Source of the DNA: Dictyostelium discoideum | Taxonomy: Eukaryota | Length of the DNA: 64,000 bases | Reading direction: 5' to 3' | Assembly (NCBI GenBank): GCA_000004695.1 | Contig: CM000150.2 | Span: 896,001-960,000 of the forward strand | Part shown: piece after piece, positions 1-64,000 of the stretch | Layout of the letters: every line of letters starts with the position of its first letter | Numbering within the stretch: the first letter of the stretch is position 1 | The notes under the pieces: model-generated | The model's database searches: none | What the model was told of the DNA's origin: nothing | Seen by the model: only the letters and a program-made list of their open reading frames with translations | Made by a program: the position numbers and the translations under genes

Positions 1-1002
1 ATAAAAAAAAAATATAAAAAAAAGAGAAAAAGAAAAAAAGAAAATAAATGGCTATATATTCATTAACATATCAATTGAAAAAAATATTTATTTATTATAT
101 TATTTTTTATTACTATTCTTAAATTCTTGTAAAAAGGTGTAATTGTGGGGAAAAATAAAAAACCAATAGATTGATACTAAGGTGAATAAATATTAAATTT
201 ACTTTACTATTAACTAATTATGAAATATTTGATTTTGAAATGGTTTTATTACTTCCCCTTTTCCTTGTACTACTATTATATTTTTATTTTTATTTTTATT
301 TAATATTATTTTTAAGATATGATATTATTTATTTTTATTTTTTTTTTTTTTTTTATTTTTTTTTCTTTTTTTACTATTAAAATTAAAAAAACACTTGCGA
401 ACCAACCCAAACAATTATTGATAATGGAAAAAAATAAAAAAATAAAAAAAAAAAAAAATAAAAAAACTATTTTAAAATAAAAAAAAATATTAAAAAAAAA
501 GATAGGATCTGACAATATCTTTACAAAAAAATGTTAAAGGAGGTTTTTTTCATTTTCATTATTATAATTTTGAAAACAAATGAAATGAGAAAAAAAAAAA
601 AATTAAGTGTGTGTGTCATTGTGGGGGAAATTTTTGTCTTTTATTTACCTCCTTTCAAGTTGATAACTGATTTAAAAAAAATGATATTTTGATTTTATAT
701 GTATGGGTATAAGTGGTGGGTTTGGTATACTGTGATTTTGAATTTTTGAAGGTTTTATTTTTTATTTTTTTTAAATTTTTCTATTTTTATATGTTGATTT
801 TTTAATAAATGATTTTTATAATTTGATTTTATAATTATTTTTAATTTATATTTTTAATTTATTAAATTATTTAATATATATTGTCCTATTTTTGATTAAA
901 TACCCACTGAAACAATGATATTAATTTTTAATTTTTATTTTTTTTTTTTTTTTTGGATGGCAAACAAAAAAAAAAAAAATAAAAAAATAAAAAAATAAAA
1001 AA

Positions 1003-1034
<32 letters not shown>

Positions 1035-1702
1035 AATAATTTTTCAAATAATTTCGTTTTTGGGCTTTTACTGAGTCGCGTTACTTAAATATAAGTTAAT
1101 TTTATAAATGTCCCAAAAAAAAAATTTTAAAGGACCTCACATCGTTTTTTTTTTTTTTTTTTCTAATAATTATTTAAATTTGATATTATTTTTTTATTTT
1201 TAATAATTTTTTTTAACAATGGGTTACAACACACTATTTTAATCAATATTTAAATAATTTTTTCTTTTTTTTTTTTTTTTTTTTTTTTTTTTAGTTAGTT
1301 ATCACAGTCAATTTTTGATTTGACTAAAATGTTAAAATTATAATAAAATTAATAAAATAATTAATTAATAACATTTAACATTAAAAATGAAATTTTAATA
1401 TCATTAAAAATGAAAATTTAAGTGAATTAAATTAAAAATTTCATTATTTTAAATTTATTTAATTTTAATTTTGCTTAACCTTAAGGTTGGTCAGATATAA
1501 TTTATGCATCGCTGGTCGTTTGACCACAGCTTGTTTTCCAAAATGTGACTCCCTAAAATTTGTAAAGAATACTGTGTGTCTGTATAGAAAAAAAAAAAAA
1601 AAAAATAAAAATAAAAATAAAAATAAAATAATAAAACACAGCAAAGAAAATATCACATTTTAACCAACTATCTCCTCTTCCTATAGACAATATGATAGAT
1701 GA

Positions 1703-1791
<89 letters not shown>

Positions 1792-1997
1792 GTTGAAAAG
1801 GATTAATACTAATTCGAAATGAATTGTAATAATTCTGATGAAATTTTACCAATTTTTGACTCATCCCAAATTAATATATATTTAAATCCACCTTTAAAGA
1901 AAATTAAACTCCCTTTTGGACAGAGAGCGAATTTTTTTCTTTGGTTGCCACTTTAAAAAAAAAAAAAAAATAATAAAATAAAAAAAAAAAAGAACTG

Positions 1998-2033
<36 letters not shown>

Positions 2034-2438
2034 TTTATTATAAGAATATTTTGGATTTGAGTATTGTTAATTTTTTTTTTTTTATTTTTTTCAAAAACAA
2101 TTAATTCTTTAATTTTTAAAAATTTTAGAACATTAAAATCTTTTAGCATAAGATTTTATTATTTCCTTTTTTAATTCAAAAAGCGGTAATCACCAACTAA
2201 TTTCTTAAAATTACAAGATTAAATAATTAAAAAAGAAAATTTTTAGTATTAACTTTTTTATTTATTTATTTATTATTCATTTATTTATTTATTTATTTTA
2301 TTTAATTTTTATTAATATTTTAAATTTTTTATGAGGAAAAAAAAAAAAAAAAAAAAGTATAAATTTTTAAAAATGTTTAGATAAATTAATTTTTATTTAC
2401 AATTGATTTTTTTTTTATTTTTTAAAAATTATTCATTC

Positions 2439-2476
<38 letters not shown>

Positions 2477-3152
2477 CAATTCCCAAATCTTTAATATTAA
2501 AGATATTCCCATTTTAAACTATTTAATTTATATACCAAATCAAAACCATTTTTTTTATTTTTTTATTTTTTTTTGAAAGAATGATCATTATTTGAATAAG
2601 CACCATTTTTCCATCAAAAATTGCCATTTTTTTTTTTTTTTTTTAATTTTAATTTTTTATTTAGTTGTGATTTATTTATGAATCTGGCCACATTTCAAAA
2701 AAATCAACCAAGGAACAAATTTTCTATGGATGAAAGAAACTTAATTTTTGATTTTTATATTTTTTTCTTTTTTTTTCTTTTTTTTTATTTTTTTTTTTCT
2801 ATTTTTTTTTTTTCTCTCGTTTCTCTAAATTATACTCCTATTAATAGGTGAGTTGACCTTTCGTTTTTGAAAAGATTTCTGAAAAAAATAAAAAATAAAA
2901 AATAAAATAAAAAAAAAAAGAAAAAAAAAAAAAAAAGAAAAAAAAAAAGAAAAAAAATAAAAATTGAAAAAAAAAAAAAAAATGTTAAGTGAAAAAATCT
3001 TTTTAAAAAAAAAAAATTAAAAAAAAATTAAAATTTGAAAAAAAAAATTGAAAAAAAAAAAAGGCTTATATGTGTTATATAAGTTCTGATACAGTCAACA
3101 AAATTTTTTTTTTTCTTCAAAAAATTTTTTAATAAAAAAAAAAATTAAAAAA

Positions 3153-6230
<3,078 letters not shown>

Positions 6231-7287
6231 ATAACTAGTACAACAACTTAAAAAAAAAAAAAAAAAAAAAAAAAATGAATAAATAAATAACAATAAACTT
6301 TCCAAAAAAAAAAAAAAAATTATTAAAAACAATTCTTATAAAAGGTAGTAGTAGTATTAGTATTAGTAGTAAAAAAAAATTATTAAAAATAAATAAATGG
6401 AAATAAATCGGAAAAAAAAAAAATAAAAAAATAAAAAAATAAAAAAAAATTCTATTTATTTTTATAATTTTAAATTTATGTTTTTAGTTTGACATGGACA
6501 ACATCCAGTTGGTTGCTCTCCGAAATTACATTCTCTATAAATTAAAAGACATGGTATTTTGTCTGGGCAAGGTTGACAAGCTTTTTTCATTTTTTTATTT
6601 TTTATTTTTTTTTTTTGCGTTAGTATTTATATCATTTTTTTTTATTATTATTATAATTTACTTACTTCCACAACAATTTTTTGGTAAAATAACAAGTGTT
6701 TCATATGGTCCACAAATTGGGTTAATACATGTTACTTTTGAGCAATCAATTTGTTTGCAATTAAAATACTTTAAATTTAATAGTAATAGAAAAATAAAAA
6801 TTTTGAATTTCATTTTTTAGGTTTTGAGATTGATAAACAAAAATTGTTGATAGTGATAATCAAAAAATAAAAAAATAAAAAAAAAAAAAAAAAATTAAAA
6901 AAGGAAATAAAATAATAAAATAAAATAATTTAAAAATGGAAATTAAAATGCCAGATTAAGTGATTCTGGAGGGGTTTTTTTTTTATTTTTTTTATTTTTT
7001 TTTATTTTTTTTTTTTTTTTTTTTTGGACACCCTTTAATATTTTTTTTGGCATTATTATATAAATTAGTTTAAATTTGTCTAAAACATATTTGAAGTTTT
7101 TGAAAAAAAAAAAACATTTTATTTAGAATTGATTAATTTAACTATTTATAAATTTTATTTAGAATTTATTAATTTAACTATTTTTTTTTTTTTTTTTTTT
7201 TTTTATATGATTTTTATTATCACTTTTATTTTTTATTATTGTTTTTTTTTATATTTAAAAAAAAAGAGATAATACCACCTTAACAAA

Positions 7288-7331
<44 letters not shown>

Positions 7332-7470
7332 TTTATTAAATAAAACATTACACCCAAAAAAGAATAAAAATAAAAAATAAAAAAAAAAAAAAATAAAAAA
7401 AAAAATAAAAAAATAAAAAAAAATAAAAAAAAAAAAGAACTTTTTCAATGCATTATTTAAAATTCCAACA

Positions 7471-8590
7471 ATGAACAACTTAAATGATAGTAATAATCAT
7501 TTACTAAAAAGTGGGGGTACTTCTATACAAGTAACAGAAATTAAAGATATACCCCCAGATTCACCTTTTTCGTCTGAAGACGATATAGAATTTCTTGAAG
7601 TTAATTCTTTGGAGAGTAAGTCAAAGAAAAGAAAACTTAAAGATTTGGCACCCCCCTCAAATAATGATAAAAATGAAGATAATAATAATAATAATAATAT
7701 ATTTGTAAACAATCCAATAATACCATCACCATTATCATCATCGTCACCATCATTAAAAGTTGGAACTACTACAACAACAACAACAACCACCACCACCACC
7801 ACTTCAGCAGCAGAAGAAGCAGAAGAAGCAGAAGCAACAACTGTAAATAGAATAATCTCTTCATCATCATCATTACCTACATTTTCAAAAGATAAAGAAA
7901 TAAAAGAAGTAGATAAAGAAAGTTATTCTATACATTACTCACCACCCATACCATCATCATTGTCACCATCTTTGTCAAACCTATCATCATTACCAACAGA
8001 TCCAATTGAATTAGTAGTTTATCTTAAAGATAATTTACCATTGAAAGAGATTTCCAAAAAGATGAATATCGGTAGTATGGGTGATATATTGGCTGAGGAA
8101 TTTTCAAGATATCTTACAATACTCATAAAATCTGATGATAGAAATTGTAATCAATTTCAACCATCACCTTTAGTACAATTGTTTTGGAATTTTGGTTTAA
8201 ATGATTATTATTCTAGTCAAATAATTAAATCTTTTTTTTTTATTCATGGTCTTTCATTCAATACTCCAAGAATGTTTGATTCTATTGCATTACAAAGAAT
8301 TCGTTATGAAAATACAATGAAAAATCATAAAGAATACTTTTTAACCGATTTAAATACAATTAATGCTTTAAATGTTCCAATTTGGCCATCAGATTATTTA
8401 CTTATTGATACAAATAATAATAATAATAATAATAATAATAGTAATAAAAAAAGACAACAAAAACAAGAAAATAAAAAAGATAAAGAAATTATATTACATA
8501 TACAAGAAAATTATATAACAAAAAGAGAAGAACAAGAGGAAATTATTAACCATAAAAATGAAATTAAACAACAAGAACAACAACAACAAG

Positions 8591-8635
<45 letters not shown>

Positions 8636-9468
8636 CACAACAAGAACAACAACAGCAACAACAAGAACAACAACAAAAAAAACAACAAGGACAACAAATA
8701 ATAGAAGATATAATTAAATTAGATGATTTAAATAATGATGAAGAAATGAAATTTAATGCACCAAAAAAACATAATCGTCGTCAAGAAAAAGAAAAAGAAA
8801 AAGAAAAAGAAAAAGAAAAAGAAAAACAAAAAGAAAAAGATAAAGATAAAGATAAAGATCAAGATCAAGATGAAGACCAAGAAGAATATATAGAATATTT
8901 ACATCAAGATCAAAATCAAGATCAAGATAAAGATAAAGATAAAGATAAAGACCAAGTAGAATATCAAGAATATGTACACCAAAATCAAGATCAAGAAGAG
9001 AAAGAAGTACAGATTAAAACTAAAAGAGATAAATTTAAAATTACTAAACCTCCAGTTAAATCATCAACCAAAAGAAAAACTATTGCTCGAGCTCCACCTC
9101 CTTTATACCCTGTTGGCTCTTTGGTTGAAGCTAAATGTTATGCATTTGGTGAAAGTCATGACCAATCATTCTTTGAAGCAGAAATAAAGTCCTATGATGA
9201 TATTAATGGAAAGTATTTGGTTGAATTTGAATGTGATCGTACTCAACAAATTTTGGAAGAATGGGATATTAAGAATCAATCCATTGAGGAAGTAACAAAA
9301 AACAATTTGGAGTTTGGAAGAAAAGTTTTATTTAAAAAAGATAATTCATTTTGGTATGGACCAGCTATCATCGTTGCAAAAGGAAAAAAGAAGTTTACTG
9401 TAACTTTTTTAAAAAAAAATTATGATCTAAAATTTGATTTTCATACTCCAATTTGTTATTATTTTTAA
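7471..9468 (+). CDS. Hypothetical protein of 665 aa. It has EK/DK charged repeats and a C-terminal tandem Tudor/Agenet-like (chromo-barrel-like) region.
   Basis: Single ORF. C-terminus PLYPVGSLVEAKCYAFGESHDQSFFEAEIKSY...GKYLVEFECD followed by GRKVLFKKDNSFWYGPAIIV...FTVTFL gives two repeats of a G-x-V...(F/W)(F/Y)-x-A-x-I...(F/Y)-x-V-x-F barrel signature. Coding (GAAAAA/GATAAA)n at 8760..8990. Confidence 0.5.
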
Positions 9469-9498
9469 ACAATTGGTAGAATTTAGTCTTTCAATCAC

Positions 9499-9530
<32 letters not shown>

Positions 9531-9812
9531 CCAAAACATGTGCATATATAATCTTTTTTTTTTTTTATTTTGCGCATAACCAAATTTATTTAAATAGAAA
9601 AAATTAAATATAAATATAATATAAATATATATATATAAATATTAATATTAATATTAAAAAAAAATAATAATAAAAAATAAAAATTAAAAAAATAAAAAAT
9701 AAAAAATAAAAAATAAAAAATAAAAAATAAAAAATAAAAAAATAAAAAATAAAAAAACCTTTACATTTTTTCTTTTCTTTTATTTTGTTTGTATTTTTTT
9801 TTTTTTTTTTTA

Positions 9813-12316
<2,504 letters not shown>

Positions 12317-13279
12317 TTTCTTTTGAATTTAAATCTACATATGTAAGGTTGAGGAATATGTTTTCCTCTCTCTCTCTTTCAAAAAAAATAAAAATAAAAA
12401 TAAAAATAAAAAAAAAAATAAAAAAAATAAAAAAAAAAAATAAAAAAATAAAAAAAAAAAAAAAAATAAAAAGAAAAAATTACTTAAGTAATCAAAATAA
12501 TAATAATAATAAAAAATATCTCAAAAAAAAAAAAATTTATTTTTAGGTTTGATTTTTTTTTTTATTGTATGCTGGTTTATCAATATACCAATTAAATCTT
12601 TAATTTTTATTTAAATTATCATCAACACATATATGAGTTGAAATGAAAAGGAAATTATCCACTTTGGATCTAGAGTGGTATTTCCATTACCATGATTTTA
12701 CATCGAAATCCACAACCATTGCAATCAAGAAAACTCAGTACCAATCGAACATTATTGATTGAAACAATAGGGCTTGAGAAGGTGAATGCATCAAATATCG
12801 AAATCTGAGAGGGAACCGTAACCACCTTTATCATTTTCTTTACGAATTTCAACCTCTGGTTTTAAACTAGTTCCCAACTTTTAATTGCCTATTTGAAAGT
12901 TTTTGTCAATATTTTTTATTAATTTTTTTTTAATTGTGACAAAAAATAAATATAAAAATAGAAAAAAAAATAAAAATAAAAATAAAAATAAAAATAAAAA
13001 TAAAAATAAAAATAAAAAAAAACAAATATTTTCACCCCACAGTGTCAGTCCTAGATAGAAAAAAAAAAAAAAATAAAAAATAAAAAAAAATAAATACTGA
13101 CACCCCATAGTGTCAGTCCTAAATAATTATTCATCAATATAAAAACAATGTAAATCCAAATAAATTTTTATTTTGTAAAGTATCACATTAACAATATATC
13201 AAGAAATAAATAATAGTATTAGTTTGGATAAAAAAAAAAAAAAAATAAATAAAAATAAAAAAAAGTAAAAAAATAAAAA

Positions 13280-14089
<810 letters not shown>

Positions 14090-14163
14090 AAAAAAAAAAA
14101 ACTTTTCAAAAATTGAAAAACGTCCTAACACATGTCCTTTTAAAAAAATAAAATAAAAACAAT

Positions 14164-14201
<38 letters not shown>

Positions 14202-14204
14202 AAG

Positions 14205-14235
<31 letters not shown>

Positions 14236-14679
14236 TGGACTAGGGAAAAAAAAAATATGTTTTATTATTTATAAATAAATAAGTAAATAAATAATTTAAT
14301 AAAATTTTTTAAATAAAATAGTAAAAATAATTGTGTAAAAACAAAAAAACAAAAAAAAAAAAAAAAAAAAAAAAATTCAAGATTTTTAGATTTTTGTTTT
14401 TTGTAGTTTTTTTTAAATAAATAAATAAATAAATAAATTTTGGCACCGTCCAACGGCTTTTTTTTTTTTTTTTTTTTTCACAACATTGTTTTTTTAGATA
14501 TTTTTTTTTTTTTTTTTTCTTTTTTCAACTATTTTTTTTTTATAATTTTTTTTCTTTTTTTAAACACTATTTTTTAATTTTTTAAATTTTTTTTTTTTTT
14601 TTTTTTTTTTCAATCAACCAATTAAAAATAAAAAAATTAAAAATAATTATATCGATTAAAAATAATTTTAATAATTAAA

Positions 14680-16284
14680 ATGTCAATAACATTTACAGTT
14701 AAACAAAATATAAAGGAAAATGAAATTTTAAATGTTAAAGAATTTAATATTAAAGATTTCATTAGAAATCAATATGAATTACAATCACCATCTACAAAAC
14801 CAGAAGCAATCTATAAAAAATTGATTGAATCTGGATGTGATGAAGAGAAAGCAATAGATATGGTAGAAAAAATTGAAATTGATACAGAAGTAAAACGACA
14901 AAAAAAAATAAATAAAAGACTGGAATCAAGTAAAATTATTAAATCGAGCATTATAACAGATTATAATGATAATGAATTAAAAATCTTAAATAATAATACC
15001 AGTAGTGGTAGTACCAATAATAATAATCATCATCAAAATAGTAATAATGGTTATAATAATAGTTTTGTATATTCTGCCTGGAGGGCCTATAATCATCATC
15101 ACCATTTAGTGATTCGCCCAGAAAATATTTGGTTGTCAATTATCACCCAATTTTCATTTTATATAAATAAAAATTCAAATTCTTTAAAAGATAAATTCCC
15201 GGATTTTGATATCACTATCGACAATCATCATCATCATCATCACCATCATCATCATCACCACCATAATAATAATCATCACCATCATGGTCATCATGATAAC
15301 CATAACCATAATCATAATCATAATCATAAAAAAGAAATAAATATTAAAACAAATTATTCATTTTCAGAAGCATCATTTGAAAAAATAACAGATGATATTT
15401 GGCAACAAATTAGTAATACAATTAAAGATGAATCAATAAAGGAATGGATTATTCCAAATTTTTCAACCACTACACCCTCTGATAAGGTGGTATTTTCGGT
15501 GGCATTAAATTCAACTTTAAAAGAATACTTTTATTATAAGGTTACTTCAACCAATGGTCTACCTCAAGTTACAATTTTAGGTACATTGGAAGATTGGAAA
15601 AATTTAAGAGATCGTGTTACAAGATTATTAGATTTCGATTTCGAAGGTAACGGAAATCAAATGAGTACTTGGGTAAGTTATTTATTACCTGTGATGGATA
15701 AATTCATAGAGTCAGTCAATGAAAATCCTGATATCAATTGGTGGAGTAAAATGGTTGATTATAGACAACAATCAAATAGTTGTATCATTTCTGGTTGGTT
15801 ATCAGTATTTTGTGTTTTTAAAGAGGATGGTACATTTAGAGGTATAAATGATAATTCAACCAATACCAATACTACAAATCTAAATAATAGTACAAATAGT
15901 GCTAATAATAATAACAATAGTACTGGGAATTTATCAAATATAAGTGGCAATAATTTAGCCAATATTAGTGCAAGTAGTTTTGCAAGTATTGCTGCTGCTT
16001 CTAATTTTGTAAATGTTAGTTCTGGAAGTTTAAATAGTAGCGGAGATTCATTTAAGGCTAGTGGATCTCCTTGGTTAAAAGTTCAAGATTGTATGCTTGC
16101 CAATGATTTACTCTCAACTCAAGTTTTAATCACCGATTTCGATGGTACAAAATATCATAGTGATTTATATGCTGGTCATCTTGCTGTTAAAGCTGAAGAT
16201 AAATCAAAATTAATTCCCTCTTTAGATTGGTTCCTTGTTATTGAAAGTGGATCTGATTCAAAAAATAAATGTTCAATTAATTAA
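14680..16284 (+). CDS. Conserved-looking hypothetical protein of 534 aa with His-rich inserts.
   Basis: Single long ORF with non-low-complexity blocks (IRPENIWLSIITQFSFYINKN..., TILGTLEDWKNLRDRVTRLLDFDFEG..., SGWLSVFCVFKEDGTFRG) separated by poly-H/N stretches. I cannot name the family. Confidence 0.5.
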   Translation: MSITFTVKQNIKENEILNVKEFNIKDFIRNQYELQSPSTKPEAIYKKLIESGCDEEKAIDMVEKIEIDTEVKRQKKINKRLESSKIIKSSIITDYNDNELKILNNNTSSGSTNNNNHHQNSNNGYNNSFVYSAWRAYNHHHHLVIRPENIWLSIITQFSFYINKNSNSLKDKFPDFDITIDNHHHHHHHHHHHHHNNNHHHHGHHDNHNHNHNHNHKKEINIKTNYSFSEASFEKITDDIWQQISNTIKDESIKEWIIPNFSTTTPSDKVVFSVALNSTLKEYFYYKVTSTNGLPQVTILGTLEDWKNLRDRVTRLLDFDFEGNGNQMSTWVSYLLPVMDKFIESVNENPDINWWSKMVDYRQQSNSCIISGWLSVFCVFKEDGTFRGINDNSTNTNTTNLNNSTNSANNNNNSTGNLSNISGNNLANISASSFASIAAASNFVNVSSGSLNSSGDSFKASGSPWLKVQDCMLANDLLSTQVLITDFDGTKYHSDLYAGHLAVKAEDKSKLIPSLDWFLVIESGSDSKNKCSIN

Positions 16285-16675
16285 TTAAATAAATTAATAA
16301 ATTAATTTAAAAAAGTTCAATTTATTTTATAAGAGTATAAATTAAAATTAAAAATATATAGAATAAAATTAAAATTTATAAAATATATAGAATAAAATAA
16401 AGATTTATAATATAAAAAAATAAAAAAAAAATAAAAATAAAAAGTGTTTAGAAAAATTAAAAAATAACAATTCAAAATAAAATAAAAAAAAAAACTACCA
16501 CCGTTCGACATTTCTCATTATTTTAATACTTAATTAAAAATATCAAGAAGTCAAAAAAGACTTTTTTTTGTGCATTGATCAGATTCCAACGTTTTCGTGA
16601 TTAAAAAATAAAAAAAAAAAAAATGAAGCTACGTTTTTTTTATTTTTTGAATTCTCCTTTATTTTTTTTTCAATC

Positions 16676-16706
<31 letters not shown>

Positions 16707-17535
16707 AAAAAAAAAAAATCTTTTTTAAAATTTTAAATTAAAAAAACCCCACACACTAACAGATCTAAAATTAAACTTTTTATTGTTATTATTATTTTTA
16801 TTTTATTATTTTTTTTTAAATTATTTTCATTTTTTTTATTTTTATTTTTATATTTATTTTTATTTTTATTTTTTAAAATAAAATATTTTTTCTTTTTATT
16901 TTAAATATTTTAAATTCACCTTTATTTTATATTTTATATTTTATTTTTTTTTTTTATTTTTTTTTTAATTTTTTTTTTTTTTTTTTTTTTTTAATGTTTC
17001 TCGAAAATATAAAACCCAAAAGTTTAAAAGAATTTGATTCTTTTAAAACAAATTTAAATAAAAAAAAAAACATCAAAATAACTTTTTTTTTTTTTTTTTT
17101 GTTATTTATTTTTTGGGAAATTAAAAATAACCTCATATCAACCACTATATTAAACCCACACACCCACACTCACACTCATATATACACCAGATAACACTGT
17201 TGTAAAAAAAAAAAAAAAAAAAAAAAACAAAAACAAAAACAAAAACAAAAAAAAAAAAAATAAAAACAAAACTCAAACACGTTATACAAATTAATAACCT
17301 TTTTTTTATTTTCATAAACCCAAAAAAAAAAAAAAAAATTCCAATAATAATTATTTTTAAATACATTGACCCATTTTTCAATATTGTCTCACAAATATAT
17401 TTTAGAATTTAAATTTTCAATATTCATAAAACTTACAAACAATAAAAAAAAAAAAATTTATTTTTTTCTCAAATATTTTTAAAATAATAATTAATTGAGA
17501 AAAAAAAAATATAAATATATACATATAAAAGAAAA

Positions 17536-18612
<1,077 letters not shown>

Positions 18613-18631
18613 AAGATTTAAAATAAAAAGA

Positions 18632-18677
18632 AGGAAAATAGGGGTTTAAGCCCCTCCCCCTCTTCCCCTATTTTCCT
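18632..18677. repeat. GC-rich perfect 13-bp inverted repeat (hairpin) with a 20-nt C/T loop, between convergent genes.
   Basis: AGGAAAATAGGGG (18632..18644) ... tttaagcccctccccctctt ... CCCCTATTTTCCT (18665..18677). It lies between the stop of 17536..18612 (+) and the stop of 18771..22553 (-). Confidence 0.8.
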
Positions 18678-18770
18678 TATACAAAAAAATGTATATGTAT
18701 ATGTATAAAAAAAACAATCTATTTATTTTTTTCACTATATATTATACTAAAATTAAATTGATTATTTAAA

Positions 18771-18917
18771 CTAGTTTTCCAACTCTGAGAGTACACTTAA
18801 AAGTAATTTCTTTAATGGTGGTTGTAAATCCTTTTCAATTTTATGTTCTTGACTATTTATAATTTCATCATAGTTGTGTTGATAATTATTATTATTAATA
18901 TTACTATTATTAATATA

Positions 18918-18998
<81 letters not shown>

Positions 18999-19576
18999 AT
19001 TATTATTATTATTATTAAAATTATTGTAATTATTATTGTAATTATTAATATTATTAATATTATTAAAATTAAAATTATTGGAATTATTATTGGAATTATT
19101 ATTGGAATTATTATTAATATTGATATTGTCTTGGTTGAAATGTCTTTTATTTGTGTTGTTACTGAGATTTTCTAAATATTTTATATGTTCACTTGTTATA
19201 TTAATTCCTGTATTATTGTTATTACTATTTTCAAAATTATTACTTTTGAAAGCTGCTGGAGAAGGTGGATTTGAGTTATCACTATTGTAACCACTATTAT
19301 AACTATTTTCTATAAAGTGATGGTTATTTCCATTGGTATTAATACCATGGCTATTATTATTATTAATATTGTTGTTGTTATTGTTATTGTTGTTGTTGCT
19401 ATTATATGGTAAATAGTTGAATAAAGATGGTAATTGTTTATTAATATTATGTTGATTATGTTGCTGTTGATGTTGTAAAAATGATGGAGGAACTAAAGAA
19501 GATTGTTGATATCTATCTGAAACACCAATATTTGAATTTCCATTGCTATACATTTCCTTGTTATTATTATTATATA

Positions 19577-19646
<70 letters not shown>

Positions 19647-21064
19647 GCTATTGTTGTTATTGATGTTATTATGTTGGAAGTGACTGGCATTATAATTATT
19701 ACTGTTGTTATTATAAATATTGAAATTATTTGAATTATTGTTATTATTATTATTATAATCATTATTGTTGCTAATATTATGATTATATGAATGAGTGTTA
19801 CTATTACCGCTACTACTATTATAATTATTATTATTATTATTATTTGATGAGTTATAACTATTATAAACACTACTAGTTGGTGTTGAAAGATAAGAAATTG
19901 GTGAAGGTAATATTTGTGATGACTGTTCAAATAATTGTTGTTGTTGTTGTTGCTGTTGTAAAATTTGTTGATGTTGAATTCTTTGTTGATTTTGGTAATG
20001 TTGAATTTGTTCCATTTGTTTTTGTTGCTTTTTTGATATTTTGGGTTGTTTTGGTAATTTTGGAGGTTTTGGTTCTTTTGGTGGTTTGGCTTGTTTTTGT
20101 GGTTTTTGTGGTTTTGATTCTTTTGATTCTTTTGATTCTTTTGATTCTTTTGATTCTTTTTGTGGTTTTGGTGGCTTTGGTTCTTTTTTAAGTTGATTTG
20201 TTAATTGTGATAAAAGGGATGGAGTTTTATCTTCAATAATTTCTTTTTGTTGTTGAAGTATTTGTGGAGTAATTTGAGATTTTAATGTTTGTTGAATTTC
20301 TACAATTGGATTATTATTAAAATTATTATTATTGTTTGTTGTTGTTGTTGTTGTAGTTGGTGGTGGTGTTGCTGTAGTTGGTGGTGTTATGGCAGTGGTA
20401 ACATTTTGATTAATTTGATTAGTTTGAATATTTTCATCTTCATTTTGATCTTCTTGATAATTATATGGTGAAGAAATTGGTGAAGAATTATTTGTTAAAG
20501 GTGGTAAAGATCTATCTCTAATTATTTGTCTAAAAACACTAGTTGTTGAATCTGGATAGTTTAATTCTGCTGATAAATAACCCAACTCTTTTAAATAACC
20601 AATTGCTGAAAATAAAATAATGATGTGAGAAATATTTGGAATTGGATTCTTTAACCATTCATAAAGAGTAGTAGAGAATGAAACTCTGCTATAGTTTATA
20701 AAATTCTCAAAATAACAACATGTTTTCCAAATATTATTTTTAGATAGTATAGGTAATTTATCCAACATAGGTGCCCAACTTTGGAGTAGGGAAAGTTGTA
20801 AAAATACAGATGATAAATCTGTACTCCACACTGTTGGACCAAGGTTTTGTGAATTTGAATCATCAAAGTCTTCATCAAATTCACCATTCTCCTCAGTCAA
20901 TTGAGTTGGGGTTGTATATTTTGAAAGAGTTGGTGTTGGTGTCCTACTAGGTGTTGGTGTTGGAATTCTAATTGGTGTTGGCATTCTAATTGGTATTGGC
21001 ATTTCCAATGATTCTGTTGATTGTTGTGATTGTTGTTGTTGTTGTGATTGTTGTGATTGTTGTG

Positions 21065-21159
<95 letters not shown>

Positions 21160-22251
21160 AGTTGTTGTTTTGGTGATAATAATAATAAAGGTGGTGGTGG
21201 AGTAGGTGAGGATTGTCTAATTGGGATTTGGAGTAAAGGTATTTGTAGTTGAAGTGAAGGCAATTGAATTAGATTTCTTGGTGAATGTAAGGGTGATGTT
21301 GATGAAGTAGGTAGATTTGTATGGTGCTTTTCTTTCTTATTTTCATTTTCATTTTCAATTTCATTTTCATTTTTATTTTCATTTTCATTTTTATTTTTAT
21401 TTTTATTTTCATTTTCATTTTCTTTTTCTTTTTCATTTTCTATTTCTTTTCCATTTTCTTGATCTTGACCTTGACCTTTTTCACCATTAATAATAACTTC
21501 TGGTAATTTAATAGTTGGTGTACAATCCATTTCTTTAAAAGAAAATAAATTCTCTGGAACATTTTGGCACTCAATAAATTGATCCCAATCTTTTATTGAA
21601 AGTTCACAATATTTTAAAATATAAGAATCTTTTAAAATTTCCAAATCAAGTTTTATATCTTTTTTAATTTCCAACTCTTTTTCATTTTTGTTTTCTTCCA
21701 TTTCAATTTCTTGATTGTCTTCTTTTATTTTTTCTTTATTTTCTTCATTTACTAGATTCTCATTTTCTTTATCTTTATCTTGGTCATTGGTGGATTCATT
21801 TCTATCCTCAGCATCACTGTTGTTGTTGTTTCTACTATTTGAATAGTTTATTAAATCAATATCAGATGAATTTAGTTTCCAATAACCTCTTTGTTGAAAT
21901 ACTGGGAGACCAGTTTGAAAATATTTTGGATGACCAGATAGAGTATCATTTATAATTTTTTTAATTTCAGTTTCTGTGGTGGTTGGATCAATATTTAATA
22001 ACTCCATATGAGAATAGGTAAATATGTTGATAAAAGATGTGTGAATAAATGATTGTTGGAATTGAGCCTTGAAATATTTTAACTTTTCAACTATTGATAA
22101 TACTATTTTCAATCTATCTAACCAGCTCGGTATTTTTTTATTTATAATTTCTGATAATGGGCCAACTGTGCAAAGTTCACAATTACATTTAATTATATAA
22201 TTTGAATTATCTTCACTTTCATTATTATTATTATTATCATTATTATTATTA

Positions 22252-22286
<35 letters not shown>

Positions 22287-22553
22287 TTGAATATTATTTA
22301 ATAATTTTATTCTATCTGAAACTTCTTTTCTAATTATCATTTTTAAAATTTTTGAAGTTGATTCTGGATTATTTACTAAAGATTTAAATGATGGAGATAT
22401 ATCGTTGTACCTTTTCTTTAATAGTTGAGTAACCTTGAGGGCAATATAATCTGAATCTAATGATTCAAATATTTGATTATTTAACCAAAAATATTCATTT
22501 TGATATTGAGGTCCAGTGATGTAAATTAATTTTGATGTATCATTTACTGTCAT
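18771..22553 (-). CDS. Paralog family member 3. Long form of 1260 aa with N-terminal family blocks only. Long poly-Q, poly-N and KESKES repeats.
   Basis: KLIYITGPQYQNEYFWL, KCNCELCTVGPL and FQTGLPVFQQRGYWKL align with the other members. No CCCH knuckle and no C-terminal family module found. (CAA)n coding at 21021..21170 on the minus strand. Confidence 0.55.
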
Positions 22554-23318
22554 TTTCGTTTTTCGTTTTTTTTTTTTTCACCAATTTTTTGTTTTTTTTT
22601 TTCTTTTTTTTTTTTTTTCTAAAAATACCGATTTGTTTTTAAAAATTTTTAAAATACAAATTTAGATAAAAAAAAAAGTATTCTACTCTTTTCTTTTTTT
22701 TTTCTTTTTTTTTTTTTATTAATGAATTGCGATTTTAAATTTGTAGGTGTGAACGGTAAGTTGTTTGAAAATAAAAAAAACTTTTTTTTTTAAAAAAAAA
22801 AATCAAAAAATATCTTAAATTATTTTTTTGTATTTTTTTTTTTGAAAAAAAAAAGATATTTTTTTTTGGGTAGCGGGAGTCGAAAGAAAAAAAGATAAAA
22901 AAAAAGCAAAAGCAACGAAATTCCGTGGCTTTATATGGGACCCAAAACAGATTTGTTTTGTTTTTTTTTTTTTTTTTAATAATTAATATTATTATTTTTT
23001 TTTTTTTTTTTTTTTTTAAAACTTCAAGAATCTTTAATGGGATAATTATCCTAAAAATAAAAATTGTAAACTGTTTTTTTTTTTTTTTTTTTCTTTGAAT
23101 TAAATTTTTTTTTTTATGTTCATAATTATCTGTGTCTTTAAAAAAATAAAATAAAAAAAATAAAAAATCTGTTAAAAAATTTATCCATACCCTTTATTAA
23201 ATATTTTTATCAACAAACTTCTCTTTTAAAATAGATAATAGGTAAAAAAAATTAATTAAATTATTGATAATTTTAAATTATTTTTTAAAAAATGAATGAT
23301 GAGATTATCTCATCAATA

Positions 23319-23360
<42 letters not shown>

Positions 23361-23583
23361 ATTAAATTATTTATTTTATTAATTTGTTTTAATGAGTTTA
23401 AACTAAAAAAAATTGAATTGAATTAATTAAAATATATATTTTTTTTTTTAATTGCACACCATTTTATTTTGACATTTAATTAAATAAAACTTAAATCGAT
23501 AAAAAAAAAAAAAAAAAGATATGAATAGATAATTATCCAAAGAATAATATTTATTTTTTATTATTTTTATTATTTATTTATTT

Positions 23584-24681
23584 TTAATTAATTAAATCAT
23601 AAGCTAAATCTAGAGTAAATTGACCAGTTTTTAAATTTTTTCTTCTAGCTACTCTAATATTAGGTAATAATTGTTTTGCATTAAAATTCAAATAAAATGA
23701 TAAAATACCTTCATCGAGTAAATGGCATAAAACTATTGGATATTGAATTTCTTCAGAAAAAGATCTAATAGATGGAGAGAAGCCGGATTTACTTACTATT
23801 ATACCCAATGTTGATTTTTTATCTTGTTTTAGTAATTTTGAATTTTCTTTATCCAATTCCGATTGATATCTTAAAAATGTTGATTCAAATTCTCTTATCA
23901 CTGAAGGACCCACCTTTTTACCACTATAATTTTTACATTGACCAATTATTTTTAAAATTTTATTTGAAGGAAGGTTCCAATTACCTTTAAAATCAATACC
24001 TTTATCATCTCTGCCACCTGATCTAATAATTTCCATACCAAATTCATTTAAAATTTCAATAGTTTTTAATTCATATATTTTCCCTTTTGAATATGTTGAT
24101 GAAACTATTTCATTTTCAATTTCCGTTATATCATTACTAAAATCTTCATTATCACCCTCATCACCCCTATCATCATCTTGATTGGTAAAGTCATTATTAA
24201 CATCATCTTTTTTTACATTTTTATCATTTTTTTGTTTTTCTATGTTTATTTCTATTTTCTTAACTCTTAATAATTTAATTTTTGGTTTTTCTTCTCCCTC
24301 CTCTTCTTCTTCCTCTTCTTCCTCTTGTTGTTCTTCTTCTTTTTTATTTTCTATATTTACAATTTTTTCTTCTACTTCTTCATTATTTAAATCTTGTTGA
24401 ATTTCTTTTAATAATTCTAAATCTTTTTTATTATTTTTTAAAATTTCTTTTTTATCAATTTCTTCATCAAATTTTAAATCAAACCAATTTTTTGTTCTCC
24501 AACATTGATCATCTTTAATTTTTTGTAATGTTACTTTTAAGTGATTTCCTTCATTTTTTGATTTATCAATTTTTAATTGATCATTTTCATTAAAATTATC
24601 TGTTGTTATGGAAATTATATTTTTTCTTTTAAATGACCTAAATTTATTATAATATTTATTAAATTTTGTTATTCTAAACAT
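23584..24681 (-). CDS. Protein with a C-terminal Mrr-type PD-(D/E)xK restriction-endonuclease-like domain. Probably mitochondrial.
   Basis: C-terminus SGGRDDKGIDFKGNW...IIGQCKNYSGKKVGPSVIREFESTF matches the Mrr catalytic signature G-x-D-x-GID...QCK-x-Y...V-x-x-(F/L). The N-terminus MFRITKFNKYYNKFRSFKRK is basic and hydroxylated, like a presequence. An acidic poly-E stretch lies in the middle. Confidence 0.5.
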   Translation of the reverse strand: MFRITKFNKYYNKFRSFKRKNIISITTDNFNENDQLKIDKSKNEGNHLKVTLQKIKDDQCWRTKNWFDLKFDEEIDKKEILKNNKKDLELLKEIQQDLNNEEVEEKIVNIENKKEEEQQEEEEEEEEEGEEKPKIKLLRVKKIEINIEKQKNDKNVKKDDVNNDFTNQDDDRGDEGDNEDFSNDITEIENEIVSSTYSKGKIYELKTIEILNEFGMEIIRSGGRDDKGIDFKGNWNLPSNKILKIIGQCKNYSGKKVGPSVIREFESTFLRYQSELDKENSKLLKQDKKSTLGIIVSKSGFSPSIRSFSEEIQYPIVLCHLLDEGILSFYLNFNAKQLLPNIRVARRKNLKTGQFTLDLAYDLIN

Positions 24682-24775
24682 TCTTTTTTTTTTATTTATT
24701 TATTTTTTTTTTTTTTTTTTTTAAATTAAAAATCACAAAAAAAAAAAAAAATTAAAAAACGACCCAAAATTTAAT

Positions 24776-24816
<41 letters not shown>

Positions 24817-24877
24817 CGTTTTTTAGATTTACCATTTTATAACCACCCCCCAATAACAATAATAAATAAAATTAAAA

Positions 24878-26078
24878 ATGTCAAATAAAGTTGGAAATAG
24901 TAAAAATAATAAAAATAAATCAATTAAATTTGCACCAAAACATAAAGATAAATCATATGATAATGAGGACTTTAATGCTGTAAGTAAAAAGTCATCAATA
25001 TCAGTTAGTGATTTACCAACTAAAGGTGAAGAGAAACACAGAATCATGGCATTATCATTTCCAATTAAATTATCAATGTGGGATTTTGGTCAATGTGATA
25101 GTAAAAAATGTACTGGTAGAAAATTAGAAAGATTAGGTTATGTTAAATCAATTAATTTAACTCATAAATTTAAAGGAATTGTCTTAACGTAATTATTATT
25201 ATTGCTTATTATTGTATTATTGTATTATTTTTATTATTATTATTATTATTGTATTATTTATTTATTATTTATTATTTTAATATATATTTAGACCATCAGC
25301 AAAACAATCAATTTCACCAGCAGATAGAGATATTGTTCAAAATTTAGGTGTTTCAGTTGTAGATTGTTCATGGGCAAAAGTTGATTCAATTCCATTTGGA
25401 AAGATGAAAGGTGGACATGATAGATTATTACCATTTTTAATTGCAGCTAATCCAGTTAACTATGGTAAACCATTTAAATTAACATGTGTTGAAGCAGTTG
25501 CAGCTTGTTTATTTATCACTGGTTTTACAGCAGAAGGTCATCAAGTTTTAGGTGGTTTTAAATGGGGTTCATCATTTTACAAAGTTAATAAAGATCTCTT
25601 TGAAAAATATATACTTTGTGCAAATAGTCAAGAAGTTGTTCAAATTCAAAATGAATTCATTGCAAAATGTGAACAAGATCAAAAAGATAGAGCTGCAAAT
25701 ATTGAATATGATGAATTTGGTTTACAATTAAATCCAAATAGAATTTTAAGAACTAATAATGATGATGATGAAGAAAATGGTGATGAAGATTATTGTGATG
25801 ATGATGATGAAGATGAGGATGAAGAAGATGAAGAAGAAGATCATGAATGTGATAGTGAATGTGATCATGATGAGGAGGAAGAAGAAGATAATGATGAAGA
25901 AAATGATGAAGAAGAGGAAGATGGAGAGGATGATGATGATGACGAAGAAAGTGAAGAAGAAGAAGAGGTTGATGAAGAAGAAGAAAAAAGACAATATAGA
26001 TTAAAAAAAGAATTACAAAAGAAAAAAGCGGAAGAAAAGAAATTACAAAAACAAATGGGAAAATTAAATTTAAAATAA
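24878..26078 (+). CDS. tsr3: Tsr3 (18S rRNA aminocarboxypropyltransferase / ribosome-biogenesis protein). Two exons, approximately 24878..25188 and 25292..26078. Acidic C-terminal tail.
   Basis: [23 protein letters not shown]...GIVLT|[12 protein letters not shown]...[51 protein letters not shown] is co-linear with the eukaryotic TSR3/DUF367 core. Intron AC|GTAATT...tttag|A is phase 2. Confidence 0.8.
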
Positions 26079-26135
26079 ATAAATAAAGCCATTTTTATTT
26101 TATTATTCATATTTGTATTTTTTATTTTTTTATTC

Positions 26136-27750
26136 TTAAGACCAAACATCTAAGATATATCTTTTTTCTTTTATCCAATTTGTAAATATATCAGTTGCTT
26201 GTTTTTCATCACAATTTAATTCTTGTTTTACAATATCAATAAAACTATTTCTAACACCAACAGCCATACCTTTTGCATCACCACAAATGTAAATGAAAGC
26301 ATTTTGATTTACAACCATATCGAAAAGTTGTTTTGAATGTTCAATCATTTTCTCTTGAACATATCCACATGTTGGTTCAACAATTGCAGTGTTGTTATTA
26401 TTTTCAGTATCTAATTCTCTACTAAATGCAGTGATTAATTTTGTTAATGTATTATCCTTTAACATTGATTCTAAAGTATCTTTGTAAAGGAAATCTCTCT
26501 TTTCACTTCTACATCCAAAGAATAACCAAGTATTTGGATTTGGAGTAGTAGTAGTGGAGGTAGTCTTTGAAAGATGTTGTAAAAATCCAATAAATGGTGC
26601 AACACCAGTACCTGGACCAATCATAATGATTGGTCTATTTAATTGATCAACTGGTGGTAAATGGAAATGTGGTGATGGTTTTAAAATGAATGGAATTCGA
26701 ATTTCATTTGAATCATTAATATTTAAATCATTTAATGAATTTTCAAGATTTGATGATGGTGATGATGATAATTTATTATTTTGAATACCAGTTTTCTCTA
26801 ACCAAGATGTACAATGACCTAAAATTCTTTGAGATGGTGTACTTGATAATTTAAAATCTACAACACTGAAAACAAATGATAAGGTTCCTTTCTCCATTGA
26901 AAGTGGTGATGAACTAATACTATAGTCTCTTGGTGCTAATGGATTTATCAATTCTAATAAATGATTAAATGGTGGATTTGATGATTTATATTTATCTAAT
27001 AAACATAATAATGTAACTCTATTATTAATCATTTGTGCATATTCTTCTTTACCCTCAATTGATGATAATTTATTTAATTCCAACTTATCATTTGAATCAC
27101 TTGAATTTTCTGATAAAAGTTTTAATAATTTTTTAGATGGTATACCTGTAATATCAACTAAATCTCTTAATACATTATAAATTGTACTTGATTTATTATT
27201 AAAATTTTCATTTACTTTTTTTAAATGATTTGGTAATTCTAAAAAAAAAAAAAAAAAAAAGTTAAACATTTTTATTTTTTCTTTTAAATAATAAATTTAA
27301 ATAATAATAATAATAATTACCAAAAGTTTTATCAATTGATTCAATTTTAATTAATTTATTTTCATCTAATGATAATCTTTTAATTAATGATATTACATGA
27401 TTATGAGTATTTGGTGCAAAAACTGAAATGTAATCACCTGGTTGATAAGATAATTCTGTATTTCCAAGATTTAAAGTCATTTCAATAACTCTTTTAATAT
27501 CAATGGTTGATTCTTGATCTACAATTGTCATATATTTTGCAGATTCAATTGTTGCCATTTGATTTACACATAATGAAGATCCACATTTGATTGAGGTACT
27601 GCAACTACTATCATTATCAACAAATTCTACTTTGATTTTACATGGTGGTAATTCATTGGATGAACTACTACCAGCTGCTCTCTTTAAAACAATCTTTTTT
27701 TTTGGTGCAGCAACAGGTTCTGTCATTATTTGAAAGTTGAAATTTAACAA
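26136..27750 (-). CDS. CPR-family FAD/NADPH-binding reductase module, about 510 aa, with no FMN (flavodoxin) domain in the ORF. Two exons, approximately 27750..27321 and 27238..26136.
   Basis: YQPGDYISVFAPN (FAD barrel), RDYSISSSP (R-x-Y-S FAD motif), RPIIMIGPGTGVAPFIGFLQ (NADPH), YVQEK, IYICGDAKGMA, and a C-terminal ...RYILDVWS as in NADPH-P450 reductases. Intron G|GTAATT...ttttag|AA is phase 1. Confidence 0.75.
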
Positions 27751-28215
27751 ATATCGTTTTTTTTTTTTTTTTTTTTTTCAACTAAAATTTTTTTATTTTT
27801 TTATTTTTTTTTTTTCTTATAAAAATCAAAAACTAATTTTGTTGTCAACATTTGCAGAACCACAGAACTTTTTTTTTTGGATTAGTCAATTATCTATTTT
27901 TTTTTTTAAAAAAAAACATAAAAATAAAAAAATCATCAAAAAAATATTAAAAATAAATACATAAGTGTTGATCACACCAGGATTAATTTTGTTTTTAATT
28001 TAAAAATTTTTTTTTTTTTTTTTTTTAATTTATTTATCTAGTTTATTAAAAATACTTCTAGGAAATGATTAAAATACATATATATTTAAAATTATTAATA
28101 ATTATCTCATATTTTCCATGGAAAAAAATAAATAAATAAAAAAAATTTATTTACAGAAATGTGGAAATAAAATAACAACTATCTATTTTTAAAAAAAGAG
28201 ATTTTTATTAAATTT

Positions 28216-28521
28216 TCAATTTGTGGTATTGGAAAAAGATGATATATTTAATGTTCTATGTGCAAGATTATTAAGACTATCAAAAGTATCATTTTTTCTA
28301 TCATAGTTATAACTGGTGTTGTTAGTGGTGGTGGTGTTGTTATTGTTTAATTTATTATAATTATTACAATAAAATTGATGATTGGTGTTGTAATTAAATG
28401 ATTCATGAGTTGGTGTTAACAAATTCTTTCTTCTTTCAATTTCTTCAACATAATCATTTTGTACTTGTTGCTTTATAATTGATATACTTGGTAGAATTGT
28501 ATTATTATTATTATTATTATA

Positions 28522-28575
<54 letters not shown>

Positions 28576-28618
28576 GGTAATTATTCCATTATCTTGATTA
28601 TAATAATTATTGTTATTA

Positions 28619-28653
<35 letters not shown>

Positions 28654-29784
28654 ATTACTATTGTTATTATCATGACTATAATTATTATTGTTGTTATTAT
28701 TGTTATTATTATTATTATCATAAATAATACTATTATTATTGGGATTTGTATTTAAGTTGTCTAATTGTGTCAACTTATTTTGTTTTCTTTTATTTAAAAT
28801 AGTTTGGACAGGAGGTTCTTCAATTTGATCATTTTTTTTATGATAACTACATGGAATTGAGAAACCACATCTACTACCTCTTAAGGTTAATTTTCCACAT
28901 TTTTGAACATTTGATCTTTTTCTTTTACCTTTTTCAGCTTCATCAATTATTTCACAATCAGAATTTTCATCATCTTTTTTATTTATATACAAATCTTCAT
29001 TTGAATCATAAAAAATTTCTTTACAATCTGTTGAATTATTATAAATATCATAATTTTGGTTTAATGATTGAAGGAAAACTTTTAAATTTAAAGAATAATA
29101 ACCACGTCTAAAATTATGGAAACCAGTTTTAAATAGTTTATTTCTATTTTTTATTAAATAGGTAACATGTGATACACTATTTGTAAAAGATTCACCAACT
29201 TTTAAAATATCATTATGATCTAATAGATAATGATAGATTTCATTGGAATGGAAATAATTTAAAGATTCTTTTGGTTTAAATATTACATTTGAATTTGGAA
29301 TTTGTAAAAAAAGTTGAAGCTCAATAGAATGTTCTTGAATTTTTATTAAATTTAAAAAAATTAATTTTAATGTTTCAATGAATGTAACTGATTCTTGTGA
29401 TGATTTAATAGTAAATGGTTGTTGTGGTTGTGGTTGTGGTGGTTGTTGATGATGGTGATGATATTTTTCAAGTATTTCATTATGATAGTTTAATTGATTT
29501 TGTTGAAGTATTAATAAATTTGAATTTATAATTGAATTATTTGTGAATTTCAATTCTGGTGAACATAAGTAACATTTACAAAAATCAATGGTTTTTACAT
29601 TGGCTCTAAAGATTTCTTTTAATCTAATCATTGCTTCTTCCCTTGATAAATAATGATGATTGGTATTGGCATATCCTAATTCTTTAATTATGTCTTTAAT
29701 TTCATCACGACTAAAAGTATCAATTACTACACTTGAAAATGTAAAAACTTCTTTTCCAGTTGATTTAATTTTGTAAATTTCCAT

Positions 29785-29787
<3 letters not shown>
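28216..29787 (-). CDS. Paralog family member 4, 523 aa. Apparently single-exon and C-terminally divergent.
   Basis: MMEIYKIKSTGKEVFTF, CKCYLCSPE, FKTGFHNFRRGYYSL and the knuckle QKCGKLTLRGSRCGFSIPCSYH. I found no YVRF...ERTL C-terminal exon in the 466 bp downstream (27751..28215). Confidence 0.5.
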
Positions 29788-29821
<34 letters not shown>

Positions 29822-30222
29822 TGACAATGGATTATTTATTTAAAGAATAATTTTATTTATTTGGTTGAGGATTAAAAAAAAATTAAAAAAAAAATTAAAA
29901 AAAGGAAAAAAAAAAAAAAAAAAAATTTTTATTGTTTGTTTGTTTTTTTTTTTTGTTTTTAATTTAAAAAATAAAAAAAAAAATAATTGTTTGTAATGAA
30001 TAATGATGGGGTTAAATTCATTTTTTTGTGTGTATGAAAATGATGGGGGTGAATTAACCCATTTAAAAAAAAAAAAAATAAAAAATAAAAATAAAATAAA
30101 AAAAATAAAAGTATAAAAATAAAATAAAAAAAAAAAAACAACAAAACTTGAAATGAAAACAACAAAAAAATTAATAAAACACAAAAAATTAAAATTTTAC
30201 AAATAATTAAATAATTAAATAA

Positions 30223-30264
<42 letters not shown>

Positions 30265-30679
30265 AAATAAATAAATAAATAAAAAAATTAATAAATAAAT
30301 AAATAAATAAATATATAAATAAAATAAAAAATTAAAAAAATTTATTATAAAAAAAAAACAAAATAAAAAAAAAATATATATTTATTATAATAAAATATAG
30401 ATAATTAAAAAAAGCGCATGTTAGAATCTTTTATCGCGCCCAAAAAAAAAAAAAAAAATTAAAATTATTTTTTTTTTTTTTTTTTTTTTTTTGTTTTGGA
30501 AAATTATTTTTTTTTTATATTTTCAAAACTTCAAAACAATATATTATAAAACAAATAAAATAAAAAATATATTTATTTATAATTTAATAATAATGAAATT
30601 TTAAAAAAAAAAAAACAATAAAGATAAACAAAAAAAAAATAAAAAAGCAAATAATAAAAAAATAATAAACACAAAAAAA

Positions 30680-30733
<54 letters not shown>

Positions 30734-30751
30734 TAAATTATTATAAATAAA

Positions 30752-32105
30752 ATGATAAACTTAAGTATTTTACAGATTTACAATATTTCAGGACAAACAG
30801 TTTATAAAGTTAATGGAAAATGGATAGAAATAATGTCATTAGAACAATTGAAAGATGTAGTGAATCAATTGAATATTAGAAAGGAAAATGATGATAATGA
30901 TGATGATAATGATGATAATGATATAATCAATAGCTTTACAAGTCAAAACCAATTATTAGATTATATAATCAAAGAATTGGCAAAGAAAAAAGTAGTTCTT
31001 TTGAAACCTTATGAAGCATGCGACTGTTTATTATGTCAGAGTAGACCCAACTCCTTACCCTATATTGATACCTCTCAAAATTGGATAGAAAGAGTTAGAA
31101 TCATTCTATACTCAATGACAGATCACAGATTGAAATTACATCGTCAACATTTACAACAACAAAAACAAGAAGAAAAAGAATCGTCGTCATCATCGTCATC
31201 GTCACAAGCAAAAATAGAATCAGAAGAAAGTATTTTAAATAATGGTATTGCTACCAAAGATATTTATAAGTATATGGAACTTCATAATAGTATATTGGGT
31301 TTAGATATACAATATCAAAGTTATTGGAGAAAGTATGTACCAGAGAGAATAAAAAATAGAAAATACTTTGAAAAAGGTATCCTCACTGGTCATTATAAAC
31401 TAATAAATCCAAACGATAACCCATGGGATTCTAATTATGTATCAGCTGTCCCAATTCCTTCAAATTTTTATATATCACCACCTTTTCAACCTATTGATAG
31501 CGATCTTTATGATAATGGGATTTCAAAAAATACAACCTCATCATCATCTACATCTACATCATCAACAAACTCAATACCACCACCATCTTCTTCTTCTTCA
31601 TCATCGTCCTCTACAAGTAAAAAAATTAAAACAACAAATGAAAATAGTTTTTTATCAGAATCAGTACCATATTTTAATTATAGTGGTCCAAGTAATATTC
31701 ATCCATCTAAAAACAGTGATAAAATTAATGAATCTAATAATGGTAAAAAACTGTGTGGTGCACTTAGATCAAAAGGTGGTACATGTACAATACCATTTGA
31801 TAAATGTAGATATCACAATCAAGAAGTAATCAAAAGATTAGAGGAACGTAAAAAACAAAAAGAGGAAAATTCAAATAAATTTGGTTCTGGAAAAAAAAGA
31901 AAAAAGTCAAAATACAATAGTGAGAGTGAATCAGAAAGTGATAGTGAGAGAGATAGTGATATTGATTTCGATGACCATCACAATGAGCATAAAAAAAGTA
32001 AAATAAAAAATATTTCAAAAGAAAAAAAAAACTTATCATCAAACGAACACTCAGATAATGAAAAAGATGTAAATAGAAATAAAATAATTCAAACTCAATT
32101 ATTAG

Positions 32106-32155
<50 letters not shown>

Positions 32156-32171
32156 AAAAATAATAATAATG

Positions 32172-32255
<84 letters not shown>

Positions 32256-32439
32256 GTGACGATGGTGAAAATGATAACAGCAAAAATATTATAAATGATA
32301 CCAATAAAAATATAAATGGCAATTCCAATGTTACGACATCAAATACAAATACCACAATAAAAGCGTTGTTTCCCTCAAAACCCACTAATTTATCAAAACC
32401 TTCTTCATCTTCTTCATCTTCTTCATCTTCTTCATCTTC

Positions 32440-32479
<40 letters not shown>

Positions 32480-32546
32480 ACATCATCCTCATCACCATCA
32501 TCATCAACATCAACATCATCTTCATCACCATCATCATCAACATCAA

Positions 32547-32625
<79 letters not shown>

Positions 32626-33405
32626 TTCTTCTTTACCATCCAAATCAACATCATCACCATCTCTAATACCATCATTATTAGTAAGGATACCTACAAATAT
32701 TCCTTCGTTATCTCGAATACCAGCAACTACAAACATTCCAAAAACCAATGTTCATACTGGTGGCATATCAAAGAAAAGAGAACTTGGTCTTGCAAAAGAT
32801 TTTGAAAAGTTTATTTTAAATCAATATAATTTCTTTAGTGTTTTAAATCAATTAGGTGATTTAGAAGAATTAGGTTATAAACTGTCAAAAGAGTATTTGT
32901 TATTATTGTTCATTATCATTATTATTATTATAACTCAAAAAAAAAAAGAGAAAATTATTACCACTATGCTATCCATCAATAATTTTCTCTTTTTTTTTAA
33001 AAAAAAAAAAAAATATATCCTAATTATATTTCTAATTACAAAATAAAAATAAAAAAAAATAGATACGTCAGGTTTATGTTGTTAAAGATGTTAGTTTCAA
33101 ATGAGGAAGGTAAAGATGAAGGAGGAATAAAATTAAAAGCTCCAGAAAAGATCCAGAAATTTTGGTTTCTTCATTACCATCAAAAAGAAAAGTATATAGA
33201 ATTTTGCCGCTTATTAATCATGAACAAACACAACTATCAGGTTTTTGAAGATTGTAAATTGAAAAGTATTATATTTTTTGAAACTCCAACAGATGACCAA
33301 AACAATAATAATATTGGTTACGAGAAAACCTACAAATTATATTTGGATATATTTGGTGGGTTTGGTTATAATGGTATTTGGGATCTTCCTATCGAATGTA
33401 AATAA
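30752..33405 (+). CDS. Paralog family member 5, about 827 aa. Two exons, approximately 30752..32892 and 33063..33405.
   Basis: LQIYNISGQTVYKVNGKW, CDCLLCQSRP, FEKGILTGHYKL and the knuckle KKLCGALRSKGGTCTIPFDKCRYH. Phase-2 intron KLSKE: GA|GTATTT...aaatag|A, then YVRFMLLKML...EKTYKLYLDIFGG...IWDLPIECK (ORF 33076..33405). Poly-S tract (TCA/TCT)n at 32400..32640. Confidence 0.55.
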
Positions 33406-33709
33406 ATAAAAATAAAATAAAATAAAATTAAATATATGAACCAAAGTAAGAACAAACTTGTTCAAACTCATTTCAAATAAATAATAAAAAAAAAAAAAAT
33501 AATAAAAAGGTACACTATTAATAAATATTTAAAGAAATTGTTTGTTTTTTTTTTATTTAATATATGTATAAAGTTTAGCAACATTTTGGAAAAAATTTAT
33601 TTCTTTTTTTATTTATTTTTTATAATTATTAAATTATTAAATTATTAATTATATGTAGATAAAAAGAAAGAATGGATAGTTAACTATGATTATTATTATT
33701 ATTATTATA

Positions 33710-33796
<87 letters not shown>

Positions 33797-33879
33797 TTAT
33801 TGATTGTTGGTTGGTTGGTTGGTTGTAGTGGTATTTTATTATTATTATTATATTATTTATTTATTTATTTATTTTATTA

Positions 33880-36116
33880 TTATTTTTTAGCTAAATATTT
33901 ACTTAAAAGTAAACCAACACCTGCAACACCTGCAGCAATAACAAGATAAGTCAAAATATTACTATTGTTTGAACCATTTGAACCATTAGAATTATCATTG
34001 AAGGAGCTGTTTACAATTGTTTCCATCATCTCGTGATAAATGGAATTAGATCTTGAAATTGAAAAATCCTTTGGTGAATAATTTTTATGAGATTTAAAGA
34101 ATGAATCAATAATTTTTGATGTTGATACATTTGCATTTGTAGTTGTCGTATTGTTATTATTATTATTATTATTATTATTAATATTATTATTATTATTATT
34201 TAAATTATTATTATTATTGTTATTATTATTGTTATTATTGTTGTTGTTATTATTATTATTATTTTTAGTTCTTATGAATACGATTGGTATATTTAATTGT
34301 TGTTGTTTTAATTGGTTATATATATTTTCAATGAATTTAAATGATTGTTCACTATTACAATCATATAATAAACATACTAAATCACATTTACTCTTTAATT
34401 CTGCTGTTGGAATTTTTTCACCCACATATTCACTTAACTAAAAATTAATTATGAGAGAGAGAAAAGAGAGAGTGGGTGTTTAAATATTAATAATAATAAT
34501 AATAATTAAATTAAAAATAAAAAAATAAAACTTACAATTAAATATTTATTTTTTAAAAGATGACCACAAACTTTGAAATTATCATTACCATTTGTTGCAT
34601 TATAAAGTGTTGAGAAGGATTTTCCAATAAAAGTATTTAAAAATGTAGTTTTTCCAACTGCTTCAGCACCAAAGACATAACAATTTACAATATTTCTAGT
34701 GAATTGATTTGATTTGATATCCAATTCTCTTGAATTTAAAATGCTAATCATATCAATATTATTATTTTCAGTTTGTGATCCAAAATAAGCTAAATATTCC
34801 AATGTAACTTTATAATTTTCATATGTTTGTAAACTAAATATTGAAATTAACAAAAAAAAAAAAAAACATGAGGGGTTAATAAATAATAATAATAATAATA
34901 ATTTTAATGATAAAAATACATACTTCCATAATGATAAAAAACCAGATAAAGTTAAATTTGAATCTTTATCAGTATTGAAATGTTTTTCAAAACCAATTTC
35001 CCAAGGTATTTTTGGAGTTGTTGAAAAGAGAGAAACCAAATCGAAACTTGAGAGTACACCATCGGAATCGGAATCATACTTTTCAAAGAGTGATTTAAAG
35101 AATTCGTTACCCATTGAACTGAGGATAGTGTTATGATTTGGAGGTACTTGTAAGGTTGGATGAACATATGATTCCAAAAGTACAAGATCATCATCATAAT
35201 TGAATGATCTTAGTGAGGTCCAAGTATGTTGACAAGGACCTCTCAAAAGGAATAACAAGTTCATATAGAGGAAACCTTTCTCAGTGAAACCATTTGAGTT
35301 TACACCATCGGGTATTTTTGATAATACAAATTGTTGAATGTTTTGTATTTCTTCAGAGGTCATAGTTTCATGACCGCATTTAGTTTGAAAATAGTTTATC
35401 TCCTCCTCTGATAAGGAACCATCGTTATCGTGATCACAAAGTTTGAAAATTCTCTTTAATGCACGTTCACATCCTTCAGTCATTTTATTCTCTTCCCTAT
35501 TGTATAGAATACGCTCTGGAAAGAATACTGATGTTTGTGAAGCATATAATAACTCTGGTAAATTTTCCATCGTTTTTGCACTACACTCTAACCATTGAAT
35601 AGTATTTGAATATGTACTTCTAAAATATTGAATCGTCTCTTCAATTTGAACTTTATTATTCTCATGTTTATCATCAACTAAATCTAATTTATTACCAACA
35701 ATAATAATTGGTGATTTCTATATAAAAATAATAATTAAAAATCTTAGTTAATATTTATGTGTGTGTGTGTGTGTGTTTTTATTTTATATAAAGTTATATT
35801 CCAAAAAAAGTAATATATTACATTTGAACCTCTTAATTGATTAATTAATGGTATCCATTTCATACGAATACTCATAAATGTATCGAAACGATCAACAGAG
35901 TAAACTATTACAATTGCATCAGCTGTTCTAATTTCCATATTCATTTGATTCTTTAAATTCTTTCCATCATCAAATGTATCAATGATACGAGTTGAACAAA
36001 TTTCATTATTAAATTCTGCTGGTATTGTTACTTCTGGTAATGTTTTTTGTGTAATCTCACTAAAACTTTCTGAAATGAATGAATTTATAATTGTTGATTT
36101 CCCAACTTGTTCTAAT

Positions 36117-36154
<38 letters not shown>

Positions 36155-36237
36155 ATTAGTTTTTTTTAACTAAATATTATAATTTTAAATTTATATTTAC
36201 CATCACCAATTAAAATAACCTTTATGTTATTTTTCAT
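33880..36237 (-). CDS. gemA: Miro / mitochondrial Rho GTPase (GemA), about 658 aa. Five exons, approximately 36237..36201, 36111..35822, 35717..34924, 34833..34536 and 34437..33880.
   Basis: Exon 1 MKNNIKVILIGD|E. Exon 2 QVGKSTIINSF...DAIVIVYSVDRFDTF (GTPase 1). Exon 3 KSPIIIVGNKLDL... plus two EF-hand regions (DHDNDGSLSEEE, DSDSDGVLSSFD). Exon 4 LEYLAYFG...VFGAEAVGKTTFLN (GTPase 2). Exon 5 ends in a TM helix LTYLVIAAGVAGVGLLL. The (GT)n microsatellite at 35757..35776 is intronic. Confidence 0.8.
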
Positions 36238-36340
36238 TTTAGATTTTTATTTTCCTTCTTATTTTTTTTTTCTTTTTATAATTGTTTATATTTTTAATTG
36301 TTTATTTTATTTTATTTTTATTTTTTTTATAAAATGAATG

Positions 36341-36371
<31 letters not shown>

Positions 36372-36663
36372 AAGGTGGGAGCGCTTCCAAAAATTAAAAA
36401 TTAAAAAAAATAAAAAAAAAATTAAAATTTCCCGCTCTTTTTTTTTTTAAGTTCAAAATAATTAAATTGTTTTGGTTTTATTTAGATATTTTTATCTTTT
36501 TTTTTACTTTTACTTTTATTTCTATTTTTATTTTTATTTATATTTTTAAAAAATAGAGTGAAAAAAAAAAAAAAAAAAAAAAAAAAAAGAAAAAAAAATA
36601 CATATGCAAAATATATACATATATATATATATATATTTATTAATAAATTAAATTAAAAAATTT

Positions 36664-37581
36664 TTAATTAATTCCAGAGAAATAAAAAATATTTCCATTT
36701 GAATTGATATAATTTGTATTATGATTATTATCAGACATTATCATGAGTATTTTAGTTTTCTCTTTAATTTTGACCAAGTCAGTACAATTTGGGAATAGTA
36801 TAGAGGCACGATTTGAGAGAGCAAATGATTCCTCATATCGTTCCACATAGTTATAGAAACCCAATAGATCAATGATATAATCCAATTTTAACCATCTTTC
36901 ACAATCCAAAGCTTCTAAATACATGGATTCAGCATTTTGATACTCTTTTTTCAATGTAAACAATTGAGCTATCCTTAACTTTGCATTACAATAGTATGGT
37001 GACATTTGAGCGATTGAAAACAGTGACGATAATGAACCTTCAATATCACCCTCACCATTACTCTTTTCATAACGATTCAATAATCCCAAGAATAAATCAT
37101 AATTATTTTGATGATGATGATGATAAAAATACTTATTATTTGGGTTCCTTCTATTAAATTCTGAAATTTCACTCATTAATTGTTCATTACTACTTAATTG
37201 TATTTTTTGATCATTATTATTATTATTATTATTATTATTACTGTTACTATTACTATTACTATTACCACCACTATTTTTATATGGTGAATTTTGACTATAT
37301 TGATAATTATATTGTTGTTGTTGTTGTTGTTGTTGTTGGTATTGCTGTTGCTGTTGTTGTTGATGTTGTTGTTGTTGGTAGTGTTGCTGTTGTTGATAAT
37401 GCTGTTGTTGTTGATAATGATGATGATATCCATGTGGATAACCTTGATAACCATATTGACTATTATATTTCGATTGAACTTTTTGTTGACCAAAGTCTGA
37501 TACCAATATCATCATAAAAAAAAATATTATTACAAGGTTAAATAATAATTTCCACCAACTAAAGTATCTATTATTATTTAA

Positions 37582-37612
<31 letters not shown>

Positions 37613-37815
37613 CCGTTGCTTCCTCCATTACTATTATTGTTATTATTATTTATATTATCGATATCATTTTTTTCGTTACTATTGTCATTATTACTATAAT
37701 TGTTATTACTACCATTATTATTATTGCCATTGCTATTAATAATTGTATCACTATTATCACAAGTGCTAATACTTTTAAGTTTATTTTCATTGTTTATGTT
37801 ACCAAAACTATTAAA

Positions 37816-37899
<84 letters not shown>

Positions 37900-38071
37900 T
37901 ATATTGTTACACTGTCGGTTATTATAATTGTAATAGCTATTATTATTACTGCTACTATTAATATTACTATTATTATTATTATTATTATTATTACTATTAT
38001 TATCATCATCATTATTTACATTTTTACAATTAACATCACTATTTTCATTATTAATTATTTTCTTATTATTA

Positions 38072-38111
<40 letters not shown>

Positions 38112-38514
38112 ATTCAATATTTTCACTTTCACTAATATTAACTCTATTTATTTTATTATAATTTTCTTTTAAATTATATTCACCACAAATTAAATTAGTT
38201 TCTCTATGAATTGTTTCGATTCTTTTAAGAATATCAATACCAGTATTACTACTTCTATTATCATCTAAAGTTTTTATCTTTTTATATAATTGTCTATTAA
38301 ATACTGTATGCTCTTTTTTAATTAATTGTTGTTCTTCATAATTTTCTTTTTTTAGTTGTTCTGTTTGTAGTTCGCCATTTAAGGTTTTATCATTATTATT
38401 ATCATCATTACAATTATTATTTTTATTACTATTGATATCAATTAAAGGAACTATATTTTCATTAGAAATATTTTGTTCTTGCATTTCAATTTTATCTAAA
38501 TTTGTATTATTATA

Positions 38515-38550
<36 letters not shown>

Positions 38551-38661
38551 TATGATAGTTTGTTCCTCTTGATAAAATTGATTATTTTGATTTTCAGTAT
38601 TAATTTCTATATCGTCTCCATTTTGATTATTGGTATTATTAAGGTATTCATCGTTGTTCAT
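36664..38661 (-). CDS. Hypothetical poly-N protein of 665 aa with one predicted TM helix and a C-terminal TPR-like helical region.
   Basis: TM candidate WWKLLFNLVIIFFFMMILVSDF. C-terminus CNAKLRIAQLFTLKKEYQNAESMYLEALDCERWLKLDYIIDLLGFYNYVERYEESFALSNRA has a helical-repeat character. A perfect (TAA)n array abuts the ATG. Confidence 0.4.
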
Positions 38662-38669
38662 TATATTTC

Positions 38670-38828
<159 letters not shown>

Positions 38829-40051
38829 TTTGTTTTTGTTTTTGTTTTTTTAAAAAAATTTATATTTTTACTATAATATATATATATTTTAATTTAAGAA
38901 ACAATATTATTATCTTTTTTTTAAAAAAAATTCGAATTTACCATCCGGACCGTTAATTTATTTAAAATGTAATCACTTTTGTGTTGAAAAAATTATATGG
39001 ACCTATAATATAGTGTGTATACTATAATTGGGGAAAAATGGACTTGATTTTTTTTTTATTTATTTATTTTTTATTTTTTTATTTTTTATTTTTTTCAAAT
39101 TTTTTTTTTTTTATTTTTTTATTTTTTTTTTTTATGGGTTTACTTATTTTGTTTAATTTTTTATTTTATTTTTATTTTTAATTTTAAAAAATATTAGCCA
39201 GAAAAGAGATATACATATATAAATAAATAAATAAATAAATATATAAATATAAATATATATATAAATATTTATTAATACACTTTTTTTTTTTTTTTTTTTT
39301 TTTTTTGATTTTTTAAATTTTTAATTTTTTAATTTTTTTGGTTTATTTATTTTTTTTTTTTTTAATTTTTTATTTTTATTTATATTTATATTTTTATTTT
39401 GTATCTAATAAGAGTGTGGTTTGAGGAAAGTGTGGTTTTTTTTAAAAAAAAAAAAAAAATAGTAATATTATTATTATAAACAACAGCAACAATAAAAAAA
39501 TAAAATCATTAATTAACCTAAAACGGTAATAATAACGATATAAAATTAATCAATTAGCATATACATACATATATTTATATTATATTGTTTTTGTAAGTAT
39601 TTAAAAGTATAAATTTCATCCACATTTTTTTTTTTTTAATAACGATTACAATAATAACAATAACTGATAGAATTCCACCAATTGTTAATGTTTTGATATT
39701 TAAATGATATTTAAATGATATTTAAATGGTGATGATGATGGTGATGATAACGATGATAAAATAATAATTTTAATAATATTAATATTAATATTAATAATTA
39801 AATTAAAAATTATTTGATATAATAAATTGTATAATTGTATAATTACCTAAAATTAAATAATGATTAAAAAAAAAAAAAAAAAGTTAGAAAGCATTTATAA
39901 TTTTTTTTTTTTAAAATAGTAAATTAAAAAAAAAATTGAAAAAAAATAAAAAAGGAGATAATCCAAAAAAAAAAAAAGTATTAAGTACAAATATAGAGAA
40001 AAAAAAAAAAAAAAAAAAAAAAAGAAAAGAAAAGTAACCAACCTTTAAAAT

Positions 40052-41107
40052 ATGTCAGTTTCAGAACCAAATATTAGTGGAAAAGTTATTTTAAAAACTA
40101 CATTGGGTGATATTGAGATTGAATTGTGGGGTAAGGAAACACCTTTGACAACTAGGAATTTTGTGCAGTTATGTTTGGAGGGGTATTACGACGGTTGCAT
40201 TTTCCATAGAGTGATTAAAGATTTTATTGCACAAACTGGTGATCCAACAAACACAGGAACCGGTGGCGAATCAGTCTATAAGGAGACCGAGATCCAAGAC
40301 AACGAAGGTGAGTTAATAAAAAGCACTGCATTTAAAGATGAATTCCACTCAAGATTAAGATTCAATAGACGTGGTATGGTTGGAATGGCATCTTCATCAC
40401 CGGATCAAAATAAATCGCAATTCTTTTTCACGTTGGCTAAAACTGAAAATCTCACTAAAAAACACACTGTCTTTGGTAGAGTGGCCGGTGATACCTTATT
40501 CAATCTTTTAAAAGTTAATGATTTAGAAGTTGATTCTGAAACAGACTTACCTCTATTCCCACCTAAAATCATTTCAACCAATGTTGTCTGGAATCCATTC
40601 CCTGATATAATTCCAAGAGTTAAAACTATTATTAAAAAAAAAGTTGAAAAAAAGAAACAAACTAAAAAGTAAATATTATTTATTATTATTATTATTTTTT
40701 ATATTTATTTCAAAAGAAATTTTATTACTATTTTTATTATTTTTATTATTTTTCTATTAATTAAAAAAAAAAAAAAAATTTAAAAAAAAAAATATGGAAA
40801 TTTATATGTTTTCCTTTATTTTATTTTTTTTATTTTATTTACTTTTTTTTTTTTTTATTTTTTTTTTTAATAGTAAAATTGGGAAAATAAGAATAATTTG
40901 GATACATATAAATAGTAATATAACCCAATTTTTTTTTAAAAAAAAAAGACAATTGTATACTAATAGGATATTTTTTTTTTTTTTTTTTTTTTTTACATTT
41001 TTTATTTATTTATTTTTATTTTTTTCTAGAAATTTAAATTTATTATCTTTTGGTGATGAAAAAAATGAAGGGGAATTTGATAATTCAAAAATTATCCTTA
41101 ATAATAT

Positions 41108-41167
<60 letters not shown>

Positions 41168-41588
41168 TAATATAAAATTAAATAATATATCAAAAGAAAT
41201 AAAAAATAGTGGTGGTGATAGTGGTGATAGTGGCGATAGTGGTGGTTATAATTCAGACGATGGTGGTGACAATAATAAAAAACAATTAAAAAACAACCCA
41301 GAAATTATGACAGAGGCTGTAATCGAAAAGAATAAAAAAGAAGATGTTGATGAATTAAAGAATCTAAAAAATGAAATAGATTCATCGACTCTATCTAAAT
41401 TAAATACTACAACATCTACAACATCTACAACTACCACAACCATAACTACAACACCACCAACAGAACAAGTAAAACAAAGTGTAGATAAAAAGAAAAAAAT
41501 TAAGGGATCCCTACAATTTAAAACTACAACAACACCAACAGTCCCCAAAAAATCAAGATCTATCTCGGAAACTGATGTATGTACATTT

Positions 41589-41687
<99 letters not shown>

Positions 41688-41715
41688 AATAAAAATAATA
41701 AAAATAATAATAATG

Positions 41716-41751
<36 letters not shown>

Positions 41752-42060
41752 TAATTATAAAAGATAATGAGTTATTAATTAATAATTTATTTTTTTGATT
41801 TAATTTTCTAATCATTTTTTATTTTTTTTTTTTTTTTTTTTATTTTTTTTTTTATTTTTTTTATTTTCCCTATCTTTTTTTCATTTTATTTTATTAAATT
41901 TTAGCTTTTAAATAAATTAAATTCTTTTAAAAATAGTTTAAATAGTAAACCAAGTAATATAAAAAGAAGTGTAGAAGAGAAAGAAGAGGATGAGGAGGAT
42001 AATGATTGGATGCGTCATTCTTTAAAATTTTCAAAAAAATCTAAATTAGAATACGAGTAA
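40052..42060 (+). CDS. cwc27: CWC27-type spliceosome-associated cyclophilin (PPIase domain plus charged tail), about 438 aa. Three exons, approximately 40052..40668, 41033..41576 and 41905..42060.
   Basis: GKVILKTTLGDIEIELWGKETPLTTRNFVQLCLEGYYDGCIFHRV...FKDEFHSRLRFNRRGMVGMA...QFFFTL matches the CWC27 PPIase domain. Exon 2 begins (K)NLNLLSFGDEKNEGE (cf. NFSLLSFGEE). Exon 3 ends EEDEEDNDWMRHSLKFSKKSKLEYE, like the CWC27 C-terminus. Donors AA|GTAAAT and GAT|GTATGT. Confidence 0.75.
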
Positions 42061-43088
42061 TAAATATATCAAATTTGGGTTAATAATTAATTTACCAATT
42101 TATCCCCTTTTTTAGTTTTTTCGTTTGTTTTTTTTTTTTTTTTTAAATAATTTTTAAATTAATCTTTATTTATTTGATATTTTTGACAAATCTTCTACAC
42201 GAATTAAAAAAAATTAATACAAAATAAGATATGAGTGTAATTTAACCTAAATAAATAAAAATTATAATTATATTAAAAAAATTAATTGTTTAATATAAAT
42301 GAATTCATTTAATTAATAAAAAACAACTATTTTTGACCAAATTTGTAATAAAAAAATATAAAATTATAAATAGTTTGATTTATTAGAATTAATTTATGGA
42401 TTTTCAGACATTTAATAATATATTGTAATTTTGTAAGTTTTTTTTTTAAAACTTTATTTTTTTATTAACATTTTTTTTATTTTTTTTTTTTTATTTTTTT
42501 TTTTTTTTATTTTTTTTTTTTTTGTTTTTTTGGGTACTTTAATGATGGACATACCTTAAAAATGAAAAAAAATAGTTTTCAAAGTTTTTTTTAATATCGT
42601 TTATGGTTGGTGATGGGAAAATATCTTATAAATTTTCATTAAAACTGTTTTTTTTTTTTATTTTTTTTTTTTTTTTTTTTTTTAAAAATAGTCCACAGCC
42701 ATCTTTATTATAAAATCTGTTTTTATTCTAACCAAAATATCGAAAATGAATTTGCATAATTAACCATTTTTTAGATATTTTTTTTTTTTTTTAATCAAAA
42801 AAATTTTTTAACTTAATTTTCTTTGTTTTTTTTAATTTTTTTATTTTTAACTATTTTTTTATTATATTTTTTTTTTTTAACTACATAATCAAATGATTAT
42901 CAGAAATTAAAAAACCAGTCAAAAAAATATATATTTTTTAAAAAATAAAATCGATCCATCACATAATTAAAAATTTAAAATCGATCAAAAAATAAAAAAA
43001 AAAAAAATTAAAAATAAAAAATAAAAATTTCAAATCAAAAGAAAAAAAAAAGAAAAAAAAAAAACAAATAATAAAAAAAAAAAAGAAA

Positions 43089-44508
<1,420 letters not shown>

Positions 44509-44637
44509 TTTGGTTTTTTTTTTTTTTATTAAAATCTATTTTTTATATAAAATTTATTCCTTACTTGTTGTTCTTCAAAATAACAAAAAATCCAAAAATG
44601 GATGATAAATAATTAAATTCCAAAAAGAATTATTTCA

Positions 44638-44668
<31 letters not shown>

Positions 44669-44973
44669 TTTTATACCATTTTATGTATTTTTGAGTGTTT
44701 TATTTTTTTATAATAAATCCATATTAACAATAAACAAAATTAAATAATTGTTTTTTTAAAAAAAAAAAAGGAAATGAAAATTTTCATGAATAAATAAATT
44801 AAAAAAAAAATGAAAATATTTTTTTTTTTTAACTCCCATACCAAAAAAAAAAAAAAAGAAAGTATTTTTTTTTTTTTTTTTTTTTTTTTGAACAAAACAC
44901 CAAATAAATATATAAAAATTATTTAAATTTTTTTTTTAATTTTTTTTAAAGAAAAAAAAAAAACTTCAATTAA

Positions 44974-45724
44974 ATGGATGAACATATTATAAGATTATAT
45001 GATATTAATGGTAAAGAAGCAATTCAAATTAATGGTAGATGGTTAGATGTTTTAGGATATTCAGAATTAGCAACACAAGCAGATTCATTAGGTATACCAC
45101 AAGCATTAACACATTGTCCAAAGATACAGATCTATAATAAAGTTTTATCATTAGTTAAAGAAACAAGGGAAGAAAGTGAAGTACCAGTTGATTTAATACC
45201 ATGTGATTGTTTAATTTGTTTAAAAGGATTACCCAAATCATTTAAATCGGGTGATAGTGGCAGTACAATTCAAATTTGGCAAGAACGTTTAAAGATTATA
45301 ATGTTTGTAGTCTGTCACCAACAAGAAAAACATGGTAAAGAATTGGAGAAAGAATTACAAGACCGTGGTTTTAAAAAGAATTCAAGTATTAAAAAAATAT
45401 TGGGTTCAAAGAAATCCTATATACATATAAACGAGATCACCTATTTCCTTGATACTCATTCCTCCATATTAAAAGTAAATTTAGAAGAATCTTGGAAATC
45501 CGCTTTAGTTAATGGTAAAGATTTCATCTCTGGTTTCGATAAATTTAATATCAAAGGTTATTGGACACTTGCAAATTTAGAGGATCCTTTTTCACCAACT
45601 TATAATTTCGTCTCAAATTCATCTGCAATTTTACCAATTAAAAATAATAATAATAATATTAATAATATAAATAATAGTAATAGTAATAGTGATAATAATA
45701 ATGATAAAAGTAATAATGATAAAA

Positions 45725-45762
<38 letters not shown>

Positions 45763-45984
45763 TATAGTATGGTTGTTTATAATAATAGTAATGATAATAT
45801 TGATAATAATAATAATGATAATAATAATGATAACAATTTAAATTATAATGATCTTAATAATTCACCAACTAAAAAAACATGTGGGGGTATTACAAAGACA
45901 GGGAAACCATGTGCAAAAATTGGATTTTGTAGTTTTCACATGATAAGAAAGTTAGATGGTACTTTTGAAATTCCACCATCAATA

Positions 45985-46078
<94 letters not shown>

Positions 46079-46393
46079 TAAATATTAATTCTGAAAATAA
46101 TAAAAATAATAGCGATGAAGATACTGATACTGATAGTGGTAGTGATGAATATGAAAGTGTTGAAAATGAAAAAAATAGAAAAAGGAAAAGAATTAGTTGG
46201 AATGGTAGTAGTCCTAATAATAATAAAACTCAAAATTATATTTCACAAACAACATTTAAAGTTAGAGAACTCGAAAAAAGAATTTTAGATAATTTTAATT
46301 TTTATAGATTCATTCTTAAATTTGAACAATATGGGTAATTAATTATAATTTATAGATTATTTATTATTTATTATTATATAAATAATTTATTAA

Positions 46394-46438
<45 letters not shown>

Positions 46439-46790
46439 CAATATTAAAAACTTTAGATATCGTTTACCACGTGAATTTGTTAGATTCATTGCATTAAAAG
46501 TAATTTGTGATGAAACTGGTGAAAATCATGAATCAACAATTTTACAACCTCCGAAATTGATTGAAGAATTTTGGATTCAAATCATTTTAACAAGTTTGGA
46601 ATATAATAGATTATTAAAGATTATAAATGTTGAAAAGATAAGATATGATCCAGATCTTTTATTAGACGAACCTCCAATTCAGAGAAAACGATATGAAAAA
46701 ACCCTCCAATTGTATAAAAAGTATTTTAGATTTGATAAATTTGATTCAGAAATTTGGAAAGAAAACTATCTTTTAGAAAGTAATGATTAG
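44974..46790 (+). CDS. Paralog family member 6, about 564 aa. Two exons, approximately 44974..46334 and 46457..46790.
   Basis: IRLYDINGKEAIQINGRWLDV, CDCLICLKGLP, FISGFDKFNIKGYWTL, knuckle KKTCGGITKTGKPCAKIGFCSFH, ELEKRILDNFNFYRFILKFEQYG|. Intron GG|GTAATT...ctttag|A joins to YRLPREFVRFIALKVI...RYEKTLQLYKKYF...EIWKENYLLESND. Confidence 0.6.
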
Positions 46791-47373
46791 TTATTTAATA
46801 ATTTATTAAAAAAAAAAAATAATAATAAAAAATTAAAAAAAAAAAAAAAAGAAACAATTATTTAAACCTTTTTTTTTTTTTTATTTCAAGTTGTAAAAAA
46901 AATAAAAACATTAAAATACATTTAATGAACTTAATCATTAGAATTAATGAATTCAATTGTTTTCATATTTTTTTTTTTTATTATTATCATTTACCCAGAA
47001 TGGGTATTGATTCATTAACAAAGTATCAATATTCAAATGTTCAAGTAATGGTCAAGGTTCAATTGTCTAATATATATTATTGATTTTTCATGCTATTAAA
47101 TTAATTGTTGCATGTTTTATTTCATTAAAATTAAAGTTGTAGATGAATTTAATGAATCAAAAAACAATTGCATAAAGTGTTTATATCATTACTTTTTGTT
47201 TATTCATTGTTATTCCATTAATAAATTAATTTTTGTTGATATATAAAATAAAAAAAACTTTATTTTTTTTTATTTTTTTTTTTAGTTTACATTAAATTTT
47301 CTTACAGTAAAATATTTTTTATTATTATTTTTTTTTTTTTTTTTAATACAATTTAAGAATGAAAATTATTAAT

Positions 47374-48711
47374 TTAGTTGGTGAGTTCTTTGATTTTGGC
47401 ATCCTTTTTAACGATTTCAGATTCTAAGTAAGCAACACGAATCTTTAATTTTTCGTATTCTTCACGGAGTTCTTTTTCATTCTTTGGACCTTCTTGAACT
47501 TGAACGACTGGTTTGAATTCAACAGCTGAAGCTTTTTTGACAAAACCACCAGCTAAACTAACAGTCTTTGGTTCAGCATTGGTACCTGAAACCCATTGTT
47601 CGGCAGTGAGTGATGGTTCACCAGCGTAGGTATCTGGGTAGATATCGTCTTGGAAGATATCAGATTTTCTTGGTACACGGAATGAGATTGGTTCAACGGT
47701 GAATGGAGTAACTTTGAGACCTCTAGCGATTTCACATTCAGAGGTGTTGAGACATCTCTTTGGTAAGAAGCAAAGACCTCTTTGTGGGGTGGCAGATTTG
47801 AATTCACTTAAGAAATGAATGTATGGTGATTCATCGACCAATTCGTAGTATCTGATGTTACCATCACCTTTACCAGCAAGGTATAAAATTGAATTGTCAG
47901 CATCATAGAATGGCATTAAGAGACCAGAGGCAGAATCGACGACTTGAGCAGAGAGTGGGGTGGTGAAAGCACGTGGATCATAAATGTGGAGTTCTCTTTC
48001 AGAGGTCTTTGAGAAACCAACGGTGATAACCTTATCTTTGGCAAAGATGGCTCTGCTGTTTTTGACACCTTGGTGACAAACGACTTCGTTGACGATAGAG
48101 TTTGTTCTTGGATCGAAAACACGAGCTTTCTTATCTTTACAGGTGGTAACGATTTGGCTACCATTGTGATTCCATTCGCATGAAGTGATCATATCAGAGT
48201 GACCTTCAACAGTGGTTAAATTCTTACCTTGTTCAACATCCCAAGTTTTAACTAAGAAATCACCAGATGAGGTAACGGCAACATTATCAGCAACTGGATT
48301 GAATGAGATGGTACCAACCTTTCTCTTGTGACCAGATAAAGTTTGGAGTGGGGTTGAGATTGAGTCGGTTAAACCACCTTCTGGGATACCCCAAATACAA
48401 ATGTTACAATCTTCAGAAACTGAACCAACGAGGTTTTCATTGAATGGGTGGAAAGCAATATCTAAAACTGCACTCTTATGACCATTGAATAATGGAACTG
48501 ATGTGGTTTTACCTGAAGCCTCATGTGGAATAACAGCGAATGAACCACCACCTGCAGCATCCCAAATAACACCAAAGTATCTAGTGTTGGCTGCAACGTA
48601 ATTACTATCCCATGCTGATTTGGTAACTTTTAAGTTTTGATAGCACTCTTCTTTTTTTGGTTGTGCTGCAAAAACATGACGATATTTACTACTACGGACT
48701 ACTTTAGACAT
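47374..48711 (-). CDS. corA: Coronin (WD40 actin-binding protein), 445 aa, single exon.
   Basis: MSKVVRSSKYRHVFAAQPKKEECYQNLKVTKSAWDSNYVAANTRYFGVIWDAAGGGSFAVIPHEASGKT... followed by WD repeats and a C-terminal coiled coil (KLKIRVAYLESEIVKKDAKIKELTN). Typical of Dictyostelium coronin. GC content is well above the flanks. Confidence 0.9.
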   Translation of the reverse strand: MSKVVRSSKYRHVFAAQPKKEECYQNLKVTKSAWDSNYVAANTRYFGVIWDAAGGGSFAVIPHEASGKTTSVPLFNGHKSAVLDIAFHPFNENLVGSVSEDCNICIWGIPEGGLTDSISTPLQTLSGHKRKVGTISFNPVADNVAVTSSGDFLVKTWDVEQGKNLTTVEGHSDMITSCEWNHNGSQIVTTCKDKKARVFDPRTNSIVNEVVCHQGVKNSRAIFAKDKVITVGFSKTSERELHIYDPRAFTTPLSAQVVDSASGLLMPFYDADNSILYLAGKGDGNIRYYELVDESPYIHFLSEFKSATPQRGLCFLPKRCLNTSECEIARGLKVTPFTVEPISFRVPRKSDIFQDDIYPDTYAGEPSLTAEQWVSGTNAEPKTVSLAGGFVKKASAVEFKPVVQVQEGPKNEKELREEYEKLKIRVAYLESEIVKKDAKIKELTN

Positions 48712-49473
48712 CTAATTTAATTTTAATTTTTAAAATAATGATAATAATAATAAAAAAAAAAAAAAATTAGAATTTAATTTTAATTTTTAAAAATTTTCAA
48801 TTTTAAGTGGTTGATTAATTAAATTGATTTGATTTGATTAAAATTAATTCTTTATTATAATAATAATAATAAAAATAATATATGATTTTTAATTGTATAT
48901 ATTTAAAAAAAAAAAAAAAAAAATATGTATTATTTCATTGTGATTATTAATGATTTATCATATTTTTTTTATTTTTTTTATTTTTTTTATTTTTATATTG
49001 TTGATGTTCATCTTAAATTAATTGAAATTTTTGTAAACAAAAATAAAATAAAAAAAAACCATATAGTCCAAAATTTTAAGTTTTATTATTATTTTGAAAT
49101 ATTTTATTTTTTTATTTTTTATTTTATTTTATTTTCCTACTTTAATTTTTTGTGTGTGATTTTTACCTTTGAATTTTATAATATTATTATGACAATAATG
49201 ATAAAAAAAAAAAATTTGATTTTTATAATGAAAAAAATAAAAATAAAAATAAAAAAAAAAAAAAGAAAAAAAAAATCCAAAAAAAAAAAAAAGTGGGTAA
49301 CCCATCACAATTAACGATCATTTAAAAGAAAAGTTTGGGTGATAAATTTCTTTTTTCTAAAATTTTTTTTTTTTTATTTTTATTTTTTTTTTTTTTTATT
49401 ACCAATAATTTAATTATAAAGTTCTTAAAAAAAAAAAGAAAAATATATTTTTAGTAATAATTTTTTAAAATAA

Positions 49474-49512
<39 letters not shown>

Positions 49513-50091
49513 TTTATTGGTATGTTATAACTCTCTTTTGTTTATTTTTTATTTTAATTTTTTTTTATTTTTTTTTTTTTATTTTTTTTTTTGTTTGTAT
49601 GTTAATCCAAAGCAGATTCATCTCTTCATAATTTTTTTTTTTTTTTTCATATGAAATGGCTTTACTTTTTTTCATAAAATATTTTTTTTTTTTTTTAAAA
49701 AATTTTTGTTTTTTTTTTTATAAAATTAGATCATTTGGAAATTCAACGAAAATTTCTATAAACCTAAAAATAATCCAACAAAGATGGCTATATTTTTTAA
49801 ATTTTATGTTGGCGGTAATTAAAAATATTCTTTATTCATTACACAAACATAGGGAATATTCAGACCTTTTCAAAACATCTGTAATTTTATTCTCTTTTCC
49901 AATTTCTCAATCATTATATTTATTTCAATAGGATGTAAGTCATTTTTATTATTGAGTTTATCTTCACTTTTTTTTTTTTTAATATTTCTTATTTTTTAAT
50001 GGAAATTTTAAAAAATACACTTTTTTCTTTTTTTAATGGAAATTTTAGAATAACGGATAAAATTTTTTGAGTTAAACAAATTTTCATCAAA

Positions 50092-50173
50092 GACATCGTA
50101 GCGAAGTGGTCTAACGCGTTTGACTTGAAATCAAATCTCCTAGGAGGCGCAGGTTCGAACCCTGCCGATGTCG
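50092..50173 (+). tRNA. tRNA-Ser(UGA): tRNA-Ser, anticodon UGA, 82 nt, no intron.
   Basis: Acceptor GACATCG/CGATGTC with G73. A 3-bp D stem. Anticodon stem TTTGA/TCAAA with loop CTTGAAA (UGA at positions 34-36). Long variable arm TCTCCTAGGAGGCGC. T arm GCAGG-TTCGAAC-CCTGC. Confidence 0.85.
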
Positions 50174-50260
50174 ATATTTTATTTGCACTGCTAAATTCCC
50201 GAACTTCGGATGTTTGAAACTTGGGTCCCAACCAAAATAGTTTTATCCATATAAAGAGCA

Positions 50261-51607
50261 CAGTACTGCTCAGCAACATCATCATCGTTAAACAAAGAGA
50301 AAACAGTAATGATAGCAATAGGAGATTACCATTCCAAGAGAGTACAGTCCCAGAAAGATATCTTGGCCTCAATTTCACCAAAACAGGTTTAAATTCAAAA
50401 TACAACACTTTAATCCAAGAAATGAAAAACAATCTAATCAAATGGAAATCACAAGCAATAACGATGAAGGCAAAGATGACAATTCTCAAAACATACGTTC
50501 TATCCAAATTAACATACCATCAATACATGGATAATCTAAATGAAGAACAAATTGAGGAAATCAATAACATGACCAGATGGTTCTTATTCTCCTCAGTTAA
50601 GAATACATATACAGAAGAGAGAAAATACAAAACTATGATGAAAATAGACAGAGCATATGCAGATTGGAAAGAAGGAGGCATAAAATTATGGGATTTAGAA
50701 CTAAGACATATAGCATTCAAAATCTGGTACATGAACAGGCTATTCCATAACAACTACAACAACAACAACAATACCTTACAAGAATGGTACATGGAGCAAT
50801 TAAGTAGAAAAAAGCCCACACTTCAACCCTCAACGATATGTGCAGACACTGGGGTGTATTCAGAGTCAAATTTTACAAAAACCATCCAAAGATAAATGAA
50901 CTTCCAGACTGTATAAGAAACGACAATGACGAACCACTAAAACTGAAAGAAATTTACGAACTCATGATCAAAGACAGACACCCAACACCAAGAAGAACAG
51001 AATGGCAGAAGTTATGGGCGGTGAGATACAACACAGCAATACCCAAAGTATTCATAAACATCAACAGCATTTCTCACCAAAAAGGTAGAAACACCCTCTT
51101 CAGATTCTTCTCAAGATCACTTCCAGGTATCAACCACGAAAGAGACACCAGATGCAAGATCTGTGGCCACCTATTAAGAGACCCTTATTCTCACCTCTTC
51201 ACTCTATGCCAAGATATCCTAGATATTGAAAAAACCATCATATCAACAGTTAACAAAATATCATTCATCAAAATCCACAGATGGTCAATGGATACCTTAG
51301 ACATATCAAAATACAACAGAACTGAGAGAATCTTCCCCAATCTCATAGGAATAATAGCACACCAATTATGGAAGATAATCTGTCACAAATTGTTCAACAC
51401 TGATGAAAGCAAACCAGAGCCAAAATTCGAACAAAAGGTCATAGAAACAGAATTACTAAATCTCATCGAAACTGAAAAATTCATCACACTAAAGAAAATC
51501 AAACACGACGAAGCAATACTAAAAAACACCAATCAAGATCTTCACAAATACAAATTCAACAAAGCCTGGCAAACCCCAGCAGCTCCGAACCCTCTTCCAA
51601 TTTAAGT

Positions 51608-51687
<80 letters not shown>

Positions 51688-51800
51688 GTTTAAAAAATTT
51701 AATACAATTGAATAATAAAAATAAAACCGTTTGACAAACACCGCCGAAAAGACACAAGGACATTCCTTGAAGGTCTGATCACAGGTAAAAAAAAAAAAAA
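50261..51800 (+). mobile_element. 5'-truncated non-LTR (LINE-like) retrotransposon remnant of the tRNA-gene-targeted class (TRE3-like, inserted 3' of the tRNA). RT thumb and C-terminal Cys-His domain, internal (A)67, terminal (A)15. Flanked by a 16-bp target-site duplication.
   Basis: Plus-strand ORFs 50221..50895 and 50838..51605 carry RT-like FQESTVPERYLGLNF..., then a C-terminal ...RCKICGHLL...C domain. Poly(A) at 51612..51678 and 51787..51800. ATCCATATAAAGAGCA occurs at 50245..50260 and again at 51801..51816. The insertion point is about 70 bp downstream of tRNA-Ser. Confidence 0.7.
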
Positions 51801-52333
51801 ATCCATATAAAGAGCATCAAACCGATATATTAAAAAAAAACAATTTAAAACTACAAACTTAGGGAAAATGCAAATAAAAAAAAAAAAAGAAATAATTAGG
51901 AGAATACAATAAAAATAAATAAAAAAAAAAAAAACCTTTGAAACAAAAAATAATCACAAAAATGAATCAAATTTTTCTTTTTTTTTTTTTATAAATTTTT
52001 TTTTTATATATTTTTTTTATTTCTATTTTTAAATATCACCATCATTTTTTTTTTTATTTTTATTTTTTGGAAATAGATTTTATATTATTTCTAAATAAAT
52101 TTAATGGAAAAATAAAATTTTTTTGATTTTTTGATTTTTTTTTTTTTGTTGTTGAACATTTGGGTTATCAAATGATGGAGTTATTGAATGTTGTGTGTGT
52201 TTGATACATTATTTTTTCTTTTTTTATTTTTTTTTTTTATTTTTTTTATTTTTTTTTTTTTGGTGCAATAAAAATTGATATTACACTTTAATATTATTAT
52301 TATTATTATTATTATTTATATGAGATATTTTTA

Positions 52334-52612
52334 TTAATCTTTTTTGGTAATGATTGATTTGGCATCGATATCGTAACCTGGGTTGTAACCAGCAATTGAG
52401 TTTTTACCAATAACTTCACCAACAAAGAAAAGACTTGTCATAAAGAGTGCAGTGGTTCCAATTCTTTTGGCATCAGCGACGGTGATGTCTTTTGGTGATT
52501 TGGCTTTGTTTAAGAAAAGGTTGAAATCTTGCTTAATGATTTGTGATGTATATCTTCCTTTTAAGTAGTTTAAGATTTCGCAACCAATACCAGTCCAATT
52601 TGGGTGTGTCAT
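52334..52612 (-). CDS. Mitochondrial ATP synthase subunit g-like small protein. An N-terminal exon may be missing.
   Basis: ALFMTSLFFVGEVIGKNSIAGYNPG resembles the conserved C-terminal FYVGEIIGKRGIIGY of ATP synthase g (ATP5L). Short ORF of 92 aa. Confidence 0.45.
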   Translation of the reverse strand: MTHPNWTGIGCEILNYLKGRYTSQIIKQDFNLFLNKAKSPKDITVADAKRIGTTALFMTSLFFVGEVIGKNSIAGYNPGYDIDAKSIITKKD

Positions 52613-52656
52613 TTTCTTTGATTATCTAATAATTTTTAATATGAGCGTATGTAATG

Positions 52657-52692
<36 letters not shown>

Positions 52693-53000
52693 AAATAAAA
52701 AAAAAAAAAGTGAGTTCGAAAAAAAAAAAAAAAAAAAAATTTAAAAAAAAAAAAAAAAAATAAATAAAAAAAAAAATAAATAAAATAAAAAAATTAAAAT
52801 TTCACACCACCAGCCGGGCGTTTATTTTTTTTTTTATGTATAAATAAAATTTTTTTTTTTTAATTTATTTCATTTTCTATTTTTTAATTACACACAGTGA
52901 CCGCCTCATGTAAACATATAAAAAAAAAAAAAAATAAAAATAAAAAAATACATACCATTTTTTTTTTTAATATAAAAAAACAAAAATCATAAAAATAGCG

Positions 53001-53753
53001 ATGGAAAAAGAAAGTGAAGAAGTTTTAAAAGATATTAATTCAAATGAAAAAGAAAAAAAAAATGACAACAACAATAATAAAGAAAATGAAGAAATAAATA
53101 ATGATATAATATTAATGATACCTGAAATTAATGAAATTGATGAAAAAGAATATGAAAAAGAATTTTCAAAACCAACAATACCCTCACAATCAGTTGAGGA
53201 ACAACAAAAACAACATTTAGAATCTGAAGAAGAAATTCGTAAAAGTAATGATAAAATAACAGTTATGAAATTAGTATGTTTTTAAAAATAATAATAATAT
53301 AATAATAATTATTGTTTTGTTTTTGAAAAATTGAAAATGATTTTATATTAATTATTTAATATAAATAATTTTTATATATAGGAAACAGAAAATGAAAAAA
53401 AAAAACAACAAGAACAACAAGAACAACAAGATAATAAAGAAGGATATGGTAATGACGATGTTACAGAGATGGTATTATCATCAGTTTTATATGTTTCACA
53501 AAAAGCAATAGCGGGTGCACAATTTGTTGGTAATATTTTTGCAGATATTTTTGGATTTGGTGAAGGAAAGTATCAATATCACATTGATGAATATAATATG
53601 ATACAAGAGGAAAAGAAAAGAAAATTAGCTGAAAAAGCATTAAAAGAATCAAATATGGAATCTCAAACAGAACCAAATATAAATAATGTTTCAATTTCAA
53701 CTGAATCACCAAAAACAACATCACAACAACAACAACAACAACAAGAATTATAA
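53001..53753 (+). CDS. Hypothetical acidic protein. Putative two exons, approximately 53001..53273 and 53382..53753.
   Basis: Two same-strand ORFs are joined by TTA|GTATGT...tatatag|GAA in phase 0. The reading frame stays open across the junction. No recognisable domain. Confidence 0.35.
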
Positions 53754-54029
53754 ATTAAATTATAAATTAAATTATAAATCAAAAAGTGTTTAAAAAAAAT
53801 ATATATATATAAACTATTTAAAATTATAAATGATTTCCTTTTGTAAATAAATTTTTATTAATAAATAAATAAATAAATAAATAAACTAATAATGTACAAA
53901 ACAATTTTTTTAAAAAAAAAAAAAAAATTTTTTTTTATACATATGAATATTTTATTTGTTTTTTTAATTTTTTTTTTATTTGTTTTTTTTTTTATTTGTT
54001 TTTTTATTTTATTTTATTTTATTTTATTT

Positions 54030-56882
54030 TTAATGGAAAAAATATCTACTTTCTTTTACTTTATTAATATCTAATTCACCTTTTTTTGGTAATTTAGGGA
54101 ATTTAATATCTGGATATCTAACTTGGAACCATTCAAGTAAACGTTCTAAAATTGGTTGTTTATGAAGTTCAACAAATTCATTTCTTAAGATATCATTCAT
54201 TCTATCGACAGTTGAAGCATGAGTCCAATAGGAATCATGTACTGAGGAGTAGGTGATACCTTGATCATAACAAGTCATAGCAGTTAAAAACATATGAGTT
54301 GAATCTAAAGAGTGAATGAAATTTGGAGGGAAAGCAGAACGTTGACGATTTGAATCCACTTGAAGTAAATCATCATTATGAACTACGATGAAATCACATT
54401 CCAATGTTCTAATATTATATTTACCACCTTTTTTATATGGTTGTACAACTGGTAGACCCAATGGGGTGTTCCAAGTTACACAATGACCCGATTTTGCAAT
54501 GAGTGTGGCGCAATCGGACATCCACTTCATGATGGATCTTGCACCAACAAACATATTATTCAAAGAGGCAAAGGTGTTTTTTGTAATGTATGTAGAGGAT
54601 TTAAATATGAAATCTTCGTCTAAATCGAGATCACTAAATTTCTCAAGGATTGCATTTTCAATTTGTTCACGAGCACCAATATAGGTTACACCATATACAC
54701 TTGTCATAACGGTTTGTTTCACCAATTTTCTATCGACTTTACCTAAAAAGAATTGAGCAATCTCATCGCCATTCTTGGCGTCCTCCTCTACGATTTGCTC
54801 CACCAATTGTGCTACACTACTATAGACATCCTGTGGACAATCGGATGGGAGTAAATTAACCTTTTCAGCACCCCAAACATCACCACCCAAAGCAGCATAA
54901 TGTTGAAGACCATTGCAAGTACCATCTTGATGAATAGGTAAATTGGAGAGGAACTCGGCAGGTTTGCCACTACGAATGGCTTTGGTGAGCTCCATACAAG
55001 CTGCAAGAGTTTGCCATGGATTATCGGCCTTCAACCACCATTTATTACCATTCAATGGTGAATCAACACTATCGAAAATATTTTCCATGTTTCTCTCGGT
55101 GAATGCTAATCTTTCATTCAATGGAATCTTATCGACACCATAGAGATTTGCTACATGTATCTTTAACCATTCCAAACCTTTCTCGCCCAATGGCAATGAT
55201 TTTTCAAATTTCAATAGACTTCTACAAAAATCTGAACCTAAATGATTTAAATGTGGTGGAATTGGGTATGATCTACCACGGAAATCGATATTGTGTGGAA
55301 AGTAAAGTGTATGATCTAAAAACTTTCTGGCTACTTCCAATTTGTAATTTGTATCACAACGTAGTGAATGAAGATTGAAATTTAGCGATTTGATTCTTTG
55401 TTCTTTTTTGTAGAGTTCTTTACGAGCTTCATGATCAAACAACATATCATCTGATATCTCTGGATATTCGAAATCGGTTCTCTTGGGAATATCACCAATG
55501 TTACCACCATTGGCCCATGCTTCCAAGATTACATTGTAGAGATCTCTATTGATCACCCATGGTGTTTCACCGAGAATATTCAATGCTCTATAGATTAATG
55601 ACATATCAGAGTCTACGAGTGTTCTCAATTGCATTGCTGAGCCATTGGTTCTCATGATGGGTACTTTATAATGGAGGTATGGACCTTCGGTTGGTGTGAT
55701 CCATGGCAATGGTTTAATCACCATTGGGAATAGACGTGCACCACCTGTCTCTCTAATTTCATGACCTGCTTCAATCAATTTGAATATATTTTTGTGTGGT
55801 ATAACTTTTGTGGTTCTAACACCATTGGCATAATGAGATTGAATGGTGAAGGCTGGCGATTGTTTTGAGCCATCCTCACCCAACGACTCTTGAATCGTAC
55901 AATGTTTAAATACTTGACTCACAAGGAACTCACCAATGCTAAAGATGTCCTTTGATTCTGGTGGTAGAACGATCACATCGAGATTGTCTGTGGAAAGATT
56001 GTAAAACTTTTTAAGAGCAGAATTTGGTATGAGTTTTGAGATTTTCTTGTAGGTTTTTGGTTCTTTTTTCTTTACAATTAGCGATTTATACTCTGCATAC
56101 ACCGATACACCAATGGTCTCTATAATGATATTGGTCGCAAAGTCGTATCTATCTTTTAATACACTTTTGCCTACAATGATATTCAATGATTTTAGTATGC
56201 ATTTCTGAACAGACACTGTCTTCAATATAGTGACCCATGCTGCATCTTGATCCTTGGTTGCAAGATCCTTTTGTACCTTTTCTGTCAACCCTTCATTCCA
56301 TTGCATCAAAACATCACGAATCGATTTAAAACTGGTCACAAATGATTTACCCTTGCTATCAAGCATTAAATCACGATAACGAGTGACTGCGTCGTCAATG
56401 GCTTCAAATTCCAAGAGGGTTTGTATCTTTCTTAAATTCTTTTCATCATCACTAATCTCCTTAACATCACTCTTCCAATCGGTGTCATTTTCAATTCCAT
56501 CTTCACCATCTAATAAATAACTTTGTGCAACAACTCTTGCTTTATTCAATTTTGCTAAATCCTCTACAAATGATTTCTCCAAGTCGATTAATTTCTGTTT
56601 GGTTTCATTCAATCTCTGTTCACTATCTAAATATTCTAATGGTGATGATAAATCTTCTTTATCTGGAAATAATTCTTTTAATTTATCTAATCTATTTGAA
56701 TTCTCTTGTCCATCTTCTATAATTTTTCTTAAATTTGAATATTCATTTATTTTTATATTATTTATATTACTATTTATATTATTATTATTATTATTATTAT
56801 TACTACTACTATATTTATAATTATTAAAACTTTGTAATTTAACTTTTGAAATTGATCTTAAATTTTGACCTAACCTAATCAT
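54030..56882 (-). CDS. rpmA: Mitochondrial DNA-directed RNA polymerase (single-subunit T7/T3 phage type), 950 aa.
   Basis: T7-type RNAP catalytic motifs: IHQDGTCNGLQHYAALGGD (motif A), RKLVKQTVMTSVYGVTYIGAREQI (motif B), FIHSLDSTHM / SVHDSYWTHA (motif C). Basic N-terminal presequence MIRLGQNLRSISKVKLQSF. Confidence 0.85.
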   Translation of the reverse strand: MIRLGQNLRSISKVKLQSFNNYKYSSSNNNNNNNNINSNINNIKINEYSNLRKIIEDGQENSNRLDKLKELFPDKEDLSSPLEYLDSEQRLNETKQKLIDLEKSFVEDLAKLNKARVVAQSYLLDGEDGIENDTDWKSDVKEISDDEKNLRKIQTLLEFEAIDDAVTRYRDLMLDSKGKSFVTSFKSIRDVLMQWNEGLTEKVQKDLATKDQDAAWVTILKTVSVQKCILKSLNIIVGKSVLKDRYDFATNIIIETIGVSVYAEYKSLIVKKKEPKTYKKISKLIPNSALKKFYNLSTDNLDVIVLPPESKDIFSIGEFLVSQVFKHCTIQESLGEDGSKQSPAFTIQSHYANGVRTTKVIPHKNIFKLIEAGHEIRETGGARLFPMVIKPLPWITPTEGPYLHYKVPIMRTNGSAMQLRTLVDSDMSLIYRALNILGETPWVINRDLYNVILEAWANGGNIGDIPKRTDFEYPEISDDMLFDHEARKELYKKEQRIKSLNFNLHSLRCDTNYKLEVARKFLDHTLYFPHNIDFRGRSYPIPPHLNHLGSDFCRSLLKFEKSLPLGEKGLEWLKIHVANLYGVDKIPLNERLAFTERNMENIFDSVDSPLNGNKWWLKADNPWQTLAACMELTKAIRSGKPAEFLSNLPIHQDGTCNGLQHYAALGGDVWGAEKVNLLPSDCPQDVYSSVAQLVEQIVEEDAKNGDEIAQFFLGKVDRKLVKQTVMTSVYGVTYIGAREQIENAILEKFSDLDLDEDFIFKSSTYITKNTFASLNNMFVGARSIMKWMSDCATLIAKSGHCVTWNTPLGLPVVQPYKKGGKYNIRTLECDFIVVHNDDLLQVDSNRQRSAFPPNFIHSLDSTHMFLTAMTCYDQGITYSSVHDSYWTHASTVDRMNDILRNEFVELHKQPILERLLEWFQVRYPDIKFPKLPKKGELDINKVKESRYFFH

Positions 56883-57022
56883 TTTATTTTAATTTTTATA
56901 TTTTTTTATATTTTTAATATTTTTATATTTTTAAAATTATTATTTTATTTTATTTTTATATATAATATAAGTATAAATATAAATATAAATATATATTAAT
57001 TTTGACAAATTAAGTATTTATT

Positions 57023-57053
<31 letters not shown>

Positions 57054-57243
57054 AAGTTATATTATTTTTCGATAATTATTTATTTAAAATTCCATTCGAA
57101 AAAAACAAGAAATAGAAATAGAATAAAAAAAAAAAAAAAAAGATTATGTTTTAAAACAAAAAAGCAATTTTATTTTTTAAAAAACGACCAATTCGTTTTC
57201 ATTCGTTTTTTTAAAAAAAAAAAAAAAAAAAAAAATAAAAATC

Positions 57244-57274
<31 letters not shown>

Positions 57275-57314
57275 ATAAAGCGGTTTTGGACATGTTATGA
57301 AATTAAAGGTTGAA

Positions 57315-57498
<184 letters not shown>

Positions 57499-58328
57499 AA
57501 AAAAATAGTAATAATAAAAATAGTAATATAACAAAAATAGTAATAATAAAAATAGTAATAATAATAATGATTATTTTATTAAAAACAGAGATATTTCTAA
57601 ATATATCAAAATAAAATAAAATTGTTTTTTTTTAAATTAACAATGAAATTTTGAAATTTTAAAAATCTCGTATTTGGATTATTTATAAATTTGAAAAAAA
57701 AAAAAAAAATAAATAACCATAATTGTTTCAAGTTATTAATTTAATTAAATCATTGAAATTATTTCTTATTAATATTTTTAATTTTTATTTTTAGAATTAA
57801 AATTAATAAAAAAAAAAAAAAAAAAAATAAAAAAAAAAAAAAAAAAAAGATGATGGTGTGTGTTATTTTTAGAAAATACTTGCCTTTTTTTATTTTTATT
57901 TTTTCAAATCCATTATTATTATTATTATTATTATTATTTTTTTTTTTTTTTTAAATTTATAATAATATTTTTATTTTTAAAATTTCAATTTAAAAAAAAT
58001 TTTTTATTTTTTTATTTTTTTTTTTAATTCAATTATTTATTTTTAACCCATCTCTCCTGTTATTTTTTTCCTATCACTTTTTATTTTTGTTAGTTAAAAA
58101 AAAAAAAAAAAAAAAAAAAAATAAAAATATATATGCTAGACAAATCTCAATTCACCTAATATCACAAAAAAAAAAAAAAAAAAAAAATAATAATAATAAA
58201 AAAAAAAAAAAGTTTTGAGTGGTGTTAGTGTGGTGTATTTTGAGAAGGTTGGTGTTTGAAAAAAAAAAAAAAAAAAAAAAAATATTAATACAAATAATTA
58301 TTTCTATTAATATTTTAATTTTAATTTT

Positions 58329-58374
<46 letters not shown>

Positions 58375-58389
58375 TAAAAAATAATATAT

Positions 58390-58556
58390 ATGGATACAAT
58401 TGGCCTTGATGAAACAACCACTATAGAAATAAATAATAATAGTAATAATAAACATAGTTCATATAGTAGTAGTAGTAGTAATAATAATAGCAATAATTTA
58501 ATTATTTCTAAAATACCAAATAAAATAATTGATTCAAATAATAATAAAAATAACAA

Positions 58557-58587
<31 letters not shown>

Positions 58588-60622
58588 AAAAATAATTATT
58601 ATAATATAAATAAAAGTTCCAAAATGGATATGGATTATTTATTAGATTGTGTTCAAAAAACCCATGGATTAATAAAAGATTTAACAGATTCAATGTTAAT
58701 ATCCAATGACCAAGAAGAAAGAAAACAATTCCAAAAACAATTAAATGAAAGTAATAATTATTTAAATGAATTATTATCAAAATTATCATATATAAAAAAT
58801 AATAATAATATTAATAATAATAATAATAATGGTAATATAAATTCAAATAATGGTACAAGTTTTGGTGAAATTAAATCAATTCCATTAATGAGCAATGAAA
58901 CTGGTTTCACAAATAATAAAATTACAAATAATTTTAATTATTCAGAAAATAAAAATAATAATAATAATAATAATAATGGCCAAGAACAACATGAATTATT
59001 TTCAACTTCAAATAAAATTGAAAATAATAATAATAATAATAATAATAAAATTAATAATGAAAATAATAATGAAAAAAATAAAAATAATAATAATGGCCAA
59101 CATATAATTCCAAAAATTTATATTTCAGATCACGAAATGGCACCAAATAGTGAATTTCAAAATATTGATTCAATTTCTCCATCATCTCAATTAATTTGTG
59201 GTGAATCAAGATTAACACCAGTTTCTGAAAGAAATGAGTTAACATCTCCTGCATCCTCGCTACCCTCATTACCATCTCTACCTTCAAGTATGCCAAAAGA
59301 AAATAAAGAAAATAAAGAACCCATTAATCAACAAGAAGAGGAGGAAGAAGAAGAAGAAGAGGATGAGCAAAAAAAAGAAGAAGAGAATAACCTTGTAAAA
59401 ATGACAACTGTCCAAGTTGAAAATACTCAAGAGAAAATACCCCTAGCCAAATCAGCAACAATATCAACAACAAATAAAACCATAGAAATAGAAGAGCAAG
59501 AAAAGGGAATGGATAGTGAAAAATTAAAAAAGACAATTAAATCATCATCATCATCATCATCAAATTTATTCAATGATTTTCCTAAACCTTTTATACCATT
59601 TGTTCAATCAAATTATAATACAGAAGAAAGGAATGAAGTTTTACAAATTGTAAAATTAATTCACTATGAATATGGTGTTCAAATTAAAGATAAAACTGGT
59701 CAATTAGATAATTATATGTATAATATTAATTTTAATCCACCACCTCAATACATGTGTAATAGCAATGATATCAATAGTAATAATATCAATAGTAATATCA
59801 ACAACAATAATAACAATATGAGTAATAATTTAAAAAAGAAATTATTAATTATATCAAATGAAAAACGTAATAAAATGGGACCACAAATTCAAAGATCTCC
59901 TGAAGAAACTTATTTATCAAATCATTTCGATGAAGAAGAATTATCAAATTATTTCTCTCACAGTTTTATGTCTCCAAAAATTGTAAAATCACCATCTTCT
60001 TCAAATTTAAATAAAATTAATCAAAATAATCAAAATAATAATAATAACAATATTATTAATAATAATAATAATAATAATAATCAAAACAATACAACCACCA
60101 ATAATAAAAATAAAAGTAATAATGAAAAGAATAATGATAATAATACTGTATTTAATAATAATACAACCACCACCAACAACAATAATAATAATAATAATAA
60201 TAATTCAAGTGAAAAAAATAAAGTTATTGTATTTGAAAAGAAAGAACCTGGTCAATTTATATTTAAAAAGGAAAAAGTAGCAAAATTATCAACATCTTTA
60301 TCTTACTCAAATTTATCATCATCATCATCAAATGGAGGAACAGCAGAAGATGAAGAATATGATAGATATTATGATTCATTTCATTGTGTTGAATTGGTTG
60401 ATGAAGATTTATTAGTTTATGATAATGAAGATATTTATTTTAATGATGAAGTTGATCAAAATAAATCTCCACTCATTTCACCATCACTTTCAAAATCAAA
60501 TACAACAACAACCACAACCACCACCACCACCACCACTACAGCTACATATGCAAATGTCAATGCTAATGCAATTGCAACAATTGGTAGTAGTAGAAAAATT
60601 AATAATACATTATCACCAAATA

Positions 60623-60718
<96 letters not shown>

Positions 60719-61099
60719 GTAATAATACATCACCAACATTAACTACACAAGAGAATAATGGTATTTCAAATGGTAGTGGTAATGGAGGTAGAAAAATTCA
60801 TTATAGATCATTATCACATGGTATCATTAAAACACCATTTACAAATAATAAATTAAAAACACTTCAAATTTTCGTACCAACTGAACCTTACACTTGTAGA
60901 TTAGAAATTACAATTGAAGAAAATGTCACCGTGGAAAGATTACTCATTGAAGTCATTGATCTATGTATTAAAGAGAGAAGAAAAATTCAATATCATAAAA
61001 GACAAAAATTACAAATTCAACAATTACAATTATTACAACAACCAATAATAACAACAACAACAACGGTCGCAGTACAATCTAATAATAATAATAATAGTA

Positions 61100-61141
<42 letters not shown>

Positions 61142-61531
61142 TGACATCACCAATTAATCAATCACAATCATTAACATCTTCTACAACAAGTTCAAATATA
61201 TCTTCATCGTCATCATCAAATGCATTTTCACCACCAACAGTTTCAGTATCAAATCAATTGATATCAAATAATAAGAATGGAAATGATTTTGAATCATTAA
61301 CATTCCCATTTTTAATTTATACAAATCATAGAGATTTCATTCTAAAGAAATCTGATGAAAATGGTGAAATCGATCAAACTCTTCAACCAATCATTAGAAC
61401 TACTGAAATTAAAAAATTAAAAACTGATTGTTTTTCTTTAGTTATTAATCCAAAAGCAATTAGAGATACAACACATCATCCTCAAATTTTTAGAGTTCAT
61501 ATTATACATTCAAGTAATAATATTAATAGTA

Positions 61532-61596
<65 letters not shown>

Positions 61597-62768
61597 TATA
61601 ATAATAATAATAATAATAATTGTAATAATGGAATTGTAAAATCAATTAGTTTTAGTAATATTGGTGAAGTTGATCAATCATCATCATCAATAGCGCCATC
61701 ATCATCAACAACAGCAGCGACAGCAGCAACATCTTCAACAACAAAGGATTCAGTTGCAGTTGTTTATAAATCTTCATCAACATTGGCATCAATAAAAGCA
61801 TCAATTTGTAAAAAAGAGAATTTGGAATTAAATCTTTGTGTTTTTATGACAATGTCAAATGAAGTTATTCAAAATGAAAAAATCACTTTAGTTGAATTAA
61901 ATTTACCAAGTGTTAAATTAGTTTATGATCAAATAAGTGAGTATTTATATATAAATATATATATATATAATTATTTATTTTAATTTATTAATTTATTAAT
62001 TTTTTGTTATTTTTAGAACCAATACAAAAATCAATAACACCATTTCAATCAGAAGGTGTTGTTGGTAATGCACCAAGACCAATTACAAAATTATTAGGCC
62101 CAATATTCTTTTTCACCCCTGATAATATTTGTGAGATTAAACAATATGTCGTTTCAAAGATTGGTAAATTAGGTGTTAAAAAAGATAGATATATGGAAAT
62201 TAGTAAAGATAAAATTATGTATTCTCAATTTGATTATTTACCATCATCTTCAGTTTCTCAAAATGGTTTCCATAATAATAATAATAATAATAATAAAGAA
62301 TATTATGGTGGTGGTGTTGGTGGTGGTGGCGGATTTACAAATTATAATAATTTTAGTAATGCTAATTTAAATAATAATAATAATAATAGTAATTTTGGTA
62401 ATGGTAATGGTAATGGTGGTATAAATGGTAATAATGGTAACAATAGTGGTAGTAATAATAAAGAAAATGGTGGTACAGGTGCAGGTATTGGTGGTGGAGG
62501 TGGACTTCAACTACCAAATAATAACAACAATAATAATACCACTCCATTAAAAAATAATAAATTCTTTAGATCCTTTAGTTCTGCTGTAATAAAAACACCT
62601 TATCAATTAATTAATGATATTTCTGGTGTTGGTATAATCATTAATAAACCAAATTCATTCTATTTAAAATGTAATAACAAGAATTCTGAATACTCATCCA
62701 CCGATGCTGATGAAATAGTTGCTAAAATTCAATTTATTATTAGATTAAAAAAAGAAAATTTAATTTAA
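58390..62768 (+). CDS. Large low-complexity protein of about 1432 aa with a ubiquitin/RA-like segment and a C-terminal PH-like domain. Two exons, approximately 58390..61936 and 62017..62768.
   Basis: Phase-1 intron A|GTGAGT...ttttag|AA joins ...LVYDQI-K-PIQKSITPFQSEGVVGNAPRPITKLLGPIFFFTPDNICEIKQYVVSKIGKLGVKKDRYMEISKDKIMYSQ...NSFYLKCNNKNSEYSSTDADEIVAKIQFIIRLKK. That pattern fits PH-domain strands plus a C-terminal helix with a Gly/Asn-rich insert. The upstream RSLSHGIIKTPF...LQIFVPTEPYTCRLEITIEENVTVERLLIEVIDLCIKE is RA/UBL-like. Confidence 0.5.
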
Positions 62769-63376
62769 GAACTTGGGGGGAAAAAAAAAAAAAAAATAAA
62801 AAAAAAAAAAAAAATAAAAAAAGAATAAATAAGTAAATAAATAAAACAAAACTTTTAGAAACATGTGTTGAAATAAAATAAAGTAAAATAAAATGAAGTA
62901 AAATAAAGTAAAATAAAATAAAATAAAATAAAATAAAATAAAATAAAATAAAATAACCAACTAAAAAATACAGATTTTTTCAAAACTGTTTTTTTATTTT
63001 TAATTTTTTATTTTTTTTTTTAATTTTTTTTTTTTTTTTAATTTTTTTTCAAAAAAAAAAGATTGTGGGATAAATTGACAACTTATTTTTGGGATTTTTT
63101 TTTTTAAGGAATCATTTTTTTAAAGTATTTTGGATTATGGGTTTTAAATAGAATTGATTTTCAAAACCCATAATCCAAAATACTTTAAAAAAATTCCAAA
63201 AATCGATATTTTTTTGTAATTACGTGTTTATTTTTATTTTTATTTTTTATTTTTTTAAAACAAAAAAAAAAAAAAAAAAAAAAAATTTCCCTATAAATAA
63301 AAAAAAAAAAAAAAATTTAAAATTATAATTTAAAAATAAACAAATAAAAAAAATAAATAAATAAAAACAAATCAAA

Positions 63377-64000
63377 ATGTCAAAATCAATTATTTCAGTA
63401 TTCGGCGCTACAGGACAACAAGTAAAGTATAATTTATTATTTATTTACTTTTAATTTTTTTTTTTTTTTTTTTTCATTTCAATAAATTAATTAATATTCA
63501 TTTTTTATTATTATTTTATTTTAAAAGGGTGGTTCAGTTGTTGGTGAATTATTGAAAGTTGGTAATTTTAAAGTTCGTGCATTAACAAGAAATCCAGATA
63601 GTGAAGTTGCCAAAAAATTAAAAGAAAAAGGTGTTGAAGTTGTTAAATGTGATGATAGTGATTCCAAAGAGGCAATTCAAGAAGCCTTAAAAAATAGTTA
63701 TGGTATATTTAGTGTAACATTTCCATTTGGTAAAAATGAGAGTGAAGATGAAATTGGTAAAAAGGTAGCCGATGCAGCATTGGGTGCCGGTGTAAAACAC
63801 TTTGTTTTCAGTGGCCTTGCTCCATGTAATGAAATTTCTAATGGTCGTTATGATGTACCTCATTTTGATAATAAACACAAAGTTGAGATGTATGCTAGAC
63901 AATTGTCAAAAGAAAATCCATCATTTGTAAGCTCATTTGTTTATGCACCATTCTATTACCAAAATTTTAAAACTTACTTCCAACCAAAGAAATCCAATGA
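63377..64000 (+). CDS. NmrA-like NAD(P)-binding family protein, 5' part, running off the window. Exon 1 approximately 63377..63421, exon 2 from about 63528.
   Basis: MSKSIISVFGATGQQ|GGSVVGELLKVGNFKVRALTRNPDSEVAKKLKEKGVEVVKCD... has a Rossmann GxxGxxG and NmrA/HSCARG-like order. Dictyostelium PadA is of this type, so it is possibly padA. Intron CAA|GTAAAG...ttaaaag|GGT. Confidence 0.6.

What the first reader, a model, noticed from the sequence alone, without database searches (positions are those of the whole stretch)
23584..24681. Eukaryotic protein with a prokaryote-type Mrr restriction-endonuclease fold
The C-terminal 150 aa carry the Mrr-cat signature (G-x-D-x-GID ... QCK-x-Y ... V-x-x-F), which is a PD-(D/E)xK nuclease core. 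The N-terminal region is presequence-like and there is a central poly-E spacer. In eukaryotes this fold is rare and occurs in mitochondrial proteins (for example fungal RRG7-like proteins, as far as I recall). It may have an organellar DNA processing or maintenance role.
Basis: partly seen in the sequence, partly recalled or inferred. Interest (0 to 1): 0.5.

Follow-up and report, generated by a model that had tools for sequence, protein, structure and literature searches.

The report
Dictyostelium RRG7-family Mrr-type nuclease gene

The parts
23584..24681 (-). Complete single-exon CDS (365 aa plus TAA stop) of DDB_G0267820, the RRG7-family protein
   Evidence: ORF list; exact match to XP_647333.1/Q55G50; Pfam RRG7 E=9e-16
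24601..24681 (-). Presequence-like N-terminus, aa 1-27 (MFRITKFNKYYNKFRSFKRKNIISITT): 8 K/R, no D/E, amphipathic
   Evidence: Composition and hydrophobic moment. Conserved in group-4 dictyostelids. dN/dS 0.35 against D. firmibasis. Similar basic, acid-free N-termini in 60% of family members that have an N-terminal extension, against 19% of control ORFs. The targeting function is inferred, not shown.
24457..24501 (-). Dictyostelid-specific motif W-R-x-K-x-W-F followed by acidic FDEEID, aa 61-75; function unknown
   Evidence: Full motif in 8 of 9 dictyostelid orthologs and partly present (TKAWF) in the ninth, so K64 and W66 are invariant in all nine; absent from the fungal and other members held. 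Low pLDDT.
24289..24339 (-). Acidic low-complexity tract (EEEQQEEEEEEEEEGEE), aa 115-131, inside a disordered linker (aa 28-190)
   Evidence: Sequence; pLDDT below 50; linker dN/dS 0.68, i.e. relaxed constraint; length and sequence vary among dictyostelids
24247..24282 (-). Short conserved basic/hydrophobic segment KIKLLRVKKIEI, aa 134-145, found in group-4 dictyostelids only
   Evidence: Alignment; weakly predicted beta-strand 135-137, pLDDT about 68
23596..24099 (-). Mrr-type PD-(D/E)xK nuclease domain (RRG7 domain), aa 195-362: alpha1(196-212), beta1(216-220), beta2(231-236), beta3(242-250), alpha2(259-280), beta4(291-297), then further helices and strands
24070..24072 (-). E204 in helix alpha1, a conserved acidic residue of the predicted active site
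   Evidence: E in 142/142 ungapped family representatives
23992..24006 (-). D226-K-G-I-D230 loop at the start of beta2; D230 is the predicted metal-binding aspartate
   Evidence: D226 in 148/148 and D230 in 149/149 ungapped sequences. D230 aligns to MspJI D334, and the D334A mutation abolishes MspJI activity.
23932..23940 (-). Q248-C249-K250 at the end of beta3: the (Q/E)xK catalytic motif
   Evidence: Q 148/150, C 149/150, K 150/150. Aligns to MspJI Q355-A-K357, and the Q355A mutation abolishes MspJI activity.
23893..23895 (-). R263 in helix alpha2, a family-specific invariant residue
   Evidence: R in 149/150 representatives
24682..24877 (.). 196-bp A/T-rich intergenic region shared with the divergently transcribed Tsr3-type gene; presumed bidirectional promoter
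   Evidence: Sequence; neighbour identified by Pfam Fer4_RLI plus Ribo_biogen_C; arrangement conserved in D. firmibasis

Best explanation
DDB_G0267820 is the Dictyostelium discoideum ortholog of fungal Rrg7. It is a nuclear-encoded protein made of three parts: a basic, acid-free N-terminal presequence; a rapidly evolving, disordered, acidic linker; and a stand-alone Mrr-type PD-(D/E)xK nuclease domain.

Shown here:
- family membership;
- the fold;
- an intact, almost universally conserved E...D-x-G-I-D...Q-C-K...R active-site constellation that aligns with catalytic residues of MspJI;
- strong purifying selection on the domain;
- an old, vertically inherited eukaryotic gene rather than a recent bacterial transfer.

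Inferred:
- The N-terminus directs import into mitochondria, as reported for yeast Rrg7.
- The mature domain binds divalent metal through D230 (with E204 and D226) and uses K250 to activate water, cleaving phosphodiester bonds in a mitochondrial nucleic acid. The substrate is most probably mtDNA (recombination, repair or turnover intermediates), less probably RNA.
- Because it lacks any N-terminal modified-base or DNA-recognition domain, it is unlikely to act as a modification-dependent (type IV) restriction enzyme. It more probably acts as a small oligomeric, structure- or end-specific nuclease, in the manner of stand-alone relatives such as AF1548, Hjc or NucS.
For: Identity and annotation.
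Family membership: Pfam RRG7 E=9e-16. All 150 top representatives match RRG7 and 143 also match Mrr_cat.
Active site: the family profile aligns to MspJI 327-409 at E=1.8e-5, with D334/Q355/K357 on D230/Q248/K250. D334A and Q355A abolish MspJI activity. Near-invariance of E204, D226, D230, Q248, C249, K250 and R263, including proteins named Rrg7, a red alga and a marine protist.
Selection: dN/dS 0.145 for the domain, 0.68 for the linker.
Targeting: 8 K/R and 0 D/E in aa 1-27, and presequence-like N-termini across the family.
Yeast Rrg7: mitochondrial, with respiratory-growth penetrance 1.00; mtDNA loss in one screen.
Origin: all named homologs are eukaryotic. No plasmid, phage or close prokaryotic genome match. 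Synteny is conserved in D. firmibasis.
Architecture: no folded N-terminal domain.
Against: There is no direct localisation evidence for the Dictyostelium protein. The two proteome resources that could settle it have no accessible tables here.
The basic N-terminus contains a KRK cluster, and the long acidic linker is also compatible with a nuclear or nucleolar protein.
Nuclease activity has never been shown for any RRG7 member.
The yeast genetics do not point clearly to mtDNA. Delta-rrg7 kept a functional rho+ genome and was rescued by cytoduction (class II). That contradicts the complete mtDNA loss reported elsewhere. The mutant also has 7-fold raised CoQ6, which suggests indirect effects.
The D. 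discoideum sequence alone does not reach Pfam Mrr_cat or any PDB sequence.
Confidence: 0.6

Rival explanations
1. The protein is a mitochondrial RRG7-family nuclease that acts on RNA rather than DNA, for example in end-processing or turnover of mitochondrial transcripts. Other PD-(D/E)xK proteins in mitochondria (Pet127, RAP-domain proteins) work this way.
For: Yeast delta-rrg7 retains rho+ mtDNA in Merz and Westermann, so the protein is not strictly needed for mtDNA maintenance. PD-(D/E)xK families with mitochondrial RNA roles are documented. Most high-confidence yeast pet genes act in mitochondrial gene expression.
Against: The closest sequence and structural relatives (Mrr_cat, MspJI, AspBHI, AF1548, NucS, FokI, Hjc) are all DNA nucleases. 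Class II pet mutants were rescued by cytoduction, unlike typical gene-expression mutants, which fall in classes I and III.
Confidence: 0.15
2. In Dictyostelium the protein is nuclear or nucleolar rather than mitochondrial. On this reading the basic N-terminus and K-rich segments act as nuclear localisation signals, the acidic tract is a typical nuclear low-complexity region, and the nuclease works on nuclear DNA.
For: KRK cluster at aa 18-20, K-rich segments at aa 132-160 and a poly-E tract. No direct localisation data. The dictyostelid-specific 190-aa extension is much longer than the family median of about 31 aa.
Against: Basic, acid-free N-termini of classic presequence type recur across the family in unrelated lineages. 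Yeast Rrg7 is mitochondrial by GFP and proteomics. The very N-terminal position of the basic segment and the absence of acidic residues for 27 aa fit a presequence better than an NLS. Low-complexity insertions are common in this genome.
Confidence: 0.12
3. The domain has been retained as a non-catalytic nucleic-acid-binding or scaffolding module, and the respiratory phenotype in yeast reflects a structural role.
For: No enzymatic activity has been reported for any member. Related inactive derivatives exist: 7 of 150 representatives also match NACHT-associated inactive REase 1. The yeast phenotypes are pleiotropic.
Against: Every canonical catalytic position is kept in 148-150 of 150 diverse sequences, across Amoebozoa, fungi, a red alga and protists. 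Inactivated PD-(D/E)xK domains typically lose these residues. The domain's dN/dS is 0.145.
Confidence: 0.08
4. It is a true Mrr-like type IV (modification-dependent) restriction enzyme, or a recent horizontal transfer of one from bacteria, as the UniProt name suggests.
For: The UniProt name; the catalytic domain is most similar to those of MspJI and AspBHI.
Against: There is no N-terminal reader or DNA-binding domain: no Pfam hit, and the region is predicted disordered. The composition is native (about 20% GC) and the gene is a single exon between housekeeping genes, with synteny conserved in D. firmibasis. Orthologs occur throughout dictyostelids and fungi. There are no plasmid, phage or close prokaryotic matches.
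Confidence: 0.03

Closest known systems
Rrg7 (YOR305W) of Saccharomyces cerevisiae and Pfam family RRG7 / DUF2034 (PF10356)
   Same: Matches the family model well above the gathering threshold. Has the same stand-alone domain with the E...DxG(I/V)D...QCK...R constellation found in fungal proteins named Rrg7. Has a presequence-like N-terminus, as in most members. It is a eukaryote-only family as far as the named hits show.
   Different: It has a roughly 190-aa N-terminal extension containing an acidic low-complexity linker and a dictyostelid-specific WRxKxWF motif. Both are absent from fungal members, whose median extension is about 31 aa. Localisation and phenotype are untested in Dictyostelium.
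Mrr_cat (PF04471) catalytic domains of prokaryotic Mrr-superfamily enzymes, e.g. MspJI (4f0p), AspBHI (4oc8), AF1548 (1y88)
   Same: Same alpha-beta-beta-beta-alpha-beta core and D...(Q/E)xK motif at equivalent positions. Placed in the same PD-(D/E)XK group 50 by Steczkiewicz et al. 2012.
   Different: No modified-base reader (SRA-like) or winged-helix domain. Not in a defence locus; it is a eukaryotic nuclear gene. The invariant Cys in QCK and the invariant W235 and R263 are specific to the RRG7 branch. This protein does not itself score on Mrr_cat.
Archaeal Holliday junction resolvase Hjc and NucS/EndoMS (stand-alone PD-(D/E)xK repair and recombination nucleases)
   Different: Weaker similarity than to Mrr-type domains. 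No sequence-level match. The junction- or mismatch-specific activity is pure analogy and was not tested.
Other mitochondrial PD-(D/E)xK proteins (Exo5/Dem1, Pet127, RAP-domain proteins)
   Same: Nuclear-encoded, imported into mitochondria, same superfamily, absent from some eukaryotic lineages.
   Different: They belong to different PD-(D/E)xK groups (67, 83 and 111 against group 50), and no Pfam hit to them was found.

Membership tests
RRG7 / DUF2034 (Pfam PF10356) | Scores above the curated Pfam gathering threshold for the family model | tested here: met
   58.3 bits against a cutoff of 22, E=9e-16. All dictyostelid orthologs and all 150 top representatives also match.
RRG7 / DUF2034 (Pfam PF10356) | Family-conserved constellation E(alpha1)...D-x-G-(I/V)-D...G-x-W...Q-C-K...R | tested here: met
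   E204, D226, G228, D230, G233, W235, Q248, C249, K250 and R263 are all present. Each is conserved in at least 143 of 150 representatives and in proteins named Rrg7.
RRG7 / DUF2034 (Pfam PF10356) | Mitochondrial localisation (as reported for yeast Rrg7) | tested here: inconclusive
   The N-terminus is presequence-like (8 K/R, 0 D/E in 27 aa) and this is family-wide. No predictor such as MitoFates or TargetP was available, and the proteome tables were not held.
RRG7 / DUF2034 (Pfam PF10356) | Requirement for respiratory growth (the phenotype that named the family) | not testable with these tools
   Needs a Dictyostelium knockout. In yeast, penetrance is 1.00 and the mutant is class II.
PD-(D/E)xK superfamily, Mrr_cat group (PF04471; group 50 of Steczkiewicz 2012) | alpha-beta-beta-beta-alpha-beta core fold | tested here: met
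PD-(D/E)xK superfamily, Mrr_cat group (PF04471; group 50 of Steczkiewicz 2012) | Catalytic D at the start of beta2 and (Q/E)xK at the end of beta3 | tested here: met
   D230 precedes strand 231-236 and Q248-C-K250 ends strand 242-250. They align to MspJI D334/Q355/K357, and D334A and Q355A abolish MspJI activity.
PD-(D/E)xK superfamily, Mrr_cat group (PF04471; group 50 of Steczkiewicz 2012) | Direct significant match of this protein to the Mrr_cat profile | tested here: not met
   No Mrr_cat hit at E<=10 for the D. discoideum sequence. 11 of 16 close homologs and 143 of 150 representatives do match, so the link is transitive.
Type IV modification-dependent restriction endonuclease (E. coli Mrr / MspJI type) | N-terminal DNA or modified-base recognition domain fused to the catalytic domain | tested here: not met
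   Residues 1-190 have no Pfam domain and are predicted disordered apart from one helix. The family's median N-terminal extension is only about 31 aa.
Type IV modification-dependent restriction endonuclease (E. coli Mrr / MspJI type) | Prokaryotic or mobile-element defence context | tested here: not met
   It is a eukaryotic nuclear gene between Tsr3-type and oxidoreductase genes, with synteny conserved in D. firmibasis. No plasmid or phage relatives were found.
Type IV modification-dependent restriction endonuclease (E. coli Mrr / MspJI type) | Cleavage dependent on methylated or modified DNA | not testable with these tools
   Requires biochemistry.

The most novel reading that the evidence does not exclude
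The RRG7 family is an active, ancient organellar DNA endonuclease. It is conserved from Amoebozoa through fungi to red algae and marine protists and is missing from animals. On this reading it selectively cuts a particular state of mtDNA (damaged, modified, branched or linear), and so acts in mtDNA quality control, recombination-dependent replication or selective elimination of mitochondrial genomes. This would be a eukaryotic re-use of restriction-type chemistry inside an organelle. Dictyostelium, with its dictyostelid-specific WRxKxWF motif and long linker, would be a tractable system in which to show it.
Probability: 0.1. Interest if true: 0.65.

Novelty: already known. Interest (0 to 1): 0.2.

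Why it matters
RRG7 is one of the few high-confidence yeast respiratory-growth genes still listed as 'function unknown'. It carries an intact restriction-type nuclease active site that has been conserved across very distant eukaryotes. Finding out what a Mrr-type nuclease does in mitochondria would add a component to organellar genome or transcript maintenance in fungi and protists, including pathogens and mycorrhizal fungi. Because the family appears to be absent from animals, it could also be a selective target.

The Dictyostelium copy adds no new concept. It confirms that the family and its active site predate the split between Amoebozoa and fungi, and it offers a genetically tractable haploid, obligately aerobic organism in which the confusing petite-related phenotypes of yeast would not interfere.

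Tried and rejected
- NCBIfam scan: no hit.
- PDB sequence search with the single protein gave only low-complexity poly-E noise. The search with the 6-sequence dictyostelid profile gave nothing. Only the 150-sequence profile reached MspJI.
- The prokaryotic genome scan with dictyostelid-derived peptide patterns had 237 pattern matches, none confirmed by tblastn. A proper phylogeny against bacterial Mrr was therefore not done.
- tblastn against plasmids and phages: no match.
- Supplementary tables of the two Dictyostelium mitochondrial or spatial proteome papers are not held. Their main texts do not name the protein. One query to the Acanthamoeba proteome paper failed on term syntax and was not repeated.
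- A literature search for later functional work on RRG7 or eukaryotic Mrr homologs found nothing beyond screens.
- S. cerevisiae Rrg7 itself was not retrieved by the word-indexed searches. Saccharomycotina proteins named Rrg7 (Nadsonia) were used instead.
- Recent horizontal transfer and 'true type IV restriction enzyme' were considered and rejected (see rival explanations).
- Functional linkage to the divergent Tsr3-type neighbour was considered and dismissed. That gene is for cytosolic ribosome biogenesis, and the adjacency is lost in Tieghemostelium.

Full report
**What is there.** The window is very AT-rich (GC about 0.13-0.36, mostly about 0.2), and its ORFs carry poly-N and poly-Q tracts. 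The flagged coordinates 23584-24681 bound exactly one ORF, on the minus strand. It runs from ATG to TAA, encodes 365 aa and has no intron. Its translation is identical from end to end to Dictyostelium discoideum AX4 DDB_G0267820 (XP_647333.1, UniProt Q55G50). NCBI calls this a hypothetical protein, and UniProt already calls it [quoted passage not shown]. So are the basic N-terminus (8 K/R and no D/E in the first 27 residues) and the acidic tract at 115-131.

**Family.** hmmscan against Pfam gives one significant hit, RRG7 (PF10356, "Required for respiratory growth protein 7"), at E=9e-16 and 58.3 bits against a cutoff of 22. The D. discoideum sequence does not itself reach Mrr_cat, NCBIfam or any PDB sequence. 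Its relatives do reach Mrr_cat: 11 of 16 close homologs and 143 of 150 representatives from an exhaustive search match both RRG7 and Mrr_cat. That exhaustive phmmer search of 1.84 billion cluster representatives found 623 relatives at E<=1e-3 and 68 at E<=1e-10.

**Active site.** A 150-sequence family profile aligns to MspJI residues 327-409 (E=1.8e-5). In that alignment MspJI D334, Q355 and K357 fall on D230, Q248 and K250. Zheng et al. 2010 showed that D334A and Q355A each abolish MspJI activity, and they describe D...(Q/E)xK as the metal-binding motif of the Mrr superfamily. Conservation across the 150 representatives is as follows:

| Residue | Conserved in |
|---|---|
| E204 | 142/142 ungapped |
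| D226 | 148/148 ungapped |
| D230 | 149/149 ungapped |
| W235 | 143/150 |
| Q248 | 148/150 |
| C249 | 149/150 |
| K250 | 150/150 |
| R263 | 149/150 |

The same residues are invariant in an alignment that includes a Saccharomycotina protein named Rrg7 (Nadsonia), Dipodascopsis, Neofusicoccum, Aspergillus, Conidiobolus, the red alga Galdieria and a marine protist transcript. Against the D. firmibasis ortholog, dN/dS is 0.145 for the domain, 0.68 for the linker and 0.35 for the first 27 codons. Complete retention of the catalytic positions under strong purifying selection argues for an active enzyme. That is an inference, because no RRG7 member has been assayed.

**N-terminal half.** The first 27 residues are basic, free of acidic residues and moderately amphipathic (peak hydrophobic moment 0.64). 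Among the 95 family representatives that start with Met and have at least 20 residues before the domain, 60% have no acidic and at least two basic residues in their first 20 aa. The figure for 27 long ORFs from this window is 19%, which is a small and rough control. Many family members start with textbook presequences such as MLRFTTRSQY or MLARRLLNHV.

Dictyostelids add a long linker that the fungal members lack. Within it, the full motif W-(R/K)-x-K-x-W-(F/I), followed by an acidic patch, is found in 8 of 9 dictyostelid orthologs. The ninth, Acytostelium P0009, has only a partial TKAWF, probably because its gene model is truncated, so K64 and W66 are invariant in all nine. Outside the dictyostelids the motif appears in just one unnamed environmental sequence. 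I cannot explain this motif. No Pfam domain and no folded reader domain precedes the nuclease. The architecture is therefore not that of Mrr or MspJI.

**Origin and context.** Every homolog that carries an organism name is eukaryotic:
- dictyostelids: Dictyostelium, Polysphondylium, Cavenderia, Tieghemostelium, Acytostelium;
- Glomeromycota, Zoopagomycota and many Ascomycota;
- the red alga Galdieria;
- MMETSP protist transcripts.

tblastn found nothing in 72,556 plasmids or 50,697 phage records. A pattern scan of 185,579 prokaryotic genomes confirmed no close relative, but that scan is narrow and does not prove absence. The gene sits 196 bp from a divergently transcribed Tsr3-type ribosome-biogenesis gene and next to an FAD/NAD oxidoreductase gene. 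The arrangement is kept in D. firmibasis and lost in Tieghemostelium. This is an old, vertically inherited nuclear gene, not a recent transfer.

**What is known.**
- Yor305wp was already listed among "previously identified" PD-(D/E)XK members in 2005.
- DUF2034/PF10356 was grouped with Mrr_cat in 2012, with "function unknown".
[quoted passage not shown] Class II mutants are rho+ and are rescued both by mating to delta-mip1 and by cytoduction.
- Zhang and Singh 2014 list the yor305w deletion among mutants that completely lost mtDNA.
- Stenger et al. 2020 keep RRG7 as a high-confidence pet gene of unknown function, mitochondrial, with penetrance 1.00 and class II.
- A CoQ screen found 7-fold raised CoQ6 in the mutant.

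The fold assignment is therefore established, the mitochondrial location is established for yeast, and the molecular function and the link to mtDNA are unresolved and contradictory.

**Verdict.** The proposed organellar DNA role remains a reasonable but unproven inference. My best explanation is an imported, catalytically competent, stand-alone Mrr-type nuclease acting on a mitochondrial nucleic acid, most probably DNA, and not working as a modification-dependent restriction enzyme. Rough probabilities are:

| Claim | Probability |
|---|---|
| RRG7 family membership and fold | about 0.97 |
| Mitochondrial location | about 0.7 |
| Catalytically active | about 0.7 |
| Substrate is DNA | about 0.4-0.5 |

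Because the family, its fold class and this very protein's annotation are already public, the novelty rating is "already known". Interest is low to moderate and rests only on the fact that the function of RRG7 is still an open question.

Noticed in passing
window 54030-56882 (-): A 950-aa ORF encodes a phage-type single-subunit RNA polymerase (Pfam RNA_pol E=1.3e-170 plus RPOL_N). It is presumably the nuclear gene for the mitochondrial RNA polymerase. It lies in a GC-richer patch (0.36), about 30 kb from the RRG7-like gene. The proximity is probably coincidental.
   Followed up: partly
window 50092-51605 (+): tRNA-Ser(UGA) at 50092-50173 is followed 48 bp downstream by two overlapping ORFs (50221-50895 and 50838-51605) in a GC-richer patch (0.317). 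Neither has a Pfam hit. This could be a remnant of a tRNA-gene-targeted retroelement of the kind known in Dictyostelium, or an unannotated gene.
   Followed up: partly
window 24878-26078 (+): The divergent neighbour is a Tsr3-type gene (Fer4_RLI plus Ribo_biogen_C) split by an AT-rich intron of about 200 bp between 25193 and 25403. It ends in a long acidic D/E tail.
   Followed up: partly
window 24457-24501 (-), aa 61-75 of the protein: Dictyostelid-specific motif W(R/K)xK(K/N)W(F/I) plus an acidic patch. The full motif is found in 8 of 9 dictyostelid orthologs and partly (TKAWF) in the ninth, and it is absent from fungal RRG7 proteins. Its function is unexplained.
   Followed up: partly
Related proteins P0007-P0034 (Diversispora epigaea): The glomeromycete Diversispora epigaea carries at least 20 mostly short or fragmentary RRG7/Mrr_cat paralogs. 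Some have an internally duplicated domain and Ser/Arg/Glu-rich repeats (P0007). This is a lineage-specific expansion unlike the single copy seen in dictyostelids, and may be linked to repeats or transposons.
   Followed up: no
Related protein P0090 (Galdieria partita): A red alga has an RRG7 member with the full catalytic constellation. The 2012 survey lists the Mrr_cat/DUF2034 group as 'Eukaryota (without Plantae)'.
   Followed up: partly
window 18771-22553 (-): A 1260-aa ORF immediately downstream is extremely rich in poly-N, poly-Q and KE/PK repeats and has no Pfam domain. This is typical Dictyostelium low-complexity protein.
   Followed up: no

Follow-up and report, generated by a model that had tools for sequence, protein, structure and literature searches.

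The tRNA-Ser(UGA) gene in the corA-rpmA interval of Dictyostelium discoideum, on chromosome 1, is almost certainly followed by a dead retrotransposon of the TRE3 group that integrated downstream of it and is truncated at its 5' end. The copy is a poly(A)-ended unit of 1,540 bp (50261-51800), which lies on the strand of the tRNA between two copies of a 16-bp target-site duplication. Positions are those of the window, by which we mean the whole 64,000-nt stretch of DNA that was analysed, and the features of the locus are collected in Table 1.

Table 1. Features of the tRNA-Ser(UGA) locus and of the inserted element
Feature	Position	Strand	Basis
tRNA-Ser(UGA) gene, landmark of the integration	50092..50173	+	ARAGORN; Rfam RF00005, 64.8 bits (threshold 29)
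Internal B box, GGTTCGAACCC	50152..50162	+	9/10 matches to GGTTCGANTCC
TTTT run, immediately 3' of the tRNA	50177..50180	+	sequence read directly
Degenerate external B box (ex B), TGTTTGAAACT	50211..50221	+	6/10 matches only
Target-site duplication, copy 1, ATCCATATAAAGAGCA	50245..50260	+	exact repeat; single-copy at the empty site
5'-truncated, frameshifted 3' part of a TRE3-type ORF2	50261..51605	+	three-frame translations; tblastn against homologues
First frameshift, 13-nt deletion (AAACCACACGATC in L010)	50326..50327	+	alignment with L010; frame switch in tblastn
Second frameshift, A6 run against A7 in L010, 1-nt deletion	50808..50813	+	alignment with L010; tblastn
CX2CX9HX4C zinc-knuckle motif, CKICGHLLRDPYSHLFTLC	51153..51209	+	translation; Cys/His kept in P0002, P0003 and P0005
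Internal A68 homopolymer, 3' UTR, length-variable	51611..51678	+	run length
Canonical 108-nt 3' module	51679..51786	+	98-99% identity in L001, L002 and L010; 94% in L015
Terminal oligo(A) tail, A14 (A15 counting the first base of the duplication)	51787..51800	+	run length
Target-site duplication, copy 2	51801..51816	+	exact repeat of copy 1

Target site and anatomy of the remnant

Only one tRNA was called by ARAGORN in the whole window, and the agreement of this call with the Rfam score bears out the tRNA-Ser(UGA) that a preliminary description of the DNA had placed here. The sequence of the gene is unchanged in the orthologous loci L003, L012, L013, and L014. The TTTT run that follows it is probably a Pol III terminator. 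The adjoining genes, both on the minus strand, encode coronin (47374-48711), which is identical to CorA of strain AX4 (P27133), and the mitochondrial RNA polymerase (54030-56882). Counted from the 3' end of the tRNA, the first copy of the duplication begins at 72 bp and the element at 88 bp, distances that had been given before and that we obtained again upon recomputation. From the start of the internal B box, the duplication begins 93 bp and the element 109 bp downstream, in agreement with the published rule of about 100 bp (PMC5006619; PMC5911963).

A canonical external B box was also sought at the tRNA-Ser(UGA) locus, and the best candidates all had fewer than 8/10 matches. In the alignment, the position of the degenerate box of Table 1 is occupied by GGTTCGAAACT in L013 and by TGTTCGAAACT in L014, which indicates a C-to-T change in the GTTCGA core, together with a deletion of ~13 bp just upstream, in the lineage of the window. 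To judge from this comparison, the external B box has decayed in that lineage. Most of the other related loci have a good external B box, located 25-52 bp upstream of the junction.

The exact 16-mer ATCCATATAAAGAGCA is found twice in the window, at the two positions of Table 1, and nowhere else, even when two mismatches are allowed. The coordinates of the flanking direct repeat in the preliminary description are therefore right, and the occurrence of the 16-mer at unrelated loci, which that description had put forward as evidence that would count against it, was not observed in the window. Since the bases beside the two copies differ (t and a on the left, c and t on the right), the duplication is of exactly 16 bp, give or take its ambiguous first A. 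The only other direct repeats between 49900 and 52100 belong to two low-complexity, A/T-rich families, and a search of the same region for LTR-like direct repeats rendered none.

The order of the element from 5' to 3' is coding sequence up to a TAA, GTAGT, an internal run of 68 A, 108 bp of unique sequence, and A14. The internal run had previously been counted as A67, which has to be corrected to A68, while the terminal A15 includes the initial A of the duplication, without which the tail is A14. The coding part, which is the final third of a non-LTR ORF2, starts in the end of the RT, includes the Cys-His domain, and closes with the stop codon at 51603-51605, thus reaching the natural C-terminus. 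Its repaired translation matches only dictyostelid non-LTR ORF2 proteins, in their C-terminal third (E = 4e-208 to 3e-30). Several of these homologues carry RVT_1 or Exo_endo_phos domains, and exact-sequence and cluster look-ups rendered only entries named 'hypothetical protein'. The ORF2 homology, the 3' end held in common with other copies, and the strand on which the element lies all bear out the original reading of a 5'-truncated non-LTR element in the orientation of the tRNA.

No significant domain was detected by Pfam in the repaired remnant itself, RVT_1 included, with only sub-threshold noise such as Forkhead, so that the assignment of the RT and the other domains rests on homology to longer copies of the family. 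An APE domain (PF03372) is present in P0003, from the L001 copy, whose 3' end is 99% identical to that of the window element, and an RT domain (PF00078) is present both in P0007, from the L010 copy (97% identical), and in P0001. The start of the remnant aligns to residue 249 of P0007, in which Pfam RVT_1 covers residues 46-290, which indicates that the remnant starts just past the FADD box. The order APE-RT-zinc finger is thus found in ORF2 at the level of the family, and of this the window copy itself preserves just the zinc-finger part and the end of the RT that follows FADD. The Cys-His C-terminal domain that had been read from the sequence corresponds to the CX2CX9HX4C motif, which is kept in every homologue that covers it.

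The ORF2 part is 97.2% identical to L010, 99.5% identical to L002, and 99.2% identical to L001. Pairwise alignment with the 97%-identical L010, from D. citrinum, revealed 25 substitutions and exactly two frame-breaking lesions, the two deletions of Table 1, from which it follows that the copy is dead. The two frame breaks had gone unmentioned in the preliminary description.

Empty site and related copies

Orthologous intervals were retrieved from other assemblies via coronin and its 90% cluster. In L003 (GCA_054883475.1) the same insertion is present, with the ORF part and the 3' module 100% identical to those of the window and with the same duplications. In L014 (GCA_054859355.1) an identical tRNA and homologous flanks surround one ATCCATATAAAGAGCA and no element, and in L013 (GCA_054859385.1), also with homologous flanks, the element is absent and there is a single copy of the target with one extra C. 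Both of these records are labelled D. discoideum, with intergenic DNA only ~77-89% identical to that of the window. The presence of one target copy without the element in both loci means that the duplicated 16-mer marks the pre-insertion sequence, as had been proposed, and the comparison of the empty site with other strains that had been suggested as a check is provided by these two records. The insertion is a real mobility event for which an empty allele exists. Behind the orthologous tRNA-Ser(UGA) of one D. citrinum strain there is a different, independently truncated TRE3-type copy (L015) with its own 16-bp duplication, GTATCCAATTCTTTTT, and a second D. citrinum assembly (L016) is without this insertion. 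This tRNA-Ser(UGA) has thus been hit twice independently.

The related copies that were retrieved number nine and come from D. discoideum, D. citrinum, and D. firmibasis; individual figures for eight of them are given in Table 2. All nine follow a tRNA gene at a distance of 50-125 bp and are co-oriented with it, and each has its own duplication, of 12-17 bp; with the window copy included, a downstream, co-oriented position is seen in 10 out of 10. The tRNAs that have been hit are Ser(UGA), twice independently, Val, twice in tandem, Phe, Gln, Lys, Ser(AGA), and an intron-containing one. The latter corresponds to L009, from D. firmibasis, for which ARAGORN found no tRNA nearby and an Rfam search rendered an intron-containing tRNA 78 bp upstream.

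Table 2. Position and target-site duplication of related copies
Copy	tRNA gene	Element relative to tRNA 3' end	Duplication
L001	tRNA-Phe	+90	17 bp
L002a	tRNA-Val	+50	14 bp
L002b (second subfamily, tandem behind L002a)	tRNA-Val	~+86 in empty-site coordinates	16 bp
L010	tRNA-Gln	+67	14-15 bp
L011a	tRNA-Lys	+59	15 bp
L011b	tRNA-Ser(AGA)	~+125	12 bp
L009	intron-containing tRNA (Rfam only)	+78	15 bp
L015	tRNA-Ser(UGA)	+62	16 bp

No motif is common to the ten target sequences. The sampled D. discoideum copies belong to at least two subfamilies, which are ~67% identical in DNA. One and the same 3' end is common to copies of very different length, namely those of 23 nt (L011b), ~0.5 kb (L015), 0.77 kb (L002b), 1.54 kb (window), and ~2.2 kb (L010), as well as to the apparently 5'-complete L001 copy. 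In a tblastx search of the whole window, nothing else resembling a TRE was detected, and no TRE5 on the upstream side of the tRNA, which is in line with the absence of TRE5 on that side noted previously.

Identity of the element and its integration

The TRE3 are tRNA gene-targeted retroelements of the 3' side and belong to the L1-like non-LTR retrotransposons of Dictyostelium; the group is made up of TRE3-A (formerly Tdd-3), TRE3-B, TRE3-C, and TRE3-D. [quoted passage not shown] The window copy, at +88 from the end of the tRNA, and its relatives, at +50 to ~+125, are found at such positions, all of them co-oriented with their tRNA, and the lack of LTRs, the A14-15 tail, the variable 5' truncation, and the 16-bp duplication are those of a non-LTR element of the poly(A) type. 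Host species, element type, the APE-RT-Zn knuckle order of the family, the downstream co-oriented position, the target-site duplication, the 5' truncation, and the tandem re-targeting of one tRNA (L002) all match the published TRE3 (PMC5911963; PMC5006619), from which no difference was observed. The non-LTR domains, the targeting of the 3' side of the tRNA, the orientation, and the duplication support the assignment to the TRE3 group made in the preliminary description, the name TRE3 being based on behaviour, domain order, and host species and not on alignment to the type sequences of TRE3-A, -B, -C, and -D.

Comparison with other systems is consistent with this assignment. TRE5 elements insert ~50 bp upstream of tRNA genes and in the opposite orientation (PMC5911963), whereas the element of the window is downstream and co-oriented. 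TRE5-A (DRE) resembles it in belonging to a related L1-like clade, in the order of its ORF2 domains, and in being guided by the Pol III machinery and the B box. Mammalian LINE-1 shares the hallmarks of target-primed reverse transcription (TPRT), namely 5' truncation, a 3' A-tail, and target-site duplications of 14-17 bp, but the L1 endonuclease picks sites of the TTTT/A type throughout the genome, while here it is the distance to the tRNA that sets the site.

It could be argued that a fragment of a non-targeted LINE lies near a tRNA by accident and that the repeat of the 16-mer is coincidental, since short repeats are common in an AT-rich genome and the window, with its single tRNA, amounts to n = 1 when taken alone. 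However, 0.08 matches to the 16-mer are expected from shuffled sequences and two were reached in 0 out of 100 shuffles, even allowing two mismatches, the repeat exactly abuts the first base of the element and its A-tail, and the site is single-copy in strains without the element. Such a coincidence is also contradicted by the position of the family as a whole, with 9 out of 9 copies behind tRNA genes, which likewise answers the objection, anticipated in the preliminary description, that the element might belong to a class that is not targeted to tRNAs; we regard an accidental association as extremely unlikely. It can also be considered that the element derives from Skipper-2 (DGLT-P), an LTR retrotransposon that integrates downstream of Dictyostelium tRNA genes as well, within an overlapping integration window (PMC5006619). 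Skipper-2 is an LTR/integrase element, whereas the one described here has no LTR-like direct repeats and ends in oligo(A), its homologues carry APE, RT, and CCHC instead of RT-RNH-IN-chromodomain, and the constant 3' end with variable 5' truncation is a non-LTR signature, so that the probability of this origin is negligible.

For integration of a TRE3 element at this site, the best-supported pathway is standard TPRT directed by the Pol III complex on the tRNA gene; both TPRT and recognition of this complex are carried over from L1-like elements and TRE5-A, where they are established. The ribonucleoprotein of the element would be directed to the tRNA gene bound by Pol III. The distance to the insertion point is ~100 bp for the internal B box and ~35-50 bp for an external one. 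Because the external B box is mutated in the lineage of the window, the locus does not discriminate between the internal and the external box as the guide. The 16-bp target would be nicked by the APE endonuclease at its left edge, on the bottom strand, and reverse transcription would be primed on the terminal A-tail together with the 3' module and would stop prematurely after 1.54 kb, giving rise to the 5' truncation. A second nick, with a stagger of 16 bp, would generate the target-site duplication, and the two frameshifting deletions would have been acquired afterwards.

Insertions of this kind have been described before, in the organism in which TRE3 was discovered, and the present one is an ordinary case. 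TRE3 behind tRNA genes is textbook knowledge for the D. discoideum genome, and dictyBase very probably lists this copy already, presumably as a TRE3 ORF2 fragment. The insertion matters little past its correct annotation. It provides a clean teaching example, with an exact 16-bp duplication, an empty allele that survives in other strains, an identical insertion in a second assembly, and an independent hit in a sister species, and its presence/absence polymorphism could be used as a strain marker. An association with a TRE has been described for 61% of the tRNA genes of D. discoideum (PMC5006619).

The 3' module behind the internal A-run

The element was compared by blastn with its homopolymer removed. 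The identity of the sequence located between the two A-runs is 98-99% in L001 and L002, from D. discoideum, and 98% and 94% in L010 and L015, respectively, from D. citrinum. The module of the window ends in ...ACACCGCCGA...AAGGA-CAT-TCCTT...CACAGGT. A layout consisting of stop codon, A-run, module ending in AGGT, and A-tail is common to diverged subfamilies of D. discoideum, D. citrinum, and D. firmibasis; the diverged L002a, L011a, and L009 (D. firmibasis), with ORF DNA ~65-67% identical, show this same layout with a terminal ACACCGC...AGGT-An motif, and in L011a the AAGGA/TCCTT stem is preserved while the loop differs. In three species, the final ~50 nt of the module can be recognised across subfamilies with ORFs ~35% diverged. 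The module, for which a hairpin is predicted, folds modestly better than shuffled sequences (z = -2.1).

Judged on anatomy alone, an ORF stop, a long poly(A), unique sequence, and a second poly(A) would look like a composite or a 3' transduction, in which the element ends at A68 and the 108 bp with the A14 represent read-through flank or a second short insertion. This is very unlikely, given that the 108-109 nt of the module recur at unrelated loci (L001, L002, L010, and L015), behind an ORF and an A-run of differing length and with the duplication of each locus outside the module, that the diverged subfamilies share both layout and terminal motif, and that the 16-bp duplication encloses the entire unit. 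Moreover, the L011b remnant consists of just the last 23 nt of the module and the A-tail, which implies that reverse transcription begins at the terminal tail and that the element canonically includes the module. The 108 bp after A68 are part of the TRE3-type element and not transduced flank.

A bipartite 3' end, with a hypervariable A-run followed by a conserved module of ~110-150 nt, was found in all the TRE3-like copies examined. This module behind the A-run is the sole mildly interesting by-product of the analysis, and the bipartite structure may perhaps be under-described, although the primary TRE3 papers could already describe it. Retrotransposition of TRE5-A requires the hairpin of its 3'-terminal C-module (PMC3159450). 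With this C-module as a model, the TRE3 module might be its counterpart, a cis-acting RNA site that the TRE3 RT recognises to start TPRT, although we consider this role rather doubtful. The internal A-run has 68 A in the window, ~35 A in L003, which carries the same insertion, and ~20-45 A in other copies, and this homopolymer is a likely cause of length differences between assemblies.

Two insertions of TRE3 behind one tRNA gene

The tRNA-Ser(UGA) gene has been struck by TRE3 separately in two lineages. Besides the remnant present in the window, an independent TRE3 insertion was found behind the orthologous gene in Dictyostelium citrinum (locus L015), starting at +62 and carrying its own 16-bp duplication, GTATCCAATTCTTTTT. 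This insertion is not present at L016, from a second D. citrinum assembly.

Coordinates of TRE3 copies and of an associated tRNA gene at related loci
Feature	Locus	Position	Strand	Source and context
TRE3 insertion, ~0.5 kb	L015	about 4575-5197	minus	D. citrinum, GCA_054859325.1
TRE3 copy, 2.6 kb, same subfamily as window element	L001	6001-8586		D. discoideum, behind a tRNA-Phe gene
Two TRE3 subfamilies in tandem	L002	5971-8611		D. discoideum, behind one tRNA-Val
Intron-containing tRNA	L009	7180-7269		D. firmibasis, Rfam, 47.7 bits

Variation around and within the insertion

The two D. discoideum-labelled records with an empty orthologous site, L013 (GCA_054859385.1) and L014 (GCA_054859355.1), come from "strains" that differ strikingly from the AX4-like lineage: the intergenic DNA flanking the tRNA gene is only ~77-89% identical to that of the window, and their coronin protein is different as well. 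When the region 3' of the tRNA was compared with these records (window 50190-50225), the external B box was found to be intact in the other strains, as GGTTCGAAACT or TGTTCGAAACT, whereas in the window lineage it reads TGTTTGAAACT at 50211, with a C-to-T change, and a deletion of ~13 bp lies just upstream of it. Directly to the right of copy 2 of the duplication (51817-51835), ~125 bp of L013 and L014, bounded by ...TCACAACCAAT... and by the A-run preceding CAATTTAAAAC, are missing from the window. This difference, linked or not to the TRE3 event, could represent either a loss in the window lineage or a gain in L013 and L014.

A difference of another kind was found between two D. discoideum assemblies that share the same insertion. 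The internal A-run comprises 68 A in the window (51611-51678) and ~35 A in L003 (GCA_054883475.1), two sequences that, apart from this run, are 99.9% identical across 12.7 kb. It can be the case that the homopolymer is truly unstable, or else that one is dealing with a sequencing or assembly artefact.

Structure and annotation of other TRE3 copies

The L001 copy has a 17-bp duplication, an apparently complete 5' end and an internal deletion that joins the N-terminal/APE part directly to the Cys-His C-terminus, the product being annotated as a single 744-aa protein (P0003). It is similar to non-autonomous deletion derivatives of the TRE5-A.2 type, and was the only such copy seen. Each of the tandem elements of L002 has a separate duplication, and the public gene model P0001 is a chimera spliced across both of them. 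P0006, from D. citrinum, is a methyltransferase fused to a TRE3 RT. In both cases, retroelement fragments have been mis-annotated as host genes in the new assemblies.

At L009, ARAGORN in bacterial mode missed the intron-containing tRNA, so that its use alone would have wrongly pointed to a TRE3 copy lacking a tRNA. A likely spurious, sub-threshold match to mir-3533, antisense to an actin gene nearby, also came from the Rfam search of this locus.

Possible earlier work on the locus

The window remnant lies upstream of the coronin gene, at a distance of 1.4-3 kb, and E. L. de Hostos is known for coronin. Given this proximity, the locus itself may have been part of work on Tdd-3 published in 1998, the lead being the author list alone. 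De Hostos appears among the co-authors of the 1998 paper describing Tdd-3 (TRE3-A), as entered in the reference list of PMC5911963.
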